Shown here: positions 1-39,670 of the stretch, in pieces
How the letters are laid out: every line of letters starts with the position of its first letter
How positions within the stretch are numbered: position 1 is the stretch's first letter
From: a virus
Taxonomy: Duplodnaviria > Heunggongvirae > Uroviricota > Caudoviricetes
Direction: 5' to 3' (one strand)
IMG/VR virus record: IMGVR_UViG_649989947_000012
Coordinates: 1-39,670 of that record
DNA length: 39,670 nucleotides
The notes under the pieces: model-generated
What the model was told of the DNA's origin: nothing
Databases searched by the model: none
Seen by the model: only the letters and a program-made list of their open reading frames with translations
Position numbers and translations under genes: made by a program

Positions 1-1400
1 CCGATCCAGTGGCTGTGTAAGAATCCGGAAACGCTCACTTGTTTCCGGATTTTTTTTATGCACATTGGACAGGCTCTTGATCTGGTATCCCGTTACGATT
101 CTCTGCGTAACCCACTGACTTCTCTGGGGGATTACCTCGACCCCGAACTCATCTCTCGTTGCCTTGCCGAATCAGGTACTGTAACGCTACGCAAGCGCCG
201 TCTTCCCCTCGAAATGATGGTCTGGTGTATTGTTGGCATGGCGCTTGAGCGTAAAGAACCTCTTCACCAGATTGTGAATCGCCTGGACATCATGCTGCCG
301 GGCAATCGCCCCTTCGTTGCCCCCAGTGCCGTTATTCAGGCCCGCCAGCGCCTGGGAAGTGAGGCTGTCCGCCGCGTGTTCACGAAAACAGCGCAGCTCT
401 GGCATAACGCCACGCCGCATCCGCACTGGTGCGGCCTGACCCTGCTGGCCATCGATGGTGTGTTCTGGCGCACACCGGATACACCAGAGAACGATGCAGC
501 CTTCCCCCGCCAGACACATGCCGGGAACCCGGCGCTCTACCCGCAGGTCAAAATGGTCTGCCAGATGGAACTGACCAGCCATCTGCTGACGGCTGCAGCC
601 TTCGGCACGATGAAGAACAGCGAAAATGAGCTTGCTGAGCAACTTATAGAACAAACCGGCGATAACACTCTGACGTTAATGGATAAAGGTTATTACTCAC
701 TGGGACTGTTAAATGCCTGGAGCCTGGCGGGAGAACACCGCCACTGGATGATACCTCTCAGAAAGGGAGCGCAATATGAAGAGATCAGAAAACTGGGTAA
801 AGGCGATCATCTGGTGAAGCTGAAAACCAGCCCGCAGGCACGAAAAAAGTGGCCGGGACTGGGAAATGAAGTGACTGCCCGCCTGCTGACCGTGACGCGC
901 AAAGGAAAAGTCTGCCATCTGCTGACGTCGATGACGGACGCCATGCGCTTCCCCGGAGGAGAAATGGGGGATCTGTACAGTCATCGCTGGGAAATCGAAC
1001 TGGGATACAGGGAGATAAAACAGACGATGCAACGGAGCAGGCTGACGCTGAGAAGTAAAAAGCCGGAGCTTGTGGAGCAAGAGCGTGTGGGGGGGCTTAC
1101 TGGCTTATAATCTGGTGAGATATCAGATGATTAAAATGGCGGAACATCTGAAAGGTTACTGGCCGAATCAACTGAGTTTCTCAGAATCATGCGGAATGGT
1201 GATGAGAATGCTGATGACATTGCAGGGCGCTTCACCGGGACGTATACCGGAGCTGATGCGCGATCTTGCAAGTATGGGACAACTTGTGAAATTACCGACA
1301 AGAAGGGAAAGGGCCTTCCCGAGAGTGGTAAAGGAGAGGCCCTGGAAATACCCCACAGCCCCGAAAAAGAGCCAGTCAGTTGCTTAACTGACTGGCATTA
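1..1400 (+). mobile_element. IS4 insertion sequence, left end cut by window edge
   Basis: Encodes the IS4 transposase (recognised from memory); right end placed at the palindrome GCCAGTCAGTT/AACTGACTGGC followed by ATTA near 1368-1400. Boundaries approximate. Confidence 0.7.
58..1387 (+). pseudogene. insG: IS4 transposase with broken reading frame
   Basis: ORF 58..1110 carries the N-terminal 340 aa and ORF 1070..1387 carries the C-terminus in another frame; the join is at a G-homopolymer near 1084-1092. Confidence 0.75.
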
Positions 1401-1428
1401 CGGCGGCTGCCGGGGTTATCGTTAACTA

Positions 1429-1689
1429 TTATCGCCTTCGTCTGCGTGCCATATATTTGCGCACCGCGCGACGTGGGCAATCTGAAGCGGTTTCTTTCTG
1501 CTGCATCAATCTTGCAGCCATGCTCAAAAATGTCAGGCACAGCCGAAGCCCGGCATATAATAGCGGTTCCAGTGGCCACGTCTCATTGAGCACATATACC
1601 GCCATGAAAATCGAGTCAAAAACTATCGCCGCCAGCGATAACTTCATTGTCGAAAGTCGGCGGAGCTGCCGGAGTTTATTCATTGACAA
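1429..1689 (-). CDS. hypothetical small membrane protein downstream of lyz
   Basis: 86-aa ORF with a hydrophobic stretch and basic C-terminus, overlapping the lyz 3' end by 14 nt. May be spurious. Confidence 0.2.
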   Translation of the reverse strand: MSMNKLRQLRRLSTMKLSLAAIVFDSIFMAVYVLNETWPLEPLLYAGLRLCLTFLSMAARLMQQKETASDCPRRAVRKYMARRRRR

Positions 1690-2233
1690 GCCCCGTCAGG
1701 CAAAGCTGGCGTTCTTCTTCACGGCGAATCTTTAACCCGGGCAGGGGGACGCCGTTACTGTTCACAAAATCAGGGAGATGGTTACACATATTCACCCATT
1801 CCCCTTTCTGCGCCCACTTGTGGATGGACGTTTCGACTCGCATGCCTCGCGCTTTGCTGTAGTAGGTCCGTAAACTATTGCATCCCATATTGAATGCCGC
1901 GCTTGTCATTGCGCTGAAGGCATTATCGGGCATGTCTTTGCCCCGGAAGTGCTGGTTAATACAGCGTTCAGCGATCAGGATATTCTTTTCCCAATCAGCG
2001 GCGATTTGCTGGTCGGTTTTTCGCACGCCAGGCGTTACCCCGTGTGTATTACCGATCCCGTCGGTCCATACACCCGCCGGGCACTTGTATGGATCACGTC
2101 GGCAACCTTCAGCGTTTCCGATAAGCTCAAGCCCCGCCTGGTTGGTTCGCACATTGCCATTATCCATCACGATGGTAATCATCATCGCGATAGCGCAAAT
2201 TGCACCGCCTCCTGCGGCTGTTTTTCCCTTCAT
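1676..2233 (-). CDS. lyz: SAR-type phage endolysin (P1 Lyz-like), 185 aa
   Basis: From internal Met: MKGKTAAGGGAICAIAMMITIV signal-anchor-release N-terminus followed by a lysozyme domain (ELIGNAEGCRRDPY...GVWTDGIGNT). Start chosen at the in-frame ATG at 2233. Confidence 0.85.
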   Translation of the reverse strand: MKGKTAAGGGAICAIAMMITIVMDNGNVRTNQAGLELIGNAEGCRRDPYKCPAGVWTDGIGNTHGVTPGVRKTDQQIAADWEKNILIAERCINQHFRGKDMPDNAFSAMTSAAFNMGCNSLRTYYSKARGMRVETSIHKWAQKGEWVNMCNHLPDFVNSNGVPLPGLKIRREEERQLCLTGLVNE

Positions 2234-2366
2234 AAAGACCTCATAAGCGAATTTTTTACGCTCCAGGACAAACACCCATTCACAGCCAATACCGACTGAC
2301 TCGATCCCTTTAGAAGGCACAGGATAATGCAAATCACTTGTTAGCTACGTTTCAAAGATATACATT

Positions 2367-2383
2367 ATTGCTCTAATTAATTT
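2367..2383 (+). promoter_or_regulatory. C1-repressor-operator-like 17-mer ATTGCTCTAATTAATTT
   Basis: One mismatch to the P1 C1 operator consensus ATTGCTCTAATAAATTT (consensus from memory); sits about 20 nt upstream of the ssb start, followed by a TAAGAT -10-like hexamer. Confidence 0.4.
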
Positions 2384-2402
2384 ATTTTATTAGGTAAGAT
2401 AA

Positions 2403-2891
2403 GTGGCACAACGCGGTGTAAACAAAGTCATCCTGATTGGTACCCTGGGGCAAGACCCGGAGATCAGGTATATACCAAATGGCGGAGCGGTCGGAAGACT
2501 CAGCATCGCAACGAATGAATCATGGCGCGACAAGCAAACGGGCCAACAGAAAGAGCAAACAGAATGGCATAGAGTCGTTTTGTTCGGGAAACTTGCTGAA
2601 ATTGCGAGTGAGTATTTACGAAAAGGTTCTCAGGTCTACATCGAAGGGAAACTTAAAACCCGTAAGTGGACAGATGACGCCGGTGTAGAACGTTACACGA
2701 CGGAAATTATCGTCAGCCAGGGCGGAACTATGCAAATGATCGGCGCCCGCCGCGACGATTCACAGTCCTCAAATGGCTGGGGGCAATCAAACCAACCTCA
2801 AAACCACCAGCAATACAGCGGTGGCGGCAAACCTCAGAGCAGCGCCAATAACGAACCTCCAATGGACTTTGACGACGATATTCCGTTTTAG
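2403..2891 (+). CDS. ssb: single-stranded DNA-binding protein, phage/plasmid type
   Basis: OB-fold SSB signature ([46 protein letters not shown]) and acidic tail ending [11 protein letters not shown]; GTG start. Confidence 0.9.
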
Positions 2892-2930
2892 AGTTAACTT
2901 GTGAGTTATTTGTAAATAGTTCATACACAG

Positions 2931-2958
2931 GCCCCTGTTAATACAGGGGATTTTTATT
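2931..2958 (+). terminator. rho-independent terminator after ssb
   Basis: Hairpin CCCCTGT-taata-ACAGGGG followed by ATTTTTATTT. Confidence 0.55.
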
Positions 2959-3139
2959 TCTAGTAACTATAAGAGGTGTTAATTATTAATTGACAATCTT
3001 TAGTGTTTCGCGCACCTTGCAAGTATCCAATATTTACTGATTGTGGACGCATAAAGAAGATCCACAGCGTTACAAATTTGTATTTCTTTCTTCAGCAATT
3101 AAGCAGGCGACTTGCTCTATCCTGCCCAAAGGAACACGT

Positions 3140-4495
3140 ATGACACACTGCAAAGAAAATACTTGGTATGAGCGTCAAGGGTACAATACCACCCGCCCGA
3201 ATGAGATAAGGTCGGAGTATGAACGTGATCTTTCCCGGTTAATCCACTCTTCCGCTTTTAGGAGATTACAATCGAAGACGCAGGTGTTGGGATTGGGCGA
3301 AAGCGATTTCTACCGTACGCGGCTAACTCACTCTATGGAAGTAGCGCAAATTGGCGGCGGTATCTTGTCTCAGTTGTCTAAGCGCGATACAGATGAGGGG
3401 GGTAAATTCTTACCTGACCCAAGCCTGATGCAGGCTATCTGCCTTGCTCATGATATAGGACATCCCCCCTTCGGTCATGGTGGTGAGGTCGCACTAAACT
3501 ACTGCATGAGATCCTATGGCGGCTTTGAAGGTAACGGGCAGACACTGCGTATACTCTCCAAACTGGATAAGTACACCGAAACCAATGGGCTGGATCCCAC
3601 CCGTAGACTTATTTTAGGCGTACTGAAATATCCAGCAAGCTATTCAGAGGTCGTCAATGAGAGGGCTTACAGCCAGTTACAGCCAAGAAGCAATGAGTGG
3701 TTGTTTAAATCATCCGAATTTAAGCCCCCGAAATGTTACCTGGACTCTGAGGAGAACACTGTTAGATTCGCACTCCAACCTTTTGATAGTGATGATGTTA
3801 AGTTATTCAAAACGGTAAAAACTACCGCGTTGAATAAGCACAAGGAAACAATATATAAAGCACTGGATACAACGATTATGGACTTGGCTGATGAGATATC
3901 CTACTCACTCCATGATCTTGAAGACGCAATTTCTCTGAAGATGATCGACAAAAAAATGTGGGAGGAGCACTTCGAGGACAAATCCCATTTATTTGCAGCT
4001 TGCCAATGCGACTCGTTTAATCTAAAAGCCGATGATGTAGCTGAAAAACTGTTCGGCGAAAGTTATCTACGCAAGGAGTGCATAGGGACACTTGTTCATC
4101 TGATGATCACTAGCGTTAAGCTTGAAGTGCAGAACTCTGATTTCAAAAGTAAAATTTTACGCTATAAAGTAGCACTTCCTGCCGCGGTAGAAGAGTTACG
4201 TAAAGCCATTTTTGAGCTGGTTAGGAACAAAGTTATTCAGCACGAAAACGTCCAACTATTAGAGTTCAAAGGTCAGAAACTGATTGTGGAACTATTCAAT
4301 GTACTGGCAAATGACCCAATACGTTTTCTCCCGACAGAAACTCGAAAGAAATATAATCAAGAGGAAGCAAAAGGTGATGATAAAAAAATGCGCGTCATTT
4401 GCGACTATGTTTCAGGCATGACAGATGATTACGCTACTCGACTGTATGAGAAAATATTTGTACCGAGAAAAGGCTCTATTTTTGATAGACTCTGA
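3140..4495 (+). CDS. dGTPase-family HD-domain dNTP triphosphohydrolase, 451 aa
   Basis: Dgt-family motifs RTRLTHSMEVAQIG, LAHDIGHPPFGH, MDLADEISYSLHDLEDA and C-terminal DYVSGMTDDYATRLY; start at internal ATG 3140 with an AAGGA ribosome-binding site; AT-rich relative to flanking phage genes. Confidence 0.8.
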   Translation: MTHCKENTWYERQGYNTTRPNEIRSEYERDLSRLIHSSAFRRLQSKTQVLGLGESDFYRTRLTHSMEVAQIGGGILSQLSKRDTDEGGKFLPDPSLMQAICLAHDIGHPPFGHGGEVALNYCMRSYGGFEGNGQTLRILSKLDKYTETNGLDPTRRLILGVLKYPASYSEVVNERAYSQLQPRSNEWLFKSSEFKPPKCYLDSEENTVRFALQPFDSDDVKLFKTVKTTALNKHKETIYKALDTTIMDLADEISYSLHDLEDAISLKMIDKKMWEEHFEDKSHLFAACQCDSFNLKADDVAEKLFGESYLRKECIGTLVHLMITSVKLEVQNSDFKSKILRYKVALPAAVEELRKAIFELVRNKVIQHENVQLLEFKGQKLIVELFNVLANDPIRFLPTETRKKYNQEEAKGDDKKMRVICDYVSGMTDDYATRLYEKIFVPRKGSIFDRL

Positions 4496-4660
4496 TTTTT
4501 TTCTATTATATAGTACGTAGCCTGGTTCCAGAACCGCATAAAATTAGATCTGGATATAATTCATTTAATTATCTGTTATATGCCAAACATAACGATATAT
4601 AATAGTGGATTAGATGTTACAACTTGACGCAGAATAAATAGCTTTTATTGGCGCATGATG

Positions 4661-4688
4661 CAAACCCCGCAATGAAGCGGGGTTTTAA
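4661..4688. terminator. bidirectional hairpin terminator between convergent genes
   Basis: AACCCCGC-aatgaa-GCGGGGTT flanked by T-runs on both strands. Confidence 0.45.
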
Positions 4689-4702
4689 CTGTGGTAAATG
4701 AG

Positions 4703-4814
4703 TTATAATCTTTTAATCAGGCTCTCAATATTAGTTGGTTCAAAGTAATGCTTATTAACCTCTCCATTTATGAGAAAACCGTCTTTTAGTAGTCGGTCTA
4801 GCTCACGCTCTGCT
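4703..4814 (-). pseudogene. 3' part of a small membrane-protein gene split by the IS10-derived element
   Basis: Hand translation continues the 6332..6597 frame across the insertion (…KEAER|ELDRLLKDGFLINGEVNKHYFEPTNIESLIKRL) once the element and one duplication copy are removed. Confidence 0.45.
4806..4814. repeat. 9-bp target-site duplication CGCTCTGCT, left copy
   Basis: Identical 9-mer directly abuts both ends of the IS10-derived element (4806-4814 and 6332-6340). Confidence 0.8.
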
Positions 4815-6143
4815 CTGATGAATCCCCTAATGATTTTGGTAAAAATCATTAAGTTAAGGTGGATACACATCTTGTCATATGATCAAATGGTTTCGCGAAA
4901 AATCAATAATCAGACAACAAGATGTGCGAACTCGATATTTTACACGACTCTCTTTACCAATTCTGCCCCGAATTACACTTAAAACGACTCAACAGCTTAA
5001 CGTTGGCTTGCCACGCATTACTTGACTGTAAAACTCTCACTCTTACCGAACTTGGCCGTAACCTGCCAACCAAAGCGAGAACAAAACATAACATCAAACG
5101 AATCGACCGATTGTTAGGTAATCGTCACCTCCACAAAGAGCGACTCGCTGTATACCGTTGGCATGCTAGCTTTATCTGTTCGGGCAATACGATGCCCATT
5201 GTACTTGTTGACTGGTCTGATATCCGTGAGCAAAAACGGCTTATGGTATTGCGAGCTTCAGTCGCACTACACGGTCGTTCTGTTACTCTTTATGAGAAAG
5301 CGTTCCCGCTTTCAGAGCAATGTTCAAAGAAAGCTCATGACCAATTTCTAGCCGACCTTGCGAGCATTCTACCGAGTAACACCACACCGCTCATTGTCAG
5401 TGATGCTGGCTTTAAAGTGCCATGGTATAAATCCGTTGAGAAGCTGGGTTGGTACTGGTTAAGTCGAGTAAGAGGAAAAGTACAATATGCAGACCTAGGA
5501 GCGGAAAACTGGAAACCTATCAGCAACTTACATGATATGTCATCTAGTCACTCAAAGACTTTAGGCTATAAGAGGCTGACTAAAAGCAATCCAATCTCAT
5601 GCCAAATTCTATTGTATAAATCTCGCTCTAAAGGCCGAAAAAATCAGCGCTCGACACGGACTCATTGTCACCACCCGTCACCTAAAATCTACTCAGCGTC
5701 GGCAAAGGAGCCATGGGTTCTAGCAACTAACTTACCTGTTGAAATTCGAACACCCAAACAACTTGTTAATATCTATTCGAAGCGAATGCAGATTGAAGAA
5801 ACCTTCCGAGACTTGAAAAGTCCTGCCTACGGACTAGGCCTACGCCATAGCCGAACGAGCAGCTCAGAGCGTTTTGATATCATGCTGCTAATCGCCCTGA
5901 TGCTTCAACTAACATGTTGGCTTGCGGGCGTTCATGCTCAGAAACAAGGTTGGGACAAGCACTTCCAGGCTAACACAGTCAGAAATCGAAACGTACTCTC
6001 AACAGTTCGCTTAGGCATGGAAGTTTTGCGGCATTCTGGCTACACAATAACAAGGGAAGACTCACTCGTGGCTGCAACCCTGCTTACTCAAAATCTATTC
6101 ACACATGGTTACGTTTTGGGGAAATTATGAGGGGATCTCTCAG
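4815..6143 (+). mobile_element. IS10 (IS10-Right type), complete 1329 bp
   Basis: Outside end CTGATGAATCCCCTAATGATTTTGG at 4815 and inside end (complement of CTGAGAGATCCCCTCATAATTTCCCC) ending at 6143; encodes an intact 402-aa transposase. Confidence 0.9.
4922..6130 (+). CDS. tnp: IS10 transposase, 402 aa
   Basis: Full-length ORF beginning MCELDILHDSLYQFCPELHLKRLNSLTLACHALLDCK, recognised as the Tn10/IS10 transposase. Confidence 0.95.
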   Translation: MCELDILHDSLYQFCPELHLKRLNSLTLACHALLDCKTLTLTELGRNLPTKARTKHNIKRIDRLLGNRHLHKERLAVYRWHASFICSGNTMPIVLVDWSDIREQKRLMVLRASVALHGRSVTLYEKAFPLSEQCSKKAHDQFLADLASILPSNTTPLIVSDAGFKVPWYKSVEKLGWYWLSRVRGKVQYADLGAENWKPISNLHDMSSSHSKTLGYKRLTKSNPISCQILLYKSRSKGRKNQRSTRTHCHHPSPKIYSASAKEPWVLATNLPVEIRTPKQLVNIYSKRMQIEETFRDLKSPAYGLGLRHSRTSSSERFDIMLLIALMLQLTCWLAGVHAQKQGWDKHFQANTVRNRNVLSTVRLGMEVLRHSGYTITREDSLVAATLLTQNLFTHGYVLGKL

Positions 6144-6331
6144 CGTTAAGCTGTTGAGTCGTTTTAAGTGTAATTCGGGGCAGAATTGGTAAAGAGAGTC
6201 GTGTAAAATATCGAGTTCGCACATTTTGTTGTCTGATTATTGATTTTTGGCGAAACCATTTGATCATATGACAAGATGTGTATCTACCTTAACTTAATGA
6301 TTTTGATAAAAATCATTAGGGGATTCATCAG
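6144..6331 (-). mobile_element. inverted 188-bp fragment of an IS10 outside end
   Basis: Reverse complement of 4815-5002 with a few substitutions (for example TTTTTATCAAAATC versus TTTTGGTAAAAATC), abutting the inside end of the full copy. Confidence 0.85.
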
Positions 6332-6340
6332 CGCTCTGCT
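6332..6340. repeat. 9-bp target-site duplication CGCTCTGCT, right copy
   Basis: Matches 4806-4814 exactly. Confidence 0.8.
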
Positions 6341-6597
6341 TCTTTGTTGAACATACCTGGATATATTCTCTTGTACAACTGAAACGTACCATTCATATTC
6401 CTGTAAGCATTCTCAGCAATTTCAATGGAGATTTCATTTCCGGCGTTAAATACAGGAATGAATATCTCAAGAATATCATTCTTTAACTTCTGTTTAAGTT
6501 TCTTTTTTTCAACAATATTAGAATAAAAGATACCTAAAAAAAATGTGCAGATACCAGGAAGCCAATTATTAACGAAAACCTCAGACAAAGCGTCCAC
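6332..6597 (-). pseudogene. 5' part of the small membrane-protein gene split by the IS10-derived element
   Basis: ORF 6328..6597 begins MDALSEVFVNNWLPGICTFFLGIFYSNIV (hydrophobic N-terminus) and runs into the IS end, where it meets a stop inside IS10 sequence. Confidence 0.45.
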
Positions 6598-6803
6598 TAT
6601 CTTACTCCAGAGTTAAGATTGATTCTCATAACGCACAAACTCCGTTCAAGGCGATTTTTATATTACAAACTATACATAAACGCTGATCAATATCTCCAGA
6701 TTTTGTGTGCCTGTGCATGAATATGCACTAATCATAATCGACCAGAACTTCCGTTAATCGCTAAACTCGAACGATTCTAGCCACATAGACGATCTGTTAG
6801 TAT

Positions 6804-7112
6804 CTAATATACAAACTGATCCACATGATCACCCAAATCATCGTCGTCGTCCTCATCGCCACCATCTACTGCTGGCCAATCAACAAACCAGCCAGCGTAA
6901 AGATGCAGCGTTCGGAGAACATCACTTGCGGGAGCATCAAGGGTGTTAACGAATCCCATATAGCTATTGGGATTTGCTCCAGCTATGGCTTCAGCGATCA
7001 TGTCCTCGGTAATGTCACCGGAGATAATGCTTAAACGCCCGGAAACTTCTTCATTATCATCAAATTCGATAATGGCATCTCCACCTAATGGCGCTGCGAT
7101 TTTAATCTGCAT
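6804..7112 (-). CDS. small highly acidic protein (102 aa) coupled to the ddrB-like gene
   Basis: Start overlaps the stop of the upstream 995-aa gene by 11 nt; very acidic C-terminal half (DGGDEDDDDDLGDHVDQ). Confidence 0.5.
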   Translation of the reverse strand: MQIKIAAPLGGDAIIEFDDNEEVSGRLSIISGDITEDMIAEAIAGANPNSYMGFVNTLDAPASDVLRTLHLYAGWFVDWPAVDGGDEDDDDDLGDHVDQFVY

Positions 7113-10089
7113 TATTTAGCTCCTTTGCCACACCTAATAACAGTTCCAGCAATCCGTCACCATTCATCAGTGATGCGGCAGCGGCCTCTTTGTCATGATA
7201 CAACTGAAGAGCCATAGAGAATACTTCCGTTGCTGACGTTTTGGAAATAGTCGGTGATTTCTGCCGAATTTTCCCGGTGTTACTTACTGAGGCTGGCGGG
7301 TATACCTTCGCCATATAAATATTACTCAATCGAGATCTGAAGCACCATTCAGGCTTGCCACGCCCACCGATATTGACGAAAGATGGCTTATCCCCTTCAA
7401 CATTGGCCTTCAGGAATGACCGGGCTTTCTCTAACAAACCAGGGTTACTGTACTCAAGATGATGACCCAGCTCGTGCCACAGTGCACTTGCATTTTCATC
7501 GTTCAAATTGACAGCAACAACACCATTTAGATTTGCATATGCCCTTCCCTGGTGGTGAACTACCTTTGATAAGGTCGATATTTTCCCGCCGGTCAGGCGA
7601 TAAATATCAGCAAGTTCCTTGCGCAGGTCTATCCCACCATTCTGTCCAGCGCGGGCTTCTTCCACTTCTTCTGTGATAAAAGAGTCGGCCCACTCAAGAG
7701 CTTTTTCTTCAGATACGGATGAGTTTGCGATCGCACTGTTCATGGCAGATAACACTTTCTCGTGGACCGAACCCATACTTCGCTGATTCATTTGCCAGCG
7801 TGTCTGCGGGTTATATGAGAATCGCTTAAGTAGTTGGTCAAGCTGCTCAAGTTCTTCTTCACTGACATACTTTTTAGCCTCACCAATAATGCCAGGGAGA
7901 ATATTGCCGTTAGGATTAAACGCTCGCGAAAGGAAGAGTTTCAGCGCCCCCATGCCCTCCGATGCTTCAATATCACCAATAACCCGGTTAACAATGGCCG
8001 CACTCTTCGGATTAGCATCCGCCAACGCTCTGGCTACAATTTGCAGGGACGATACGACCTCACGCTGCATATCCGTCCTGATCTCATCAATAAACTCTGG
8101 CGTTATGCCGTGCTCTTTAAGGATATCCCTGCCTTCCGCCGTTACCCCATCGATATCTCCGACATGTTTATTAACCCGACTTTGCAATGCCTTAAATGCC
8201 TTCAGAATTCCACGGGAATCATCCGCTTTACTAACGGCCTTCCTGAATGCTGGCAAGAAGTCTGAGTTAACCTCATTTTGTTGATCGGCCCACTGAATGG
8301 AGGCTTCTTTCATCTCGTCCAGAGTCAGATCACCCAACGCGGTATGGTCTGTGAATATGAGCGACAACCTCTGAACCATTTCTGCCAATGGTGATGCCGA
8401 ATGCGCCGCGCTAAGGAATGCTTTCACCCTGGTTGGGCGAATGGAAAACCAGTCAATAGCTGGTGGCATATCTCCGTTTTGTATCGCCTGCGCTATCTCA
8501 TCAAAGCCGTCGCGCCCAAGGGAGGATGCGTGATTTAACAATCCGCGAAGTAACGAATTGCTGATACCGAATAATCGGCACCATTTATTCACGTCGGCAA
8601 CAGGCATTCGAACAAAATGCGCAAGCACTTGTACAAGCTGTTCATCCTGGGGATCTGTGCGGGAAAGCAGCCTGATCAGATGAATAATGTCTTTGATGCC
8701 GGATGCCCGATGTAATAGCAAACTGGTATATGGAGCAACACCGTTGTAACTACCGCCGGAAACGGACTCGAAAAGACCGCCGGATATCCCTTGCATGCCT
8801 TCGTTTTCCAGTTCCTGAGACACCTGGCGAAGGATATCCTGTAACGACACATCACCACCGCCAAACATATCCCCCAGCGCCTGGCCCTGGTGCTGTAACT
8901 CATCATTGATACGTTGAGCCATCAATTTAAAGGCGGTGGCCATACGCTTCGCGCTACGGTTATTCGCGACGATGAACAACGCGAGAGCTTTCACTTCCGG
9001 GGCTGTTTCGCTGAACATATCCCCCTGAGCAATAACATCGGTAATATGTTGGCCTGACTCCTTCGATTGCCTTACCAGGTCTACCGCATCTTTCAATGCC
9101 GCCAGCGCCTTTTTATCGAGGCTATCCGCTGTTTCAATGCCATCAACGATGGTTGTCACAGCCTGCTTGTGCGCTTCTCCTGATAAAGCCTGCATCTGGA
9201 CAAAATCATTGGCTGCCGCATTAAGCGCCGTCAGAACATTACGCATATCCGGATCAGGTTCTTCTGCAACCATCCTTACCAGGCGCGCATCCTTATATGC
9301 CTTGGCAAAGATCGCGTTTTGTATACGGTCTACAAGTTGCCGTGTTGGTCGCCCATCTTCAGTTACAAGGCCAGCCGCCTGTGTGGCACCAACTTGCGTC
9401 ATAAATCCGCGAATAAACGCGTCATTACTGCGGCTAAGCAGATCTCCACTTTCTGACGGGTTAAACAACGCCATCATCGCCGGTGTTATGCTGTCGGCAT
9501 CAACAAAAGCCTTTTCACTGGCTGCCATTTCCTGGAGATCAGAAATATTTGAGTCCTTGGCAAACTGAACACGGTCAACCTTCGTTAACCGGCGGCGCAC
9601 CAGTACCGGAGCCGTCATTGATTCAACCTTTTCAGGCCGTATGCCGAATTCGGTCGCATGTTCAATCAGGTACTCCCGATACCGATCCGCATTACCGTCC
9701 TGATAGGCTTTAATGATCCCCATGGTCCGCCCATTACCTGACTCAACGGCATTGTCCTCACCAATTATTGGCGCACCATGGCTGGATAAACCGGAATCAG
9801 TAAGCTGAGCTGGCCGCAAATCTTTGGATATCTGGTTAACCTGAAGAAGGCTGGATGCGCGGGTCCGGTCGCGCGGCTGAAGTTCCTGGGGATAGTCAGG
9901 ATTAATTTTCCCATCCAGAGTATTGGATACCAAAAGAGCTGAGGCATCGACGATATCAAACGCTGTTTTTACCTCGTCTCCCTTCGCTGTCACCACATAC
10001 GAAACCCGCCCATAATCGGGCAGGTTCTTTAGCAGCTCGATCAGCGTTTCTATGCTGGTGGCCATTACCACCTGATCGCTTAAGCTCAT
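7102..10089 (-). CDS. ddrB: large Dar-operon protein, DdrB-like (995 aa)
   Basis: Size and position after DarA-like and DdrA-like genes fit the P1 darA operon (from memory); carries an HExxH motif (ALWHELGHHLEY) near the C-terminus. Confidence 0.5.
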   Translation of the reverse strand: MSLSDQVVMATSIETLIELLKNLPDYGRVSYVVTAKGDEVKTAFDIVDASALLVSNTLDGKINPDYPQELQPRDRTRASSLLQVNQISKDLRPAQLTDSGLSSHGAPIIGEDNAVESGNGRTMGIIKAYQDGNADRYREYLIEHATEFGIRPEKVESMTAPVLVRRRLTKVDRVQFAKDSNISDLQEMAASEKAFVDADSITPAMMALFNPSESGDLLSRSNDAFIRGFMTQVGATQAAGLVTEDGRPTRQLVDRIQNAIFAKAYKDARLVRMVAEEPDPDMRNVLTALNAAANDFVQMQALSGEAHKQAVTTIVDGIETADSLDKKALAALKDAVDLVRQSKESGQHITDVIAQGDMFSETAPEVKALALFIVANNRSAKRMATAFKLMAQRINDELQHQGQALGDMFGGGDVSLQDILRQVSQELENEGMQGISGGLFESVSGGSYNGVAPYTSLLLHRASGIKDIIHLIRLLSRTDPQDEQLVQVLAHFVRMPVADVNKWCRLFGISNSLLRGLLNHASSLGRDGFDEIAQAIQNGDMPPAIDWFSIRPTRVKAFLSAAHSASPLAEMVQRLSLIFTDHTALGDLTLDEMKEASIQWADQQNEVNSDFLPAFRKAVSKADDSRGILKAFKALQSRVNKHVGDIDGVTAEGRDILKEHGITPEFIDEIRTDMQREVVSSLQIVARALADANPKSAAIVNRVIGDIEASEGMGALKLFLSRAFNPNGNILPGIIGEAKKYVSEEELEQLDQLLKRFSYNPQTRWQMNQRSMGSVHEKVLSAMNSAIANSSVSEEKALEWADSFITEEVEEARAGQNGGIDLRKELADIYRLTGGKISTLSKVVHHQGRAYANLNGVVAVNLNDENASALWHELGHHLEYSNPGLLEKARSFLKANVEGDKPSFVNIGGRGKPEWCFRSRLSNIYMAKVYPPASVSNTGKIRQKSPTISKTSATEVFSMALQLYHDKEAAAASLMNGDGLLELLLGVAKELNNAD

Positions 10090-10101
10090 CCCTGTTACGC
10101 C

Positions 10102-10467
10102 TTATGCTGCCTCTTTAATGTTGGCGGCTATCCATGCCGCAGTGTGCTGTTTAACCTGGTCCAGGTCGATGTATGTGCCAACATATTGACTCAAATCCTG
10201 CAAGGTACCGATAAATGCATCGGTGCTCTGATCGACGAATTTATCAGCCAGGAAATCAGCAACCAGTTTTGGCACACCATCATGTTCCGAAGGTTGTTTT
10301 TCCTCGCCACTACCACCGCCGGACGCGCCGTACCCCATCTGTTGCATGATCTGGTCAATTTCATCGCTGATATCCAGCAACTCCATGCCACTCGCGGTCG
10401 CCGCTTTGGACATCAGAGCATCCAACTTATCGCTGAGATCCATTAACTCAATAGCTGATAGTGTCAT
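10102..10467 (-). CDS. ddrA: DdrA-like small protein (121 aa)
   Basis: Assigned by position between DarA-like and DdrB-like genes; start overlaps the upstream stop. Confidence 0.4.
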   Translation of the reverse strand: MTLSAIELMDLSDKLDALMSKAATASGMELLDISDEIDQIMQQMGYGASGGGSGEEKQPSEHDGVPKLVADFLADKFVDQSTDAFIGTLQDLSQYVGTYIDLDQVKQHTAAWIAANIKEAA

Positions 10468-12383
10468 ACCGCTACCCCCGCTTTCTGGATTGCTACCAAC
10501 AGATCAGCCAGGTGGCGAGCTGCGCCGTTAACCAGCTCTTCGTTTTCCTCAAAACGTCCGGCAGCCTGAAGGGCTGCAATCGCTTCCCGGACATTGCCCC
10601 GGGCGTTACGGATCTCCGCCATGTCAGTGCTTTGTATATCCATCACGTTATTGAGATATTCAATGGCTTTATTAGCCTCTGCATCTGCTTCGCTAACCGT
10701 TTCATCAGGCTGTGCCGGGGCCGGTTCTGGCTGAGTAATCTCACCGACTTCGGCCTGCAATGCATTGATCATGCTCTGCACCATTTTCTCGGTGCCAGCG
10801 CCACCCGGAAACGCAATATTGGGGAAAGTTTTTTGAAACTGAGTTTTCAGCATTACGCGGAACTCGTCTGGTGAGCTGGTGGCCTGCTCCAGAGCTTTTT
10901 GTGCATATTTGCCAAATGGACCATTAGTAAGTGTCTTCGCCAGGAAGTCGAAAGAATCCTCGCGAGGCAATAACTTCAGGTCGTACTCGCTCATTTGCTG
11001 ATCAGAAAGCGGGGTATCGTAAGTAGCAATGCCGTAGCGTGCATATTCATAATACGGGTCACCTTCATCAGGGCGTGGCAGAATTGCTTTGTTACCTTCA
11101 GGTATTGCGCCAGGGGCCGCCGGACGCATTTGCAGGGCATATCGATATGCACCTATAGAGACTTCTGGTTCAGGCGAAGAGCTACCGGTATCCTCCGCTG
11201 GTTCAGGTTCGACGTTTTCCGGTTTATGTTCTTCTGGTTGGACCAGGTATTCCGATACATTACCCGCTTTATAGGCTTTAAACAGCTTGCCGATCGCATC
11301 TGCCATGTCCACACCCTGTATGGATTTAGCCTTGATCATGTACACGCTGCCATCCGAATCGGTTAACTGGATATACCCTTCACCGTCCTCAATGAATTGC
11401 TTCATTGATGCACCATTACTGAGCGTCACTTCCCCGTTCATATGCATACGATTTTTGATACTTGCAAGGCGATCCGTCATCGCGCGAGAGTGTCCACCTG
11501 TCATCCCCGCAGGAGCAATGGTTTCGCGCCCACCAGTGCGATTGAGCTGATCAATCTCCGTCTGCAAACGCTCATTCTCTTCATAAAGAGAATCCGCTTC
11601 CGATGCAACAGCGTTAATTTTCTGCTCCAGATCTACCTTCTGCCCTTCTACCGCTGCCACCTGATCCGCGAGGTCGCTCATGGCATCCTCTTTCTGGTCA
11701 CTGTCAGCCTGTAGTTGGGTTATTTCATCAACCAGGGCTTTTTTCTTCTTCTGCGCACGCTGGAATTTTGCCGAGTTTTTCTCTGCAAGGTTGGCAAGTT
11801 TCATGGTGACCTGCGCCAGCGTCATATCACGTCCACTCATCGGAGCAACGGTGTGAGTAACGTCTTTTTTATTCAGTAAGAACTGGAAAGCAACCAGCGT
11901 ATCGCTATTGGTGATCCGGTTTTCCGCTGTCGGGCTATGAAACAGAATGCTGATAGTCTGACCATCACTGAGCGGAATAATGGCTGGCAGGACCGGCAGC
12001 CCGTTAACGTTACGTGCCCGGCCAATTTCAGCGCCGCCGATCGCGCGCGCGCCGCTCTGGGCCACATCCCCCGTTTTATCACTCCCCGCAGAGATTCCGG
12101 TACCATTCAGCTTCTGGTTCAATGCCCGGACAAATGCCTGCATGGTCCGGTGTAACTGCAAACGAGTAGAACTAATCGCCTCCAGTAAATCCGTAGCACA
12201 CCAGTGGATCGGCGTGTCATAGAAGAACGTAGCCTCGATTTCCTCCAGGGTGTTGGATTCCGTCATCAGATAGCGGTCCTCACCGGCCATTAATGCGCGA
12301 TATTCATCATCAGTCACTGGCGGGGGAAGCACGTCAAGCCCAGGCTTGATCGTCACCCCTTTATTGATATTGAACTGTTCCAT
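10464..12383 (-). CDS. darA: DarA-like antirestriction protein (639 aa)
   Basis: Size and operon position; central coiled-coil region; shares a segment (NSAKFQ…) with the upstream 203-aa Hdf-like protein. Confidence 0.5.
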   Translation of the reverse strand: MEQFNINKGVTIKPGLDVLPPPVTDDEYRALMAGEDRYLMTESNTLEEIEATFFYDTPIHWCATDLLEAISSTRLQLHRTMQAFVRALNQKLNGTGISAGSDKTGDVAQSGARAIGGAEIGRARNVNGLPVLPAIIPLSDGQTISILFHSPTAENRITNSDTLVAFQFLLNKKDVTHTVAPMSGRDMTLAQVTMKLANLAEKNSAKFQRAQKKKKALVDEITQLQADSDQKEDAMSDLADQVAAVEGQKVDLEQKINAVASEADSLYEENERLQTEIDQLNRTGGRETIAPAGMTGGHSRAMTDRLASIKNRMHMNGEVTLSNGASMKQFIEDGEGYIQLTDSDGSVYMIKAKSIQGVDMADAIGKLFKAYKAGNVSEYLVQPEEHKPENVEPEPAEDTGSSSPEPEVSIGAYRYALQMRPAAPGAIPEGNKAILPRPDEGDPYYEYARYGIATYDTPLSDQQMSEYDLKLLPREDSFDFLAKTLTNGPFGKYAQKALEQATSSPDEFRVMLKTQFQKTFPNIAFPGGAGTEKMVQSMINALQAEVGEITQPEPAPAQPDETVSEADAEANKAIEYLNNVMDIQSTDMAEIRNARGNVREAIAALQAAGRFEENEELVNGAARHLADLLVAIQKAGVAV

Positions 12384-12384
12384 G

Positions 12385-12996
12385 TTAATTTCCTGCTTTC
12401 AGTTGCTTAAGACGGCGTTTGAGTTCGCCATTTCGGGCCTTTTCGTTATTGAGTCGGCCTGTCTCCTTATCCAGCTTCGCCCGCAAATCAGTGATCTGCT
12501 GTTGATTGAAAGACACCGAGTTCTGCGCTGATTTATAAGCGGCAACCACCTGAGCATTCCGCTGTTTTGCCTCTTGCAGGCGCTGAAAGTTGGATTTTAC
12601 TGCCGGTTTCTTGTCTACCGGATTGGCAACACGTTTCGCTTTGGCGATCAGTGATTTCTGGAATTTTGCGGAGTTTTTGCGGGCCGCTTGCCCCATGACG
12701 GTACCAAGCGTCTTGATATCCGGCGATTGAGCGTTAGGAATAGCTTTTCCATTCAGCCTCACAGACGATATATCGCCAGTATCGTTTACCTGTATGGCAA
12801 GAATTTGTCCGTCGTTAAGAACCAGCTTTGCGGTTTTAACTTTAACGCCATCTTTCGTTGTTGCGCGGTTGCTGGAGTCAACCTCAATTACCGTAACACT
12901 GGTTTTATTGATCGCCGCGATAAGGGATTTCAGCCCCTTTTCATTAACCTGGTCAAAATCGACCGTTGCATACTTATTTTTCGTCATCTGACACAT
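12385..12996 (-). CDS. hdf: Hdf-like protein, paralogous to part of DarA (203 aa)
   Basis: Visible similarity to the DarA-like protein (ARKNSAKFQKSLIAKAK versus AEKNSAKFQRAQKKKK) and basic coiled-coil C-terminus. Confidence 0.5.
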   Translation of the reverse strand: MCQMTKNKYATVDFDQVNEKGLKSLIAAINKTSVTVIEVDSSNRATTKDGVKVKTAKLVLNDGQILAIQVNDTGDISSVRLNGKAIPNAQSPDIKTLGTVMGQAARKNSAKFQKSLIAKAKRVANPVDKKPAVKSNFQRLQEAKQRNAQVVAAYKSAQNSVSFNQQQITDLRAKLDKETGRLNNEKARNGELKRRLKQLKAGN

Positions 12997-13417
12997 CCTG
13001 TGCGAGATTTATTACGTAACTTCTGCGGATTTGCTGAGTAACAGGGAAAATCCGATACAACGGGTTAATGAACGAGTCGCCATGCGTAACCATGACGTTG
13101 AAATGCCACAGCCGTTCTCCTTTACCCATATATTCAGTGGGTATGTACAACCATTCACTGTTTTCGCCCTGTTCAGCCGACGTCAGACAACGTTGTTCGC
13201 CTTCAATCACTGTCGTCGGCTTCTGAACATCGCGGATCCAATATCTGACCGTTGCGCCGCGCAAAAACGGGAATTTAGACCGGTATTTGAACGGCACCCG
13301 GATGAAACCCGGTTTAATTTCCACATCACCAAGTTCTAAATGCGTGATGTCCTTGCGTTTTAGCAAATAGCGATCGGCTAAGGCTAACGCAAGAACGCAT
13401 ACACCCCAGCCAATCAT
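12974..13417 (-). CDS. lydB: LydB-like protein with N-terminal transmembrane segment (147 aa)
   Basis: Position directly after the holin-like gene with overlapping start and stop; hydrophobic N-terminus MIGWGVCVLALALA. Confidence 0.4.
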   Translation of the reverse strand: MIGWGVCVLALALADRYLLKRKDITHLELGDVEIKPGFIRVPFKYRSKFPFLRGATVRYWIRDVQKPTTVIEGEQRCLTSAEQGENSEWLYIPTEYMGKGERLWHFNVMVTHGDSFINPLYRIFPVTQQIRRSYVINLAQDVSDDEK

Positions 13418-13743
13418 TTCCCGCCTCCCTTTTTCACCAAACTTGTAAGAACATTCAGAATGCTATCGATATTCACTCGTTTCATCCCTGAAATCACCTC
13501 ATGACCGTTATTGCTGGCTATCGTTACCATTAAGTACGTAATTGATAACTCCCAGCCCTCGTGTTGCCCCAATAGGTACGCCACCGCGCCAGCTGTCACT
13601 GCAACAAAGATCTCCGTAACCAATCCCAACAAATTGCCAGACTGGCGACCGTCTCGGACATCCATCAGGAACGTGCCTATCCCACCAATTACTGAAAGCA
13701 GGAGCGCAATAGCAACTGGAGCTAATTCCTGTGTGTCAAGCAC
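13414..13743 (-). CDS. lydA: holin-like membrane protein, LydA-like (109 aa)
   Basis: Hydrophobic segments followed by a charged C-terminus (KRVNIDSILNVLTSLVKKGGGK), typical holin architecture. Confidence 0.5.
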   Translation of the reverse strand: MLDTQELAPVAIALLLSVIGGIGTFLMDVRDGRQSGNLLGLVTEIFVAVTAGAVAYLLGQHEGWELSITYLMVTIASNNGHEVISGMKRVNIDSILNVLTSLVKKGGGK

Positions 13744-13817
13744 AAGTTCCCTCCTACGTTGTCAGGAGGTAATGGTATGCAAAGTAACTTCTCAACCGGT
13801 TATGTTGCATAAGAGAC

Positions 13818-14081
13818 TTACCTATTCAACCGACTTTTGGAACCTTCAATAATAAGCCTGCTATTGGCGCTGAAAATAAGAACCATGCAGCTCTGAAGGC
13901 TTTCATTCATATCCTTATATTCCGCGAGATACATGCCAATAAAGCCAGCAAGTACGGCGGAAATACATTCGGCCAGCAATTTCTTGCATGAAGACTCGTA
14001 ACGGTTTTCACATAGCCCACTCAAATACGAATACACCCCACCAAGAAGGGATAACATCACGATATGTACATAAAATGTCAT
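13818..14081 (-). CDS. small two-transmembrane membrane protein, possibly holin-like (87 aa)
   Basis: Two hydrophobic segments and a charged tail; no closer assignment possible. Confidence 0.3.
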   Translation of the reverse strand: MTFYVHIVMLSLLGGVYSYLSGLCENRYESSCKKLLAECISAVLAGFIGMYLAEYKDMNESLQSCMVLIFSANSRLIIEGSKSRLNR

Positions 14082-14208
14082 TTTTTACCTATACAACAGT
14101 AAGTTGAACAACATCTGAGAACGGTATGCACTTTGTGATTTCCACACACACTGGTTTTGTTAATTAAAACCTGTAGCTTGCAATAAATAACGATAGTGGG
14201 CAGAAAAT

Positions 14209-14384
14209 ATGCTAATAGGCTATGTACGCATATAGACAAATGAACAAAACACAGCTATGCAGTGAAAAGCACTTGAAAGCGCAGGATGTGAGCTAATTTT
14301 TGCGAATAAGGCGAGCAGCAAAAAGGCTGGGCACCCTGGGTTAAAAAAGGTTCTGCGTATGCTTTCCAGAGGTGATACCCTAGT
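14209..14384 (+). pseudogene. relic 5' fragment of a Cin-like invertase gene
   Basis: Reads MLIGYVRI* then, with stops and shifts, TNEQNTAMQ*KALESAGCELIFANKASSKKAGHPGLKKVLRMLSRGDTLV, matching the N-terminal ~55 residues of Cin/Gin-family invertases. Confidence 0.5.
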
Positions 14385-14516
14385 CTCGGGCTAGGGACAA
14401 CATTTCGAGGACAGTTTTCATTAGCGGTCAGCAGGCGCTAGATACATCGAATTGATGTGCCGCGCGATAAATGTACCTATTCTATCAAGATAAATTACAC
14501 CGACGCGGCATTAGAA

Positions 14517-15085
14517 TTACAGCTCAGATTGAGTTTGGCGCTTCTCTACAGGATGATAACGATAAATCGTCGATACACCGATATCGTAAATAATTGCCAA
14601 CTGTTTCCTGCTGTAGCCATTTTCGATCAACCTCGCTATTTGCTCATGTTGTTCTTTTGTCAACTTCGGGCGACGTCCGCCAATGCGTCCCTGTTCGCGT
14701 GCAGCTGCCAGTCCGGCCAGTGTTCTCTCAACAATTAATTCACGTTCCATTTCTGCTAAAGCCCCCATGACGTGAAAAAAGAAACGCCCCATGGGTGTTG
14801 ATGTGTCAATACTGTCTGTCAGACTACGGAAATTAACACCTTTTTCCCGCAATTCCTCAATAAGCGTGATCAGGTGTTTCATACTTCTGCCCAGTCTGTC
14901 CAGCTTCCAGACAACCAGCGTATCTCCTTCTGATAGCGTTCTGATCAGTTTTTTCAATCCCGGTCTGGCTGATTTCGTTCCGCTGATTTTATCTTCAAAA
15001 ATCAGTTCACATCCTGCGCACTCCAGCGCGTTACGCTGCAATTCTGTATTCTGGTCATTTGTTGATACGCGGACATAGCCAATAA
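14517..15085 (-). pseudogene. cin: Cin/Gin/Pin-family serine DNA invertase separated from its start codon by IS100
   Basis: Body encodes IIGYVRVSTNDQ…GRIGGRRPKLT…; the first codons (ATG CTT on the minus strand near 17045-17048) lie on the far side of IS100. The track ORF instead opens at a TTG inside the IS end. Confidence 0.8.
15081..15085. repeat. 5-bp target-site duplication AATAA, left copy of IS100
   Basis: AATAA flanks both IS100 ends (15081-15085 and 17040-17044). Confidence 0.7.
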
Positions 15086-17129
<2,044 letters not shown>

Positions 17130-17468
17130 GCGGCAAAAAAGAATGTGGGGACAGGGACGAATCAGATACCTGATATGGGTAGCTTCACGCTTTCTGTTTC
17201 AGGTACTGGATATCAAAAATTACCATCAGGTTTTATTCTTCAGTGGGGCTCAATCGGCGCACCAGGCATTGCACAGGATGTAGTAACCCATTTCCCGATT
17301 GCATTTCCAAACAGATGTCTGCGTGTTTTGGTTTCACAAGACTACACACCAGATAGCGGGTCTGTTGGTTATATTGCCTGTGCAGGTTTTAGTCCCGACC
17401 CGGTTAAATTTATATCCAGAGCCAGTACTCCTGGCCTCGGCGCTTCATTTTTAGCGTTAGGCTGTTAA
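17130..17468 (+). CDS. alternative tail-fibre C-terminal coding segment (promoterless, silent in this orientation)
   Basis: Opens directly at the crossover site in the frame [17 protein letters not shown]…; would fuse to the constant fibre region after inversion. Confidence 0.6.
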
Positions 17469-17489
17469 TTTAGCTATATGGAGTGAAAA

Positions 17490-17930
17490 ATGAATTACAT
17501 ATATTCCGCGACTACAAACTCTTTCTATCCGCTGGAGATGAAAGAGGATTACACTCAAGCTGACTCATGGACAGATGATGCTGTTGAAGTTGATGAGCAA
17601 GTGTATATTGAGTTTTCCGGATTACCGCCGAAAGGAAAAATCCGTATCGCTGGAGAAAATGGTTTTCCTGCATGGTCTGAAATTCCACCACCAACACATG
17701 AGGAACAGATTGCTGCAGCCGAACTGGAAAAGCAGCAACTGATTAATCAGGCCAACGATTATATGAACAGTAAACAATGGCCTGGTAAAGCGGCTATTGG
17801 CCGGCTGAAAGGTGAGGAACTGGCGCAATATAATTTGTGGCTGGATTATCTGGACGCACTGGAACTGGTCGATACTTCCGGTGCGCCAGATATTGAATGG
17901 CCTACGCCTCCGGCAGTTCAGGCCAGATGA
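17490..17930 (+). CDS. tail-fibre assembly protein, alternative copy (146 aa)
   Basis: Tfa-like C-terminal signature (LAQYNLWLDYLDALELVDTSGAPDIEWPTPP), paired with the alternative fibre segment. Confidence 0.7.
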   Translation: MNYIYSATTNSFYPLEMKEDYTQADSWTDDAVEVDEQVYIEFSGLPPKGKIRIAGENGFPAWSEIPPPTHEEQIAAAELEKQQLINQANDYMNSKQWPGKAAIGRLKGEELAQYNLWLDYLDALELVDTSGAPDIEWPTPPAVQAR

Positions 17931-18495
17931 CGTCCGGCGCTGTGCTGGTATCTGTTGCCGTCACCGCGTCAATGTAATCCAGCACAGTGTTAAGTCGGGT
18001 GTTTTCTGGCTGCGTCAGCTTCCGCTCAGCCTGTAATTTCAGTTGAATCAGACTGATGGAAGCCATTGCAGCATCAATCAGCGACTGGCGCTGTGCTTCT
18101 GCCGCTTCTACTGCGGCGCTATGCTGTGCCTCGGTATCCGTCACCCATTTCTCACCATCCCATTTATCGTATGGCGTTAACGGTGAAAGCGTGACATAAC
18201 CGTCTTTGATGGCACCGATATAATCCACTGTAACAGCTGCGCCATTTTCAGTTGAGTAAACGGTCTCATTGCGATGGTCTTCTTCATGGCTCCATCCCTT
18301 ACCCGTAAATACTGCCACTTTTCCCGGAATGTTTTCGCCCGGGTCAATACCAGTGGAACAGGCGGGTATACTTACGCCAGTATTAATATATTCATCAGAC
18401 CAGTCGGTATATTCATACGTTACTGCATTATAATAAAAACAACGCATATCGCCCGGCACTGTAGCCAGCCCATTTTCATCAAAAACAGGTTTCAT
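17902..18495 (-). CDS. tail-fibre assembly protein, currently expressed copy (197 aa)
   Basis: Tfa-like C-terminus (LNTVLDYIDAVTATDTSTAPDVIWPELPEA); lies immediately after the fibre gene and overlaps the other tfa tail-to-tail. Confidence 0.7.
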   Translation of the reverse strand: MKPVFDENGLATVPGDMRCFYYNAVTYEYTDWSDEYINTGVSIPACSTGIDPGENIPGKVAVFTGKGWSHEEDHRNETVYSTENGAAVTVDYIGAIKDGYVTLSPLTPYDKWDGEKWVTDTEAQHSAAVEAAEAQRQSLIDAAMASISLIQLKLQAERKLTQPENTRLNTVLDYIDAVTATDTSTAPDVIWPELPEA

Positions 18496-20897
18496 TATTT
18501 AGCCCTCACCAGAAAGTTAAATGCAATATTTCGTGGACGGGTTTCTGTACCTACATGTCCACTAATTTCACCATAACGTTTAACACTACGAGAGCTAAGA
18601 GCTCGTAGTGAGGAAGGCACCCTAAGACCGGGTTCGTCCGTTTTAACTATTCCCCCGTCACCATATGTAGCCAGTATTCCTGGGTTTACTCCTTCCCGTG
18701 CACTTCCTGCAGCAAGCCCGTCCCCCGTCCACAATTCCATATTGTGTGCATGATCCATAATTGTGTGTGATTGCCCTGAAAGTAGGGTACGTCCGACATC
18801 AATCCCGCGCCCATCATCCCAGATACGAATGAAATCACCCCGTGCGTCAGGTAATGCTAGCGCCGGAAACACTTTCGCCAGCACAGGGTAATCAGTGGCA
18901 GAGAATTTCGCGCCGTTGAACTTCAAAAACACCATACTGGACCAACTGTCGATTACAGTATTTGGCATTGCGGCGGACGGCCAGAAGAACGGAACGCCAA
19001 TAGCTGGAGCACCTTCTCCCAAACCAAGGTAATCAAGAACTCCCTGAGTGCTGGTTTTACCAAGAATGGTACGTCCAACACTTGTCAACGCGGTTAACGC
19101 GGCACGATCTGCCCCTGTAAAATATGGGAGTTTATCTGCTGATGTAGCAAGCTCTGCCAGCGCCGTCAGGGTGGCATCCTTCGGTTGCTTACCCGCAAGC
19201 GCGTTAGTCATGGTGGTCGCAAAATTCGGGTCATTGCCCAGCGCTGCAGCCAGTTCGTTCAGCGTGTTCAGTGCATCAGGTGACGAATCTACAAGTGCGG
19301 CAATCGCAGCCATAACGAAAGCCGTGCTTGCGATCTGGGTACTATTAGTCCCCTGTGGCGCTGTTGGTGTTGTTGGCGTTCCGGTCAGTGCCGGGCTGTT
19401 TAATGGTGCTTTCTTGTTCGTTTCATCCATTACTGCCTTAACAGCGTTTGGTGTCGCTGCCAGCGTTTCAGACGTGCTGTTCGTGGCGCTACTGAGCTGA
19501 ACAATCCCTTTTTGTGTAGTGGTGGCGTTCTGGGCGGTATATTTCCCGTTAGCCAGGTCATATGCAGCCTTGACAGCTTTCGGTGTGGCGGCCAGCACTT
19601 CAGACGTGCTGTTAGTGGCACTACTGAGCTGAGTGATGCCTTTCGCTGTCAATGAAGCTGTTGGCACACCAGTGATCTGATTCCAGGGATGTGTATGACT
19701 GGATGGTGCCTTTCCGGCTGCTAGATCGTATGCAGCTTTAACCGCTTTTGGCGTTGCAGCTAATGTTTCAGAAGTGCTGTTGGTGTCGCTACTGAGCTGA
19801 ACTATCCCTTTTTGTGTCGTGGTTGCATCCTGGGCTGTATACTTCCCGTTAGCCAGGTCATATGCAGCCTTGACAGCTTTCGGTGTGGCGGCCAGCACTT
19901 CAGACGTGCTGTTAGTGGCACTACTGAGCTGAGTGATGCCTTTCGCTGTCAATGAAGCTGTTGGCACACCAGTGATCTGATTCCAGGGATGTGTATGACT
20001 GGATGGTGCCTTTCCGGCTGCTAGATCGTATGCAGCTTTAACCGCTTTTGGCGTTGCAGCTAATGTTTCAGAAGTGCTGTTGGTGTCGCTACTGAGCTGA
20101 ACTATCCCTTTTTGTGTCGTGGTTGCATCCTGGGCTGTATACTTCCCGTTAGCCAGGTCATATGCAGCCTTGACAGCTTTCGGTGTGGCGGCCAGCACTT
20201 CGGACGTACTGTTAGTGGCACTACTGAGCTGAACTAATCCCTTTTGCGTTGTGCTTGCATCCTGCGCCGTATACTTGCTTTTCGCCAGATCGTAGGCTTT
20301 TTTAACTGCCAGCGAACTCGCAGCAACATCACTTCTGGTACTGGTTACAGAGTCTGAAATATCAATGCCGATCGTGCGGTTGATACGCTCGGATGTATCA
20401 ATCATCTCTTGAGTAATGGTAGATACGCCAGCAGGGATATTCACCGTACAAACCAGCAGTTCCCCATCACCTAACTGATATGAATCGGTATAGGTTCTGG
20501 CAACAAATTCAGCTGCATGAATATGTGACGCGGTATTCACCTGATAGGTATCTTCTCCAAGAAGGTATCTTCCCTTCAGCACAATTGCATATTTCTTGCC
20601 TGCGTTAAGTGCAAGAGAGATATCCTTACGATGCTGAATAGTTACCTGGTAGAATTCACCAATATCCACTGACGCCGCGCCAGCGGTTTTATCTCCATCC
20701 ACTGAGGTGATTAACAGGTTCATCCCACCGCCAGGCTTAGGCAAGAAACCAGCATAAAATCCCGGGTCAACAATTCCCCTGAATTTTCGGTTTAGAGCGG
20801 CTGACAGATATGGTTCGTGGTATTGCACATCAGCCACCAGAGCCAACGACTCGGGTGATGGGTAAGTAACCGATGTAACAACTGTAACGTCATTCAT
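18495..20897 (-). CDS. tail-fibre protein (about 800 aa) with internal 100-aa tandem repeats
   Basis: Start chosen at the internal Met (MNDVTVVTSV) just after the upstream gene; repeated ATNSTSEVLAATPKAVKAAYDLANGKYTAQD units; crossover site at 19014-19039 splits constant and variable parts. Confidence 0.8.
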   Translation of the reverse strand: MNDVTVVTSVTYPSPESLALVADVQYHEPYLSAALNRKFRGIVDPGFYAGFLPKPGGGMNLLITSVDGDKTAGAASVDIGEFYQVTIQHRKDISLALNAGKKYAIVLKGRYLLGEDTYQVNTASHIHAAEFVARTYTDSYQLGDGELLVCTVNIPAGVSTITQEMIDTSERINRTIGIDISDSVTSTRSDVAASSLAVKKAYDLAKSKYTAQDASTTQKGLVQLSSATNSTSEVLAATPKAVKAAYDLANGKYTAQDATTTQKGIVQLSSDTNSTSETLAATPKAVKAAYDLAAGKAPSSHTHPWNQITGVPTASLTAKGITQLSSATNSTSEVLAATPKAVKAAYDLANGKYTAQDATTTQKGIVQLSSDTNSTSETLAATPKAVKAAYDLAAGKAPSSHTHPWNQITGVPTASLTAKGITQLSSATNSTSEVLAATPKAVKAAYDLANGKYTAQNATTTQKGIVQLSSATNSTSETLAATPNAVKAVMDETNKKAPLNSPALTGTPTTPTAPQGTNSTQIASTAFVMAAIAALVDSSPDALNTLNELAAALGNDPNFATTMTNALAGKQPKDATLTALAELATSADKLPYFTGADRAALTALTSVGRTILGKTSTQGVLDYLGLGEGAPAIGVPFFWPSAAMPNTVIDSWSSMVFLKFNGAKFSATDYPVLAKVFPALALPDARGDFIRIWDDGRGIDVGRTLLSGQSHTIMDHAHNMELWTGDGLAAGSAREGVNPGILATYGDGGIVKTDEPGLRVPSSLRALSSRSVKRYGEISGHVGTETRPRNIAFNFLVRAK
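19014..19039. other. cix/gix/hix-like 26-bp inversion crossover site inside the fibre gene
   Basis: TTCTCCCAAACC-AA-GGTAATCAAGAA, close to the hix/gix pattern TTCTnnnAAACC-nn-GGTTTnnnAGAA (from memory). Confidence 0.55.
19490..20240. repeat. direct tandem repeats of about 300 bp, roughly 2.5 copies, within the fibre gene
   Basis: Sequence from about 19501 to 19800 is repeated nearly identically at 19801-20100 and again from 20101. Confidence 0.8.
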
Positions 20898-20908
20898 CAA
20901 GCATATCC

Positions 20909-21343
20909 TTATGCTGTAGTCGAGTTTATGGCCATAACTGCGGTATATGTTTTGCCCACATACAGCGAGTCTTCCTGGACACAAATAATGGCGATTGGCT
21001 TATTCTCGTTATCCAGAACAACCAGAGTGTTGAATGGGTAGTTTTTCCCTTCCTGCAACTGACTTTGATCAAGGTCCATTCGGACAGTAATTATCCCGCC
21101 TGAGTAGGTTGGGACGAGGTTGATGGTGCAAAATTGACTGGTCAGTTCTGCCAGATCGAAAGCCTTTGGCAGTTCTCCAATCTCATAAGTGCCATCTCCT
21201 TTCTTAGTAACCAGTGAACTGGTACCGAAAACGGCCTTGCTGATTAAAAATCGAGAGCCTTTGTTAATGGACGATTCAGCGCGCCGCTGATAGTAATAGT
21301 CCAACAACTGACTCTTATAGAGGTTTGTTGAGACGTCAGACAT
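20909..21343 (-). CDS. tail-fibre-associated structural protein (144 aa)
   Basis: Position between baseplate genes and the fibre gene; no specific motif recognised. Confidence 0.35.
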   Translation of the reverse strand: MSDVSTNLYKSQLLDYYYQRRAESSINKGSRFLISKAVFGTSSLVTKKGDGTYEIGELPKAFDLAELTSQFCTINLVPTYSGGIITVRMDLDQSQLQEGKNYPFNTLVVLDNENKPIAIICVQEDSLYVGKTYTAVMAINSTTA

Positions 21344-21421
21344 GATTTTCCCTAATCAATGTTGTGAAGCCTCATTGTAAGATAAGTAACTTGTCACCCC
21401 GCCCTGCGGACGGGGTGATTG

Positions 21422-22261
21422 TCACGCATCGCTATCCAACAGCAAATCATCTGCGCGGGTGCGATCAAACGTAGGCGTTGCTTTCACAATAGTGCCGCCC
21501 GGCGTTGCAGTGATCGGGGCGTTAATCGACGTAACTTCAGTAAGCGAAGTTGTATCCGAAGTTTCAAACCAGCAGAATGCTTTTTCGGTATCAGAAATCT
21601 CATTCAAAGTGATCATGTCGGCCTGTTCATTTACAACAACCGACAAATAGAGCGTAAGCCCATCAAACACTATATGCAGTGGCAGTAGAGGCTTTACGAA
21701 CTGATTAAACTTTCTGAGAATTTCTTCTGTAATTGCGGACTGATCTATCGTTCCAGTAATACCCATTGTCCGGGCCAGGTCGTTTATGGGAATACTGATC
21801 ATTCCTCTGGAAGTCAGAAACATCTCGCCGAATGTGCCGCCGGTGGTTTCCAGTGTGCTTTCTGGAATCAGGACCGTGCCATAGGGATGACGTTCAAAGT
21901 CCACCGGAGCATATATTGGATCCCATAAAACCGATATACCGTTAAATTCGCGATAAATTGTCTGGTTTATAGGGCGTTCAGTACCCTTAAAATGGATCTC
22001 ATCAAACCGCTGTTGTAACAACATCGGAACGGAAGATGAATTCGACGTTCTGATAGTAAAAAACTGGCCAAGTTCATTTGTCCTAGTCTCCAGATCCTCC
22101 TTGCTCATGGAGAAAATAGACTTCCGGTTGGTAATTCGCTCCAACCATGGGTCAACAAAGGTGTCCATCATTGACTGAACCAAATCAGCCAATGATTTAT
22201 AAAGTAATGACTTTTGCTTAGCTGATGTAAGCCGGTTATTAAACCAGGAACGCTGCATCAC
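21422..22261 (-). CDS. baseplate or tail structural protein (279 aa)
   Basis: Position within the baseplate module; start overlaps the upstream stop. Confidence 0.35.
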   Translation of the reverse strand: MMQRSWFNNRLTSAKQKSLLYKSLADLVQSMMDTFVDPWLERITNRKSIFSMSKEDLETRTNELGQFFTIRTSNSSSVPMLLQQRFDEIHFKGTERPINQTIYREFNGISVLWDPIYAPVDFERHPYGTVLIPESTLETTGGTFGEMFLTSRGMISIPINDLARTMGITGTIDQSAITEEILRKFNQFVKPLLPLHIVFDGLTLYLSVVVNEQADMITLNEISDTEKAFCWFETSDTTSLTEVTSINAPITATPGGTIVKATPTFDRTRADDLLLDSDA

Positions 22262-23691
22262 TCCTCCTCATACGAAATATTAAAGGTGGAGTTTTCTGTA
22301 TCCAGATAAACGAAATCGTAAAAGCCGTTGGACTCATTCCACTCGACAAATTCCAGATAAAAGTCGCGGAAATAACCCAGCGTTTCGATAAATGCCCAAA
22401 CGTCTTTTTTCTTGATTAGGATGTACTTGCCGACACGGTTCGGATCAAAGAAAGTTGAGTCACGCCCAAATTTTGTTTCCAGTGCCGACTTCAGCTCATC
22501 AGTCACGTTCTCAATGGTCAGGCTTGCCGATATCCGCCCAGTGATAGTGATCTTAAAGGGGAGTTTTCTGACCTCTTTATACGAGAATTTCTTGTTCAAC
22601 TCATTCGGCACCTTCTTAAAGGCAGCCAGGATCACTTCTTCAAGCTCTGACTGGCTTTTGTTTGGATGCCATCCTGAAATAAATATCTTATTGATATTCC
22701 GAACATTATAAGCACCATCTAATTTCTCTTGCTGGCCTTCGCCCCATGCCTTTACCCAGGACAGTCCCGGGATGTTACGCACCAAAAAATACGTATAGTC
22801 CCCGCCCCATACGACCTGATCATCATAGGCAAGGTAATATTGTGCACGATTACGTGTGATCTCCGTTGTTTCGGCATCGGTACCTGCGGTTATAGGTGTC
22901 GTTGTCTTAACTGAAATCAAATTAGCTAAATTAGCCGCAGAATCGACAGGCGTCAGGTTTTGGCCAGCAACCAGGGTTATATCTCCGTTGGTGCACCATA
23001 CCTTAAGTGTAATGGTCGAGCCTTCTGGCGGTATTTGCCCAATTAGCCCATCACCGAATCGAACCCCCAACTGCTCGGATGGCTTATAAAACTCAACGTA
23101 GACCTGGCTTTTACTACCGGCTAACCGGAACATAGTGCTGGAAGACCACTGCGTGGTCTTACCATCGGTCGTCACGAATACTTCCAGCTTATAGCAGACA
23201 GCAGTGAGAGCCTTTGATAACACGACTTCCAGAAATTCTTTGGCTGCCGTAACGGTATATGTCACCTCCTGGATTTCCAACTGTGCCACTTCTACCGTAC
23301 CGGTGCCGTCAACCAACCTGCATACATCCATAGTCATGTAAGGGTACTGGTCGTCAGATATTAAAGGCATATTTTTGGGGATTACCGCTGGGGCATCTTC
23401 ACTTGTGGCGGTGATCTCAATCATCCCCGATGACGGTGTTGGCTTGGTACCAACGTAACTATTCGTTTCTGCCGCTGCCAGGATAGAGGAACGCCGCGTC
23501 GCGGTCGATATAAAGCCTTCAGCCAGCGCCGCATCGGCATACTGAAAGCACCTGTAGACAATCTGGGTAATAAACAATGTCAGCATCGAGACAAATTGAG
23601 AGCCGACAAACTTCGACCAGAATGAATCTTTCTCGACAAGCTCTTCAAACTCTGCACGAATACTGTCTTTAGTCGGTGTTGTTTTACTCAT
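22258..23691 (-). CDS. baseplate protein, J-like by position (477 aa)
   Basis: Follows a gp25/W-like gene with overlapping start and stop, as in contractile-tail baseplate modules. Confidence 0.4.
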   Translation of the reverse strand: MSKTTPTKDSIRAEFEELVEKDSFWSKFVGSQFVSMLTLFITQIVYRCFQYADAALAEGFISTATRRSSILAAAETNSYVGTKPTPSSGMIEITATSEDAPAVIPKNMPLISDDQYPYMTMDVCRLVDGTGTVEVAQLEIQEVTYTVTAAKEFLEVVLSKALTAVCYKLEVFVTTDGKTTQWSSSTMFRLAGSKSQVYVEFYKPSEQLGVRFGDGLIGQIPPEGSTITLKVWCTNGDITLVAGQNLTPVDSAANLANLISVKTTTPITAGTDAETTEITRNRAQYYLAYDDQVVWGGDYTYFLVRNIPGLSWVKAWGEGQQEKLDGAYNVRNINKIFISGWHPNKSQSELEEVILAAFKKVPNELNKKFSYKEVRKLPFKITITGRISASLTIENVTDELKSALETKFGRDSTFFDPNRVGKYILIKKKDVWAFIETLGYFRDFYLEFVEWNESNGFYDFVYLDTENSTFNISYEEE

Positions 23692-24047
23692 AGCACCACG
23701 TCCTGTGTGATAGTTATATCCCTGATACGAATGGATATTTTCAACTTATCAAAAGCATCTCCCTCGGCTACTGACAAGCCAGAAATCGGTATGTCAGGTA
23801 AATCTACCGTCAGTTTTTGCAACAGCATTGCCTCAACCGCAATTTGAACATGCGACAAGTTGGTCGGTTCGTGTTTAAACAGCGGTAAAACATTGCCCCA
23901 TGACGGATCTCCGTATACCTCACCCTGATAAGTGTTTAGCCACTCATATAAACGAGCGCCCCAGGCCTCCTCCTGGGACTCATACGTTTTTACGCCGGAT
24001 AACTCCAGCGTCAGCAAAGGATCAATTTCGTTATTGTTGGCCATCAA
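23688..24047 (-). CDS. baseplate wedge protein, gp25/W-like (119 aa)
   Basis: Size and position immediately after the tape measure gene; GEVYGDPSWGNVL resembles the conserved gp25-family loop. Confidence 0.4.
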   Translation of the reverse strand: MMANNNEIDPLLTLELSGVKTYESQEEAWGARLYEWLNTYQGEVYGDPSWGNVLPLFKHEPTNLSHVQIAVEAMLLQKLTVDLPDIPISGLSVAEGDAFDKLKISIRIRDITITQDVVL

Positions 24048-27000
24048 TCAACTCTCGCGTAGTCATTCATCAACGGATCATCAATTGACAGTGGTACCGT
24101 GCGCATAACGCCCGGCTGAGGCGTGCTGACCTTTACGACAGTTCCCTGGCCTTTCGCCGAGTCTTTGGTGTGCTCTTCAATCCTGGCAAGCAATGAGGTC
24201 ATCTGCGCAAACAGCCGCTTCGTTTCACCATCAAGTGAAACGGTATTATCAGCCAACTGCATTGTCGGCTTGGCACCGGAACCGCCAAGGTCACTAATAA
24301 CCTGCCCGTCTATCTGCATACGACCGGTTGGTTGCTGCAAATCGTTGGCGGCAGTCGTCACCTGGGACGTGGAGGCTGGTTCAGGCGCATTATTTTTCCG
24401 CATCCCCGGCGAGTTGCGGAGTTTATCGAATAGTCCATCAATCCCCATTTGTGCGCCGAGATGGTCAAAGTAACTTGAGTTGTTGGCCACCGGACGCGCC
24501 TCTTCAACTGGCATCGGAGTATCAACATACACATTGCCAGCTGCTGTTGCGGTCCCCTTCTCTCGTGCACGTTCTTCTAGCGTTCCCTGAACGACTTCCC
24601 GACGCATCCCCCGGCCATTCATGAATTTGTTGACCAGATCGTTAACGCCAACAGCATTGCCGATTTTGTCGACCAGACCGCCTTTCTCAAACGGGCTATC
24701 ACCAGGGGTAAACGCCAGGCCAGTATACTGATCGATAACAGCGTTATCAGGCAGTGGTCCCCTCACTCCATATTGCGCCCCACCCTGTGCTCCTGCTCCA
24801 GGTGTATAGATTTCACCACCTAAATAGCGAGCACGATGAGTATTGACCTTGATCGCGTACTCACGGTTTTCTTTCGATAAGTCACCGGTGCCTTTTTTCC
24901 ACTTATTAATAGTGCCAAACCCAGCATTATATGCAGTGATGGCCTCGTTTAAGTCTCCATTGGCTTGCTTAAGATACTTGCTCATGAGAAGAGCCGCAGC
25001 TTCTGCCGATTTCACAGGATCAAACGATTCACCTTCAGCTAAGCCAGTCTCTTCACGAGCAATCCCCGTGAACTGAAACATCCCCAGAGCACCGGTTTGG
25101 GATTTTGCATACGGATTACCACCAGATTCAGTTGCAGCAATCGCGTAAAGAGTGCCTTCTGGAAGACCGTATTTATTCTCTAGTTCGGCAAAATACGGAG
25201 CCAACTTATCGAGATTTGCCTTACCTTCAGCGCCAAGACTTCCGACTTTTACATCTAAGTTGCCATTGTTGTAAGTATCCGCAGCTTTCTGAATGTCATT
25301 CCTGGTGCCAGTGGTATTAAGCGACGATGATGACGAGCTATTTTGACCAATAGCTTTATCAATTTTCTGCAACGCGCTATTGCCCGTTTCTACGGCATTT
25401 GCATTGATAATCTGATTGGCAGTTTGTTTAACTGTTTTATTGCTATCTTTCGCTGTGTCCAGTGCCGCATTTATCACGCGGGTAGCAATATTACTCTGTT
25501 TGGCATCGGATTCAGTTTTAGAATCAGACGTCTCCTGGTGGCTATTAACCGGAGCTTTTAACTCCGGAGTGATTTCTTTCGCATTAGCCTCGCCGATCGG
25601 ATTGGGTATTTTTGATACAATCATTGCCGCAGGGGTATTTTTAACGGCATCAACCGCTGCATCTAATGCTTTACCAGGTAAATTTTTAACCCCATCCCAA
25701 ATATTACCAGCCGCCTCTTTAATGTGTTTCCCTGGGTTCTTAATGAAATCAATTGCACTATCAATTGCATCACTGAAAACCTGTTTCAGGTTATCAACAG
25801 TAAAGAAGTCTTTGATGGCATCCAGCTTTTCAAGCAGCTTATTAGATGTATCGCTAAACCATGCTGAAACAGCATCACCAATCTTTGCTGTGTAATCTTC
25901 GAACTTGGTAGAAATGGTGTCGCCAAGGTTAGAAATATATGTTTCTAAGTTGGTAATCCCACTATCAATGGCCTGGGCAATACTTTCCGTCGAAAATGAT
26001 TGCAACATATTGCCGATATCCTCAAATCCAAGTGATTTGAGAACCTCACCAATGGCGCTGCTAATACCAGATACCAGTCCCCCCATATCAAGAACATTGG
26101 CTAACGTATAAGCGGCTTTTTGCTGGAATGATGGCTCTTGTCCTGATTTAAGCCCAAACGCTCGACGTTGCGCTTCTGTATCATTCCAACCGGTTACCGC
26201 ATCATAAATACCTCCAGCCACTGTGCCGACTAAGGGAATTGCGCGTAACGCCCCTTTACCAACTGCCTTTAATCCAAATTTACCTGCTGCCCGGGCAGCC
26301 AAATCTCCACCTTCATGGGCGATAGTCTTCTTGCCACCACCGCGTAGCATTCCTACAAGTTTCTTTGCCCCCAGAGCGCCAAAAGCGAGTGCTCCAGCTT
26401 TTTTCAGCATGCCACGCCCCATTAACAACGACGCGACGCCACCGGCCCCCTTCCCTAACAGGCTAAATAGTTTGGACAGCAAGCCGCCCTTCTTTTTCCC
26501 GGTGTTTTTGGCTATCTGATCAAGGGCGCTGAGAATCTTGTCATTGCCCTCTTTAATTTCGCTGGTCTGCTCCTGAAGTTCCTGAACCGTCCGTTTTTGG
26601 GTGTTAACCTGAACGACATCGGCACTATTTTGCGATTTACGCCTAAAAAAACCTTTTCTACGGCTGTTATCGTCATTGCCACGAATCACATCGGCAATAG
26701 ACTTTCTGGCGCCATTAAGCGATCCACCAACTTCTTTTGATATCCCGCCAAGCTCCTTCCCTGCTGCCCACAATGGACCAGCAACGGCATAACCTAACGC
26801 ATCGACGGCACGAGTCTCTGAAGGGTTACCTATGCCTTCAGCTACTTTTGACAGTTTTTTTAATAAACCTGATTCAGCATTTAGACGCTCATCATCCTCT
26901 TTGCGCCTGGCCTTTTCAGCACGTTCAGCACGGGCATCTTCCGCTGCGGCCTTACTCCCTGACTTTCCAATAAAACGACCACGCGCATCGCGTTGGTTTT

Positions 27001-27733
27001 GGCTTTTTTGCGCACCGCCTTTTTGATCGAACATTTCGCGAGCGTGTTCGGCTGCTTCGGTCCGTTGTGCCTTTATATCCTCTGATATAGCCTTCCTGCG
27101 TCTTTTTTTACCCTTTGGTGTAGTTGATTTGGCCTGCTGTTCCTGTTGAGCAATGCCCTCCTGAACTACACGAGAAACGTCCCCTAAATTAAGCCGTTTC
27201 ATTGCGTCAACAATAGGGTCTACTGATGGCGCATTGGCCACAAAGTCTGGCCGGGAATTTTCGATTGTTCGATTTAATGCCGACACACTGCGAGATACTG
27301 GGTCAACCGTTGCAACGCGTTCCCCTTTCAAATCACGAGCGAGTTTGACCGTTTCTAACCGCTGTGCTTTAACATCCTCTGTTATTGCCTCTCTTCGTCT
27401 ATTTGGGGGATTGTGCGCTGTTGGTGCAGCCTGCTGTTCACGGTTAGTGACTTTGTCCTCCCGTATACGAGAAACGTCCCCTAAATTAAGCCGTTTCATT
27501 GCGTCAACAATAGAGTCCACTGATGGCACATTGGTCACAAAGTCAGGACGTGAATTTTCGATTGTGCGATTTAATGCCGACACACTGCGAGAGACAGGAT
27601 CAACAGTTGCAACTCGTTCCCCTTTCAAATCTTCAACAGCTTCCCGAATACCTGCAAGCTCTTCCAGCTCTTTCGCGCTGGCGGTTTCAACTGTCCTTAT
27701 AACATCGTCAATATTGGCGTTTTTTCTTTCCAT
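24044..27733 (-). CDS. sit: tail tape measure / injection protein with lytic transglycosylase domain (Sit-like, 1229 aa)
   Basis: Soluble lytic transglycosylase motif (ESGGNPYAKSQTGALGMFQF…AYNAG), Gly-rich transmembrane-like middle region, coiled-coil N-terminus with an internal duplication. Confidence 0.8.
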   Translation of the reverse strand: MERKNANIDDVIRTVETASAKELEELAGIREAVEDLKGERVATVDPVSRSVSALNRTIENSRPDFVTNVPSVDSIVDAMKRLNLGDVSRIREDKVTNREQQAAPTAHNPPNRRREAITEDVKAQRLETVKLARDLKGERVATVDPVSRSVSALNRTIENSRPDFVANAPSVDPIVDAMKRLNLGDVSRVVQEGIAQQEQQAKSTTPKGKKRRRKAISEDIKAQRTEAAEHAREMFDQKGGAQKSQNQRDARGRFIGKSGSKAAAEDARAERAEKARRKEDDERLNAESGLLKKLSKVAEGIGNPSETRAVDALGYAVAGPLWAAGKELGGISKEVGGSLNGARKSIADVIRGNDDNSRRKGFFRRKSQNSADVVQVNTQKRTVQELQEQTSEIKEGNDKILSALDQIAKNTGKKKGGLLSKLFSLLGKGAGGVASLLMGRGMLKKAGALAFGALGAKKLVGMLRGGGKKTIAHEGGDLAARAAGKFGLKAVGKGALRAIPLVGTVAGGIYDAVTGWNDTEAQRRAFGLKSGQEPSFQQKAAYTLANVLDMGGLVSGISSAIGEVLKSLGFEDIGNMLQSFSTESIAQAIDSGITNLETYISNLGDTISTKFEDYTAKIGDAVSAWFSDTSNKLLEKLDAIKDFFTVDNLKQVFSDAIDSAIDFIKNPGKHIKEAAGNIWDGVKNLPGKALDAAVDAVKNTPAAMIVSKIPNPIGEANAKEITPELKAPVNSHQETSDSKTESDAKQSNIATRVINAALDTAKDSNKTVKQTANQIINANAVETGNSALQKIDKAIGQNSSSSSSLNTTGTRNDIQKAADTYNNGNLDVKVGSLGAEGKANLDKLAPYFAELENKYGLPEGTLYAIAATESGGNPYAKSQTGALGMFQFTGIAREETGLAEGESFDPVKSAEAAALLMSKYLKQANGDLNEAITAYNAGFGTINKWKKGTGDLSKENREYAIKVNTHRARYLGGEIYTPGAGAQGGAQYGVRGPLPDNAVIDQYTGLAFTPGDSPFEKGGLVDKIGNAVGVNDLVNKFMNGRGMRREVVQGTLEERAREKGTATAAGNVYVDTPMPVEEARPVANNSSYFDHLGAQMGIDGLFDKLRNSPGMRKNNAPEPASTSQVTTAANDLQQPTGRMQIDGQVISDLGGSGAKPTMQLADNTVSLDGETKRLFAQMTSLLARIEEHTKDSAKGQGTVVKVSTPQPGVMRTVPLSIDDPLMNDYARVD

Positions 27734-27814
27734 GATCTTATCGCCTACCGTTTCGGTTTAAGTTTTTCTTCCAGTTTCTCCAACAGGAAAAACGCATAGG
27801 ATTCAGTAAGCCTT

Positions 27815-28696
27815 TCAGCGTCCTGAATCGGTATACCCCCATACAAAACCAGGTTGGACACTAAGGTCTGATAGCTTTTCAATCCCCACCTGTGGAATGA
27901 AGTCGGTAGCCCGAAAGGGCACCCACAGACGGGTATACGCACCCTCTGTGGACTCCTTTGTATCCTGGTTTGGGCATTTGTGCGGCGGGAGACGAAGACG
28001 CATTTCGCCTTTATCGATGTAGCACGGTAAACCATGTTCGAGCTTTTCATGAGCCAGCCGGATGTGTGCCGCCAGCTTCATAAATTCAGTATCAATGGCC
28101 ATCCGTTTGATCGTTTCATAACGACGCTCAGCCTGCTCTTCACGAGTACCGCTAACATCGTTATAAAGTTCACACTGATAAGCGAATTCCCAAAAACGCA
28201 AATCAACGATCGCTTCTTTGAATTCCGCGTCGTCTTCAGGTGGCAATGCTGCTCGGCGCATCTCCAGCATTTCCATTGCCCAACCATCAAGCGGCACGAT
28301 ACGCCATTGATAAGGCACGCCCTCTACAGACACCTCAATATCGTCAATGAACGGTTCCACTTCCAGGACCTGGATATCTTCAGCCAGAGCATTCATATCG
28401 CAATCGTAATAATGCTCTTTACCGCAATGTTTACAGGTGTAGGTAAATGTCTCGATCGGTGTTTCGCGGGAGCCAGTAAATATCCACCATAACGCGGTAA
28501 TCCGGTCCTGTGCCGTCCATTTCAGTGGATCATGTTTCGCAGCTTCAGCCAGCAAGGCTTTTAAATACGCTGTTGTCTGCTGTTCTTGTTCCTCCGGTGT
28601 TATCGAGTTGAAACGCATCGCATCAGCAATATTTGGCTGACGGAACTGGATTAATTCAGTTGGCCGCGATGGTAGCGGGAAAAGGGGTAAAAGCAT
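27815..28696 (-). CDS. tail morphogenesis protein upstream of the tape measure (293 aa)
   Basis: Position between tube-like and tape-measure genes; Cys cluster CKHCGKEHYYDCD. Confidence 0.35.
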   Translation of the reverse strand: MLLPLFPLPSRPTELIQFRQPNIADAMRFNSITPEEQEQQTTAYLKALLAEAAKHDPLKWTAQDRITALWWIFTGSRETPIETFTYTCKHCGKEHYYDCDMNALAEDIQVLEVEPFIDDIEVSVEGVPYQWRIVPLDGWAMEMLEMRRAALPPEDDAEFKEAIVDLRFWEFAYQCELYNDVSGTREEQAERRYETIKRMAIDTEFMKLAAHIRLAHEKLEHGLPCYIDKGEMRLRLPPHKCPNQDTKESTEGAYTRLWVPFRATDFIPQVGIEKLSDLSVQPGFVWGYTDSGR

Positions 28697-28710
28697 CCTT
28701 GCTCCTTAAT

Positions 28711-29322
28711 TTAAAGAGAAAAACTAAAGCCCAGAAGGGAAGCCAAAGAACTTGAGGATTGGTTAAACGTGCTGTGCAATGCGAAGGTCATTGGGAATGA
28801 CTTAAATTCCGTGACCTGATCCCGCGCATAGGTGACATCGCCGGTAGTAACCGGGAATACCGTCATCTCATTTTCCAGTTTGGTTAAACCGGAAGACAGC
28901 AACCGATAAATACGCACATTGAGCAAATATTTAGACGGTATATTCCCAGTACCGTCCGGATTGATCACCCGACTTTTTGCCGTCTTAAACCAGTCCAAAA
29001 CGAGGCCATCAACGGTATCCCTGACCATCATTGTTATCTGCCCAGGCGAACGCTCCGTTGGTTGAAGGATATTCCCTCCGCCGATTTTAATCGTTTCATA
29101 TTCGATGCTGTAATCGTGGTAGGTAATATCTTTGGCAAAGAAGTCTGCCCCCTCCAGTCCATCAACTTCGACAGAGAACTGCCATCCTTGCGCGAACAAC
29201 ATTTTGTTCATGATGATTGACGTCAGCTTACCAACTTCCCGCTCACCAACGCCGGAGCCAAATAATGTCGTCGTTAATGCCGAAGATACATAAGACTTTA
29301 CTGAAGCAACATTAAGCCCCAT
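28711..29322 (-). CDS. tail tube-like protein (203 aa)
   Basis: Size and position typical of tube proteins; no diagnostic motif. Confidence 0.35.
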   Translation of the reverse strand: MGLNVASVKSYVSSALTTTLFGSGVGEREVGKLTSIIMNKMLFAQGWQFSVEVDGLEGADFFAKDITYHDYSIEYETIKIGGGNILQPTERSPGQITMMVRDTVDGLVLDWFKTAKSRVINPDGTGNIPSKYLLNVRIYRLLSSGLTKLENEMTVFPVTTGDVTYARDQVTEFKSFPMTFALHSTFNQSSSSLASLLGFSFSL

Positions 29323-29332
29323 ATCAGCTCCC

Positions 29333-29923
<591 letters not shown>

Positions 29924-29957
29924 TTAACCGATTCTACGAGTAGTCATTTGTGACAGG

Positions 29958-30434
29958 TTATTTTGCGCGCTTCAGGCAGCCATCTTCAGGTGCCGCGTTG
30001 AAAAGCTCTGCGGCCTTACGTAGCGTAAATGTTGCGATTTTTTTTCCGTCTACGTATGCATCGAATGTTTTAACTTCCATATCAGGGGTATCTGACCAAA
30101 AACCATACCAGTAACTATCACCCACAGAGGAACCGATAGAACTGATAGGATATTCATCATCACCAACTTTCAGCGTTATTTGTTCTTTTTTAGCATCAAA
30201 TGACTCACCGCCAGGTTCTGTTTTCATGAGAGTGAGTAGTCGTGTTCCTACTTGATTGGGATCCGTATTATTAAATCCAACATCGCACTCAAATGTAAGC
30301 GTATAATTATCTTTGCTGGAAACAGCATAAGAGCGAACGCCATGAGTCTCGCTGGTGGACCATTTGCTTACATTTGCCATTGATGAAAACGGAGTAAGCA
30401 AAGCAAGAATTAGAAAATATCGTTTGATGCGCAT
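29958..30434 (-). CDS. secreted protein with N-terminal signal peptide (158 aa)
   Basis: MRIKRYFLILALLTPFSSMANV signal-like N-terminus; lies in the sim-equivalent position. Confidence 0.4.
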   Translation of the reverse strand: MRIKRYFLILALLTPFSSMANVSKWSTSETHGVRSYAVSSKDNYTLTFECDVGFNNTDPNQVGTRLLTLMKTEPGGESFDAKKEQITLKVGDDEYPISSIGSSVGDSYWYGFWSDTPDMEVKTFDAYVDGKKIATFTLRKAAELFNAAPEDGCLKRAK

Positions 30435-30485
30435 TAATTTATCTCCTTTGGATATTAATATTTTAATTAGTTAACCACCATATAT

Positions 30486-31133
30486 TCACCATTCATAGGG
30501 TAAATTAAGCGCTTTTAAACCTTGCTGGAAAGTATTAAGAGAGCCGTTTTTTTGTTGTTCCATTTTTTCGCGTGCAGCTTTCTCATACTGCTCCATCCGT
30601 TGGTTATACTCTTGCAATTCCTCCGGGGAGAGGTTTCCCATTGGGGAGTTTGTACCCGGCCCCCTGGCCCGTTCTTCAAGCGTACCCTGAACGTTTTGAT
30701 GGCGCATTCCCGGGGCGTTTCTGATTGAATCAATGCCATTTCTTCCAACGTCTTCTTTATTAACGGCATTGCTCGCCACCAGTACGCCCCAGCTAGGGAT
30801 AGCAAAATCAGGAGCGGTTTCGCATGCCTTTACCATATAATCGAAAGAGCTTCGATTGATCTCGTTTGCGTCGGGATTTAATAGGCGAGAATATTGATAT
30901 TTAGCATTTTCGTTGGTTGCGACTTTATACAGTTCTTGCTGCACCATCGCTTCAGAAAGTTTAAGGCGTTTCATATCTGATAGTAACTTCTTGCGCATGG
31001 ATTCGTCTTGACTGACAGCAAAACCGTAAACGTGCCCAAGGTATTTCGTATAATCGGTACAAATCTCCTTTACGCTTGATGCTGCATTAACAGTCCCAGC
31101 CATAAATAATAACGGTAGTAATAGTTTTCTCAT
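30486..31133 (-). CDS. Sim-like periplasmic superinfection-exclusion protein precursor
   Basis: Signal peptide MRKLLLPLLFMAGTVNAASS from the internal ATG with a GGTGAGG ribosome-binding site; shares a PGMR…VQGTLEERAR motif with the tape measure. Confidence 0.5.
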   Translation of the reverse strand: MRKLLLPLLFMAGTVNAASSVKEICTDYTKYLGHVYGFAVSQDESMRKKLLSDMKRLKLSEAMVQQELYKVATNENAKYQYSRLLNPDANEINRSSFDYMVKACETAPDFAIPSWGVLVASNAVNKEDVGRNGIDSIRNAPGMRHQNVQGTLEERARGPGTNSPMGNLSPEELQEYNQRMEQYEKAAREKMEQQKNGSLNTFQQGLKALNLPYEW

Positions 31134-31229
31134 TATAACCTCACCTGCCTTATAACTCATTTAGGGTACATATTTTCGCCTTTAAAAAAAAGAGGTTATT
31201 AGATCCAATTGTGTATTTATTAAGCATAT

Positions 31230-31246
31230 AATGCTCTAATAAATTT
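31230..31246 (+). promoter_or_regulatory. C1-operator-like 17-mer AATGCTCTAATAAATTT
   Basis: One mismatch to the consensus; lies upstream of the icd-ant operon and is followed by TTTTAAGT. Confidence 0.4.
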
Positions 31247-31560
31247 GTATTTTTAAGTCGCGAATGCTATCTTTTCGCATCATGTTGACCTTTTAATCGT
31301 TCAGGCTTATAGTTCCGCCGTCGTAGCAAATTCTGCGACCGGGTTTAGCAGCCTGAATGATTGTGCGGACAGCCGCAGATATCCGATATTGCGGTATTTT
31401 TGTGTCCGTAAAACCGCGTTACGCCCAAATTATGGTGGGGCGTGATGGGGAGGCTTCGGCCTGCTGGTTTCACAATCGCCAGTCTGCTAACCCCGTCACG
31501 TCCTGCCACCTGTTTAGCAGCGGGTAGCAGGTTGTTAAACCTGATTGTGAGGCCGTAACT

Positions 31561-31782
31561 ATGGTTAATGCCAATCCTTGCGCACGCCAAGAATTCATCT
31601 GGCGTTTCTATTCCTGTAAAAAACACCACTATCACTTCGTTATCGCAGCAACTGAAGACGAAGCACGCTCTCAATTGCCTGATGGCCCCTGCATTTTTAC
31701 TGCCCGTTTTTCAACTAACTCGCGCAATTCACTTAGTTACTGGAACCTCCCCTTCTCTGCCGACGTTCAGGGGGTTTTATGA
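31561..31782 (+). CDS. icd: Icd-like small protein (73 aa) overlapping the ant start
   Basis: 73-codon ORF ending 4 nt into ant, matching the P1 immunity-I arrangement (from memory). Confidence 0.45.
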   Translation: MVNANPCARQEFIWRFYSCKKHHYHFVIAATEDEARSQLPDGPCIFTARFSTNSRNSLSYWNLPFSADVQGVL

Positions 31783-32816
31783 AAAAACCTCTCGTCACCC
31801 GTAATGACATAGCCGAAGCGATCGCCCTGCATACTGCCTGTATGCCGACACGGGAGATCCCCGGCGCAATTGCCAACTATTTCATGATAACCAGACGTTT
31901 TTATACCCGAACAGATAAGGCTGTGATCAACAGGCTACTGATAGCCGAGATCAGGGATTATTTGATTGAACAAGGACGTCTACGTTACGCAACAGTGGCA
32001 GCAGAAATGAGAAAGGAGGCACATATAATGACCGGTAATAATTTGAATGTTGAAAAACCAGCACCTGTTACGTCAGCTACGCCAGCACCAGCCGTGAATA
32101 TTATCCCCAACACCGGAGACACAATCGACAGCCTGACACTGTTAAAGATGGTCAATGAAGCGCGTAAGTTATGTGGGGAACCAGAGGTTCGGAACAACAA
32201 ATTCATCGAAAAAATACTCGATGAGCTTGATGGTGAGCACTACACAAAAAGTGTAGTGGAAAAAATGAACAAAACATCAATGCTTGTCATAACCATGACT
32301 TTCAAACAAGCCCTGCGAGTCGCCGCGCGCGAGTCAAAAGCGGTCCGCCGTTCGCTGATCGACAAACTGGAAGAATTACAGCAGGCAAACTCCCCTACCC
32401 CATCGATCCCCCAGACATTACCAGAAGCCCTACGCCTGGCTGCCGAGTTAGCAGAACAGAAAATGCAGTTGGAACAACAGCTGGTGGCCGCAGCCCCTAA
32501 AGTCGATTTTGCCGACCGGGTATCAGTGGCCAATGGAATCCTGATCGGGAACTTTGCAAAGGTCGTTGGACTTAAGCAAAACGCTCTTTTCTCATGGTTG
32601 CGCCAGAATGGCATTCTCATGGCTTTTGGAGCGCGCAAAAACGTACCGCGCCAACAGTACATCAACGCCGGGTATTTCACTGTGAAAGAAGTGGTGCTGG
32701 ATGATGAAAATGGCTACCAGATACGGCTGACGCCCCAATTAACGGGTAAAGGCCAGCAGTGGTTAACTCGCAAGCTACTTGATGCTGGTTTGTTAAAACC
32801 AGTAGCAATAGGTTAA
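31779..32816 (+). CDS. ant: antirepressor (Ant-like, 345 aa)
   Basis: C-terminal domain (SLPEALRLAAELAEQK…GKGQQWL) repeated in the downstream KilA-like protein; internal in-frame Met (MTGNNLNV) could give a shorter form. Confidence 0.6.
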   Translation: MKKPLVTRNDIAEAIALHTACMPTREIPGAIANYFMITRRFYTRTDKAVINRLLIAEIRDYLIEQGRLRYATVAAEMRKEAHIMTGNNLNVEKPAPVTSATPAPAVNIIPNTGDTIDSLTLLKMVNEARKLCGEPEVRNNKFIEKILDELDGEHYTKSVVEKMNKTSMLVITMTFKQALRVAARESKAVRRSLIDKLEELQQANSPTPSIPQTLPEALRLAAELAEQKMQLEQQLVAAAPKVDFADRVSVANGILIGNFAKVVGLKQNALFSWLRQNGILMAFGARKNVPRQQYINAGYFTVKEVVLDDENGYQIRLTPQLTGKGQQWLTRKLLDAGLLKPVAIG

Positions 32817-32894
32817 CAAAAGAAAAAAACCTGCCAGCAAACTGGCAGGTTTCTGAGCAGATCGACCAACCCGATCTGGATCGAGTTAGAAAAA

Positions 32895-32911
32895 TTTGCT
32901 CTAATAAATTT
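32895..32911 (+). promoter_or_regulatory. C1-operator-like 17-mer TTTGCTCTAATAAATTT
   Basis: Upstream of kilA; followed by TTCTAAGT. Confidence 0.45.
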
Positions 32912-32980
32912 CGTTTTCTAAGTGCAAAGAATCACCATTTCGAGCTGGTGATTGAAGGTTGATGCAAATTTGGAGAAAAA

Positions 32981-33781
32981 ATGCAACAAACATTCAATGC
33001 GGATATGAATATATCAAACCTTCATCAAAATGTCGATCCTTCAACCACTCTGCCTGTTATTTGTGGTGTTGAAATTACGACCGACCGAGCTGGCCGTTAC
33101 AACCTTAATGCTCTACACAGAGCGAGCGGACTCGGTGCCCATAAAGCGCCAGCTCAATGGCTAAGAACGCTGTCAGCTAAACAGCTCATCGAAGAGCTTG
33201 AAAAAGAAACTATGCAGAATTGCATAGTTTCGTTCGAAGGCCGTGGCGGCGGCACTTTTGCCCATGAATTGCTCGCAGTGGAGTACGCAGGCTGGATTTC
33301 TCCCGCGTTTCGGCTGAAGGTAAACCAGACATTTATCGACTATCGAGCCGGAAGATTACAACCTGCTATTCCGAAGAGCCTCCCAGAAGCTCTCCGTTTG
33401 GCTGCTGACCTGGCAGAGCAAAAGCAACGGCTGGAGCAAAAAATGCTGATGGATGCACCTAAAGTCGAATTCGCCGAACGCGTTGCTACCGCCAGCGGGG
33501 TTCTAATCGGCAACTATGCCAAAGTGCTCGGCCTGGGCCAAAACTATCTCTTCACCTGGTTGCGTGATAACGGAATTCTGATCGCAACCGGTGAACGCAG
33601 GAACGTCCCCAAACAAGAATACATATCCCGTGGGTATTTCACCCTTAAAGAAACCGTGATCGATACAAGCAATGGAAGCAGGATTTCTTTCACGACTCGT
33701 ATAACCGGCAAAGGTCAGCAGTGGCTGATGAAGCGATTGCTTGATGCTGGTGTGCTGGTACCTGTCGCGGCAACGCGCTAA
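32981..33781 (+). CDS. kilA: KilA-like protein: KilA-N domain plus antirepressor-type C-terminal domain (266 aa)
   Basis: N-terminal domain VICGVEITTDRAGRYNLNALHRASG; C-terminal half paralogous to Ant. Confidence 0.65.
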   Translation: MQQTFNADMNISNLHQNVDPSTTLPVICGVEITTDRAGRYNLNALHRASGLGAHKAPAQWLRTLSAKQLIEELEKETMQNCIVSFEGRGGGTFAHELLAVEYAGWISPAFRLKVNQTFIDYRAGRLQPAIPKSLPEALRLAADLAEQKQRLEQKMLMDAPKVEFAERVATASGVLIGNYAKVLGLGQNYLFTWLRDNGILIATGERRNVPKQEYISRGYFTLKETVIDTSNGSRISFTTRITGKGQQWLMKRLLDAGVLVPVAATR

Positions 33782-33810
33782 CAGACGTAGTAAGAACCAC
33801 CAGCATTGTA

Positions 33811-34656
33811 ATGCTGGCTAAAGTCACTTTCCTGAGCTGTATAACGATGAGCGATTTTACTTTTTCTGGCTATGAATTGGCCTGCTTTGTAACACACTCC
33901 GGTCTATCCCGTAGCGCCGGGCATATCCTGTCGCAATGTGCAAATCTCGCGGCAACAACCAGTGAATACTTCATTCACAAGCCTCACCGCCTGATCGCGG
34001 CAGAAACTGGTTATAGCCAATCAACCGTCGTTCGTGCATTCCGTGAAGCTGTAAACAAAGGAATTCTGTCTGTAGAGATTGTTATCGGCGATCACCGTGA
34101 ACGTCGCGCTAACCTGTACCGGTTTACACCATCCTTTTTGGCCTTCGCACAACAAGCCAAAAATGCGCTGATTGAAAGCAAATTAAAGATCTCTTCAGCG
34201 GCAACCAAGGTTAAAGCTGTTCTCGCTAAGACATTGGCTTTATTTAATTTTTTATCCACACCCCCATGTCAAAATGATACCCCCTCCCCCTGTCAGGATG
34301 ACGTGGCAATAAAGAATAAGAAGTCACAAGTTAAAAAAACAAAAAGATCAGTTTCCGGCGGTGCCGGAACGACCAGACTCAAAAAATTGACTTCATGGAT
34401 CGCTGAGGCAAAAGCAAAGGCTGACAATCTGCGGTTATCCAAAAAACGCGCTCAAAAACATGAGTTCAAGCAGAAAGTAGAGGCGGCAGCGCGGAAATAT
34501 GCTTACCTGAAGAACAAGCGTTCTCCTGATATTGGCGGGGTATCAAACTTCGATAATCTGCCGCATTGCATGACGGTAAACGAAGCTCTTAATGCGGTTT
34601 TAGCCAAAAATAAAGATAACGAACAATGGGGTATACCGGCAGGATTCAGAGGGTGA
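33811..34656 (+). CDS. repL: lytic replication protein RepL-like (281 aa)
   Basis: Size and position after kilA; basic, serine/threonine-rich central region. Assignment by synteny. Confidence 0.55.
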   Translation: MLAKVTFLSCITMSDFTFSGYELACFVTHSGLSRSAGHILSQCANLAATTSEYFIHKPHRLIAAETGYSQSTVVRAFREAVNKGILSVEIVIGDHRERRANLYRFTPSFLAFAQQAKNALIESKLKISSAATKVKAVLAKTLALFNFLSTPPCQNDTPSPCQDDVAIKNKKSQVKKTKRSVSGGAGTTRLKKLTSWIAEAKAKADNLRLSKKRAQKHEFKQKVEAAARKYAYLKNKRSPDIGGVSNFDNLPHCMTVNEALNAVLAKNKDNEQWGIPAGFRG

Positions 34657-34706
34657 TAGATTGCTCTAATCTGGAGTCACCTGGCGTTTTCAGTTTGAGG
34701 TCGGAG

Positions 34707-34952
34707 ATGCAATCTGATTTTTTACAGTTAGCAATCGCTTTTGCAGGATATGTTTGTATTGGCTTCTGTGTATACATGATCAGCCGAAAAATGCTTGTCG
34801 ATATCGACCGCAAAGAACAAGCAGAGAAGATCTTAGTATGGATTTTCTTTGGCGCGGTCTGGCCATTAGGGATCATGTTTGCTGCAACATTTCTTCTGAT
34901 GTGGATATTCACCCTTCCAGGTGATTTCTATAGAAAAAAAGCCAGACATTGA
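34707..34952 (+). CDS. small membrane protein (81 aa from internal start)
   Basis: Two hydrophobic segments; GAGG ribosome-binding site before the internal ATG. Confidence 0.35.
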   Translation: MQSDFLQLAIAFAGYVCIGFCVYMISRKMLVDIDRKEQAEKILVWIFFGAVWPLGIMFAATFLLMWIFTLPGDFYRKKARH

Positions 34953-35075
34953 TACAATCGTTGCGGGTGCTTGAGGCTATCTGCTTCAGGCATTACCCGA
35001 AAAGCAGATAGAAGAAAGCCCCAGATAACATTACGCGTCCTGCAAGACGCTTAACATTAATCTGAGGCCATATCT

Positions 35076-35282
35076 ATGCTTAGCATACGTAGATTAGCCT
35101 CTTACCGACCAAAAGGTCAAGGAGAAGCAGGCTATGAAGCAGCAAAAAGCGATGTTAATCGCTCTGATCGTCATCTGTTTAACCGTCATTGTGACGGCAC
35201 TGGTAACGAGGAAAGACCTCTGCGAGGTACGAATCCGAACCAGCCAGACGGAGGTCACTGTCTTCACAGCCTACGAATCTGA
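35076..35282 (+). CDS. mok-like reading frame overlapping hok
   Basis: 68-codon ORF that starts upstream of and overlaps almost all of the hok-like gene, as in hok/mok/sok loci. Confidence 0.4.
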   Translation: MLSIRRLASYRPKGQGEAGYEAAKSDVNRSDRHLFNRHCDGTGNEERPLRGTNPNQPDGGHCLHSLRI

Positions 35283-35289
35283 AAGGTAA
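35134..35289 (+). CDS. hok: Hok/Gef-family type I toxin (51 aa)
   Basis: Hand translation MKQQKAMLIALIVICLTVIVTALVTRKDLCEVRIRTSQTEVTVFTAYESER; ribosome-binding site GGAGAAG. Below the 60-aa ORF-track threshold. Confidence 0.75.
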   Translation: MKQQKAMLIALIVICLTVIVTALVTRKDLCEVRIRTSQTEVTVFTAYESER

Positions 35290-35366
35290 GAGACCTGGCG
35301 GGGAGAGATCTCCGCCACTCTTCGTGTGTCAGGTATCCTCAATGCACCCTTTCCTCTCCAAATAAA

Positions 35367-35390
35367 AAAGCTCCCGAAGGAGCTTTAAAA
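35367..35390 (-). terminator. rho-independent terminator ending the minus-strand structural operon
   Basis: Hairpin AAGCTCC-ttcg-GGAGCTT followed by TTTTTTATTTGG on the minus strand, just after the stop at 35406. Confidence 0.55.
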
Positions 35391-35405
35391 TACAAGGGAT
35401 TACTA

Positions 35406-35915
35406 TTAATCCCACTCAATCCAGTTGTAGACGATACGAAGTGACGGGCGCACAGCGGCAGTCACATCTTCGGTACTAAAGTCGATTGCATCACTGTAGA
35501 TTTTGCAGTCCAACATTTCAATTGTTGTAGCAGCTTTTGTCACAGCGTTAACCCCGGAAGATTTGGATTCAGGGGTAGCAGCCATCGTGATATCAACATA
35601 GTCCTTCGCCGCAATGCGATCCTTGATGAACTGAAGAATATCGCCTTCGATAGTCTCCACGCACTGGACCTGGATTTCCCCAGAGTTTCGAATTGGTCCG
35701 TGCTGGTTGAACTTCACACCATTCGGACCATAGTCCTCCACATCCTCGCGGGTCATTTCAGGAATTTGCGACGTGCGAACCAGTACGCTGATATCTTCAT
35801 GGCCTGCAAAAGTGAGCTGGAATTCAGAAGATACCAGTCGTTCGCCTTTGGCCGCGTTGGCAGTATAGCGGCCCTTAATAAATTTACGGTTTCCCTTAGT
35901 GTTATTGTGCCCCAT
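35406..35915 (-). CDS. virion structural protein, possibly tail-tube or baseplate related (169 aa)
   Basis: Position in a co-directional structural cluster. Confidence 0.3.
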   Translation of the reverse strand: MGHNNTKGNRKFIKGRYTANAAKGERLVSSEFQLTFAGHEDISVLVRTSQIPEMTREDVEDYGPNGVKFNQHGPIRNSGEIQVQCVETIEGDILQFIKDRIAAKDYVDITMAATPESKSSGVNAVTKAATTIEMLDCKIYSDAIDFSTEDVTAAVRPSLRIVYNWIEWD

Positions 35916-35926
35916 ATAAAATCCTT

Positions 35927-36508
35927 TTACTGGAACGCCCGAACAATATCGGAGCTGTTATATATCGAAGAACCGGTCAACTGGAGGTTGACGGTGTTTT
36001 TCAGGAAATGCCCATTGCTGTCCCTGGGCGCATCGAGATCGAAACTTATGTCCTGGATAGCGACATCAATGATGTTGATCCGGCGACCAATGTTTAGCGT
36101 CACACGCTCCGGGATTCGACCACCAATACTGGCATCTTTAAGTTCCGGGCTAATCATCGCTGACAATGCGGCGATAGCGCCTGAAACCTCCATGAATGGG
36201 TCAAACAAAGCGATGAAAGTTACTGGCAGCGTGAAAGTCGGCGGTGTTCCCCCCTCCCAAACCATTAAGCTGTTCCAACGGGCCACCGACGTTGTTTCAG
36301 TACCAACCTGCGCAAAACCACTGAAAGCACCAGCAACAGACCCCATGGACATACCGGTAAACGGCGCTTCCCAATTCTGGGCCATGTTCATTGCCGCCCC
36401 CTGGCTGATATATCCGGTAACCTGGTACTGAGAGTTCGTTAAAGTAACTTTCAGAAATGGTGATACACCGTCAGCCTGGCTGTAAACCCCATAAGGTATA
36501 GGTGCCAT
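35927..36508 (-). CDS. virion structural protein (193 aa)
   Basis: Position only. Confidence 0.3.
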   Translation of the reverse strand: MAPIPYGVYSQADGVSPFLKVTLTNSQYQVTGYISQGAAMNMAQNWEAPFTGMSMGSVAGAFSGFAQVGTETTSVARWNSLMVWEGGTPPTFTLPVTFIALFDPFMEVSGAIAALSAMISPELKDASIGGRIPERVTLNIGRRINIIDVAIQDISFDLDAPRDSNGHFLKNTVNLQLTGSSIYNSSDIVRAFQ

Positions 36509-36543
36509 TCAAGTTAAAGGCCGGAGTTCTCCGGCCTCCTCCT

Positions 36544-37356
36544 TTAGCCAAGGCGCTTACGGCGCAGTTTCATTGACTTTTTGCGGGCCAGTTTTGCCGC
36601 GCCGGTCTGGGCTTTACGACGTGCTTTTTTCAGCGCCGATTTTTGAGCCGCAGTCAGACGTTTTTTACGCAGGCGTTTACGGATGAGTTTGATCTCACCG
36701 TTACGAACAACCTTCTTAAATGCTTCAGTCAGCATTTCATCAGAAGTGCCAGCAACAACAAACGCCGCTTCCAGTTCGTCACGGTCGTCGCTATCTAAAC
36801 CAGCGATAGAGGCACCAACATCAGCAGCTGCGTCGTCGTCTTCATCGTCAGCCAGTGCTTCGATCAGGTCATCATCTACACCGCATGCTGCGAGGAAGTC
36901 AGCAACATTTGCCCATGCTTCGTTATAGGCATCGTCCTGTTCTTCTGTAACTTCGGAGTCGTCGTCGTCAGAGATACCAGCGATAGCCTGAACGAAACCA
37001 TCAAGGGAGTCGAAAGTCAGATCACCGCTATCGGCCCAGGCGAAAACGGCATCGGCCGCATTACTCAACGCATTCTGCATAGCACTTCGATTTGCAGCTT
37101 CCAGAATCATCTGGTGCGCCTGTTCGACGGTCCATTCTTTACCGTCTTTCCCTTCCAGGATTTGCTCAGGAGCCGGGTCAGATGGAACGTTATCGTTAGT
37201 CTGTGCCGCCGGTTCCGGATTATTAATAACCGGATCTGTTGGCGGTTCGGCGCTTGCTCGGGCAGACTCCATCAGCTGCACAGGATCAGAGTTCAAAGCG
37301 AAACGAGACAGTCCATTCCCCAAAAATGCCCCGGATTGAAAAAAGTTTTTGCTCAT
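36544..37356 (-). CDS. acidic protein with strongly basic C-terminal tail (270 aa)
   Basis: Asp/Glu-rich core and a Lys/Arg-rich tail (LIRKRLRKKRLTAAQKSALKKARRKAQ). Confidence 0.35.
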   Translation of the reverse strand: MSKNFFQSGAFLGNGLSRFALNSDPVQLMESARASAEPPTDPVINNPEPAAQTNDNVPSDPAPEQILEGKDGKEWTVEQAHQMILEAANRSAMQNALSNAADAVFAWADSGDLTFDSLDGFVQAIAGISDDDDSEVTEEQDDAYNEAWANVADFLAACGVDDDLIEALADDEDDDAAADVGASIAGLDSDDRDELEAAFVVAGTSDEMLTEAFKKVVRNGEIKLIRKRLRKKRLTAAQKSALKKARRKAQTGAAKLARKKSMKLRRKRLG

Positions 37357-37365
37357 TGTATTCCC

Positions 37366-38955
37366 TTACTTAATAAGCAGTGGTACGCCCTGGATACGAC
37401 GGGCTACGCCAGTCGGGCAGCAGGCCCAGACTACTTCCCATTTATCGAATTCCGCCTGCGTAACTTTCAGCACATACGGTTCTGTACCGTCAGCATCGGG
37501 ATCACGAGGAGCCACCAGAGCGCCGGAGGCGACAAAGCGATCTAAAAGTTTGGTCATCCCTTTAGTCAGGCCAGCCGCAGTAATACCGTCCGGGCTATGC
37601 TTCATCTGTCGGGCTAACTGGACAAAGAAACGACTGATTGCATTCATCAGGGATGGGACGTGCTGGAAGTGCAGATAGTTATCCTGCGTGCAGCAAGTTA
37701 AAGCATCGTCGATGATCATCTGGCCAGAGGTGCCAACAGATACTTTATTGAGACGGCCCTTGACCATTGCTTCTTCGTCCGGGGTATCTTCCGGATACAG
37801 CGGTTGAATTGACGCACGAGCAATGACGGCACGTTCTTCACCAGCCGGTGAGTAATGCCAACCGCCGACATCAGAGTTTTTCTTGACGCCACGAGCTTTC
37901 GCCGCATACGCCGCGCCAGACAGACCGAAGACCACACGGGATTGGGTCCATTTGTCTTTGCAGGAGAACGGGTAGTGATAGACAGAACAGCTTACATAAT
38001 CGGTACCAAGTAAACCGGTACCCTCAACAGCTGTTAGTGCTTCTGCGTACCTTAATGTCGGTTTGACATCAAAGAAGCCATCAATCAGGCGATCTGCACA
38101 GATTTTACCTAATGCGGTGATAGCCGCATTGTCATAGCAGCCCAGGCCAAGAACAGCGGTGTACATGTACGGCGCATTATTCAGCACTTTAACCGCACGC
38201 AGGTAAGCAGCGGTTGAGATTTTCGACTGATCGCCATTGGTACCGCCAGTGAATGCCACCGATTTTTTATTTGTTACTTTCGCTGTAGAAATCAGCTCTT
38301 CATTAACAACCGCACGCAGATATTTAGAACGGGCTTCCAGAGCCGTAGGCAGATAACACAAGCGGCCCATGTCATCTTTCGCTTCTTCCGCCAAAGACAC
38401 AGTGTGTGTCTCCAGGGTCGTTACCACACCGAGCGAAGTCGTCTGGGTCAGTTTTAAGAGGAAGCGTTCATTACCCGCGCTGTCCGCTGTTGCCGTTTCG
38501 ATGGTTAACTCACGGGTAGGTGAAATACACGGATCACCATCATCAACGTAGATAGCAAAGGCTTCGCCGCTATCAAGTTCAATTTCAGAACCGTATGGCA
38601 ACGCACTGTTAGCCGGTTCGCCTGATTCATCGAACATAATAATCGGGAACTTCGCATCATCCGGAACAGCACGGACAACATAACCAGACGTTTGCTGAAT
38701 AGCTTCGTACACATGGCGAATTGGTTCAAACTGTGAGCCGGAAGACGGCTTCAGCGGTTCGCCAAGAACATCTTCGTAATTGGACTCAGTAACCGCAAGA
38801 ACAGTAAACGGCTTGCCACGCGCAAATACGCCAATACCAGCCCACAAGCTGCTATTTAATGCAACACCGGTAGATAACGTCGCATCGGCATTGATCGGGC
38901 TAACCGCGACGCCGGATGCATTACCTAATGACTGTTGAATTGAATATTGAGACAT
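37366..38955 (-). CDS. large virion structural protein, possibly contractile tail sheath (529 aa)
   Basis: Size about 57 kDa and position; no diagnostic motif. Confidence 0.35.
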   Translation of the reverse strand: MSQYSIQQSLGNASGVAVSPINADATLSTGVALNSSLWAGIGVFARGKPFTVLAVTESNYEDVLGEPLKPSSGSQFEPIRHVYEAIQQTSGYVVRAVPDDAKFPIIMFDESGEPANSALPYGSEIELDSGEAFAIYVDDGDPCISPTRELTIETATADSAGNERFLLKLTQTTSLGVVTTLETHTVSLAEEAKDDMGRLCYLPTALEARSKYLRAVVNEELISTAKVTNKKSVAFTGGTNGDQSKISTAAYLRAVKVLNNAPYMYTAVLGLGCYDNAAITALGKICADRLIDGFFDVKPTLRYAEALTAVEGTGLLGTDYVSCSVYHYPFSCKDKWTQSRVVFGLSGAAYAAKARGVKKNSDVGGWHYSPAGEERAVIARASIQPLYPEDTPDEEAMVKGRLNKVSVGTSGQMIIDDALTCCTQDNYLHFQHVPSLMNAISRFFVQLARQMKHSPDGITAAGLTKGMTKLLDRFVASGALVAPRDPDADGTEPYVLKVTQAEFDKWEVVWACCPTGVARRIQGVPLLIK

Positions 38956-39015
38956 AACTTTCCCTGTTATGCGCCCCGCGCGGGGGCGCTATGTTAAACG
39001 GAGAGCTTCCCCTGA

Positions 39016-39670
39016 TTACTCAGAGTCACCAGCATCAATCGTGTTACCGGTCAGGAAGTTAATTCCGCCATTTTTTGCCATAGTCAGAGTTACACGGGTG
39101 AAGTAGTCAGCACCGTTGCGTGGATGCATATCGTTGATAGCCGAACCCCACAGAGTGGTTCGGTTGACTAGTGCCGGGGTGGTCGGATGCTGGAATGGGA
39201 CAGCCGGGACTGCATCACCAGTTACGAAGCCCGCTTTGCCCGGATTTTCATCACGGACGTAGCACAGCACATCCATTGGGCTGAACTGGATACCGTCGGC
39301 GGTCAGGTTCGTACAAATACCTTCTGGTACTTCGAACACTTTGACGTTGCCGAACAGAGTGCCAATGTAGTGGACGTATGGGGTCTGGATGTAATCTTCT
39401 GCTGGCTGGAAGAAATCCTTCGGCAATTGTTTGAAGAAAGATGCCGCATCAGCACCGGCATACATCCCCATCGCACCAGAAGATTTAACACGCTCAATAA
39501 TACCGCGATATACCGTCTGGAATTTGCCTCGAATGATGGTTGCCCACACATCAAAGGTCTGGTTAGCTGGTAGTGCAATATCAAAGGAGTCGGTCGCAAG
39601 AGTTCGCCAAATCATGATACGAAGACGAAGCATATCTTGCTCATGGGACAGGTATTCCTTCAGGGTGCGG
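39016..39670 (-). CDS. structural protein, C-terminal part (gene continues past the window end)
   Basis: Reading frame stays open from 39633 to the window edge. Confidence 0.4.
   Translation of the reverse strand, partial: RTLKEYLSHEQDMLRLRIMIWRTLATDSFDIALPANQTFDVWATIIRGKFQTVYRGIIERVKSSGAMGMYAGADAASFFKQLPKDFFQPAEDYIQTPYVHYIGTLFGNVKVFEVPEGICTNLTADGIQFSPMDVLCYVRDENPGKAGFVTGDAVPAVPFQHPTTPALVNRTTLWGSAINDMHPRNGADYFTRVTLTMAKNGGINFLTGNTIDAGDSE

What the first reader, a model, noticed from the sequence alone, without database searches (positions are those of the whole stretch)
3140..4495. dGTPase-family HD-domain gene as AT-rich cargo between ssb and the Dar operon: candidate nucleotide-depletion defence
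The 451-aa protein has the Dgt-family motifs (RTRLTHSMEV, HDIGHPPFGH, DLADEISY, DYVSGMTDDYATRLY) but is shorter than chromosomal Dgt. The gene is AT-rich against the flanking phage backbone and has its own terminator; from memory, the same slot in reference P1 holds an IS1 region instead. dGTPase homologues are known to defend against phages by depleting dGTP, so this may be a defence gene a phage-plasmid uses against competitors. The first Asp of the usual ADDISY motif is Glu here.
Basis: partly seen in the sequence, partly recalled or inferred. Interest (0 to 1): 0.7.

Follow-up and report, generated by a model that had tools for sequence, protein, structure and literature searches.

The report
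Known anti-phage dGTPase on P1-like plasmid
This gene is an intact member of the already described anti-phage dGTPase family, which starves infecting viruses of dGTP; it sits in a variable cargo slot of a P1-like phage-plasmid, and both the gene's identity and its presence on such elements are already on record.

Summary
Window 3140-4495 (+) encodes an intact 451-aa HD-domain protein with all the quoted motifs. It lies between P1 ssb and hxr/ddrB, where reference P1 carries isaA-IS1-isaB. It is moderately AT-rich: 43% GC against about 49.5% in the flanks.

- It scores 571 bits on NCBIfam NF041026 "anti-phage deoxyguanosine triphosphatase" (cut-off 400) and E 1.7e-148 on the PADLOC dGTPase model.
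- It is about 80% identical to the E. coli G177-type dGTPase and 59% identical to Shewanella Sp-dGTPase (PDB 9P8W). Both were shown to block phages.
- All six catalytic or metal-binding residues are invariant.

One detail is wrong. The second Asp of ADDISY is the one replaced by Glu (E252). The metal-binding first Asp (D251, equivalent to Dgt D268) is kept.

None of this is new. The same allele (>=99%) is in 53 PLSDB plasmids and 64 complete E. coli genomes, nearly all annotated as this family. A 2025 preprint already notes dGTPase on E. coli P1-like phage-plasmids.

The slot is a cargo hotspot. Other P1-likes carry a porin, Tad2-like proteins or hypothetical genes there. The gene has no partner gene. 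Its convergent 122-aa neighbour, split here by an IS10-derived element, occurs elsewhere without a dGTPase. This allele's activity and phage protection remain untested.

The parts
3140..4495 (+). Anti-phage dGTPase gene (451 aa; HD domain aa 61-134, HD_assoc aa 345-437). Predicted metal ligands are H64, H104, D105 and D251; the catalytic dyad is H113/E116.
   Evidence: ORF and motifs. Pfam HD + HD_assoc. NF041026 571 bits against cut-off 400. PADLOC dGTPase E 1.7e-148. Invariant residues in alignment A1.
2932..2949 (+). Intrinsic terminator just after ssb (CCCCTGT-TAAT-ACAGGGG followed by ATTTTTATTT). It lies inside the cargo segment and insulates the dGTPase from the C1-controlled ssb transcript.
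   Evidence: Terminator scan. Fold -12.9 kcal/mol, z -3.1. Homology to P1 ends at 2889.
2950..3139 (+). 190-nt leader/promoter region of the dGTPase. It has a Shine-Dalgarno AAGGAA at 3129-3134, 5 nt before the ATG. The last ~70 nt are conserved with the chromosomal G177-type allele. It holds no C1 operator, and no strong sigma-70 consensus was called.
   Evidence: Sequence. Promoter scan found none in this stretch. Alignment with the region upstream of the chromosomal allele. C1 operator search found only Ossb at 2367-2383 nearby.
4662..4685 (.). 9-bp G+C-rich hairpin (AACCCCGC...GCGGGGTT) between the convergent dGTPase and 122-aa genes. It is a candidate bidirectional terminator.
   Evidence: Folds of -19 (+) and -18.1 (-) kcal/mol, z about -3. 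Not called by the stricter consensus scan.
2890..6803 (.). Cargo segment with no counterpart in reference P1. It occupies the ssb-hxr slot. About 2.4 kb is native cargo and 1517 bp is an IS10-derived insertion.
   Evidence: blastn of the window against P1, an intact P1-like plasmid and phage 673R5. Annotation of P1 and pKFu022_2.
4703..4814 (-). 3' part of the 122-aa hypothetical gene (WP_000339558 type), convergent with the dGTPase. It is separated from its 5' part by the IS10-derived element.
   Evidence: Intact gene in L003 6704-7072. Alignment break at 4814.
6332..6597 (-). 5' part of the same 122-aa gene (hydrophobic N-terminus). It has no Pfam or PADLOC match. Homologues elsewhere are not linked to dGTPases.
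4815..6331 (+). IS10-derived insertion: a complete IS10 (4815-6143, transposase 4922-6130) plus a 188-bp inverted copy of an IS10 outside end (6144-6331). It is flanked by a 9-bp target duplication, CGCTCTGCT (4806-4814 and 6332-6340).
   Evidence: Sequence. Transposase NF033591, 403 bits. Alignment gap relative to intact plasmids.
2403..2891 (+). P1 ssb, the left border of the slot. The C1 operator Ossb lies upstream at 2367-2383.
6804..7112 (-). hxr, the right border of the slot. It is followed by ddrB (7102-10089, -) of the Dar region.

Best explanation
The gene encodes a single-protein anti-phage dGTP triphosphohydrolase of the Sp-/Ec-dGTPase family (Tal et al.).

Proposed mechanism: the HD active site (H64, H104, D105, D251 holding the metal; H113/E116 as catalytic dyad) cleaves dGTP to deoxyguanosine and triphosphate. 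This drains the dGTP pool, so a superinfecting lytic phage cannot replicate its DNA.

The gene is carried as accessory cargo in the variable ssb-hxr slot of a P1-like phage-plasmid. It sits behind its own terminator-insulated leader and outside C1 operator control. It is therefore most likely expressed in the lysogen, where it protects the host, and so the resident phage-plasmid, from competing phages.

Shown here: family membership, intact catalytic residues, purifying selection, cargo position, and absence of a partner gene.
Taken from the literature on relatives: dGTP depletion, phage protection, loss of defence in an HD mutant, and a link to phage tampering with host RNA polymerase.
Inferred: activity of this allele, its expression from the prophage state, and which phages it blocks.
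For: - Profile scores are above curated cut-offs: NF041026 571/400 and NF003701 562/383. PADLOC dGTPase gives E 1.7e-148. The domains are HD + HD_assoc.
- The best solved structure is 9P8W (E 3e-158). This is Shewanella putrefaciens Sp-dGTPase, which hydrolyses dGTP on its own in vitro. It also protects E. coli from phages, with dGTP becoming undetectable and dG rising, and its D101A mutant is inactive. Sp D101 corresponds to window D105.
- The E. coli G177 dGTPase tested by Tal et al. (first ~133 codons in their Table S5) differs by one residue from cluster P0003, which is 80-81% identical to the window protein.
- Identity to Sp-dGTPase is 59%. This is above the 45% line that Tal et al. drew for the defence-island-associated clade.
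- H64, H104, D105, H113, E116 and D251 are invariant across the family and in E. coli Dgt (H69, H117, D118, H126, E129, D268). They match the roles given for the equivalent residues of CloA, a family relative.
- dN/dS is 0.12 against the chromosomal allele.
- The same allele (>=99%) is in 53 PLSDB plasmids and 64 of 5,426 complete E. coli genomes. All are on plasmids of roughly P1 size, and nearly all are annotated 'anti-phage deoxyguanosine triphosphatase'.
- A preprint lists dGTPase among the defences common on E. coli P1-like phage-plasmids.
- The slot is variable and holds conflict-type cargo in other P1-likes, such as a Tad2-like domain protein and a porin.
- A terminator follows ssb, and there is no C1 operator in the cargo.
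Against: - No experiment exists on this allele. The tested E. coli enzyme is only about 80% identical.
- No convincing sigma-70 promoter was found in the 190-nt leader, so expression in the lysogen is assumed rather than shown.
- A constitutively active dGTPase should also hamper P1's own lytic replication. How the element copes is unknown.
- In phage record ON470615 the gene is annotated as two CDS, so it can be lost or broken without killing the phage.
- The neighbouring 122-aa gene is disrupted here. If it did modulate the enzyme, this copy could behave atypically. Its homologues, however, are not linked to dGTPases.
Confidence: 0.85

Rival explanations
1. The enzyme serves dNTP-pool housekeeping for the host or plasmid, for example replication fidelity or balancing dGTP as proposed for chromosomal Dgt. 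It does not serve defence.
For: It belongs to the wider dGTP triphosphohydrolase superfamily (TIGR01353 373 bits). It shares all catalytic residues with E. coli Dgt. Tal et al. note that distant homologues may be housekeeping.
Against: It is only 32% identical to Dgt, and its score on the Dgt equivalog NF003429 is far below cut-off (143 against 405). The host already has dgt. The gene is sporadic, present in about 1.3% of complete E. coli genomes and about 11% of P1-like plasmids, which is a distribution typical of defence genes. It lies in the clade that is >=45% identical to Sp-dGTPase and is enriched next to defence systems.
Confidence: 0.06
2. The gene benefits the phage-plasmid's own life cycle directly. 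By lowering dGTP it could restrain runaway lytic replication or bias the lysis-lysogeny decision, or it could act as an addiction or competition factor against other plasmids, rather than blocking superinfecting phages.
For: It is carried by a temperate phage next to replication and lysis genes (ssb, lyz). Depletion of a dNTP is toxic if prolonged.
Against: Most P1-like elements lack it and carry unrelated cargo in the slot. It is insulated from the ssb transcript and carries no C1 operator. Close relatives are chromosomal and were shown to act against unrelated lytic phages.
Confidence: 0.05
3. It is an inert passenger: an unexpressed or inactive remnant of a past recombination event.
For: No clear promoter was found. 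The region is littered with IS elements. The gene is split in one phage record.
Against: The reading frame is intact and the active site is fully conserved. dN/dS is 0.12. A conserved leader and Shine-Dalgarno are shared with the chromosomal allele. The allele is nearly identical in more than 60 independent isolates from humans, animals and water.
Confidence: 0.03

Closest known systems
Ec-dGTPase of E. coli G177 (Tal et al., bioRxiv 10.1101/2021.04.26.441389; cluster P0003 here)
   Same: Identity is 80-81% over the full length (451 against 454 aa). It has the same DLADEISY variant of the motif, the same catalytic residues and a single-gene organisation. The roughly 70-nt leader and the Shine-Dalgarno are conserved. 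It was reported to protect E. coli MG1655 against phages.
   Different: The G177-type allele is chromosomal. It lies in an island beside yjcB/pdeC/soxS, next to a PfkB/QueC/Ogg/Dam-like cluster. The window allele is found only on P1-like plasmids. The window allele itself has not been tested.
Sp-dGTPase of Shewanella putrefaciens CN-32 (PDB 9P8W)
   Same: E 3e-158 and 59% identity. It has the same HD + HD_assoc architecture. All metal and catalytic residues are shared (Sp D101 = D105 here). Its mechanism has been established: dGTP is cleaved to dG and dGTP is depleted on T7 infection. T7 escape mutants map to genes 5.7, 5.5 and 0.7. The enzyme is active alone in vitro.
   Different: It comes from a different genus and has small insertions. 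The motif reads ADN rather than ADE. It lies in a chromosomal defence-island context rather than on a phage-plasmid.
Housekeeping dGTPase Dgt of E. coli K-12 (b0160; PDB 4X9E/4XDS)
   Same: It has the same fold family and chemistry. H69/H117/D118/D268 and H126/E129 align with H64/H104/D105/D251 and H113/E116.
   Different: Identity is only 32%. Dgt is 505 aa and has an insertion of about 41 residues after the HD motif plus a longer C-terminal region. The window protein scores 143 bits against a cut-off of 405 on the Dgt model NF003429. Dgt is a core chromosomal gene, not mobile cargo.
CloA of the Clover system (PDB 9P8S-9P8V; PMC12265719)
   Same: It is an HD dGTPase used for anti-phage nucleotide depletion and has the same active-site layout.
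   Different: CloA is inactive alone. dTTP switches it on, and p3diT made by the partner nucleotidyltransferase CloB holds it off. No such partner is present next to the window gene. Sequence similarity is limited to the N-terminal ~150 residues (E about 1e-23).
Human SAMHD1
   Same: It works the same way: an HD-domain dNTP triphosphohydrolase restricts viruses by starving them of dNTPs.
   Different: Only distant structural similarity has been reported. SAMHD1 degrades all four dNTPs and has a different regulation.

Membership tests
Anti-phage dGTPase (NCBIfam NF041026 / NF003701; PADLOC dGTPase; Tal et al.) | Full-length match to the family profile above the curated cut-off | tested here: met
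   NF041026 571.4 bits against 400, covering aa 9-440 and profile positions 1-425 of 425. NF003701 562.2 against 383. PADLOC PDLC02374 E 1.7e-148.
Anti-phage dGTPase (NCBIfam NF041026 / NF003701; PADLOC dGTPase; Tal et al.) | HD phosphohydrolase domain plus C-terminal HD-associated domain | tested here: met
   PF01966 at aa 61-134 and PF13286 at aa 345-437, both above gathering scores.
Anti-phage dGTPase (NCBIfam NF041026 / NF003701; PADLOC dGTPase; Tal et al.) | Intact metal-binding H...HD...D residues and His/Glu catalytic dyad | tested here: met
   H64, H104, D105, D251, H113 and E116 are invariant in alignment A1. They align with Dgt H69/H117/D118/D268/H126/E129 and with Sp D101. The roles of the equivalent residues are described for the relative CloA.
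Anti-phage dGTPase (NCBIfam NF041026 / NF003701; PADLOC dGTPase; Tal et al.) | At least 45% identity to Sp-dGTPase over most of the length (the authors' boundary of the defence-associated clade) | tested here: met
   59% identity to residues 11-462 of Sp-dGTPase, reconstructed from the 9P8W alignment. The criterion is stated.
Anti-phage dGTPase (NCBIfam NF041026 / NF003701; PADLOC dGTPase; Tal et al.) | Sporadic, mobile or defence-island-type genomic context | tested here: met
   It is cargo in the variable ssb-hxr slot of P1-like plasmids: 53 of 487 such plasmids and 64 of 5,426 E. coli genomes. The same slot holds Tad2-like, porin or other cargo elsewhere.
Anti-phage dGTPase (NCBIfam NF041026 / NF003701; PADLOC dGTPase; Tal et al.) | Hydrolysis of dGTP to deoxyguanosine and triphosphate | not testable with these tools
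   Shown for Sp-dGTPase only.
Anti-phage dGTPase (NCBIfam NF041026 / NF003701; PADLOC dGTPase; Tal et al.) | Protection from phage on expression, abolished by an HD-site mutation | not testable with these tools
   Shown for the Sp, Ec G177, Ms and Pl enzymes, but not for this allele.
Housekeeping Dgt (NCBIfam NF003429 / PRK04926) | Full-length match above the curated cut-off | tested here: not met
   142.8 bits against a cut-off of 405, in three partial stretches. Identity to K-12 Dgt is 32%, and the Dgt-specific insertion is missing.
Clover (CloA dGTPase + CloB nucleotidyltransferase) | Adjacent Pol-beta-type nucleotidyltransferase partner gene | tested here: not met
   The neighbours are ssb and a 122-aa protein with no Pfam or PADLOC match. 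Similarity to CloA covers the N-terminal region only.

The most novel reading that the evidence does not exclude
A temperate phage that needs dGTP for its own lytic burst carries a dGTP-destroying enzyme. The least ordinary reading still open is that the P1-borne allele is wired to spare its carrier. It might stay latent until a foreign phage tampers with host RNA polymerase, or be neutralised by a P1 function during induction. That would amount to self/non-self discrimination in nucleotide-depletion immunity. A second possibility is that the ssb-hxr slot is a dedicated exchange site for defence and anti-defence cargo in punaviruses.
Probability: 0.12. Interest if true: 0.5.

Novelty: already known. 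Interest (0 to 1): 0.15.

Why it matters
The finding adds little that is new. It is a clean example of a phage-plasmid carrying a single-gene nucleotide-depletion defence, and it confirms that the ssb-hxr junction of P1-like elements is a cargo hotspot. That slot holds a dGTPase, Tad2-like proteins, a porin or unknown genes in different lineages.

In practice, about one in nine P1-like plasmids in PLSDB, and about 1% of complete E. coli genomes, carry this allele. This could affect the susceptibility of clinical and veterinary E. coli to therapeutic phages. The open question of how P1 tolerates its own dGTPase during lytic growth is testable.

Tried and rejected
1. Two-gene module. I tested whether the convergent 122-aa gene partners the dGTPase. 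It has no Pfam or PADLOC hit. It is absent next to the chromosomal 80% allele. Its homologues in Salmonella, Yersinia, Vibrio and Marinomonas lie in other contexts without any dGTPase. Rejected.

2. Clover-type regulated system. There is no nucleotidyltransferase neighbour, and similarity to CloA is only N-terminal. Rejected.

3. Control by the P1 C1 repressor. The only operator nearby is Ossb upstream of ssb (2367-2383), a terminator follows ssb, and none lies in the cargo. Direct C1 control is rejected.

4. Loss of a metal ligand in ADDISY. The ligand D268 aligns with D251, which is kept. Rejected.

5. Promoter. The consensus scan found no sigma-70 site in 2950-3139. By eye there is a perfect TTGACA at 2991-2996, but no acceptable -10 hexamer at 16-18 nt spacing. 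The promoter remains unassigned.

6. The look-up of the genomic context of P0006 failed because the server gave no answer. I did not repeat it.

7. I did not run structure prediction. A solved structure at 59% identity already exists, so a model would add nothing.

Full report
**1. Observation**

Window 3140-4495 (+) is an uninterrupted ATG-to-stop ORF of 451 codons. The mechanical ORF list shows it inside a longer TTG-started frame, 3041-4495.

All four quoted motifs are present. They lie at aa 59-68, 104-113, 248-255 and 422-436. An AAGGAA Shine-Dalgarno sits 5 nt before the ATG.

The gene is 43.4% GC. Its first 600 nt are 48% and the remainder 39.6%. The flanks are higher: lyz-ssb 49.6%, hxr-ddrB 49.2%, whole window 47.8%. 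The AT bias is therefore real but moderate.

The gene follows P1-type ssb (2403-2891) and precedes hxr (6804-7112, -) and ddrB (7102-10089, -).

A clean intrinsic terminator lies just after ssb at 2932-2949.

Downstream of the dGTPase the consensus scan called nothing. A strong 9-bp G+C hairpin with a short U-tract does lie at 4662-4685, between the dGTPase and a convergent gene. The 'own terminator' is thus plausible but weaker than stated.

One detail is wrong. In DLADEISY the first Asp (D251) is kept. It aligns with Dgt D268, the fourth metal ligand. The second Asp (Dgt D269) is the one that is Glu, and that position is E, N or D in functional relatives.

**2. What it is**

- Pfam finds an HD domain and an HD_assoc domain.
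- NCBIfam places the protein in NF041026 'anti-phage deoxyguanosine triphosphatase', with 571 bits against a cut-off of 400 and end-to-end coverage. It also places it in NF003701, with 562 against 383.
- The housekeeping Dgt equivalog NF003429 is far below its cut-off, at 143 against 405.
- The PADLOC dGTPase model matches at E 1.7e-148.
- The nearest solved structure is 9P8W at E 3e-158. The depositors' preprint identifies it as Shewanella putrefaciens CN-32 Sp-dGTPase, an enzyme that hydrolyses dGTP on its own in vitro.

Tal et al. tested this family experimentally.
- Sp-dGTPase and three other cloned homologues, including one from E. coli G177, protect E. coli from several phages.
- dGTP becomes undetectable and deoxyguanosine accumulates.
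- A D101A mutation in the HD motif abolishes defence.
- T7 escapes through mutations in genes 5.7, 5.5 and 0.7, whose products modify host RNA polymerase.

The first ~133 codons of their synthesised G177 gene (Table S5) differ by one residue from protein cluster P0003. P0003 is 80-81% identical to the window protein over its whole length.

Identity to Sp-dGTPase is 59%. This is above the 45% boundary the authors used for the clade enriched next to defence systems.

An alignment of the window protein, six family members, Sp-dGTPase and K-12 Dgt leaves H64, H104, D105, H113, E116 and D251 invariant. By Dgt numbering these are H69, H117, D118, H126, E129 and D268, and Sp D101 equals D105.

Against the chromosomal E. 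coli allele, dN/dS is 0.12. The gene is therefore intact, catalytically complete and under purifying selection.

**3. Surroundings**

Comparison with P1, an intact P1-like plasmid (pKFu022_2) and phage vB_EcoM-673R5 shows that homology to P1 stops at the end of ssb (2889) and resumes at the stop of hxr (6805). The cargo is therefore window 2890-6803.

In intact plasmids the cargo has two genes: the dGTPase and a convergent 122-aa protein with a hydrophobic N-terminus.

In this window the small gene is split by a 1517-bp IS10-derived element at 4815-6331. The element is a full IS10 plus a 188-bp inverted outside end, with a 9-bp target duplication, CGCTCTGCT.

The small protein is not a partner of the dGTPase.
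- It has no Pfam or PADLOC match.
- It is absent beside the chromosomal dGTPase allele.
- Its homologues in Salmonella, Yersinia, Vibrio and Marinomonas sit in other mobile or defence-like contexts with no dGTPase nearby.

The dGTPase is thus a single-gene system, as described for the family.

The only C1 operator nearby is Ossb, upstream of ssb. Together with the terminator after ssb, this argues that the dGTPase is transcribed independently of the repressed ssb unit. No convincing sigma-70 promoter was found in the 190-nt leader. The last ~70 nt of that leader are conserved with the chromosomal allele.

**4. Distribution and the slot**

- The allele (>=99% identity) occurs in 53 PLSDB plasmids. 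These are mostly non-mobilisable E. coli plasmids of roughly P1 size, nearly all annotated 'anti-phage deoxyguanosine triphosphatase'.
- It occurs in one phage record.
- It occurs in 64 of 5,426 complete E. coli genomes, always on plasmids. Eight further genomes carry the 80% allele on the chromosome.
- About 487 PLSDB plasmids carry the adjacent hxr-ddrB backbone. Exactly 54 of them are >=99% identical to the window there, and the top five of these all carry the dGTPase. The cargo and its flank therefore travel as one haplotype, found in about 11% of P1-like plasmids.

Other occupants of the slot are:
- a porin (P7 type; 99 plasmids at full length);
- two hypothetical proteins (813R1 type; 120 plasmids);
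- a protein with a Tad2-like (Thoeris anti-defence 2-like) domain plus isaA (SJ46/Ro157c2YLVW type; 110 plasmids);
- isaA-IS1-isaB in P1 itself.

None of these alternative cargo proteins hit PADLOC.

**5. Mechanism and rivals**

The best-supported account is dGTP depletion by a stand-alone HD triphosphohydrolase, expressed from the resident phage-plasmid, which blocks DNA replication of superinfecting phages.

Family membership and the integrity of the active site are shown here. The chemistry and the phage protection are taken from experiments on relatives that are 59% and about 80% identical. Expression in the lysogen, the spectrum of phages blocked, and how P1 tolerates the enzyme during its own lytic growth are inferred or unknown.

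The rivals each fit the data less well. They are a housekeeping role, a role in P1's own life cycle, and an inert passenger. The reasons are given under the rival explanations.

**6. Comparison with what is known, and novelty**

The protein meets every sequence-level criterion of the anti-phage dGTPase family. It fails those of housekeeping Dgt and of Clover.

The gene is already named as such by NCBI's pipeline in dozens of records and is detected by a 2023 defence-finder model. A 2025 preprint on phage-plasmids states that E. coli P1-like elements commonly carry dGTPase. That phage-plasmids exchange defence systems is also established.

The finding is ordinary: a known defence gene in a known kind of place. 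Its interest is low.

Noticed in passing
window 4815-6331 (TSD 4806-4814 and 6332-6340): A 1517-bp IS10-derived element: a complete IS10 plus a 188-bp inverted copy of an IS10 outside end, so that two outside ends flank it. It is inserted with a 9-bp duplication, CGCTCTGCT, into the 122-aa gene downstream of the dGTPase. Intact P1-like plasmids lack it.
   Followed up: yes
window 4703-4814 + 6332-6597 (-); loci L011-L019: The 122-aa protein has a hydrophobic N-terminus and no known domain. Its homologues (57-83% identity) occur in Salmonella (an island with antirestriction, DUF1281 and Eco57I-type methylase genes), Vibrio (next to Mrr_cat, T5orf172 and HNH genes), Yersinia (next to a MuF-type giant protein) and Marinomonas. 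It is an uncharacterised small gene that keeps turning up in mobile or defence-like neighbourhoods.
   Followed up: partly
L007 990-1667 and L008 822-1667 (the same ssb-hxr slot in phages Ro157c2YLVW and SJ46): In these P1-like phages the slot encodes proteins whose C-terminus is a Tad2-like (Thoeris anti-defence 2-like, PF11195) domain (E about 2e-22). About 110 PLSDB plasmids carry this arrangement at full length. The slot thus alternates between defence and putative anti-defence cargo.
   Followed up: partly
window 6804-8800, compared with PLSDB: Of 487 plasmids with the hxr-ddrB backbone, 54 are >=99% identical to the window there, against 53 that carry the dGTPase. The cargo and the adjacent Dar-region allele appear to be inherited as one block.
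   Followed up: partly
window 1-1400: The window starts inside an IS4-type element. Its transposase reading frame is broken into two overlapping ORFs (58-1110 and 1070-1387), which indicates a frameshift or a sequencing error. Homology to P1-like plasmids begins at 1401, just after the pro gene position.
   Followed up: partly
window 15172-16973, next to 14517-15119: An IS21-family element (IstA-type transposase of 340 aa, NF033546 322 bits; IstB helper ATPase of 260 aa, NF006616 466 bits) lies beside the cin-like serine invertase. It is the third IS in this 40-kb stretch of the phage-plasmid.
   Followed up: partly
L001 3741-4028 and 4105-5094 (phage vB_EcoM-673R5, ON470615.2): In the only phage-collection record that carries the same dGTPase, the gene is annotated as two separate CDS. 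It may be frameshifted there, either as a genuine pseudogene or through assembly error.
   Followed up: no
L009 3298-7474 and L004 1298-5474 (chromosomal G177-type locus): The chromosomal 80% allele sits next to a conserved cluster: a PfkB kinase/nucleoside deoxyribosyltransferase-like protein, a QueC-like 7-cyano-7-deazaguanine synthase, a nitroreductase, an Ogg-type glycosylase and a DNA adenine methylase. This may be a guanine/deazaguanine-related modification or defence module.
   Followed up: no
window 31230-31246 and 32895-32911: Two further near-consensus C1 repressor operators, each with one mismatch to ATTGCTCTAATAAATTT, lie elsewhere in the window. Three matches in all were found against 0.2 expected by chance.
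   Followed up: no

Follow-up and report, generated by a model that had tools for sequence, protein, structure and literature searches.

An IS10-derived element splits a small conserved accessory gene beside the anti-phage dGTPase gene of a P1-like phage-plasmid

Lactococcal Sie2009, HK97 gp15 and T4 Imm are small, membrane-anchored superinfection-exclusion proteins encoded by prophages. In the work of Tal et al. on anti-phage dGTPases, the dGTPase gene alone reportedly sufficed for defence. One study reports that P1-like elements of E. coli carry dGTPase systems (10.1101/2025.09.12.675607), and another describes the interval between ssb and hxr as variable, under the name “variable region 2” of P1-like phage-plasmids (PMC9603915). 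The matching passages of these two sources make no mention of the small gene considered here or of its insertion.

The window, by which is meant the whole 39,670-nucleotide stretch analyzed (IMG/VR record IMGVR_UViG_649989947_000012), is a P1-like phage-plasmid. Homology to P1 ends exactly at the stop codons of ssb and hxr, and in the slot between them the isaA-IS1-isaB segment of phage P1 has been replaced by other cargo (Table 1). Two independent accessory units occupy the slot. One is a single-gene anti-phage dGTPase; the other, a compact unit of approximately 0.55 kb, consists of a 122-codon small gene with its own ribosome-binding site and a probable terminator hairpin. The two genes are convergent, as the sequence-only reading had recognized, and are separated by 207 bp. 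The stable, GC-rich hairpin in this interval is conserved downstream of homologues and, in other genomes, accompanies the small gene; it is probably the terminator of the small gene.

Table 1. Coordinates of the features in and around the ssb-hxr slot of the window (strand “.”, none assigned)
Feature	Coordinates	Strand	Details
Cargo slot ssb-hxr	2892..6803	.	Flanks: ssb 2403-2891, hxr 6804-7112
Anti-phage dGTPase gene, intact, 451 aa	3140..4495	+	PADLOC dGTPase 495 bits; NF041026 571 bits (cut-off 400 bits); longest ORF begins at 3041, ATG at 3140
GC-rich hairpin between the convergent genes	4662..4685	.	-15.9 and -17.0 kcal/mol; z -3.0 and -4.5
Small gene, 3′ part	4703..4814	-	Codons ~87-122, including the left duplication copy; stop 4705-4703
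Hybrid 55-codon ORF	4703..4870	-	Start ATG within the IS10 outside end; continues in frame through the small gene's last 36 codons
Target-site duplication, left copy, 9 bp	4806..4814	.	Direct repeat, CGCTCTGCT
Complete IS10, 1329 bp	4815..6143	+	99.3-99.5% identity to both R27 Tn10 IS10 copies; outside end at 4815 (IS10-Right type), inside end at 6143
Inverted IS10 outside-end fragment (IS10-Left type), 188 bp	6144..6331	-	Directly abuts the IS10 inside end
Target-site duplication, right copy, 9 bp	6332..6340	.	Direct repeat, CGCTCTGCT
Small gene, 5′ part	6332..6597	-	Codons 1-89; GTG start 6597-6595

The small gene lies on the minus strand and is interrupted at codon 87-89 by a 1517-bp element (4815-6331), which is bordered by a 9-bp target duplication. 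Excision of the element and one duplicate restores, on the minus strand, an open frame of 369 nt (122 codons) with a GGAG located 7 nt upstream of its GTG start. This frame, which had been estimated at about 120 amino acid residues, contains no internal stop and its translation is the same as the string given in the sequence-only reading; the limits of the element, the duplication and the restored ORF agree with the proposal that an IS10-derived element had split the gene. Intact homologues were found as well, a protein identical to the reconstructed one (P0059) being present on at least 1000 public contigs. Uninterrupted DNA occurs in phage vB_EcoM-673R5 (annotation: hypothetical protein, 122 aa), in 41 of the 53 matching PLSDB plasmids and in 53 of the 64 matching E. 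coli complete genomes, and empty insertion sites are seen in phage ON470615.2 and dozens of plasmids. A promoter scan upstream of the small gene returned one weak sigma-70-like site only (6698-6669; 9/12 matches), and because the region as a whole has fewer sites than its shuffled controls no promoter is claimed.

The element is related to IS10 and Tn10 (IS4 family), which are annotated in RefSeq under the name ISVsa5. Its larger part is identified as IS10 by its length of 1329 bp, its outside and inside terminal sequences (CTGATGAATCCCC... and ...GGGGATCTCTCAG), a single DDE transposase and the 9-bp duplication; the transposase ORF (4922-6130, 402 aa) is intact. The 188-bp end shows six mismatches to the left IS10 copy of the element, 100% identity to the gltS-side (IS10-Left) Tn10 end in plasmid R27 and 96.8% identity to the tet-side end. 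Together the two pieces make up the 1517-bp unit with outside ends at both limits, and the inverted IS10-Left and IS10-Right type ends, with the outside ends outermost, correspond to the arrangement in Tn10. None of the central Tn10 genes (tetR/tetA(B)/tetC/tetD and jem) is found in the element, which differs from Tn10 in the absence of the tet and jem genes and of all of IS10-Left except 188 bp. Since the inside end of the complete IS10 directly abuts nucleotide 188 of the other copy, the element is a deletion remnant and not a Tn10; it is best read as a collapsed Tn10. The collapse would have arisen when the IS10 inside end attacked, intramolecularly, the near-consensus target CGTTAAGCT in the other IS10 and so removed the tet region and most of IS10-Left, and it could have taken place either at this site or before the 1517-bp unit transposed here. 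Neither the junction of the inside end with nucleotide 188 nor the same insertion allele was matched in PLSDB or in the E. coli complete genomes. As its transposase gene is intact and both outside ends have been kept, the unit may still move.

The target consensus of IS10 is NGCTNAGCN. The duplicated CGCTCTGCT matches its GCT half-site, and the other half-site only in part. The same 9 bp, in a stretch of 17 identical bases, were used by an independent IS10 in IncX3 plasmid NZ_CP060931.1. The structural account, according to which a Tn10 remnant splits the small gene, leaves residues 1-89 and does not touch the dGTPase gene, is very probably correct to judge from the DNA.

The frame of the small gene runs into the element, where a TGA from the IS10 end closes it, giving an 89-aa ORF at 6328-6597. 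The truncated product comprises native residues 1-89. Of the 33 C-terminal residues which are lost, 11 are invariant or nearly so in the family (L91, L94, L95, G98, F99, N106, P112, I115, L118, I119 and L122), and two helices predicted by the structural model go with them. This copy had been called inactivated, and the loss of 33 residues points in that direction, but the 89-residue product retains the hydrophobic helix and the invariant motif of the family, so that the loss of function may be incomplete. The outside ends of IS10 carry an outward promoter, pOUT, which could drive the in-frame hybrid ORF on the other side of the element. Either this hybrid or the fully native 89-residue fragment could in principle keep or alter the activity, in which case the insertion would not be inactivating; with 11 conserved positions and two predicted helices gone, we regard this as unlikely.

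The small gene is, judging by its substitution pattern, a real gene under strong purifying selection, with dN/dS values of 0.07-0.17 (in pairs with synonymous sites near saturation) and 43 columns invariant in 17 homologues at an overall identity of only 55-60%. Diverged homologues are present in Salmonella, Yersinia, Vibrio, Marinomonas, a P2-like prophage and probably a spirochaete, and the invariant motif is kept across Enterobacterales, Vibrio, Marinomonas, Halomonas and probably the spirochaete. The protein matches PHROG 26730 over its full length (residues 2-122 against the 122-position profile; E = 2.3e-77, 258 bits), a family without an assigned function, so that membership carries no mechanistic information. 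It is otherwise an orphan family, a profile search of 1.84 billion representative proteins recovering 13 family members only. No match was obtained in Pfam or NCBIfam, no defence family of PADLOC-DB v2.0.0 matched at E up to 1, and the profile search of the PDB gave no hit with E below 0.6. Comparison with IsaB of P1 using hhalign gave a probability of 0.3%, indicating that the two proteins are unrelated. The AlphaFold2 model (pLDDT 71) resembles generic four-helix bundles only, and a BFVD structure search with this model produced no match at E <= 0.001. A literature search by RefSeq accession WP_000339558 gave no match. ORFs of 111 aa and 71 aa overlap the start of the small gene at three loci (L014, L027 and L030), the 71-aa ORF resembling, to the eye, an N-terminal integrase fragment; both are missing at other loci, and no conserved partner gene was found.

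It had been suggested that the small gene and the dGTPase gene are similarly AT-rich and may belong to the same cargo module. Both do lie below the GC content of the window (47.8%), but at 33% and 43%, respectively, they differ from one another. Likewise, the two are co-inherited as a single insert in the ssb-hxr slot in one lineage of P1-like plasmids, but the unit shared with other elements excludes the dGTPase gene, and diverged homologues occur without it. A functional pairing, in which the small protein would serve the dGTPase as accessory subunit, regulator or immunity factor and the module would be crippled here, agrees with the adjacency of the genes, with their co-inheritance in every P1-like plasmid that has the small gene and with a GC content below that of the backbone in both. 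However, this association is confined to the one lineage, a dGTPase adjoining the small gene only in P1-like copies at least 97% identical (tblastn, all loci fetched). At 52-84% identity (at least 20 loci; tblastn) no dGTPase gene is present in the 6-8 kb flank on either side of the homologues, and the expected co-occurrence with dGTPase-family genes fails for homologues at or below 84% identity. The DNA common to other elements comprises the small gene and hairpin only (approximately 6653-4600 in the window), ending about 100 bp past the stop codon of the small gene, with the dGTPase gene outside. Conversely, in the P1-like plasmid NZ_OQ534122.1 an IS1 deletion has removed the small gene and the dGTPase gene is retained. 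The genes are also convergent and not co-transcribed, and Tal et al. describe dGTPase genes cloned on their own in an expression plasmid (10.1101/2021.04.26.441389). We consequently rejected the pairing, which we consider highly improbable; in all likelihood the small gene is independent of the dGTPase. As the gene is not a dGTPase partner, the insertion is an ordinary event. Loss of dispensable cargo to an IS is routine in a variable region that is already known, and catalogues list the gene as hypothetical.

The product had also been described as a membrane protein with a hydrophobic N-terminus. Such a stretch is present but is moderate, its best Kyte-Doolittle 19-residue window being 1.39 (1.29-1.73 across 13 homologues), below or near the usual threshold of approximately 1.6 for a membrane segment; the crude Hessa sum is positive (+2.8 to +6.3 kcal/mol), and support for a membrane protein is marginal. 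The segment includes conserved N, P, G and T residues and is of marginal hydrophobicity, so that a soluble protein is possible. The segment is followed by a strong lysine cluster. On these features we think membrane anchoring of the small protein somewhat likely. In the proposed layout KKKLKQKLK and the invariant motif DILEIFIPVFN come after a hydrophobic helix at the N-terminus, and this helix would tether a helical domain of approximately 90 residues at the cytoplasmic face of the inner membrane. Such a protein would resemble Sie2009, HK97 gp15 and T4 Imm in its small size and its moron position in temperate phages and plasmids, in placing a small domain after a hydrophobic N-terminal helix, and in being encoded by a dispensable, variably present gene. 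It differs from them in that no sequence or fold similarity is detected and in that its domain is predicted to be cytoplasmic by the positive-inside rule, not outside. A holin or lysis role was rejected on context: an endolysin is never found beside the homologue in other genomes, and the lydD and lyz genes of P1, retained here at 1429-2233, stand apart, with ssb and the dGTPase gene between them and the small gene.

Homologues usually adjoin defence genes, which are different each time. These neighbours include bSEFIR and AbiV (L033), PDC-S08 (L038), PDC-S25/SIR2 (L015), PD-T4-7 (L027), a GmrSD_N/NsnA-like gene in a P2-like prophage (L030), Mrr_cat and HNH (L039), DUF4365-TPR (L014), an OLD-like TOPRIM ATPase (L050), YaaC and putAbiC (L047), and ArdA, a methyltransferase and an Eco57I-type gene (L003-L006); no defence gene was found near the homologue at L013 or in an Enterobacter plasmid (L035). 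A recognized defence or restriction-type gene lies within about three genes in at least 11 of approximately 17 settings, a raw count, and the adjacency could simply reflect general cargo hot spots. It is tentatively suggested from these neighbourhoods that the small gene is a stand-alone exclusion or defence gene. It would be a stand-alone accessory gene carried by phages, plasmids and genomic islands at their hot spots for defence and cargo genes. Most likely it would exclude phages or other mobile elements that enter the cell, or counter them by abortive defence.

The small gene may also be thought of as a passenger or backbone-flanking gene. Its role would then lie outside defence (for example in lysogen physiology, element maintenance or a membrane stress response), or in P1-like plasmids it would have none that is selectable, and the defence neighbours would be a hot-spot effect. 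In Yersinia-type elements the homologue, together with a 70-aa gene downstream of it, borders a variable cargo segment, adjoining a polyvalent LPD/MuF_C protein, and there the pair look like backbone and not like cargo. In P1-like plasmids the small gene is repeatedly lost or struck by an IS, without visible consequence; frameshifted variants exist, and no defence family was matched. By contrast, strong purifying selection together with the invariant motif from Enterobacterales to, probably, a spirochaete argues for a selectable function in many hosts, and the movement of the compact unit between unrelated elements is moron-like behaviour. We judge a passenger role to be a substantial possibility that nevertheless falls short of probable.

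The overall explanation, a collapsed Tn10 within an independent accessory gene, is probably right. The 1517-bp unit provides a clean natural case of Tn10 stripped of its resistance genes. The dGTPase cargo of P1-like plasmids may be treated as a one-gene system, and the adjacent ORF should not be annotated within it. The small gene family is of mild interest in that it recurs in defence-gene hot spots. It is possible, and we put this forward with reserve, that the 122-aa protein founds an unrecognized single-gene anti-phage or anti-plasmid exclusion family, carried as a cassette of gene plus terminator and acting at the cytoplasmic side of the membrane through the helix containing DILEIFIPVFN. 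If so, this exclusion cassette would hop from one defence hot spot to another, in P1-like and P2-like phages as well as in conjugative elements, plasmids and chromosomal islands, and would span several gammaproteobacterial orders and probably a spirochaete. The family is in any event a reasonable and cheap candidate for a defence screen, being tiny, conserved, mobile as a unit and situated beside many different defence genes.

The sequence-only reading held that a small membrane-protein gene, convergent with the dGTPase gene, is split by an IS10-derived element, and this observation is confirmed. Deleting the element together with one copy of its 9-bp target duplication (see table) restores 122 codons in a single frame, with a GTG start, a TAA stop, and GGAG 7 nt upstream of the start. 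This is the continuous minus-strand ORF of about 120 aa that had been proposed, and its translation is the string given there. Uninterrupted homologues, which that reading had suggested seeking, were found in ON470615.2, PLSDB plasmids, and E. coli complete genomes. The site is empty in vB_EcoM-673R5 (ON470615.2), where a 122-aa CDS is annotated, and uninterrupted DNA of at least 99% identity is present in 41 of the 53 matching PLSDB plasmids and 53 of the 64 matching E. coli genomes; the 1517-bp insertion is absent from all of these 53 and 64 matches. The exact reconstructed protein (public entry P0059) occurs on at least 1000 contigs of the public collection, named hypothetical in every case. 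As judged from sequence comparison, the reconstructed gene is no chance ORF. The coding strand contains a T8 homopolymer at codons 18–21 (window 6536–6543), near which public frameshifted variants are found (protein entries P0009 and P0024; loci L025 and L026); these may be sequencing errors or genuine slippage mutants.

Coordinates of the split gene, the inserted element, and adjoining features in the window
Feature	Position	Strand	Remarks
Anti-phage dGTPase gene	3140 (ATG)–4495	+	NF041026, 571 bits (cut-off 400); PADLOC dGTPase model, 495 bits
Conserved hairpin	4662–4685		−15.9 and −17.0 kcal/mol
Small-gene fragments	6597–6332 and 4814–4703	−	
Hybrid ORF	4703–4870		55 codons; begins within the IS10 end, in frame with the last 36 small-gene codons
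Target duplication CGCTCTGCT	4806–4814 and 6332–6340		direct copies
Inserted element	4815–6331		1517 bp
Complete IS10	4815–6143		1329 bp; transposase ORF intact, 402 aa
Inverted copy of first 188 bp of IS10 outside end	6144–6331		fused directly to the IS10 inside end

The window is P1-like phage-plasmid DNA: identity to P1 is 96–99% across ssb, hxr, ddrB, ddrA, darA, and the morphogenesis genes that lie downstream, and P1 homology ends precisely at the stop codons of ssb (2891) and hxr (6804). Between these genes P1 carries isaA-IS1-isaB, whereas the window carries the dGTPase gene (plus strand) and the small gene (minus strand). The slot is termed “variable region 2” of P1-like phage-plasmids in PMC9603915, and dGTPase systems are described as common cargo of P1-like elements of E. 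coli in 10.1101/2025.09.12.675607. In a different P1-like plasmid (NZ_CP080059.1; locus L041, 3194–6400) the slot holds DUF2829, a hypothetical gene, and IS10, and IS10 has therefore entered it more than once. In P1-like NZ_CP032890.1, IS1 abuts the start codon of the small gene; about 11 P1-like plasmids have IS1 a few bases from this codon and lack hxr, ddrB, and ddrA. At the left edge of the window an IS4 copy (1–1400) runs past the boundary, its transposase frame broken into ORFs of 350 aa (58–1110) and 105 aa (1070–1387); P1 homology restarts at 1401, equivalent to P1 position ~20050, just beyond the end of pro and within the 3′-end of lydE (antiholin).

The 188-bp end differs from the left copy at six positions. 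In a comparison with Tn10 of plasmid R27, it matches the gltS-side (IS10-Left) outside end at 100% identity and the tet-side end at 96.8%, while the complete IS10 is of the opposite end type; the two termini of the element are therefore those of Tn10. Everything from the IS10-Right inside end to nucleotide 188 of IS10-Left is deleted relative to Tn10. The target preference of IS10 is NGCTNAGCN, which the 9 bp beside the inside end, CGTTAAGCT, fit at five of the six specified positions. An intramolecular transposition by the inside end would have deleted the tet region, either in place or prior to transposition of the element. The junction of inside end and nucleotide 188 was not found in PLSDB or the E. 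coli complete genomes. An independent IS10 lies in an unrelated gene of the IncX3 plasmid pEC13-NDM-5 (NZ_CP060931.1; locus L043, 4860–6200), likewise with an IS10-Left-type outside end, and is flanked by the identical 9-bp duplication inside 17 identical target bases (CTCACGCTCTGCTTCTT); given the shared duplication, IS10 seems to target this sequence repeatedly.

Read from its start, the small gene continues through the right-hand duplicate until a TGA from the IS10 end, so that the product consists of native residues 1–89. Of the 33 C-terminal residues that are missing, 11 occupy positions at which the family shows no or almost no variation. The duplication and the restored ORF bear out the split, and the inactivation proposed for this copy is held to be likely. 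IS10 outside ends carry the outward promoter pOUT, and since both ends of the unit are outside ends (6144–6331; 4815–4930), outward transcription is possible both ways: predicted leftward transcripts could enter the 3′ fragment, and rightward ones could be antisense to both the 5′ fragment and hxr.

The suggestion that the small gene and the dGTPase gene belong to one cargo module holds for physical co-inheritance in one lineage, but not for a functional module. When co-occurrence was checked, the dGTPase gene adjoined only small-gene copies at least 97% identical to that of the window, all of them P1-like, and was absent from the 6–8 kb that flank each more diverged homologue on either side. 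The DNA that the P1-like copy has in common with its nearest counterparts elsewhere begins ~56 bp before the start codon and ends ~100 bp past the stop, taking in the hairpin and leaving out the dGTPase gene. The GC content is 33% for the small gene versus 43% for the dGTPase gene; an IS1-associated deletion in NZ_OQ534122.1 took the former and left the latter; and Tal et al. (10.1101/2021.04.26.441389) describe dGTPase genes cloned alone into an expression plasmid. On these observations, the two genes are co-inherited physically in one lineage but have separate origins, and no functional tie is detectable in the adjacency, shared-DNA, GC, and IS1-deletion comparisons. The dGTPase gene, intact in the window, is annotated as two CDS in ON470615.2 (locus L001, 4269–5622), which is a frameshift or sequencing error. 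In a Salmonella island (L003, ~6400–7550) an IS4-family end (CTGAGGAATCCCC...) apparently interrupts the hairpin just 3′ of the homologue, followed by an ORF with a DDE_Tnp_1 match.

Homologues of 52–99% identity occur in E. coli, Salmonella, Enterobacter, Kosakonia, Lonsdalea, Dryocola, Yersinia, Vibrio, Marinomonas, Rheinheimera, Halomonas, metagenome bins, and CP002116.1, presumably Spirochaeta smaragdinae. Pairwise dN/dS is 0.07–0.17, and a mid-protein KLRQKLKNDILEIFIPVFN(S/A)GE is nearly invariant. The family is narrow (a search of 1.84 billion proteins gave 13 representatives at 50% identity), and its sole library match is PHROG 26730, of unknown function. AlphaFold2 predicts an all-helical fold (pLDDT 71), for which generic helical bundles were the only matches; no PDB relative was found. 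A lysine cluster comes after the N-terminal hydrophobic segment (VFVNNWLPGICTFFLGIFY in the window copy), an order that fits an N-out/C-in anchor. Across 13 homologues the Kyte-Doolittle 19-residue maxima of the segment are marginal (1.29–1.73), a crude Hessa calculation sums to +2.8 to +6.3 kcal/mol, and N, W, P, G, and T are invariant within the segment, all of which counts against anchoring. On balance, membrane anchoring is somewhat favored.

The immediate neighbors of the homologues differ in almost every setting and are often defense genes: AbiV and bSEFIR (417 bits), which follow a polyvalent LPD5/LPD1/MuF_C/LPD38 protein (loci L033/L034), PDC-S08 (L038), PDC-S25 (SIR2; L015), PD-T4-7 (L027), a GmrSD_N/NsnA-like gene of a P2-like prophage, with a Dam methylase and the P2 replication gene A alongside (L030), Mrr_cat, T5orf172, and HNH (L039), DUF4365-TPR (L014), an OLD-like TOPRIM ATPase (L050), YaaC, putAbiC, and PIN (L047), ArdA, a methyltransferase, and an Eco57I-type gene (L003–L006), and a plasmid fertility-inhibition factor (L018). 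Such a pattern reads as the signature of a defense/cargo hot-spot gene, the enrichment in defense genes being suggestive only. In L014 (7464–8001), L027 (1–538), and L030 (7449–7986) the start of the homologue is overlapped by two short ORFs, which also overlap one another; the first product is an acidic protein of 111 aa and the second a 71-aa protein resembling an integrase N-terminal fragment. Of the latter ORF, the last ~18 codons alone remain in the window (6598–6653). In the Yersinia-type loci L009, L033, and L034, the homologue and an opposite-strand gene for a 70-aa two-helix protein bracket a variable segment, which contains AbiV and bSEFIR or else a pair of ORFs (277 and 256 aa), downstream of the giant polyvalent protein; this arrangement resembles a defined hot spot for cargo.

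Overall, the interpretation offered by the sequence-only reading finds partial support. The best-supported interpretation is an ordinary insertion of a transposon remnant into an independent, dispensable, uncharacterized accessory gene of a known cargo slot. That the small gene represents a new one-gene exclusion or defense family is rather unlikely; if true, it would be of moderate interest.

Follow-up and report, generated by a model that had tools for sequence, protein, structure and literature searches.

The Tn10 transposon inserts at targets that resemble the consensus NGCTNAGCN and generates 9-bp duplications (PMC4574204). Rearrangements promoted by Tn10 begin only at the inside ends of its IS10 copies, both of which are cut (double-strand) beforehand; attack on the same strand gives deletions, and attack on the opposite strand gives inversions (PMC2723962). 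The properties of RNA-OUT, the antisense RNA of IS10, have also been described (PMC5006887). Here we analysed a window of 39,670 bp—the whole stretch of DNA under study, which comes from a P1-like phage-plasmid of Escherichia coli—and found a full-length IS10 joined to a short inverted piece of a second one. To judge from its sequence, this element is probably a decayed Tn10 that retains the function of a small composite transposon. Our searches of the open-access literature, outside which the classical Tn10 papers lie, turned up no earlier account of precisely this architecture.

The insertion comprises an IS10, an insertion sequence of the IS4 family, with its canonical termini CTGATGAAT...GGGGATCTCTCAG and an inverted outside-end fragment (here called the stub), in which IS10 positions 1–188 appear as their reverse complement; together they span 1517 bp (Table 1). 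A reading of this DNA made from the letters alone (the sequence-only reading) had placed the unit at these coordinates between identical 9-bp repeats, and exact indexing agrees: CGCTCTGCT is present at both edges and has no third occurrence on either strand of the window. That reading also took the fragment to be an outside end of IS10; it aligns over its full 188 bp, and the similarity breaks off at position 188. A repeat search independently recovered the inverted arms (194 nt, 96%). Nothing lies between the last base of the IS10 inside end (6143) and the stub; the entire 6.5-kb central region is absent, tetR/tetA(B) included. The 1517-bp element is a Tn10 remnant, not Tn10 itself. Two complete outside ends in inverted orientation, with both termini intact, enclose the source of transposase; the function of the outside end at 4815–4837 is that of established IS10 biology. 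The 41-codon open reading frame (ORF) across the internal junction follows the truncated transposase gene of the stub for its first 27 codons and then reads through into the inside end, and its product is probably non-functional.

Table 1. Features of the insertion and of the gene that it interrupts (window coordinates)
Feature	Position	Strand	Basis
Interrupted 122-codon hypothetical gene, 3' part	4703..4814	-	ORF list
Target-site duplication, left copy (CGCTCTGCT)	4806..4814	.	Exact indexing; single copy in relatives' empty site
Full-length hybrid IS10, 1329 bp	4815..6143	+	Alignment to R100 IS10-L/IS10-R
Outside end, Right type, terminal transposase-binding repeat	4815..4837	+	Identical to R100 IS10-R 1–23
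RNA-OUT antisense RNA gene, full copy	4860..4929	-	Rfam RF00240, 98.8 bits (gathering score 41)
Transposase gene, intact, 402 codons	4922..6130	+	ORF list, Pfam, residue comparison
Junction ORF, 41 codons	6099..6224	-	ORF list
IS10 inside end with Dam site (GATC at 6134), last base joined to stub	6121..6143	+	
Stub, IS10-Left 188 to 1, with second complete outside end	6144..6331	-	Alignment to R100
Intra-IS10 target 9-mer AGCTTAACG (IS10 180–188), at inside-end junction	6144..6152	-	
Second RNA-OUT gene, Left type, within stub	6217..6286	+	Rfam RF00240, 97.3 bits
Target-site duplication, right copy (CGCTCTGCT)	6332..6340	.	Exact indexing
Interrupted 122-codon hypothetical gene, 5' part	6332..6597	-	ORF list

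The 9147-bp Tn10 of plasmid R100, in which IS10-Left and IS10-Right differ at 15 positions, served as the reference for typing. The comparison of the fragment's substitutions with IS10-Left, which the sequence-only reading had proposed, was run, and all six match. The stub is identical to the IS10-Left of R100 at 188 of 188 positions; its six differences from the adjoining full copy (24, 25, 27, 47, 83 and 107) are each an IS10-Left state and are exactly the Left/Right markers of that interval. The full copy aligns without gaps, with 9 differences to R100 IS10-R and 8 to IS10-L, and its markers form a mosaic: Right at 24–107, Left at 410 and 425, Right at 903 and Left at 1249–1300. Position 203 is A, the state of Right-type copies in other Tn10s, and the copy is a single base away from the right-hand IS10 of the Tn10 of pBH100-1. 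Judged by these markers, the 'complete IS10' is evidently a Right/Left hybrid and not IS10-Right. Its 402-aa transposase has a DDE domain (Pfam DDE_Tnp_1, 1.5e-24) and differs from the IS10-R transposase at three C-terminal residues (L381S, A389T and A398V) and from the IS10-L transposase by I266V. Both the full copy and the stub have a recognisable RNA-OUT gene, and that of the full copy overlaps the start of the transposase gene. The co-occurrence of IS10-Left and IS10-Right states in inverted orientation within 1517 bp, together with the same junction at the classical Tn10 site of R100 in the same genome (below), bears out the earlier suggestion that the unit derives from Tn10.

The internal junction was made by transposase, because the exact inside-end terminus stands on one side of it and a target-like 9-mer on the other. 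Base 6143 abuts IS10 position 188 exactly, and the 9-mer at 180–188 is among only 6 of 1321 IS10 9-mers that match NGCTNAGCN at five or more of six positions. A perfect GCT half-site is present in three of the five distinct intra-IS10 junction targets identified here and in other genomes (P ~6e-4 by chance). The outer repeat also scores 5/6 against NGCTNAGCN, a level reached by only 0.42% of the 9-mers in the window. It is identical at eight of nine positions to the duplication of the R100 Tn10, CGCTCTGCC; the flanks are not homologous, and we treat this identity as target preference. In a different P1-like lineage (Logan SRR23130374, flanks 98.6% identical), an IS10 inside end lies at exactly the base used here, which makes CGCTCTGCT a hot spot for IS10 in plasmids of this type. 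A 23-bp match that extends past the inside end in hundreds of ordinary Tn10s was set aside as the weak similarity of two target-like sequences.

Positions 1401–4805 of the window match phage vB_EcoM-673R5 at 98.8%; laboratory P1 matches over 1401–2889 only, at 97%. The sequence-only reading had also proposed a search for the uninterrupted target in related genomes, and vB_EcoM-673R5 has it: one CGCTCTGCT, inside a minus-strand hypothetical gene of 122 codons. The empty site, rebuilt over 1800 bp, has a one-piece match (99.1–99.9%) in 41 PLSDB plasmids and 53 complete-genome E. coli records, far beyond chance, and none of these relatives carries Tn10 at the site. Their sources include human, chicken, pig, horse, crow and river-water isolates, and the flanks of the insertion are 99.9% identical to plasmids from blood, river-water, chicken and crow isolates. 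Because the empty site is intact in around 90 P1-like relatives, the P1 insertion is real, recent and private to the lineage of the window. The assembly GCA_002466345.1 has the insertion too, at 100% identity, and breaks 77 bp into the element. The interrupted gene, which is annotated as intact in relatives, now gives an 89-aa product with a stop that lies inside the element; its 122-aa protein has no match in Pfam or PADLOC. The convergent neighbour of this gene (3041–4495) is an anti-phage dGTPase (Pfam/PADLOC).

An exact-product lookup of the 41-aa junction ORF returned four contigs, all from one assembly, the draft E. coli genome GCA_000183005.2: contig ADUL01000036.1, which is the window, and three others. 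Across this genome, the identical junction between IS10-Left 1–188 and an inside end adjoins four distinct flanks—the P1 site (CGCTCTGCT), a porin gene (AGCATAGCT), the chromosomal ybdN (TACCCTACC) and the left flank of the R100 Tn10 (CGCTCTGCC). Two of the copies have a 2667-bp form, [L 1–188][L 1329–180][R 1329–1], composed of pure Left and pure Right parts and with the 9-mer 180–188 at each of the internal junctions; in these copies the outside end of Right type remains next to CGCTCTGCC and the R100 flank on the psiB side. The 2667-bp form is an inversion-type inside-end product that formed in place at the R100 site. The remaining copy outside the window is 1518 bp in length, and its IS10 switches cleanly from Right to Left between 903 and 1249; the window copy differs from it at 410 and 425 only, plus a 1-bp homopolymer indel. 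Recombination between the 1150-bp direct repeats of the 2667-bp form would be expected to leave 2667 - 1150 = 1517 bp. At ybdN, two TACCCTACC flanks on different contigs rejoin into the intact gene, as present in 1778 complete genomes, giving a second complete duplication pair, bounded by the Left stub end and the Right outside end.

Because this rare junction formed once at the R100 site and is now at three further places, transposition of a unit with an outside end at either edge must have taken place; the P1 copy is one such event. Movement as one unit on two outside ends, as the sequence-only reading had it, is upheld by the new and perfect 9-bp duplication, the ~90 empty sites, the four flanks and the second pair in ybdN. 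The mobility of the unit is documented in one strain only. Exact 31-mer scans of genome, viral and metagenome contig collections gave 0 matches to the junction of the inside end with position 188, BLAST searches returned no match in one piece over its full length from E. coli complete genomes, PLSDB or phages, and a lookup of a 52-aa junction ORF gave no record. GCA_000183005.2 is a draft in which the copies differ by 1-bp homopolymer-type indels and repeats of 1.3–2.7 kb may be mis-threaded or collapsed. In three of its four contigs, the element has a chromosomal flank on one side and a plasmid flank on the other, which reflects either real plasmid integration (between two direct copies) or chimeric contigs. 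As the spans from flank to junction are ~200 bp, the multi-locus evidence, unlike the length of the interior, is robust to draft assembly.

Sequenced genomes commonly contain related remnants. At one chromosomal site, which lies between a pfkB-like gene and cobU, they form a decay series in which every member is flanked by AGCTTTGCA. The series includes intact Tn10 (9147 bp in ten genomes, 9148 bp in one and enlarged to 10,461 bp in another), an IS10-Left with a 208-bp IS10-Right stub (SCU-104, 1537 bp), an inversion-type remnant with 628–636 duplicated (strain 98219, 2667 bp), a solo IS10-Left (TCM3e1) and a 50-bp scar (two strains). An IS10 with a stub and intact repeats can, on this evidence, arise without any movement of the small unit. 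The SCU-104 junction of the inside end with position 208 is likewise a singleton.

We propose an origin in four steps. An R100-type Tn10 with pure IS10-Left and pure IS10-Right occupied the classical CGCTCTGCC site of an R100-like plasmid; we count this step as established because, in the genome of the window, the remnant borders on the left as well as the right flank of that site. Transposase would then have cut both inside ends, with the tet segment discarded, and the ends would have attacked IS10-Left 180–188 in the inversion topology to give the 2667-bp form. The anatomy of that form, with the 9-mer at both junctions, is present in two copies, and the mechanism is the one that we infer from established Tn10 biology. 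Homologous recombination between the two 1150-bp direct repeats would have removed 1150 bp and left the 1517-bp form: a hybrid IS10, with a Right-type outside half and a Left-type inside half, and the 188-bp Left stub. This step is proposed because it accounts for the marker pattern. Finally, either the 2667-bp or the 1517-bp form would have been excised by cuts at both outside ends and inserted at the hot-spot target in the P1-like plasmid, duplicating CGCTCTGCT and truncating the 122-codon gene; the insertion itself is directly visible in the P1-like backbone. A single deletion-type event, which would have placed the inside end of IS10-Right onto position 188 of IS10-Left, was dropped owing to the Left markers at the inside end of the full copy and the 2667-bp inversion-type precursor in the same genome. 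A direct deletion from a pure IS10-Right would leave Right markers at 1249–1300, where the window has Left. The earlier picture of a Tn10 that lost its interior and most of its second IS10 holds in that the element is a remnant; the single-deletion route is improbable, and an inversion-type event followed by repeat collapse takes its place.

Decay in place was the reading that we favoured after the cobU-side series came to light, and it was downgraded once the junction was found at four loci. A complete Tn10 would have inserted at CGCTCTGCT and collapsed there, and the small unit itself would never have moved. Collapse of this kind certainly happens, as natural E. coli show at the cobU-side site, always within the AGCTTTGCA repeats; moreover, 180–188 ranks among the best targets in IS10 and could be attacked repeatedly. 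However, the same junction with the same Left and Right parts also lies at the R100 Tn10 site and at two chromosomal sites, which makes its independent re-creation in P1 unparsimonious; a direct deletion in place from the pure IS10-Right of this genome would have kept Right markers at 1249–1300, and the relatives with the P1 site are all free of Tn10 there. We consider decay in place quite unlikely. Nested insertion, in which one IS10 entered another at 180–188 and was later cut out on two outside ends with no inside-end event of Tn10, seems very improbable. It would yield the same junction of the inside end with position 188, and nested copies exist (a Klebsiella pneumoniae plasmid has a full IS10 at 354–362 of another, with the 9-mer duplicated), but the body of IS10-Left (1329 to 180) in the 2667-bp form points the opposite way to its own stub and sits between that stub and IS10-Right, a layout with the inversion-type topology rather than that of a split recipient. 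Provided that the 2667-bp copies are correctly assembled, their anatomy refutes a nested origin. The element also occupies the classical site of Tn10, and its Left and Right copies are arranged as in that transposon.

The assembly itself might also mislead: the insertion could be real and its true content the 2667-bp form or another arrangement, with the 1517-bp hybrid a collapsed Left/Right consensus. The markers of the window copy are patchy (Right, Left at 410/425, Right at 903, then Left), do not fit one clean exchange and could be noise in the consensus of a 2667-bp copy that was collapsed, whereas the sister copy of 1518 bp switches cleanly. The draft status of the assembly, the 1-bp homopolymer indels between copies and the break of the second assembly shortly after it enters the element point in the same direction. 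Against this, the assembler resolved the 2667-bp form on two other contigs, the junction of stub and inside end and both junctions of flank and outside end lie within ~200 bp of unique sequence and are robust, and the 1517-bp design has an independent analogue in a finished genome (SCU-104). An artefact of this kind is unlikely in our view. A decayed Tn10 that still moves as a small composite transposon is the reading that we carry forward as probable.

By established IS10 biology, three ends of the unit are usable, and with its transposase gene intact and two genes for RNA-OUT, further movement could involve just the IS10 or the unit as a whole. The sequence GATC occurs at 4881, 6134 and 6262, and both outer ends are without the Dam-controlled site of the inside end. 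The RNA-OUT of the stub and the resident RNA-IN overlap by 35 nt, with mismatches at positions 83 and 107. A more ambitious reading, which we consider rather doubtful, is that the IS10 with its stub has evolved naturally into a self-sufficient element that has two outside ends and outperforms ordinary IS10, as neither of its working ends is a Dam-sensitive inside end; it would be actively multiplying in this strain (at least four copies), would have driven the integration of an R100-like plasmid into the chromosome and would now be riding on a P1-like phage-plasmid. Were this so, the phage-plasmid could bring the element to new hosts inside phage particles.

The element is a clean but essentially ordinary case of known transposon behaviour, and known Tn10 biology is not overturned. 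Its interest is as a fully dissectable natural case in which a resistance transposon decays to a small, still-mobile element, which has here entered a phage-plasmid and thus a vehicle that travels from cell to cell as a virus. In tetracycline-sensitive strains, past carriage of Tn10 is marked by IS10 copies that bear a stub, inversion-type remnants, solo IS10 at a former Tn10 site and 50-bp scars. The sequence-only reading had called such structures typical of tetracycline-sensitive Tn10 derivatives, in agreement with the speA remnant of NEB Turbo and the natural decay series, and had seen in them a hint of a laboratory history. That hint finds no support: the rebuilt empty site is 99.1–99.9% identical to plasmids of wild isolates, and wild E. 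coli carry the same kinds of remnant; Tn10 decay remnants are not evidence of laboratory manipulation. NEB Turbo, a laboratory strain, carries a remnant of the same kind, and the design is not specific to the laboratory.

Like Tn10, the window element has two inverted IS10 outside ends, an IS10 transposase, cut-and-paste movement and a 9-bp duplication at a NGCTNAGCN-like target, and its Left/Right markers are identical to those of the R100 Tn10. Unlike Tn10, it lacks the tet and jem cargo, retains only 188 bp of the second IS10, measures 1517 rather than 9147 bp and has a Right/Left recombinant as its surviving IS10. It shares with Tn10-promoted deletions and inversion/deletions the precise joining of an inside end to a target-like 9-mer in the partner IS10, and its inversion-type form has the 9-mer at both junctions, as in Tn10-promoted inversion/deletions. 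The speA remnant of NEB Turbo has the mirror-image design at 354–362, and the remnant of E. coli 98219 has it at 628–636; unlike in these other Tn10-promoted products, the target here was 180–188, 1150 bp were then lost, apparently by homologous recombination, and the product went on to transpose to new sites. SCU-104 offers the same plan of a full IS10, an inside end that abuts an inverted outside-end stub and intact 9-bp repeats. In contrast to the window element, it arose in place (relatives keep an intact Tn10 there) as a direct deletion-type product, is pure IS10-Left and occupies a single locus with no sign of movement. The laboratory mini-Tn10 is likewise a short element between two outside ends, and short length favours transposition. 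However, mini-Tn10 is engineered and supplied with transposase from outside, whereas the window element is natural and carries its own transposase between its ends.

The CGCTCTGCT site at which the Tn10 remnant resides is a hot spot for IS10. At 6267-6296 in sequence data from a different P1-like lineage (Logan SRR23130374, 98.6% identical), the inside end of an IS10 is inserted at the base of CGCTCTGCT that corresponds precisely to window position 6332, an independent hit. Targets within IS10 itself also recur independently: positions 354-362 were used in NEB Turbo (in speA) and by a nested IS10 on a Klebsiella pneumoniae plasmid, and positions 628-636 were used in both LY180 and 98219.

Elsewhere in the window, the contig starts inside an IS4-family element and homology to P1 begins only at position 1401, so a repeat boundary forms the edge of the contig. 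An anti-phage dGTPase gene is placed between ssb and the gene that is interrupted by the remnant; this stretch is absent from laboratory P1 and present in many natural P1-like plasmids. In phage vB_EcoM-673R5 (4732-6085), the same gene is annotated as two coding sequences (288 bp and 990 bp), pointing to either a frameshift or an error in the sequence at this position. Two types of regulatory RNA were identified, and no tRNA genes were found within the window.

Additional annotated features of the window
Feature	Position	Strand	Details
IS4-family element	1-1399		Contig starts inside the element
ORF of IS4-family element	58-1110		350 aa; Nterm_IS4 and DDE domains
Anti-phage dGTPase gene	3041-4495	+	PADLOC dGTPase, 5e-149
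P1 immunity C4 antisense RNA with a1/b1 target, and sok antitoxin RNA	31307-31513 and 34965-35139		Rfam

Three other contigs of the same draft genome (ADUL01000065, 039 and 046 of GCA_000183005.2) connect R100-like plasmid flanks with those of chromosomal ybdN and porin, with copies of the element lying in between. These junctions reflect either plasmid integration between direct copies, in a cointegrate-like arrangement, or chimeric draft contigs. In the Tn10 of E. coli XJ6.2, both IS10 copies share a private G (position 943), and position 903 of the right copy is in the Left state, evidence of gene conversion between the two arms of the transposon.

Natural decay of a single Tn10 insertion can be followed in E. 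coli chromosomes at a locus with a pfkB-like gene on one side and cobU on the other. Every member of this series is flanked by AGCTTTGCA repeats; the members comprise intact Tn10 (9147 bp), IS10-Left with a 208-bp stub (1537 bp), an inversion type (2667 bp), a solo IS10-Left (1329 bp) and a 50-bp scar.

In R100, the plasmid that carries the reference Tn10, the transposon is flanked by the duplication CGCTCTGCC (9723-9731 and 18879-18887), which is identical at 8 of 9 positions to CGCTCTGCT of the window (4806-4814). The flanks of the two insertion sites are unrelated, and the resemblance looks like a target preference that extends beyond the 6-bp consensus. Within the R100 Tn10, the 9 bp adjoining the inside end of IS10-Left (11061-11069) are TGCTCAGCA, a perfect NGCTNAGCN target that may be a trace of the IS10 insertion by which Tn10 was originally formed.

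Follow-up and report, generated by a model that had tools for sequence, protein, structure and literature searches.

The hxr gene and its junction with ddrB

The window (the whole stretch of DNA that was analysed, 39,670 nucleotides) carries on its minus strand an open reading frame at positions 6804..7112, which begins with ATG and comprises 102 codons before its TAG stop according to the ORF list and the translation. The region shares ~98% DNA identity with P1 and its relatives (97.8% with P1 for the locus itself), and the ORF is annotated there as Hxr. The original prediction, made from the letters of the sequence, regarded the protein as unassigned. In fact, it is the product of a named P1 gene, hxr (P1_gp021), described in the P1 reference record (2004 annotation) as "possible repressor; homolog of Xre". 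The gene is already known and named, and it is its functional label that is wrong. The window protein is the orthologue of P1 Hxr (YP_006490.1), with equal length, the same position after ddrB and the same 11-nt overlap; it differs from it in 4 of 102 residues (N56D, A81V, L93F, F100I), including details of the acidic tail. The features at the junction are as follows.

7102..10089, minus strand: ddrB, the upstream partner gene, 995 aa, with a ddrB-ParB N-terminal and a predicted zincin-like metallopeptidase C-terminal domain; named DdrB in P1
7120..7125, minus strand: Shine-Dalgarno sequence AAGGAG of hxr, within the last ddrB codons, with the ATG 7 nt downstream (read from the sequence)
7102..7112, minus strand: 11-nt overlap of ddrB and hxr, the translational-coupling junction (ddrB TAA at 7102-7104, hxr ATG at 7110-7112)
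6804..7112, minus strand: hxr coding sequence, 102 codons, TAG at 6804-6806; orthologue of P1 hxr/P1_gp021

The 11-nt overlap with the stop of the 995-aa gene and the translational coupling to it had been proposed originally, and both are borne out by the overlap at 7102-7112 and the AAGGAG site at 7120-7125. Moreover, ddrB (~1000 codons) lies directly upstream of hxr with overlapping start and stop in all 89 loci fetched (89/89). The overlap is 11 nt in all P1-group loci and 14 and 17 nt in divergent relatives; junction overlaps of 14, 17, 4, 8 or 1 nt were found when distant relatives were considered. The coupling also persists where identity has dropped to 37-46%, as in Cronobacter phage JK004 and in elements of Salmonella, Leclercia and Citrobacter; GGAG-type sites likewise lie before the hxr start of JK004 and of the Salmonella and Leclercia plasmids. 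By coordinate arithmetic, hxr is placed at a +1 offset relative to the ddrB frame in three lineages (the window, JK004, Leclercia). A programmed frameshift leading to a DdrB-Hxr fusion is unlikely, since a slippery motif is lacking and hxr has a strong Shine-Dalgarno sequence and an ATG of its own.

In P1, hxr closes the late darA operon (antirestriction and lysis), whose gene order is lydA-lydB-hdf-darA-ddrA-ddrB-hxr. The late promoter LPdar is the sole promoter annotated for this operon (P1 reference record), and no sigma-70-like promoter was predicted just upstream of hxr. The synteny with P1 indicates that hxr is co-transcribed within the late operon. Together with the DdrB annotation of the upstream gene, it also agrees with the earlier placement of the gene in a Dar antirestriction operon. 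The search beside Dar-like operons that had been proposed along with this placement found Hxr in the related operons of JK004 and of Salmonella, Leclercia, Citrobacter and Pantoea elements; hxr is the last gene of the operon in all of them, as it is in P1.

Conservation of hxr and size of the family

The gene is a real, conserved protein-coding gene. It is kept in 504 plasmid and 20 phage records, and its first 82 codons are under purifying selection in the P1 group (15 synonymous versus 7 nonsynonymous codon changes, ratio 0.135). The pairwise comparison of hxr from JK004 and from the Salmonella plasmid gave a dN/dS of 0.12, with dS being unsaturated.

The family is small. Hxr matches phrog_2292 over its full length (E = 2.3e-58; residues 1-102 versus profile positions 1-105 of 105), a PHROG of the category "unknown function". 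An exhaustive HMMER search of 1.84 billion representatives returned just 18 matches, the true ones being proteins of 96-105 aa and one tandem-duplicated form. Three of the matches, which are large proteins (P0021, P0025, P0026), proved spurious, as they consist of unrelated repeats (SprB, Ig-like, helical) whose scores were summed over the repeats. A wider profile search collected 24 proteins, each of them without a name or a Pfam domain. No characterised homologue of Hxr was detected in Pfam, NCBIfam, PDB profile, PADLOC and fold searches, and this holds for characterised proteins of unrelated function, too, which the original prediction had named as the kind of relative that would speak against it. 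In particular, the PADLOC defence and antidefence profiles gave no match to Hxr, and the PDB sequence-profile search with the Hxr family gave 0 matches. A kinship of Hxr with DdrA was considered as well, and no relationship was found.

Composition and predicted structure of Hxr

The protein can be divided into two parts, the second of which contains a polymorphic tract.

6867..7112, minus strand: globular alpha+beta domain (predicted), residues 1-82, with the family signature GW.V[DE]WP at residues 74-80
6807..6866, minus strand: acidic C-terminal tail (predicted to be disordered), residues 83-102 (DGGDEDDDDDLGDHVDQFVY), with 10 D/E, 0 K/R and the hydrophobic tip FVY
6837..6857, minus strand: poly-Asp/Glu tract DEDDDDD, residues 86-92, length-polymorphic between isolates

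As had been stated at the outset, Hxr is a small, highly acidic protein of 102 aa; the computed pI is 4.05, and 23 D/E residues stand against 3 K/R. The further claim that Asp and Glu dominate the C-terminal half is correct for the last 20 residues (10 D/E, 0 K/R), in which the charge peaks, whereas the halves as such hardly differ (10 D/E in the N-terminal and 13 in the C-terminal half) and the acidity runs throughout the protein. Indeed, residues 1-82 are acidic too (13 D/E, 3 K/R). DdrA, encoded in the same operon, is equally acidic (pI 4.07), and acidity alone is therefore not discriminating.

Structure prediction, another check proposed with the original prediction, resulted in an alpha+beta domain followed by a disordered tail. 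Two AlphaFold2 runs (with alignments of 10 and 20 sequences) converged on one topology with a core pLDDT of ~85, consisting of strands 2-6, 12-16 and 28-32, helices 36-44 and 62-71 and a short strand 76-77. From residue 83-85 on, the pLDDT was <50 in both models. No known fold relative was detected for the AlphaFold2 models among solved structures. The globular domain is near-invariant across 85 P1-group loci, and residues P8, G53, V65, L66, R67, W75, W79 and P80 are invariant even when relatives at 30-46% identity are included. The acidic tail with its terminal hydrophobic-V-N/Y is retained in these relatives as well. Across P1-group loci, the longest D/E run of the tail measures between 6 and 10 residues, and the changes in length are nearly always in frame; rare frameshifted or truncated Hxr variants are present in the databases (P0005, P0009).

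Hxr follows the C-terminal peptidase domain of DdrB

DdrB combines two domains. Its residues 36-167 belong to the Pfam family PF18763 (ddrB-ParB, E = 1.7e-39), and its C-terminal part contains the predicted peptidase domain.

7123..7761, minus strand: C-terminal metallopeptidase (MPTase) domain of DdrB (predicted), residues ~777-989, with HELGH at residues 872-876 (nt 7462-7476)

Before packaging, DdrB undergoes processing to a 76-kDa form, and Iyer et al. 2017 proposed its C-terminal MPTase as the protease responsible (PMC5512222). The peptidase activity itself is a prediction. The motifs HExGH..E and TE..SM..Q are invariant in DdrB, in its JK004 and Leclercia counterparts and in two Vibrio-phage proteins. 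In the PDB, this domain gave a sub-threshold match (E = 0.13) to the catalytic fragment of anthrax lethal factor, with the alignment falling on the HELGH motif. The last 95 residues of DdrB (901-995) represent its only basic segment (pI 9.4, net charge +4), which would complement the acidic tail of Hxr.

The distribution of Hxr among P1-like elements can be compared with that of the DdrB domains. Phage D6 possesses Hdf, DarA, DdrA, DarB (43% identity) and Ulx (46%), and Hxr is absent. The DdrB protein of this phage has 454 aa, which correspond to residues 2-446 of the P1 protein, i.e., the C-terminal half is missing. Absence from related Dar operons had been named originally as an observation that would speak against the prediction; D6 is the one informative case in which such an absence was found, and there the C-terminal half of DdrB is absent as well. 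Because ddrB and hxr are adjacent, the D6 pattern could stem from a single deletion without any functional link between the two.

The opposite configuration is found in a P1-like plasmid of Pantoea, in which genes for LydB, Hdf, DarA and a DdrA-like protein are followed by a gene for a 535-aa protein and then by one for a 109-aa Hxr-type protein. The 535-aa protein matches DdrB in residues 777-989 only (HEVGH; BLASTP E = 1.5e-26), and its gene is overlapped by the 109-aa ORF by 1 nt. Comparison of the 109-aa family with Hxr by hhalign gave a probability of 94.6% (E = 7e-8; reversed control, 0.3%), which argues that the two are truly homologous. In the locus L254, two genes take the place of ddrB, one for a ParB protein of 601 aa and one for a peptidase of 379 aa (HEIGH; BLASTP of the 379-aa protein versus DdrB, E = 9e-24), and it is the latter gene that shares 8 nt with the Hxr-type ORF of 107 aa. 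In another locus (L253), the ddrB-hxr pair is intact, and an inserted gene parts it from hdf-darA-ddrA. There are also several loci with a broken ddrB and an intact hxr, which tells against a functional link. The comparison of the other elements indicates that it is the C-terminal peptidase domain of DdrB that Hxr follows, rather than its ParB-like half or the remaining Dar components.

The same gene arrangement outside the P1 group

The DdrB peptidase domain also matches gp180 of Vibrio phage VAP7 (BLASTP E = 4e-14) and gp165 of Bakedbeans (BLASTP E = 7e-11), and a small ORF (88-90 aa) comes after each of the corresponding genes; in VAP7 the two are 2 nt apart, in Bakedbeans they overlap by 11 nt. 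The small proteins of the Vibrio phages are basic and have no detectable kinship to Hxr. Indeed, VAP7 gp181 and Bakedbeans gp166 were rejected as Hxr homologues (hhalign probability 0.4% for the single sequence and 2% for the pair; 2.3 bits in the HMM search).

Scanning of viral contigs for the DdrB-type peptidase domain resulted in a sample of 49 non-P1 loci. A coupled ORF of 80-130 aa with a pI below 5 is present immediately downstream of the domain in 35 of them, as compared to 6 of 89 other long ORFs of the same loci (Fisher p = 2e-15). At the family level, a coupled small acidic ORF is found in 13 of 18 cases (p = 9e-9). Some of these small proteins are true Hxr relatives according to the HMM search (L219/L220, L202, L240; E = 7e-9 for L219 in the first iteration, with 0 decoys included). 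The others form clusters apart from Hxr, namely S2 (families F3+F10+F7+F14) and S3 (F4+F12). When unions of the downstream-ORF families were compared, F0+F1 alone was significant, and a single superfamily comprising all of them was rejected, the remaining links being suggestive: S1 and S2 gave a probability of 24.6% (E = 8e-4; weak and co-linear only), and all other family pairs gave ≤13%. A few partner families are basic (pI 9.6). Charge co-variation of the small proteins with the peptidase domains was not significant across 16 families (Spearman -0.09 and -0.32; p = 0.74 and 0.22).

The combination of the peptidase domain with a coupled small acidic ORF is thus a recurring gene arrangement rather than a single superfamily, and it recurs in many unrelated phages with polyvalent virion proteins. 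As homology to Hxr cannot be demonstrated for most of the downstream ORF families outside the P1 group, the arrangement may reflect analogy or another shared need.

Hxr as a possible partner of the DdrB peptidase

P1 Dar is the classic case of capsid-packaged phage proteins that disarm host restriction. The system is now described with six components; a recent structural study, which also gives six Dar proteins, makes no mention of Hxr (PMC12810830). Our best explanation of the data, to which we assign a probability of about 45%, sees in Hxr a partner protein dedicated to the zincin-like metallopeptidase domain at the C-terminus of DdrB. From the comparison of sequences and gene neighbourhoods we infer binding to this domain, its inhibition and a role of the acidic tail in it; in such a partnership, Hxr would probably be an inhibitor of the predicted DdrB peptidase.

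The start/stop coupling would ensure that Hxr is made in step with DdrB. Late in infection, ribosomes ending ddrB would reinitiate on hxr, so that every newly made peptidase domain would meet Hxr. The globular domain of Hxr would dock onto the peptidase domain of DdrB, and its flexible acidic tail could cover the basic C-terminal lobe of DdrB or the active-site cleft. In this way, the peptidase would be kept latent, or soluble, until DdrB has been cut to its 76-kDa form and enters the procapsid along with the rest of the Dar proteins.

The genetic data place a limit on this proposal. CRISPRi knockdown of hxr left P1 plaque formation undiminished (relative plating 1.6 and 1.2; PMC10695390), and the non-essentiality of hxr is attributed to Piya et al. 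2017 as cited in PMC10695390. With no plaque defect on knockdown, Hxr is not needed against an otherwise lethal protease, at least in the permissive host. In the literature covered, which did not extend to Piya et al. 2017 and Lobocka et al. 2004 themselves, there was no functional test of Hxr beyond CRISPRi non-essentiality.

A similar gene order is known from other polymorphic toxins, too, and the closest precedent is that of the head-packaged MuF proteins. In these proteins, 20% of the C-terminal toxin domains are metallopeptidases (PMC5576092), and 89% of the MuF toxin genes are followed by an ORF of <150 aa, for which an immunity function was proposed (Jamet et al. 2017, PMC5576092). In both systems, the large protein is virion-associated, has several domains and ends in an effector or peptidase domain, and a small domainless ORF of <150 aa comes immediately after its gene. 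Furthermore, the small ORF varies with the C-terminal domain and independently of the N-terminal part, as can be seen for Hxr in D6, Pantoea and L254. However, DdrB has no MuF domain, and its peptidase was proposed to process DdrB itself rather than to act as a toxin (PMC5512222). Besides that, hxr has no promoter of its own and so could not protect lysogens. The likeness is one at the level of gene order, and toxin and neutralisation roles for DdrB and Hxr are putative. With this reservation, Hxr can be reinterpreted as a new family in a known arrangement, in which a small protective or partner ORF follows the C-terminal effector domain of a virion-packaged protein.

If Hxr is indeed a partner or inhibitor of the peptidase, this would explain how self-processing anti-defence polyproteins stay intact until the right moment, and it would provide a simple genomic rule for finding such regulators. 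We nominate Hxr as a candidate seventh, DdrB-specific component of Dar, with a testable role in the control of the DdrB peptidase.

A bolder version of this proposal, which we consider rather improbable, is that Hxr is the founder of a so far unrecognised group of small, fast-evolving subunits that act in trans to keep the zincin peptidase domains of virion-packaged polyvalent proteins latent, each consisting of a docking domain and a zinc-site plug. The zinc site would be plugged by the acidic tail (in some members by a terminal Cys or carboxylate) in the manner of a detached pro-segment, and release of the subunit at packaging or ejection would time the cutting of DdrB-like polyvalent anti-defence proteins into active pieces. 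The S2, S3 and Vibrio gp181-type families would then form one divergent superfamily with Hxr.

Alternative functions of Hxr

Hxr might also be an assembly chaperone or, as the original prediction had raised, a packaging adaptor which binds DdrB or DdrB-DarB, aids its targeting to the capsid and is possibly packaged itself, with no regulation of the peptidase. The coupling of hxr to ddrB and their co-distribution suit this function equally well. There is even a precedent in the same system: Ulx, a small protein whose gene in P1-like phages lies right after that of a giant Dar protein, helps in DarB localisation (PMC9024508). However, Hxr is unrelated to Ulx (hhalign probability 0.4%), which has 146 aa and a pI of 5.3 and whose gene starts 33 nt from the darB stop without any overlap. 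In addition, Ulx was detected in virions (PMC9024508), and D6, which lacks Hxr, has it. The 27 P1 virion proteins identified by LC-MS/MS do not include Hxr (PMC9024508), although this is weak evidence against its packaging, as the protein gives four tryptic peptides (4, 22, 41 and 35 residues) and two unique ones were required. What makes this function unlikely in our opinion is the linkage to the peptidase domain in phages with wholly different head systems, as a P1-specific packaging route accounts less easily for this.

Still less probable is the role of a free-standing DNA mimic, i.e., an antirestriction effector that is delivered with the genome and stops type I restriction enzymes or some other defence protein that binds DNA. 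Such a role was raised in the original prediction and is suggested by the extreme negative charge (pI 4.05) and the location in an antirestriction operon. Like T7 Ocr, ArdA and T4 Arn, Hxr is small, very acidic, encoded by phages and plasmids and found in an antirestriction context. The density of surface carboxylates is indeed that of a mimic (23 of 102 residues are D/E, 10 of 20 in the tail), yet the same would apply to DdrA with its pI of 4.07. Furthermore, Hxr has neither sequence nor fold similarity to these proteins or to any solved structure. Its charge is concentrated in a tail of variable length that is predicted to be disordered rather than to form a rigid DNA-like surface, its conservation is on hydrophobic core residues, and its expression is late, not early. 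In favour of such a role, an acidic tail with a hydrophobic end recalls the protein-binding tails of SSB and T7 gp2.5.

Adjoining genes for a peptidase and its substrate are known as well; in pairs of the ImmA/ImmR type, a zinc metallopeptidase is encoded beside an Xre-family repressor which it cleaves. ddrB and hxr resemble such pairs in that an HExxH metallopeptidase adjoins a small protein once called "Xre-like". By analogy, Hxr could be a substrate or pro-peptide that is cut by the DdrB peptidase or by the prohead protease, e.g., to release an acidic internal capsid peptide. DarA and DdrB are in fact proteolytically processed in head maturation (P1 reference record; PMC5512222). However, the DdrB peptidase domain has no significant Pfam match of any kind and Hxr has no HTH or helical repressor fold, which sets the two apart from ImmA/ImmR. 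No conserved cleavage motif was identified in Hxr, no Hxr peptides were reported from P1 virions (PMC9024508), and the globular domain, being conserved and under purifying selection, points to a protein that folds and has a function as such and not to a mere precursor. We consider this possibility very unlikely.

The annotated function of Hxr as an Xre-like transcriptional repressor goes back to the 2004 P1 annotation, in which residues 23-80 were found to be 28% identical to an Xre phage repressor. It fails all the tests run on the window protein and can be regarded as effectively refuted: searches for an HTH gave 0 Pfam or NCBIfam families at E up to 10 (nine other family members are likewise HTH-free, and ten members compared with Pfam gave a single chance match, BofC_C, at E = 0.027), the models are alpha+beta with just two helices instead of a helical HTH bundle and have no match to a Cro/cI-type fold, a pI of 4.05 and 3 K/R in 102 residues are incompatible with a typical DNA-binding surface, and hxr is expressed from a late operon. 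The Xre-type label has nevertheless been widely propagated, and "putative repressor" was copied through many phage and plasmid records. With the present analysis, a misleading label can be removed from hundreds of records of P1-like phages and plasmids.

Variation of the Hxr protein

The acidic tail of Hxr contains a run of Asp and Glu residues (positions 6837-6857 of the window, minus strand) that varies from 6 to 10 residues across the compared loci L006-L085. These length changes are nearly always in frame, while the P1-like elements are otherwise near-identical. The variation may reflect slippage at triplet repeats, with the reading frame being under selection. Exceptions, rare among database entries, carry a frameshift or truncation that lies within the tail or precedes it (P0005, P0009; P0006, only 82 aa long). 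Furthermore, two natural proteins (P0015, 184 aa; P0027, 187 aa) contain two Hxr copies in tandem within one polypeptide. Here, the first copy carries the short acidic linker WDDEEDLI, and the long poly-Asp tail is present only in the second copy.

Interrupted ddrB genes next to intact hxr

The ORF upstream of hxr is broken (stop-to-stop lengths of 268, 511 or 566 codons) in phage vB_EcoM-673R5 (L002), for which three CDSs are annotated for ddrB, as well as in the viral loci L009, L011, L029, L046, L060 and L061. In all these loci, hxr itself is unbroken. Besides these cases, the relatives SJ46, RCS47 and vB_EcoM-813R1 possess an IS200/IS605-type transposase gene (insQ) inside the region matching window positions 6300-10200. 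Note that ddrB of the window also encloses an ORF on the opposite strand, whose start lies where P1 has iddB, a gene annotated without function:

9137-9568, plus strand, ORF inside ddrB

Variable region downstream of hxr

The region between ssb and hxr contains the following features:

3041-4495 (core about 3140-4495), plus strand, gene for anti-phage defence of the dGTPase type (PADLOC match to dGTPase, E = 1.7e-148)
4812-6334, IS10-like element enclosing a 402-aa transposase (4922-6130)
4812-5005 and 6141-6334, inverted arms of the IS10-like element (194 nt each, 96% complementarity)
6328-6597, minus strand, 89-aa ORF directly downstream of hxr, its end abutting the right IS arm

The dGTPase-type gene, lying between ssb and hxr, occupies the site where isaA-IS1-isaB is found in P1; the P1-like element of the window therefore bears a defence gene within a variable region. 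The same dGTPase gene is present in vB_EcoM-673R5 as two pieces.

The inverted arms of the IS10-like element are unusually long, and the right arm contains the transposase gene's 5' end once more, inverted. The element looks like a complete copy adjoining an incomplete second copy in inverted orientation. The 89-aa ORF, which had no PADLOC match, may have been shortened by the IS insertion, since the hypothetical gene annotated between the dGTPase gene and hxr in vB_EcoM-673R5, its putative counterpart (by position only), is 369 nt long.

Putative small partner proteins in other phages

In a non-P1 viral contig (L195, IMGVR_UViG_3300025030_000060), a 118-aa protein is coupled to an unrelated protein bearing the same peptidase domain as DdrB and has its own poly-Asp tail at the C-terminus, DDSRWADDDDDGDD. 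As no homology was detectable between this protein and Hxr, the two may have converged on an acidic tail. In the contigs L177 and L194, the gene with the peptidase domain is coupled to an ORF for a protein that measures 400-500 aa and is very acidic. The N-terminal ~90 residues of this protein resemble the 127-aa small partner protein of another contig, L187 (family F12; hhalign 75%). Accordingly, some phages may carry the small-protein module as a fusion with a longer protein.

Dar proteins of P1 relatives

The alignment of DarB of phage D6 (L089) to P1 DarB covers only residues 1-1924 of 2255, and the C-terminal ~330 residues are therefore missing or diverged in D6. This is a second feature co-varying with the absence of Hxr, as DdrB-C is absent from D6 as well. 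The DarA homologue of a P1-like Pantoea sp. plasmid (CP034366.1; positions 4837-7953 of locus L252) consists of 1038 aa and has, besides DarA_N, a Pfam Acb1 match (PF23474). This match could mark a further anti-defence domain, joined to a Dar protein that is packaged into the capsid.

Follow-up and report, generated by a model that had tools for sequence, protein, structure and literature searches.

A full-length SimA protein of P1-like phages shares a short module with the tape measure protein Sit

The superimmunity (sim) locus of P1-like phages raises the question of whether a secreted protein encoded there carries a piece of the phage's own tape measure, and whether such a piece could serve to exclude superinfecting phages. 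We addressed this in a 39,670-nucleotide stretch of viral DNA (IMG/VR record IMGVR_UViG_649989947_000012, positions 1 to 39,670), which is referred to here as the window and is that of a P1-like phage of the genus Punavirus. On its minus strand the tail genes S, R, 16, bplA and pmgA are followed by sit, pmgB, tub and pmgC (29333-29899), beyond which lie two small minus-strand ORFs, a full-length simA gene (its product is termed SimA-long) and ORF158, and then, on the plus strand, the immI region with icd/ant (ant1, 31779-32816). In the nearest phage record for this region, vB_EcoM-Ro157c2YLVW (98.2% identical), both small ORFs carry the annotation 'hypothetical protein'. In the translation of tail fibre gene S (18495-20984, minus strand) there are also several near-identical internal repeats (TQKGIVQLSS.TNSTSE.LAATPKAVKAAYDLA). 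Coordinates of the features that bear on the question are collected in Table 1.

Table 1. Positions of sim locus and tape measure features in the window
Feature	Position	Strand	Basis
sit, tape measure / structural injection transglycosylase, 1229 aa	24044..27733	-	
SLT lytic transglycosylase domain, Sit residues 847-956	24866..25195	-	PF01464, E=3e-27
Sit repeat 1, residues 1018-1067, GGLVDKIGNAVGVNDLVNKFMNGRGMRREVVQGTLEERAREKGTATAAGN	24533..24682	-	BLASTP, hhalign
Sit repeat 2, residues 1092-1115, LGAQMGIDGLFDKLRNSPGMRKNN	24389..24460	-	BLASTP
Variable sim cassette	29950..30997	-	P1 identity breaks at simA codon ~45, returns just upstream of LPsit
ORF158, second secreted protein, signal peptide and two invariant Cys	29958..30434	-	phrog_3429 / PF27224
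Full-length simA (SimA-long, 215 aa)	30486..31133	-	ORF list; family phrog_3933; NCBI name 'simA domain protein'
C-terminal long helix of SimA-long, residues 170-208	30510..30626	-	AlphaFold2
Tape-measure-like module of SimA-long, residues 125-167, NKEDVGRNGIDSIRNAPGMRHQNVQGTLEERARGPGTNSPMGN; core NAPGMRHQ at 30696-30719	30633..30761	-	BLASTP, PHROG, hhalign
Conserved helical N-terminal domain of SimA-long, residues ~18-130, invariant Cys25 and Cys104	30744..31082	-	
simA 5' end and upstream control region	30994..31300	-	95% identical to P1
Predicted Sec signal peptide of SimA-long, MRKLLLPLLFMAGTVNA followed by A, residues 1-17, end VNA-A	31083..31133	-	Read from sequence

The sim genes form one of eight hypervariable regions in P1-like phage-plasmids (PMC9603915). 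In the window, identity to P1 extends from the control region, where P1 has the predicted promoter PsimA together with the C1 operator Oc4, into simA, and is found again directly after ORF158, ahead of the late promoter LPsit, and therefore the intervening cassette of ~1.05 kb, formed of the 3' part of the SimA-long gene and ORF158, stands in place of simB and simC of P1 (locus L001, 2230-3520). The gene itself lies in the sim locus. P1 SimA itself (YP_006513, 52 aa, 'putative superimmunity accessory function') is encoded at the same locus, and its first 45 residues and upstream DNA are ~95-100% identical to those of the window, but it ends 7 residues past the recombination junction and is without the N-terminal domain, the module and the tail. 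The 52-aa simA of P1 is therefore best read as a truncated 5' remnant of a full-length gene, in which case nothing known of P1 Sim would transfer to SimA-long, and because the P1 protein is without the module, the likeness between SimA and Sit is invisible in P1.

A second comparison is with the P1 Sim protein, SimC, a 264-aa secreted precursor which is likewise periplasmic and prophage-encoded, and whose gene has the same cassette position between immI and LPsit. Later papers (PMC8546580, PMC9177967) cite Kliem & Dreiseikelmann 1989 for the report that P1 Sim causes superinfection exclusion and is thought to bar superinfecting DNA from the cytoplasm. However, SimC has no sequence similarity to SimA-long (best BLASTP E=29), belongs to another PHROG family (phrog_14355) and carries no tape-measure motif. 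Neither SimA-long nor ORF158 showed homology to SimC or SimB, both of which fall in other PHROG families. The description of the protein as 'Sim-like' must thus be dropped with regard to SimC, the exclusion protein of P1 that was defined by experiment, the sole link to Sim being the first 45 residues of P1 SimA.

SimA-long is a member of the SimA family: it matches phrog_3933 along residues 1-215 (E=4e-137), its gene opens the sim cassette, beside c4/icd/ant, as is usual for the family, and both the signal peptide and the two invariant cysteines are present. An alternative in-frame ATG upstream, at 31160, would give a protein of 224 aa; the ATG at 31133 is preceded at 7 nt by a good Shine-Dalgarno sequence (GGTGAGG), and homologues begin at the equivalent methionine. 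No lipobox cysteine is present in the signal peptide. Cys25 and Cys104 fit a periplasmic disulfide, and the N-terminal domain is probably disulfide-bonded. Taken with the signal peptide, this cysteine pair predicts that SimA-long is an exported periplasmic protein, which together with the Shine-Dalgarno sequence bears out the earlier description of the product as secreted.

AlphaFold2 modelling with the family alignment placed residues 20-130 in an all-helical domain with high confidence (pLDDT >90), and gave low confidence for residues 1-15 (pLDDT <50) and for residues 131-168 (pLDDT ~46), which include the module and contain only one short helix, at 152-157. Judged from this model, the module probably sits in a disordered and accessible linker. 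The C-terminal tail is variable, and other members of the SimA family replace it or lack it. No phosphatase neighbours were found for the all-helical model, and a match to PTP-like phytase (PF14566) was discarded, as it scored 26.4 bits against a Pfam gathering cut-off of 27 and covered only part of the profile. Searching solved structures by sequence with the SimA family profile gave a single marginal and non-significant match (9flp_A, E=0.014, 18.7 bits), and NCBIfam yielded nothing useful. Likewise, the defence models of PADLOC-DB 2.0 gave no match to SimA-long, ORF158, SimB or SimC (E<=0.1).

ORF158 is the usual partner downstream of SimA-long and is found in most lineages, with homologues of 157-168 aa and a very conserved C-terminus (APEDGCLKRAK). 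Its predicted fold is a beta-rich orphan (AlphaFold2), and no significant neighbours of the model were found in the PDB. The exception is one P1-like lineage (locus L044, 9974-11451), where a full-length SimA of 221 aa is followed by a 260-aa SimC-like secreted protein in place of ORF158, and therefore SimA-long and SimC are not strictly alternative.

We then come to the shared module itself, which spans 36-46 residues of SimA-long and Sit. The two peptides named in the original prediction, IDSIRNAPGMRHQNVQGTLEERARGPG in SimA-long (residues 134-160; 30654-30734, minus strand) and NKFMNGRGMRREVVQGTLEERAREKG in Sit (residues 1035-1060; 24554-24631), were found where it had placed them, as was a second Sit copy, LRNSPGMRK (residues 1105-1113; 24395-24421). 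Alignment of SimA-long and Sit by BLASTP gave 22 identical residues out of 47 (39.3 bits, E=1e-7), with the second Sit copy also matched (E=0.019). The Smith-Waterman score was 93, compared with a shuffle mean of 41-42 (sd ~6) and a maximum of 70-76; this score was reached by none of 2000 shuffles, 1000 of either protein (Gumbel P 3-8e-6). At the level of families, SimA-long residues 129-171 match positions 929-972 (of 1130) of the Sit family phrog_2533 (E=8e-8), and reciprocally the Sit C-terminus matches phrog_3933 (E=2e-7), the PHROG profiles having been built independently. Furthermore, hhalign of the two family alignments aligned 36 columns with a probability of 95.8% (E=7.6e-9). The agreement of SimA-long is closer with Sit from divergent P1-like phages than with the Sit of its own genome, at 61% identity over 46 aa (E=6e-11, locus L049), and the strings that SimA-long and the divergent Sit have in common include APGMRHQ.VQGTL.ERA.G.GT..PMGN.

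The match is short, at 36-47 residues, and as such might be put down to chance or low-complexity similarity without common ancestry; this is ruled out by the shuffle, profile and hhalign statistics, and the stronger match to a heterologous Sit also speaks against it, leaving it a vanishingly small likelihood. We are close to certain, from these alignments, that the module is homologous between SimA-long and Sit, and the proposal of shared ancestry over a short module is supported. SimA-long shares the module with the phrog_2533 tape measure family but is not a member of it, since membership entails a long helical ruler, an SLT domain and a C-terminal anchor (PLSIDDPLMN), whereas SimA-long has no SLT domain and matches the Sit family profile only at residues 129-171.

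The original prediction had also described the underlying DNA as similar. This holds for one 48-nt stretch with 77% identity (30667-30714 versus 24567-24614, E=1.3e-5), but the similarity is weak and old, with no sign of a recent copy. Among the 38 aligned codons, 12 of the 18 identical residues use different synonymous codons, and therefore the copies separated long ago and it is the peptide that is conserved. Because most shared residues differ in codon, recent copying of DNA and gene conversion involving sit and simA were both rejected.

How widely the module is kept was assessed across both families. We identified 28 homologues of SimA-long, with identities of 48-100%, and the family as aligned is 44-100% identical. 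Full-length SimA proteins, of 179-246 aa, are carried by Escherichia, Salmonella, Klebsiella and Shigella elements of ~90 kb, and among PLSDB plasmids with the simA 5' end, 84 of 267 (about one third) have the full-length type of the window. A tblastn search of PLSDB for SimA in more distant P1-like elements found it only in the same four genera. At least 90% of family members have N139, G142 and R144, and the core N-[AS]-[PR]-G-M-R-[HQ]-Q is nearly invariant, with indels in the linker ahead of it. After GMR[HQ]Q there are two patterns, either a Sit-like V.GTLE.RARG.G or unrelated tails that contain cysteine, so that about half of the variants have the N[AS][PR]GMR[HQ]Q core only, without the VQGTLEERARG half. 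Some variants stop a few residues past the module (ERARGPGVAP followed by the stop), and therefore the N-terminal domain and module form the minimal conserved unit. We read the module as old and as maintained in SimA and Sit proteins alike through selection that acts on the peptide, because codons differ between the two copies and N139, G142 and R144 are kept amid linker indels and swapped tails.

Mosaicism is concentrated in the sim cassette, where recombination junctions fall directly after GMRHQ. A third type of cassette was seen at loci L028, L031 and L033 (~10580-12260), in which SimA has 163 aa and ends right after the module. This type also encodes an ORF158-like secreted protein of 168 aa and, in addition, an ORF of 357-394 aa that has no signal peptide. 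The mosaic structure of the cassette would fit a reading in which a tape-measure fragment was captured when simA formed and was kept for an unrelated use, such as a protease site or the linker of a lysogenic-conversion protein, with no effect on superinfection. That no defence model matched, and that P1 manages without an intact simA, would agree with such a use. However, N..GMR stays nearly invariant although indels surround it and synonymous sites are saturated, which a mere linker would not do, and the same residues are conserved in distant tape measures; we consider this reading unlikely.

Sit is the tape measure of P1 and provides the only muralytic domain of the virion (PMC9024508), and although not resolved in cryo-EM maps of P1, it is represented by low-resolution density within the baseplate hub region (PMC12810830). 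In the protein the two repeats come just after the SLT domain, between it and the C-terminal anchor. For contractile tails in general, the baseplate holds the C-terminal part of the tape measure, which is the first to be expelled into the periplasm. By analogy, the Sit repeat region would be the part that is exposed to the periplasm or inner membrane when injection begins.

P1-type Sit proteins contain two copies of the repeat, KFMNGRGMRREVVQGTLEERARG and either KLRNSPGMRKNN or KLINARGMRSNN, and the Salmonella/Klebsiella type contains one. When the last 272 residues of Sit were compared by phmmer with 1.84 billion representative proteins, 16 representatives were found, and therefore the Sit C-terminal family is small. 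Its distant members, from Pantoea, Chimaeribacter, Nissabacter, Leclercia and a Citrobacter plasmid, are 24-40% identical in this region, and all have an element of the form LGGDKLRxAEG[ML]RHQ, often twice and 75-80 aa apart. The element LRNA[PE]G[ML]RHQ is thus present once or twice per tape measure even in homologues of ~30% identity (for example EQLGGDKLRTAEGMRHQ / DNLGGDKLRDAEGMRHQ; KKLGGDKVRNAEGLRHQ; VVDKLGGDLIRNAEGNRHQ / EYGGDKIANAEGLRHQ; ARNAPGMRHQVATGSMADRAYG), and the extreme C-terminal anchor aside, no other conserved feature of this region is as easily recognised. A search of solved structures by sequence with the Sit C-terminus gave no match.

The consensus of these elements, GMRHQ, is the form found in SimA, and the GMRRE and GMRKN of P1-type Sit are, by this comparison, the derived form. 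In the Citrobacter element the repeats are present and SimA is absent, with an unrelated gene at that place. Because the element is kept in distant tape measures, and because the Citrobacter element has it without SimA, the module probably originated in the tape measure, with SimA having acquired one repeat unit. On this view the repeat is an ancient element with a function in Sit. Within genomes, no convincing co-variation of the SimA and Sit motifs was seen among the few distinct lineages available.

Sit also differs between relatives outside its repeats. Near the N-terminus there is a direct duplication (27123-27334 and 27420-27631, minus strand), with 212-nt copies that are 84% identical and 297 nt (99 codons) apart; it was detected using a direct-repeat finder, with Tandem Repeats Finder finding nothing in sit. 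The protein has 1229 aa in the window compared with 1140 aa in P1, and 1020-1271 aa among related loci, and these duplication and length differences could mean tail-length variants. Furthermore, when Sit of P0034, P0037, P0060 and P0061 was compared with that of P0031, P0035 and the window, the C-terminal repeats were nearly identical and the SLT region existed in two clearly different versions, which suggests module exchange inside the tape-measure gene.

Given these properties, what could the module do in SimA-long? With the protein in the periplasm and the motif on a flexible linker, SimA-long would be well placed to compete for a partner of the Sit repeat. During injection by a P1-like phage, the Sit repeat would engage this partner, which may belong to the host or be another of the ejected phage proteins, within the periplasm or at the inner membrane. 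SimA-long, already in the periplasm of the lysogen and displaying the same motif, would occupy the partner, the channel for DNA entry would then fail to form, and superinfection exclusion would result. That SimA-long excludes superinfecting phages by such mimicry of the Sit repeat is a possibility that we put forward tentatively, because the Sit repeats would be exposed to the periplasm, SimA-long is predicted to be periplasmic and the cassette replaces simB-simC. The fuller version, in which the prophage captured a repeat of its own tape measure and displays it in the periplasm as a decoy that blocks injection by related phages, is more doubtful.

Several observations count for mimicry, namely that the cassette takes the exact place of P1 simB-simC, that one lineage pairs SimA-long with a SimC-like protein and that full-length SimA is common among PLSDB plasmids. 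Against it count the lack of a PADLOC match, the variants without the second half of the module and the lack of convincing SimA-Sit co-variation. In addition, the Sit repeat could serve tail assembly in the cytoplasm, which would make a periplasmic mimic irrelevant.

Two other readings retain an effect on injection and assign a different task to the motif. In the first, the motif serves as an address tag through which both proteins reach one site in the envelope, for instance peptidoglycan or an inner-membrane complex, and the N-terminal domain is the effector, which, possibly with ORF158, might inhibit the Sit transglycosylase or plug the entry site; here the motif would bring SimA-long to its target and not compete. 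The N-terminal domain is indeed the best conserved and most confidently folded part of SimA-long, ORF158 is a conserved secreted partner in most lineages, and the motif directly follows the SLT domain in Sit. We judge this arrangement improbable, both as a shared address and in its particular of an N-terminal effector.

The second is that SimA-long acts as a poison subunit. If it is through the repeats that Sit contacts itself, or ejected tail proteins such as the hub gp6, the spike gp5/UpfC or UpfB, then SimA-long would bind the incoming machinery directly and no host factor would be needed. Conservation of the motif in tape measures from several enterobacterial genera fits a partner internal to the phage as well as it fits a host partner, and the low-resolution Sit density in the baseplate hub region (PMC12810830) is consistent with contacts of this kind. 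However, the corresponding region is predicted to be disordered in SimA-long, and we regard a poison subunit as very unlikely.

Were the mimicry reading to be true, SimA-long would join a small set of proteins that act on genome entry. HK97 gp15, Ltp of Streptococcus phage TP-J34 and T4 Imm and Sp all reportedly exclude at the injection step. These are envelope proteins encoded by phages or prophages (T4 being virulent) which stop genome entry after adsorption, in some cases via the tape measure or tail lysozyme, but they have no homology to SimA-long, and to our knowledge none carries a piece of a tape measure. A different parallel is motif 3 of the mycobacteriophage TM4 Tmp (PMC1796659), which resembles Rpf and is thus a small tape-measure motif that is like secreted host proteins. 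This is also a short tape-measure segment held in common with secreted envelope proteins, and acts in infection and not in length measurement. However, the TM4 motif is like a peptidoglycan hydrolase, is shared with host proteins and promotes infection, whereas the SimA module is a non-enzymatic repeat, is found in a prophage protein and probably opposes infection. A literature search, which did not cover the P1 genome paper (Lobocka 2004), found no account of SimA and Sit resembling each other, none of the full-length SimA and no exclusion protein described as a tape-measure mimic.

If mimicry is the function of the module, SimA-long would be the first exclusion protein shown to act as a tape-measure decoy, and this would represent a new mechanism of superinfection exclusion. 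The NAPGMRHQ motif would then mark a periplasmic or inner-membrane contact on which DNA entry by P1-like phages depends. Because the motif occurs both in tape measures of enterobacterial P1-like elements and in a prophage protein that is secreted, a specific contact with a function in the passage of P1 DNA is indicated, and one that is open to mutation, to use as bait and to challenge by a natural competitor. A classic locus can also be re-read, with P1 simA as the remnant of a larger gene and the hypervariable sim cassette as a site where alternative secreted proteins are swapped. Should the mimicry reading be true, it would also bear on how P1-like phage-plasmids, which spread resistance genes, compete with one another.

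Follow-up and report, generated by a model that had tools for sequence, protein, structure and literature searches.

The locus at 34965–35349 of the window (here, the whole analyzed stretch of 39,670 nt of viral DNA) is very probably an intact hok/mok/sok type I toxin-antitoxin module of the hokD/hokW subgroup, carried by a P1-like (IncY) phage-plasmid and working in the classical manner. The features of the module and its immediate surroundings are listed below; element names (tac, ucb, dcb, fbi) follow Le Rhun et al. 2022 (PMC9841398).

34931–34958, plus strand: hok/mok mRNA promoter, TAGAAA, 16 nt, TACAAT, with TG before the −10 (extended −10); promoter scan.
34965–35349, plus strand: core of the hok/mok mRNA, from tac box to fbi box; homology limits, alignments and fold.
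34965–34976, plus strand: tac (translational activator) box, GGGUGCUUGAGG; pairs with fbi in the minimum free energy (MFE) structure, covariation.
34965–35022, plus strand: tac-stem hairpin, tac paired with ucb; Rfam alignment, isolated fold of −26.9 kcal/mol (z = −5.16).
35016–35022, plus strand: ucb, AAGCCCC; named as in PMC9841398.
35018–35068, plus strand: hairpin sequestering the mok Shine-Dalgarno (SD) sequence against ucb; folds (z = −5.04), complement of the Sok stem.
35064–35067, plus strand: mok SD sequence, GAGG, upstream of the mok ATG at 35076.
35076–35282, plus strand: mok leader frame, 68 codons; ORF listing, +1 frame relative to hok.
35095–35101 (approximately), plus strand: probable dcb box, UAGCCUC; read from the sequence, complementary to GAGGC in the mok SD region.
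35120–35124, plus strand: hok SD sequence, AGGAG, 9 nt upstream of the hok ATG.
35134–35289, plus strand: hok toxin gene, 51 aa, MKQQKAMLIALIVICLTVIVTALVTRKDLCEVRIRTSQTEVTVFTAYESER; ORF listing, Pfam, PHROG, alignment to HokD and R1 Hok.
35296–35317, plus strand: GC-rich 3′ stem-loop, −16.3 kcal/mol (z = −3.95).
35337–35349, plus strand: fbi (fold-back inhibitory) box, CCUCAAUGCACCC; can pair with tac, leaving a single U bulged.
35367–35386, no strand assigned: P1-backbone hairpin, terminator of the minus-strand bplB operon; called as a terminator on the minus strand only.
35091–35120, minus strand: candidate sok promoter, −35 TTGACC (35120–35115), 18-nt spacer, −10 TAATCT (35096–35091); read by hand, conservation.
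35009–35084, minus strand: predicted Sok antisense RNA, approximately 71–77 nt; ends transferred from K-12 sokC and 933W sokW through the alignment.

The hok ORF, which opens with ATG and falls under the 60-aa default of the ORF lister, agreed with the preliminary description of a 51-codon gene with a good ribosome-binding site encoding a Hok/Gef-family peptide. Its product matched Pfam PF01848 (HOK_GEF) over all profile positions (1–42 of 42; E = 1.3e-20, 73.1 bits, cut-off 22 bits) and PHROG 251, “MokW-like host killing” (4e-31). It showed the traits by which a Hok/Gef protein is recognized, being a small predicted membrane toxin of approximately 50 aa with an N-terminal hydrophobic helix and the conserved TRK..LCE core. 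Identity was 94% to HokD (RelF) of Escherichia coli K-12 and 40% to Hok of plasmid R1, and residue 37 was Ser, where most relatives have Gly. The scores obtained with the NCBIfam Hok subfamily model NF007279 (46.5 bits, curated cut-off 73) and the HokA equivalog NF007290 (36 bits, curated cut-off 89) fell below threshold; these models describe other Hok subgroups, and RefSeq still names an identical protein HokD. The block containing the hok SD sequence and ATG was 95% conserved in the hokD/W-like group.

The leader upstream of hok was equally recognizable. When the region was compared by BLAST with 50 loci fetched via the Hok protein, homology started at approximately 34951–34963 and ended at 35349. 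The hok −10 was the leftmost stretch homologous to other hok loci, the predicted +1 lies at approximately 34965, and the unit 34965–35349 was common to approximately 45 other loci. Rfam model RF01794 matched 34965–35139 on the plus strand along its entire length (model positions 1–157 of 157; 114.9 bits, gathering score 59 bits, E = 1.2e-25). This model, named “sok”, represents the hok mRNA leader in sense orientation and stops at the hok AUG; it also matched the hok strand of the annotated K-12 hokC/sokC and 933W hokW/sokW loci and of an R1-type locus. Because it hits the hokC strand in K-12, where sokC is annotated on the other strand, the plus-strand hit identifies the hok leader, with the Sok antisense lying within it. 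The preliminary description had proposed a check against RNA models for hok mRNA and Sok; the outcome was positive, with the correction that the strand recognized by the model is that of hok and not that of Sok.

The fold-back structure expected of such an mRNA was also found. The full-length hok mRNA folded to −165.6 kcal/mol (z = −7.55) and was closed by 5′-to-3′ tac/fbi pairing, with 12 of the 13 fbi bases paired to tac. The tac box was invariant within the hokD/W-like group and covaried with fbi between groups. The alternative tac/ucb stem, which is the first hairpin of the RF01794 consensus, was the MFE structure of the isolated 5′ 60 nt; in the 354-nt truncated mRNA (34965–35318) the MFE structure was a tac/downstream “metastable” hairpin, not the tac/ucb stem. 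Four pairs with compensatory changes were observed in the hairpin that sequesters the mok SD sequence. By analogy with PMC9841398, the UAGCCUC motif is the probable dcb box; it overlaps the sok −10 and was 94% conserved. UAGCCUCUUAC and GUAAGAG had been considered as ucb and dcb and were dropped, since the element definitions of PMC9841398 differ. An invariant helix between CUCUUAC (35099–35105) and GUAAGAG (35285–35291) was predicted by RNAalifold only and showed no covariation.

At the 3′ end, the 35296–35317 helix was conserved with two covarying pairs, and by homology it would be the protective terminal hairpin of the 3′-processed hok mRNA, a role described in PMC9841398. This stem-loop and the second hairpin at 35367–35386 correspond to the GC-rich hairpins that had been noted downstream of hok. 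The second hairpin was the only candidate terminator for the hok transcript and has no U-tract on the plus strand; the native terminator that directly follows fbi in relatives is missing here, the homology to the family ending at 35349. In approximately one-third of the related P1-like plasmids in a spread sample, an IS4-family element of the IS421/IS186 type was inserted between the 3′ hairpin and fbi. One example is NZ_CP157116.1, in which the element (2851–4200) begins right after the equivalent of approximately 35310, within the GC-rich 3′ hairpin, and splits fbi from hok. IS186 occupies the same relative spot beside K-12 hokC, and the copy in the window is uninterrupted. The GC-rich 3′ hairpin thus looks like a recurrent target of the IS186 family.

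The mok ATG sits 58 nt before the hok ATG, with the same spacing as in plasmid R1 (mok ATG at 116–118, hok ATG at 174–176, mok of 70 aa and out of frame; PMC9841398). The mok ATG and its SD sequence were conserved in the alignment of hok loci, and a frame of 55–71 codons opened by an ATG 57–58 nt upstream of hok was present in 35 of 41 loci. The difference between the 58-nt spacing found here and the 57-nt spacing of hokW and hokC comes from an extra T at 35117, and it is because of the 58-nt spacing that mok is out of frame with hok. This frame shift should be of no consequence, since ribosomes translating mok have to reach no further than the hok SD sequence (PMC9841398). The hok gene had been described as fully overlapped by a 68-codon mok-like frame. 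The frame is present, but the overlap is not complete: the mok stop codon lies 7 nt before that of hok.

On the opposite strand, a candidate sok promoter and a predicted stable antisense hairpin RNA were identified. The promoter was absent from the list produced by the automatic scan because its −10 matches TATAAT at only three of six positions; the TAnnCT motif of this −10 was kept in the hokW, R1-like, and Photorhabdus loci, with no clear match in hokC. Sok is predicted to start at 35084 and to end at approximately 35009–35014, co-linear with the annotated sokC and sokW. Its 5′ end would be an unpaired tail of 15 nt that covers the mok start codon; a long hairpin and a U-rich 3′ tail would follow. 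The predicted folds had energies of −29 to −33 kcal/mol (z = −4.8 to −6.0). The antisense RNA had been expected on the minus strand near 35040–35140; the strand was right and that interval takes in the promoter and the 5′ half of Sok, but the RNA extends further left (from approximately 35084 to approximately 35009). The stretch shared by the Sok 5′ tail and the mok start (35069–35090) was the least conserved part of the leader, with a mean identity of 63% compared with 88–100% for its neighbors among hokD/W-like loci, a variability that would fit a recognition or specificity determinant. It also suggests that this stretch has diversified in a way that limits cross-talk among hok/sok copies sharing a cell.

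Covariation across the family was examined in 31 distinct loci from Escherichia, Shigella, Kluyvera, Citrobacter, Pantoea, Photorhabdus, and an R1-type plasmid. From this alignment, RNAalifold recovered four helices: the closing tac/fbi pairing, the first and the 3′ hairpins, and the hairpin that sequesters the SD sequence. In these four helices together, 96.8% of cells were paired, compared with 41–45% when partners were slid, and nine pairs were changed on both sides. Cells with double changes numbered 56, whereas shuffled alignments gave 19.1 ± 3.3 and none of 500 shuffles reached 56. Within tac/fbi, GGGU...ACCC was replaced by GGGC...GCCC (U-A to C-G) in 12 sequences, and GAGG/CCUC by GAGA/UCUC in Photorhabdus and by GAAG/CUUC in Citrobacter. 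That the locus might be a chance small ORF accompanied by chance hairpins is therefore extremely improbable. Beyond the small size of the ORF nothing favors such an origin, and it is ruled out by the Pfam match (E = 1.3e-20), the Rfam match (E = 1.2e-25), and the covariation; homologs in 4738 of 5426 complete E. coli genomes also argue against it.

Among characterized systems, hokW-mokW-sokW of 933W and Sakai prophage 5 (Sp5) shares 87.6% nucleotide identity over the whole module and the same order of elements; the two toxins, both phage-borne, differ at five of 51 residues. The hokW-sokW locus is a proven type I toxin-antitoxin system in which sokW is a 71-nt RNA complementary to the leader (PMC8621323). 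It differs from the present locus in that the mok ATG lies 57 nt upstream and in frame (here 58 nt, +1 frame), the Sok 5′ tail/mok-start stretch is only 64% identical, and the module lies within an integrated lambdoid prophage with its own flanks. The hok/mok/sok (parB) locus of R1 is plasmid-borne and has the same architecture, with tac, ucb, mok SD sequence, dcb, 3′ hairpin, and fbi (PMC9841398); as here, the mok start lies 58 nt ahead of hok in a different frame, which stays open for approximately 70 codons. Most of its leader sequence differs, the Sok hairpin being shorter and the first hairpin longer, and its tac and fbi boxes carry compensated differences (GGCGC paired with GCGCC).

The two K-12 relatives are less complete. 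The hokD (relF) gene of the Qin prophage bears the name that RefSeq applies to the present locus, but it directly follows relE and lacks the entire leader (no tac, mok, or sok), so that homology begins only at approximately 35120; the present locus, unlike K-12 hokD, is a complete module. The hokC (gef)-mokC-sokC locus belongs to the same family (approximately 74% nucleotide identity, Rfam score of 118 bits), and its annotated sokC was used to place the Sok 5′ end. It differs in having a Sok hairpin 18 nt shorter, mokC in frame with hokC, and an fbi lost to the IS186 insertion.

The element that carries the module is a P1-like IncY phage-plasmid. The C4 antisense RNA (31428–31513) and the a1/b1 target sites (31307–31359) of the P1 immI region scored above the Rfam thresholds, and C1 operator-like sites were found at 2367, 31230, and 32895. 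The hok module lies downstream of kilA and repL and upstream of bplB (tail tube), and it occupies a variable slot between repL and bplB. The module was not present in reference P1 or P7 in the homology comparison: homology to both stopped at 34670, inside the C1 operator Op55, and resumed at 35364, and between the equivalents of these positions P1 and P7 carry rlfA, rlfB, and pmgF. Thus, the hok module and an 81-aa ORF replace rlfA-rlfB-pmgF of reference P1. At the break in Op55 (34660–34671), ATTGCTCTAAT was retained and the right half was replaced. The 81-aa ORF (34707–34952, plus strand), which lies between repL and hok, matched PHROG 3772 of unknown function, gave no Pfam hit, and contains two hydrophobic segments; its stop codon abuts the hok −10, and it is foreign both to reference P1 and to the hok module.

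The module had been proposed to act in addition to any phd/doc system elsewhere. A tblastn search of the window with Phd and Doc queries found neither. Both phd and doc are present on plasmid NZ_CP069885, approximately 42 kb from a hok locus that is 100% identical to the one studied here, so this plasmid type carries two addiction modules and the proposal holds for it. According to RefSeq, NZ_CP069885.1 also has genes for a SIR2-family protein (24439–25743) and a TnpB RNA-guided endonuclease (43751–44959), both outside the stretch matched to the window.

A complete IS10 was found elsewhere in the window (transposase at 4922–6130, ends at 4815 and approximately 6143). Next to it, without a gap, lies a second copy of the IS10 outside end, inverted and 188 bp long (6144–6331, 96% identical to 4815–5005), so that the unit has two outside ends and two RNA-OUT genes (4860–4929, minus strand; 6217–6286, plus strand). 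The 1517-bp unit (4815–6331) is flanked by the 9-bp direct repeat CGCTCTGCT and therefore appears to have been transposed as one piece. No PLSDB plasmid covered at least 80% of a junction query spanning 5950–6480.

The working of the module was transferred by homology from R1 hok/sok (PMC9841398) and Sp5 hokW-sokW (PMC8621323), relatives for which post-segregational killing, stabilization, and Sok-dependent suppression have been shown (PMC8621323, PMC9841398); its transcripts, their half-lives, and the killing phenotype are expected to follow these models. The weak extended −10 promoter would give a stable hok mRNA in which the 5′ tac pairs with the 3′ fbi, the mok SD sequence is buried against ucb, and both mok and hok stay untranslated. 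Slow 3′ trimming to the GC-rich hairpin would remove fbi, after which tac would pair with ucb and the mok start region would open. As long as the plasmid is present, short-lived Sok made from the strong opposite-strand promoter would pair with the mok start region, block translation of mok, on which hok translation depends, and mark the duplex for RNase III. Once Sok is no longer produced, as after plasmid loss, translation of the stored mRNA would begin, and the 51-aa Hok would insert into the inner membrane and kill the cell. A caveat is that related loci are usually present on the chromosomes of E. coli hosts, and the Sok RNAs of these loci might cross-protect.

The physiological role of the module is less certain than its identity, with plasmid addiction as the default for a plasmid prophage. 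The same module could instead serve mainly in phage release: on induction, Sok would be lost, and early membrane damage by Hok would bring earlier lysis and a higher yield. The precedent is hokW-sokW of prophage Sp5, which has been shown to act in this way and is the closest relative studied by experiment; its deletion halves Sp5 release (PMC8621323). The position of the present module is compatible with such a role, as it has the same orientation as the C1-repressed kilA-repL lytic operon (C1 operator-like site at 32895) and lies 0.3 kb downstream of it. Between repL and hok there is only a weak 5-bp hairpin (34909–34924), and transcription reading through on induction could therefore collide with the sok promoter. 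We nevertheless regard release as somewhat unlikely to be the main role: Sp5 is a setting other than P1-like elements, P1 has its own holin/lysozyme system, and a plasmid prophage is the setting in which hok/sok addiction is established. The two roles are not mutually exclusive. The position downstream of kilA-repL, in the same orientation and with no convincing terminator between, might even mean that the module is wired to the lysis-lysogeny switch. Read-through on induction would then hit the sok promoter and make Hok a lysis accelerator, with the module serving during lysogeny as a second addiction system beside phd/doc. This combined role is speculative and we consider it unlikely; if it were true, the break in P1 homology inside Op55 would be the scar of the rewiring.

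A role mainly in abortive infection, in which an incoming phage shuts down host transcription, Sok is depleted, and Hok is released, was judged quite improbable. When R1 hok/sok was supplied on a high-copy plasmid, T4 plating fell by 42% and plaques were approximately 85% smaller (cited in PMC8621323), but the published effect is weak and dependent on copy number, P1-like plasmids are low-copy, and the support comes from R1 and none of it from this locus. It is very unlikely that the locus is an inert relic, a hok-like sequence that is not expressed or not toxic, as is the case for several chromosomal hok loci. Many hok loci have indeed been inactivated (K-12 hokC has IS186 directly 3′, and K-12 hokD is without its whole leader), the IS421/IS186-type insertions in the sampled P1-like plasmids point the same way, and the native terminator was lost in this copy. 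Against this, every element is intact: both frames are open, and both promoters, both SD sequences, tac, ucb, dcb, the 3′ hairpin, and fbi are present and uninterrupted. In addition, the locus was kept at an identity of at least 99% in 175 plasmid records. An intact hok/mok/sok module, expected to work by post-segregational killing, is the reading that we retain.

The system is known and common, and it is already annotated in public records. The identical locus of NZ_CP069885 (IncY) is labeled “type I toxin-antitoxin system toxin HokD” in RefSeq, and GenBank MH422554 (“Punavirus P1”) names the hok locus MokW. Related modules with at least 80% nucleotide identity were found in the 4738 of 5426 complete genomes of E. 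coli mentioned above, where the median was two places in each genome; 664 PLSDB plasmids also had them. A literature search on hok in P1-like phage-plasmids found no paper discussing this locus. Nothing new is added to the understanding of hok/sok itself. The main value of the finding lies in annotation, as filters on ORF length readily overlook a toxin gene of 51 aa together with its antisense RNA. For P1-like phage-plasmids, many of which carry resistance genes, hok/sok beside phd/doc would constitute a second addiction module that helps them to persist.
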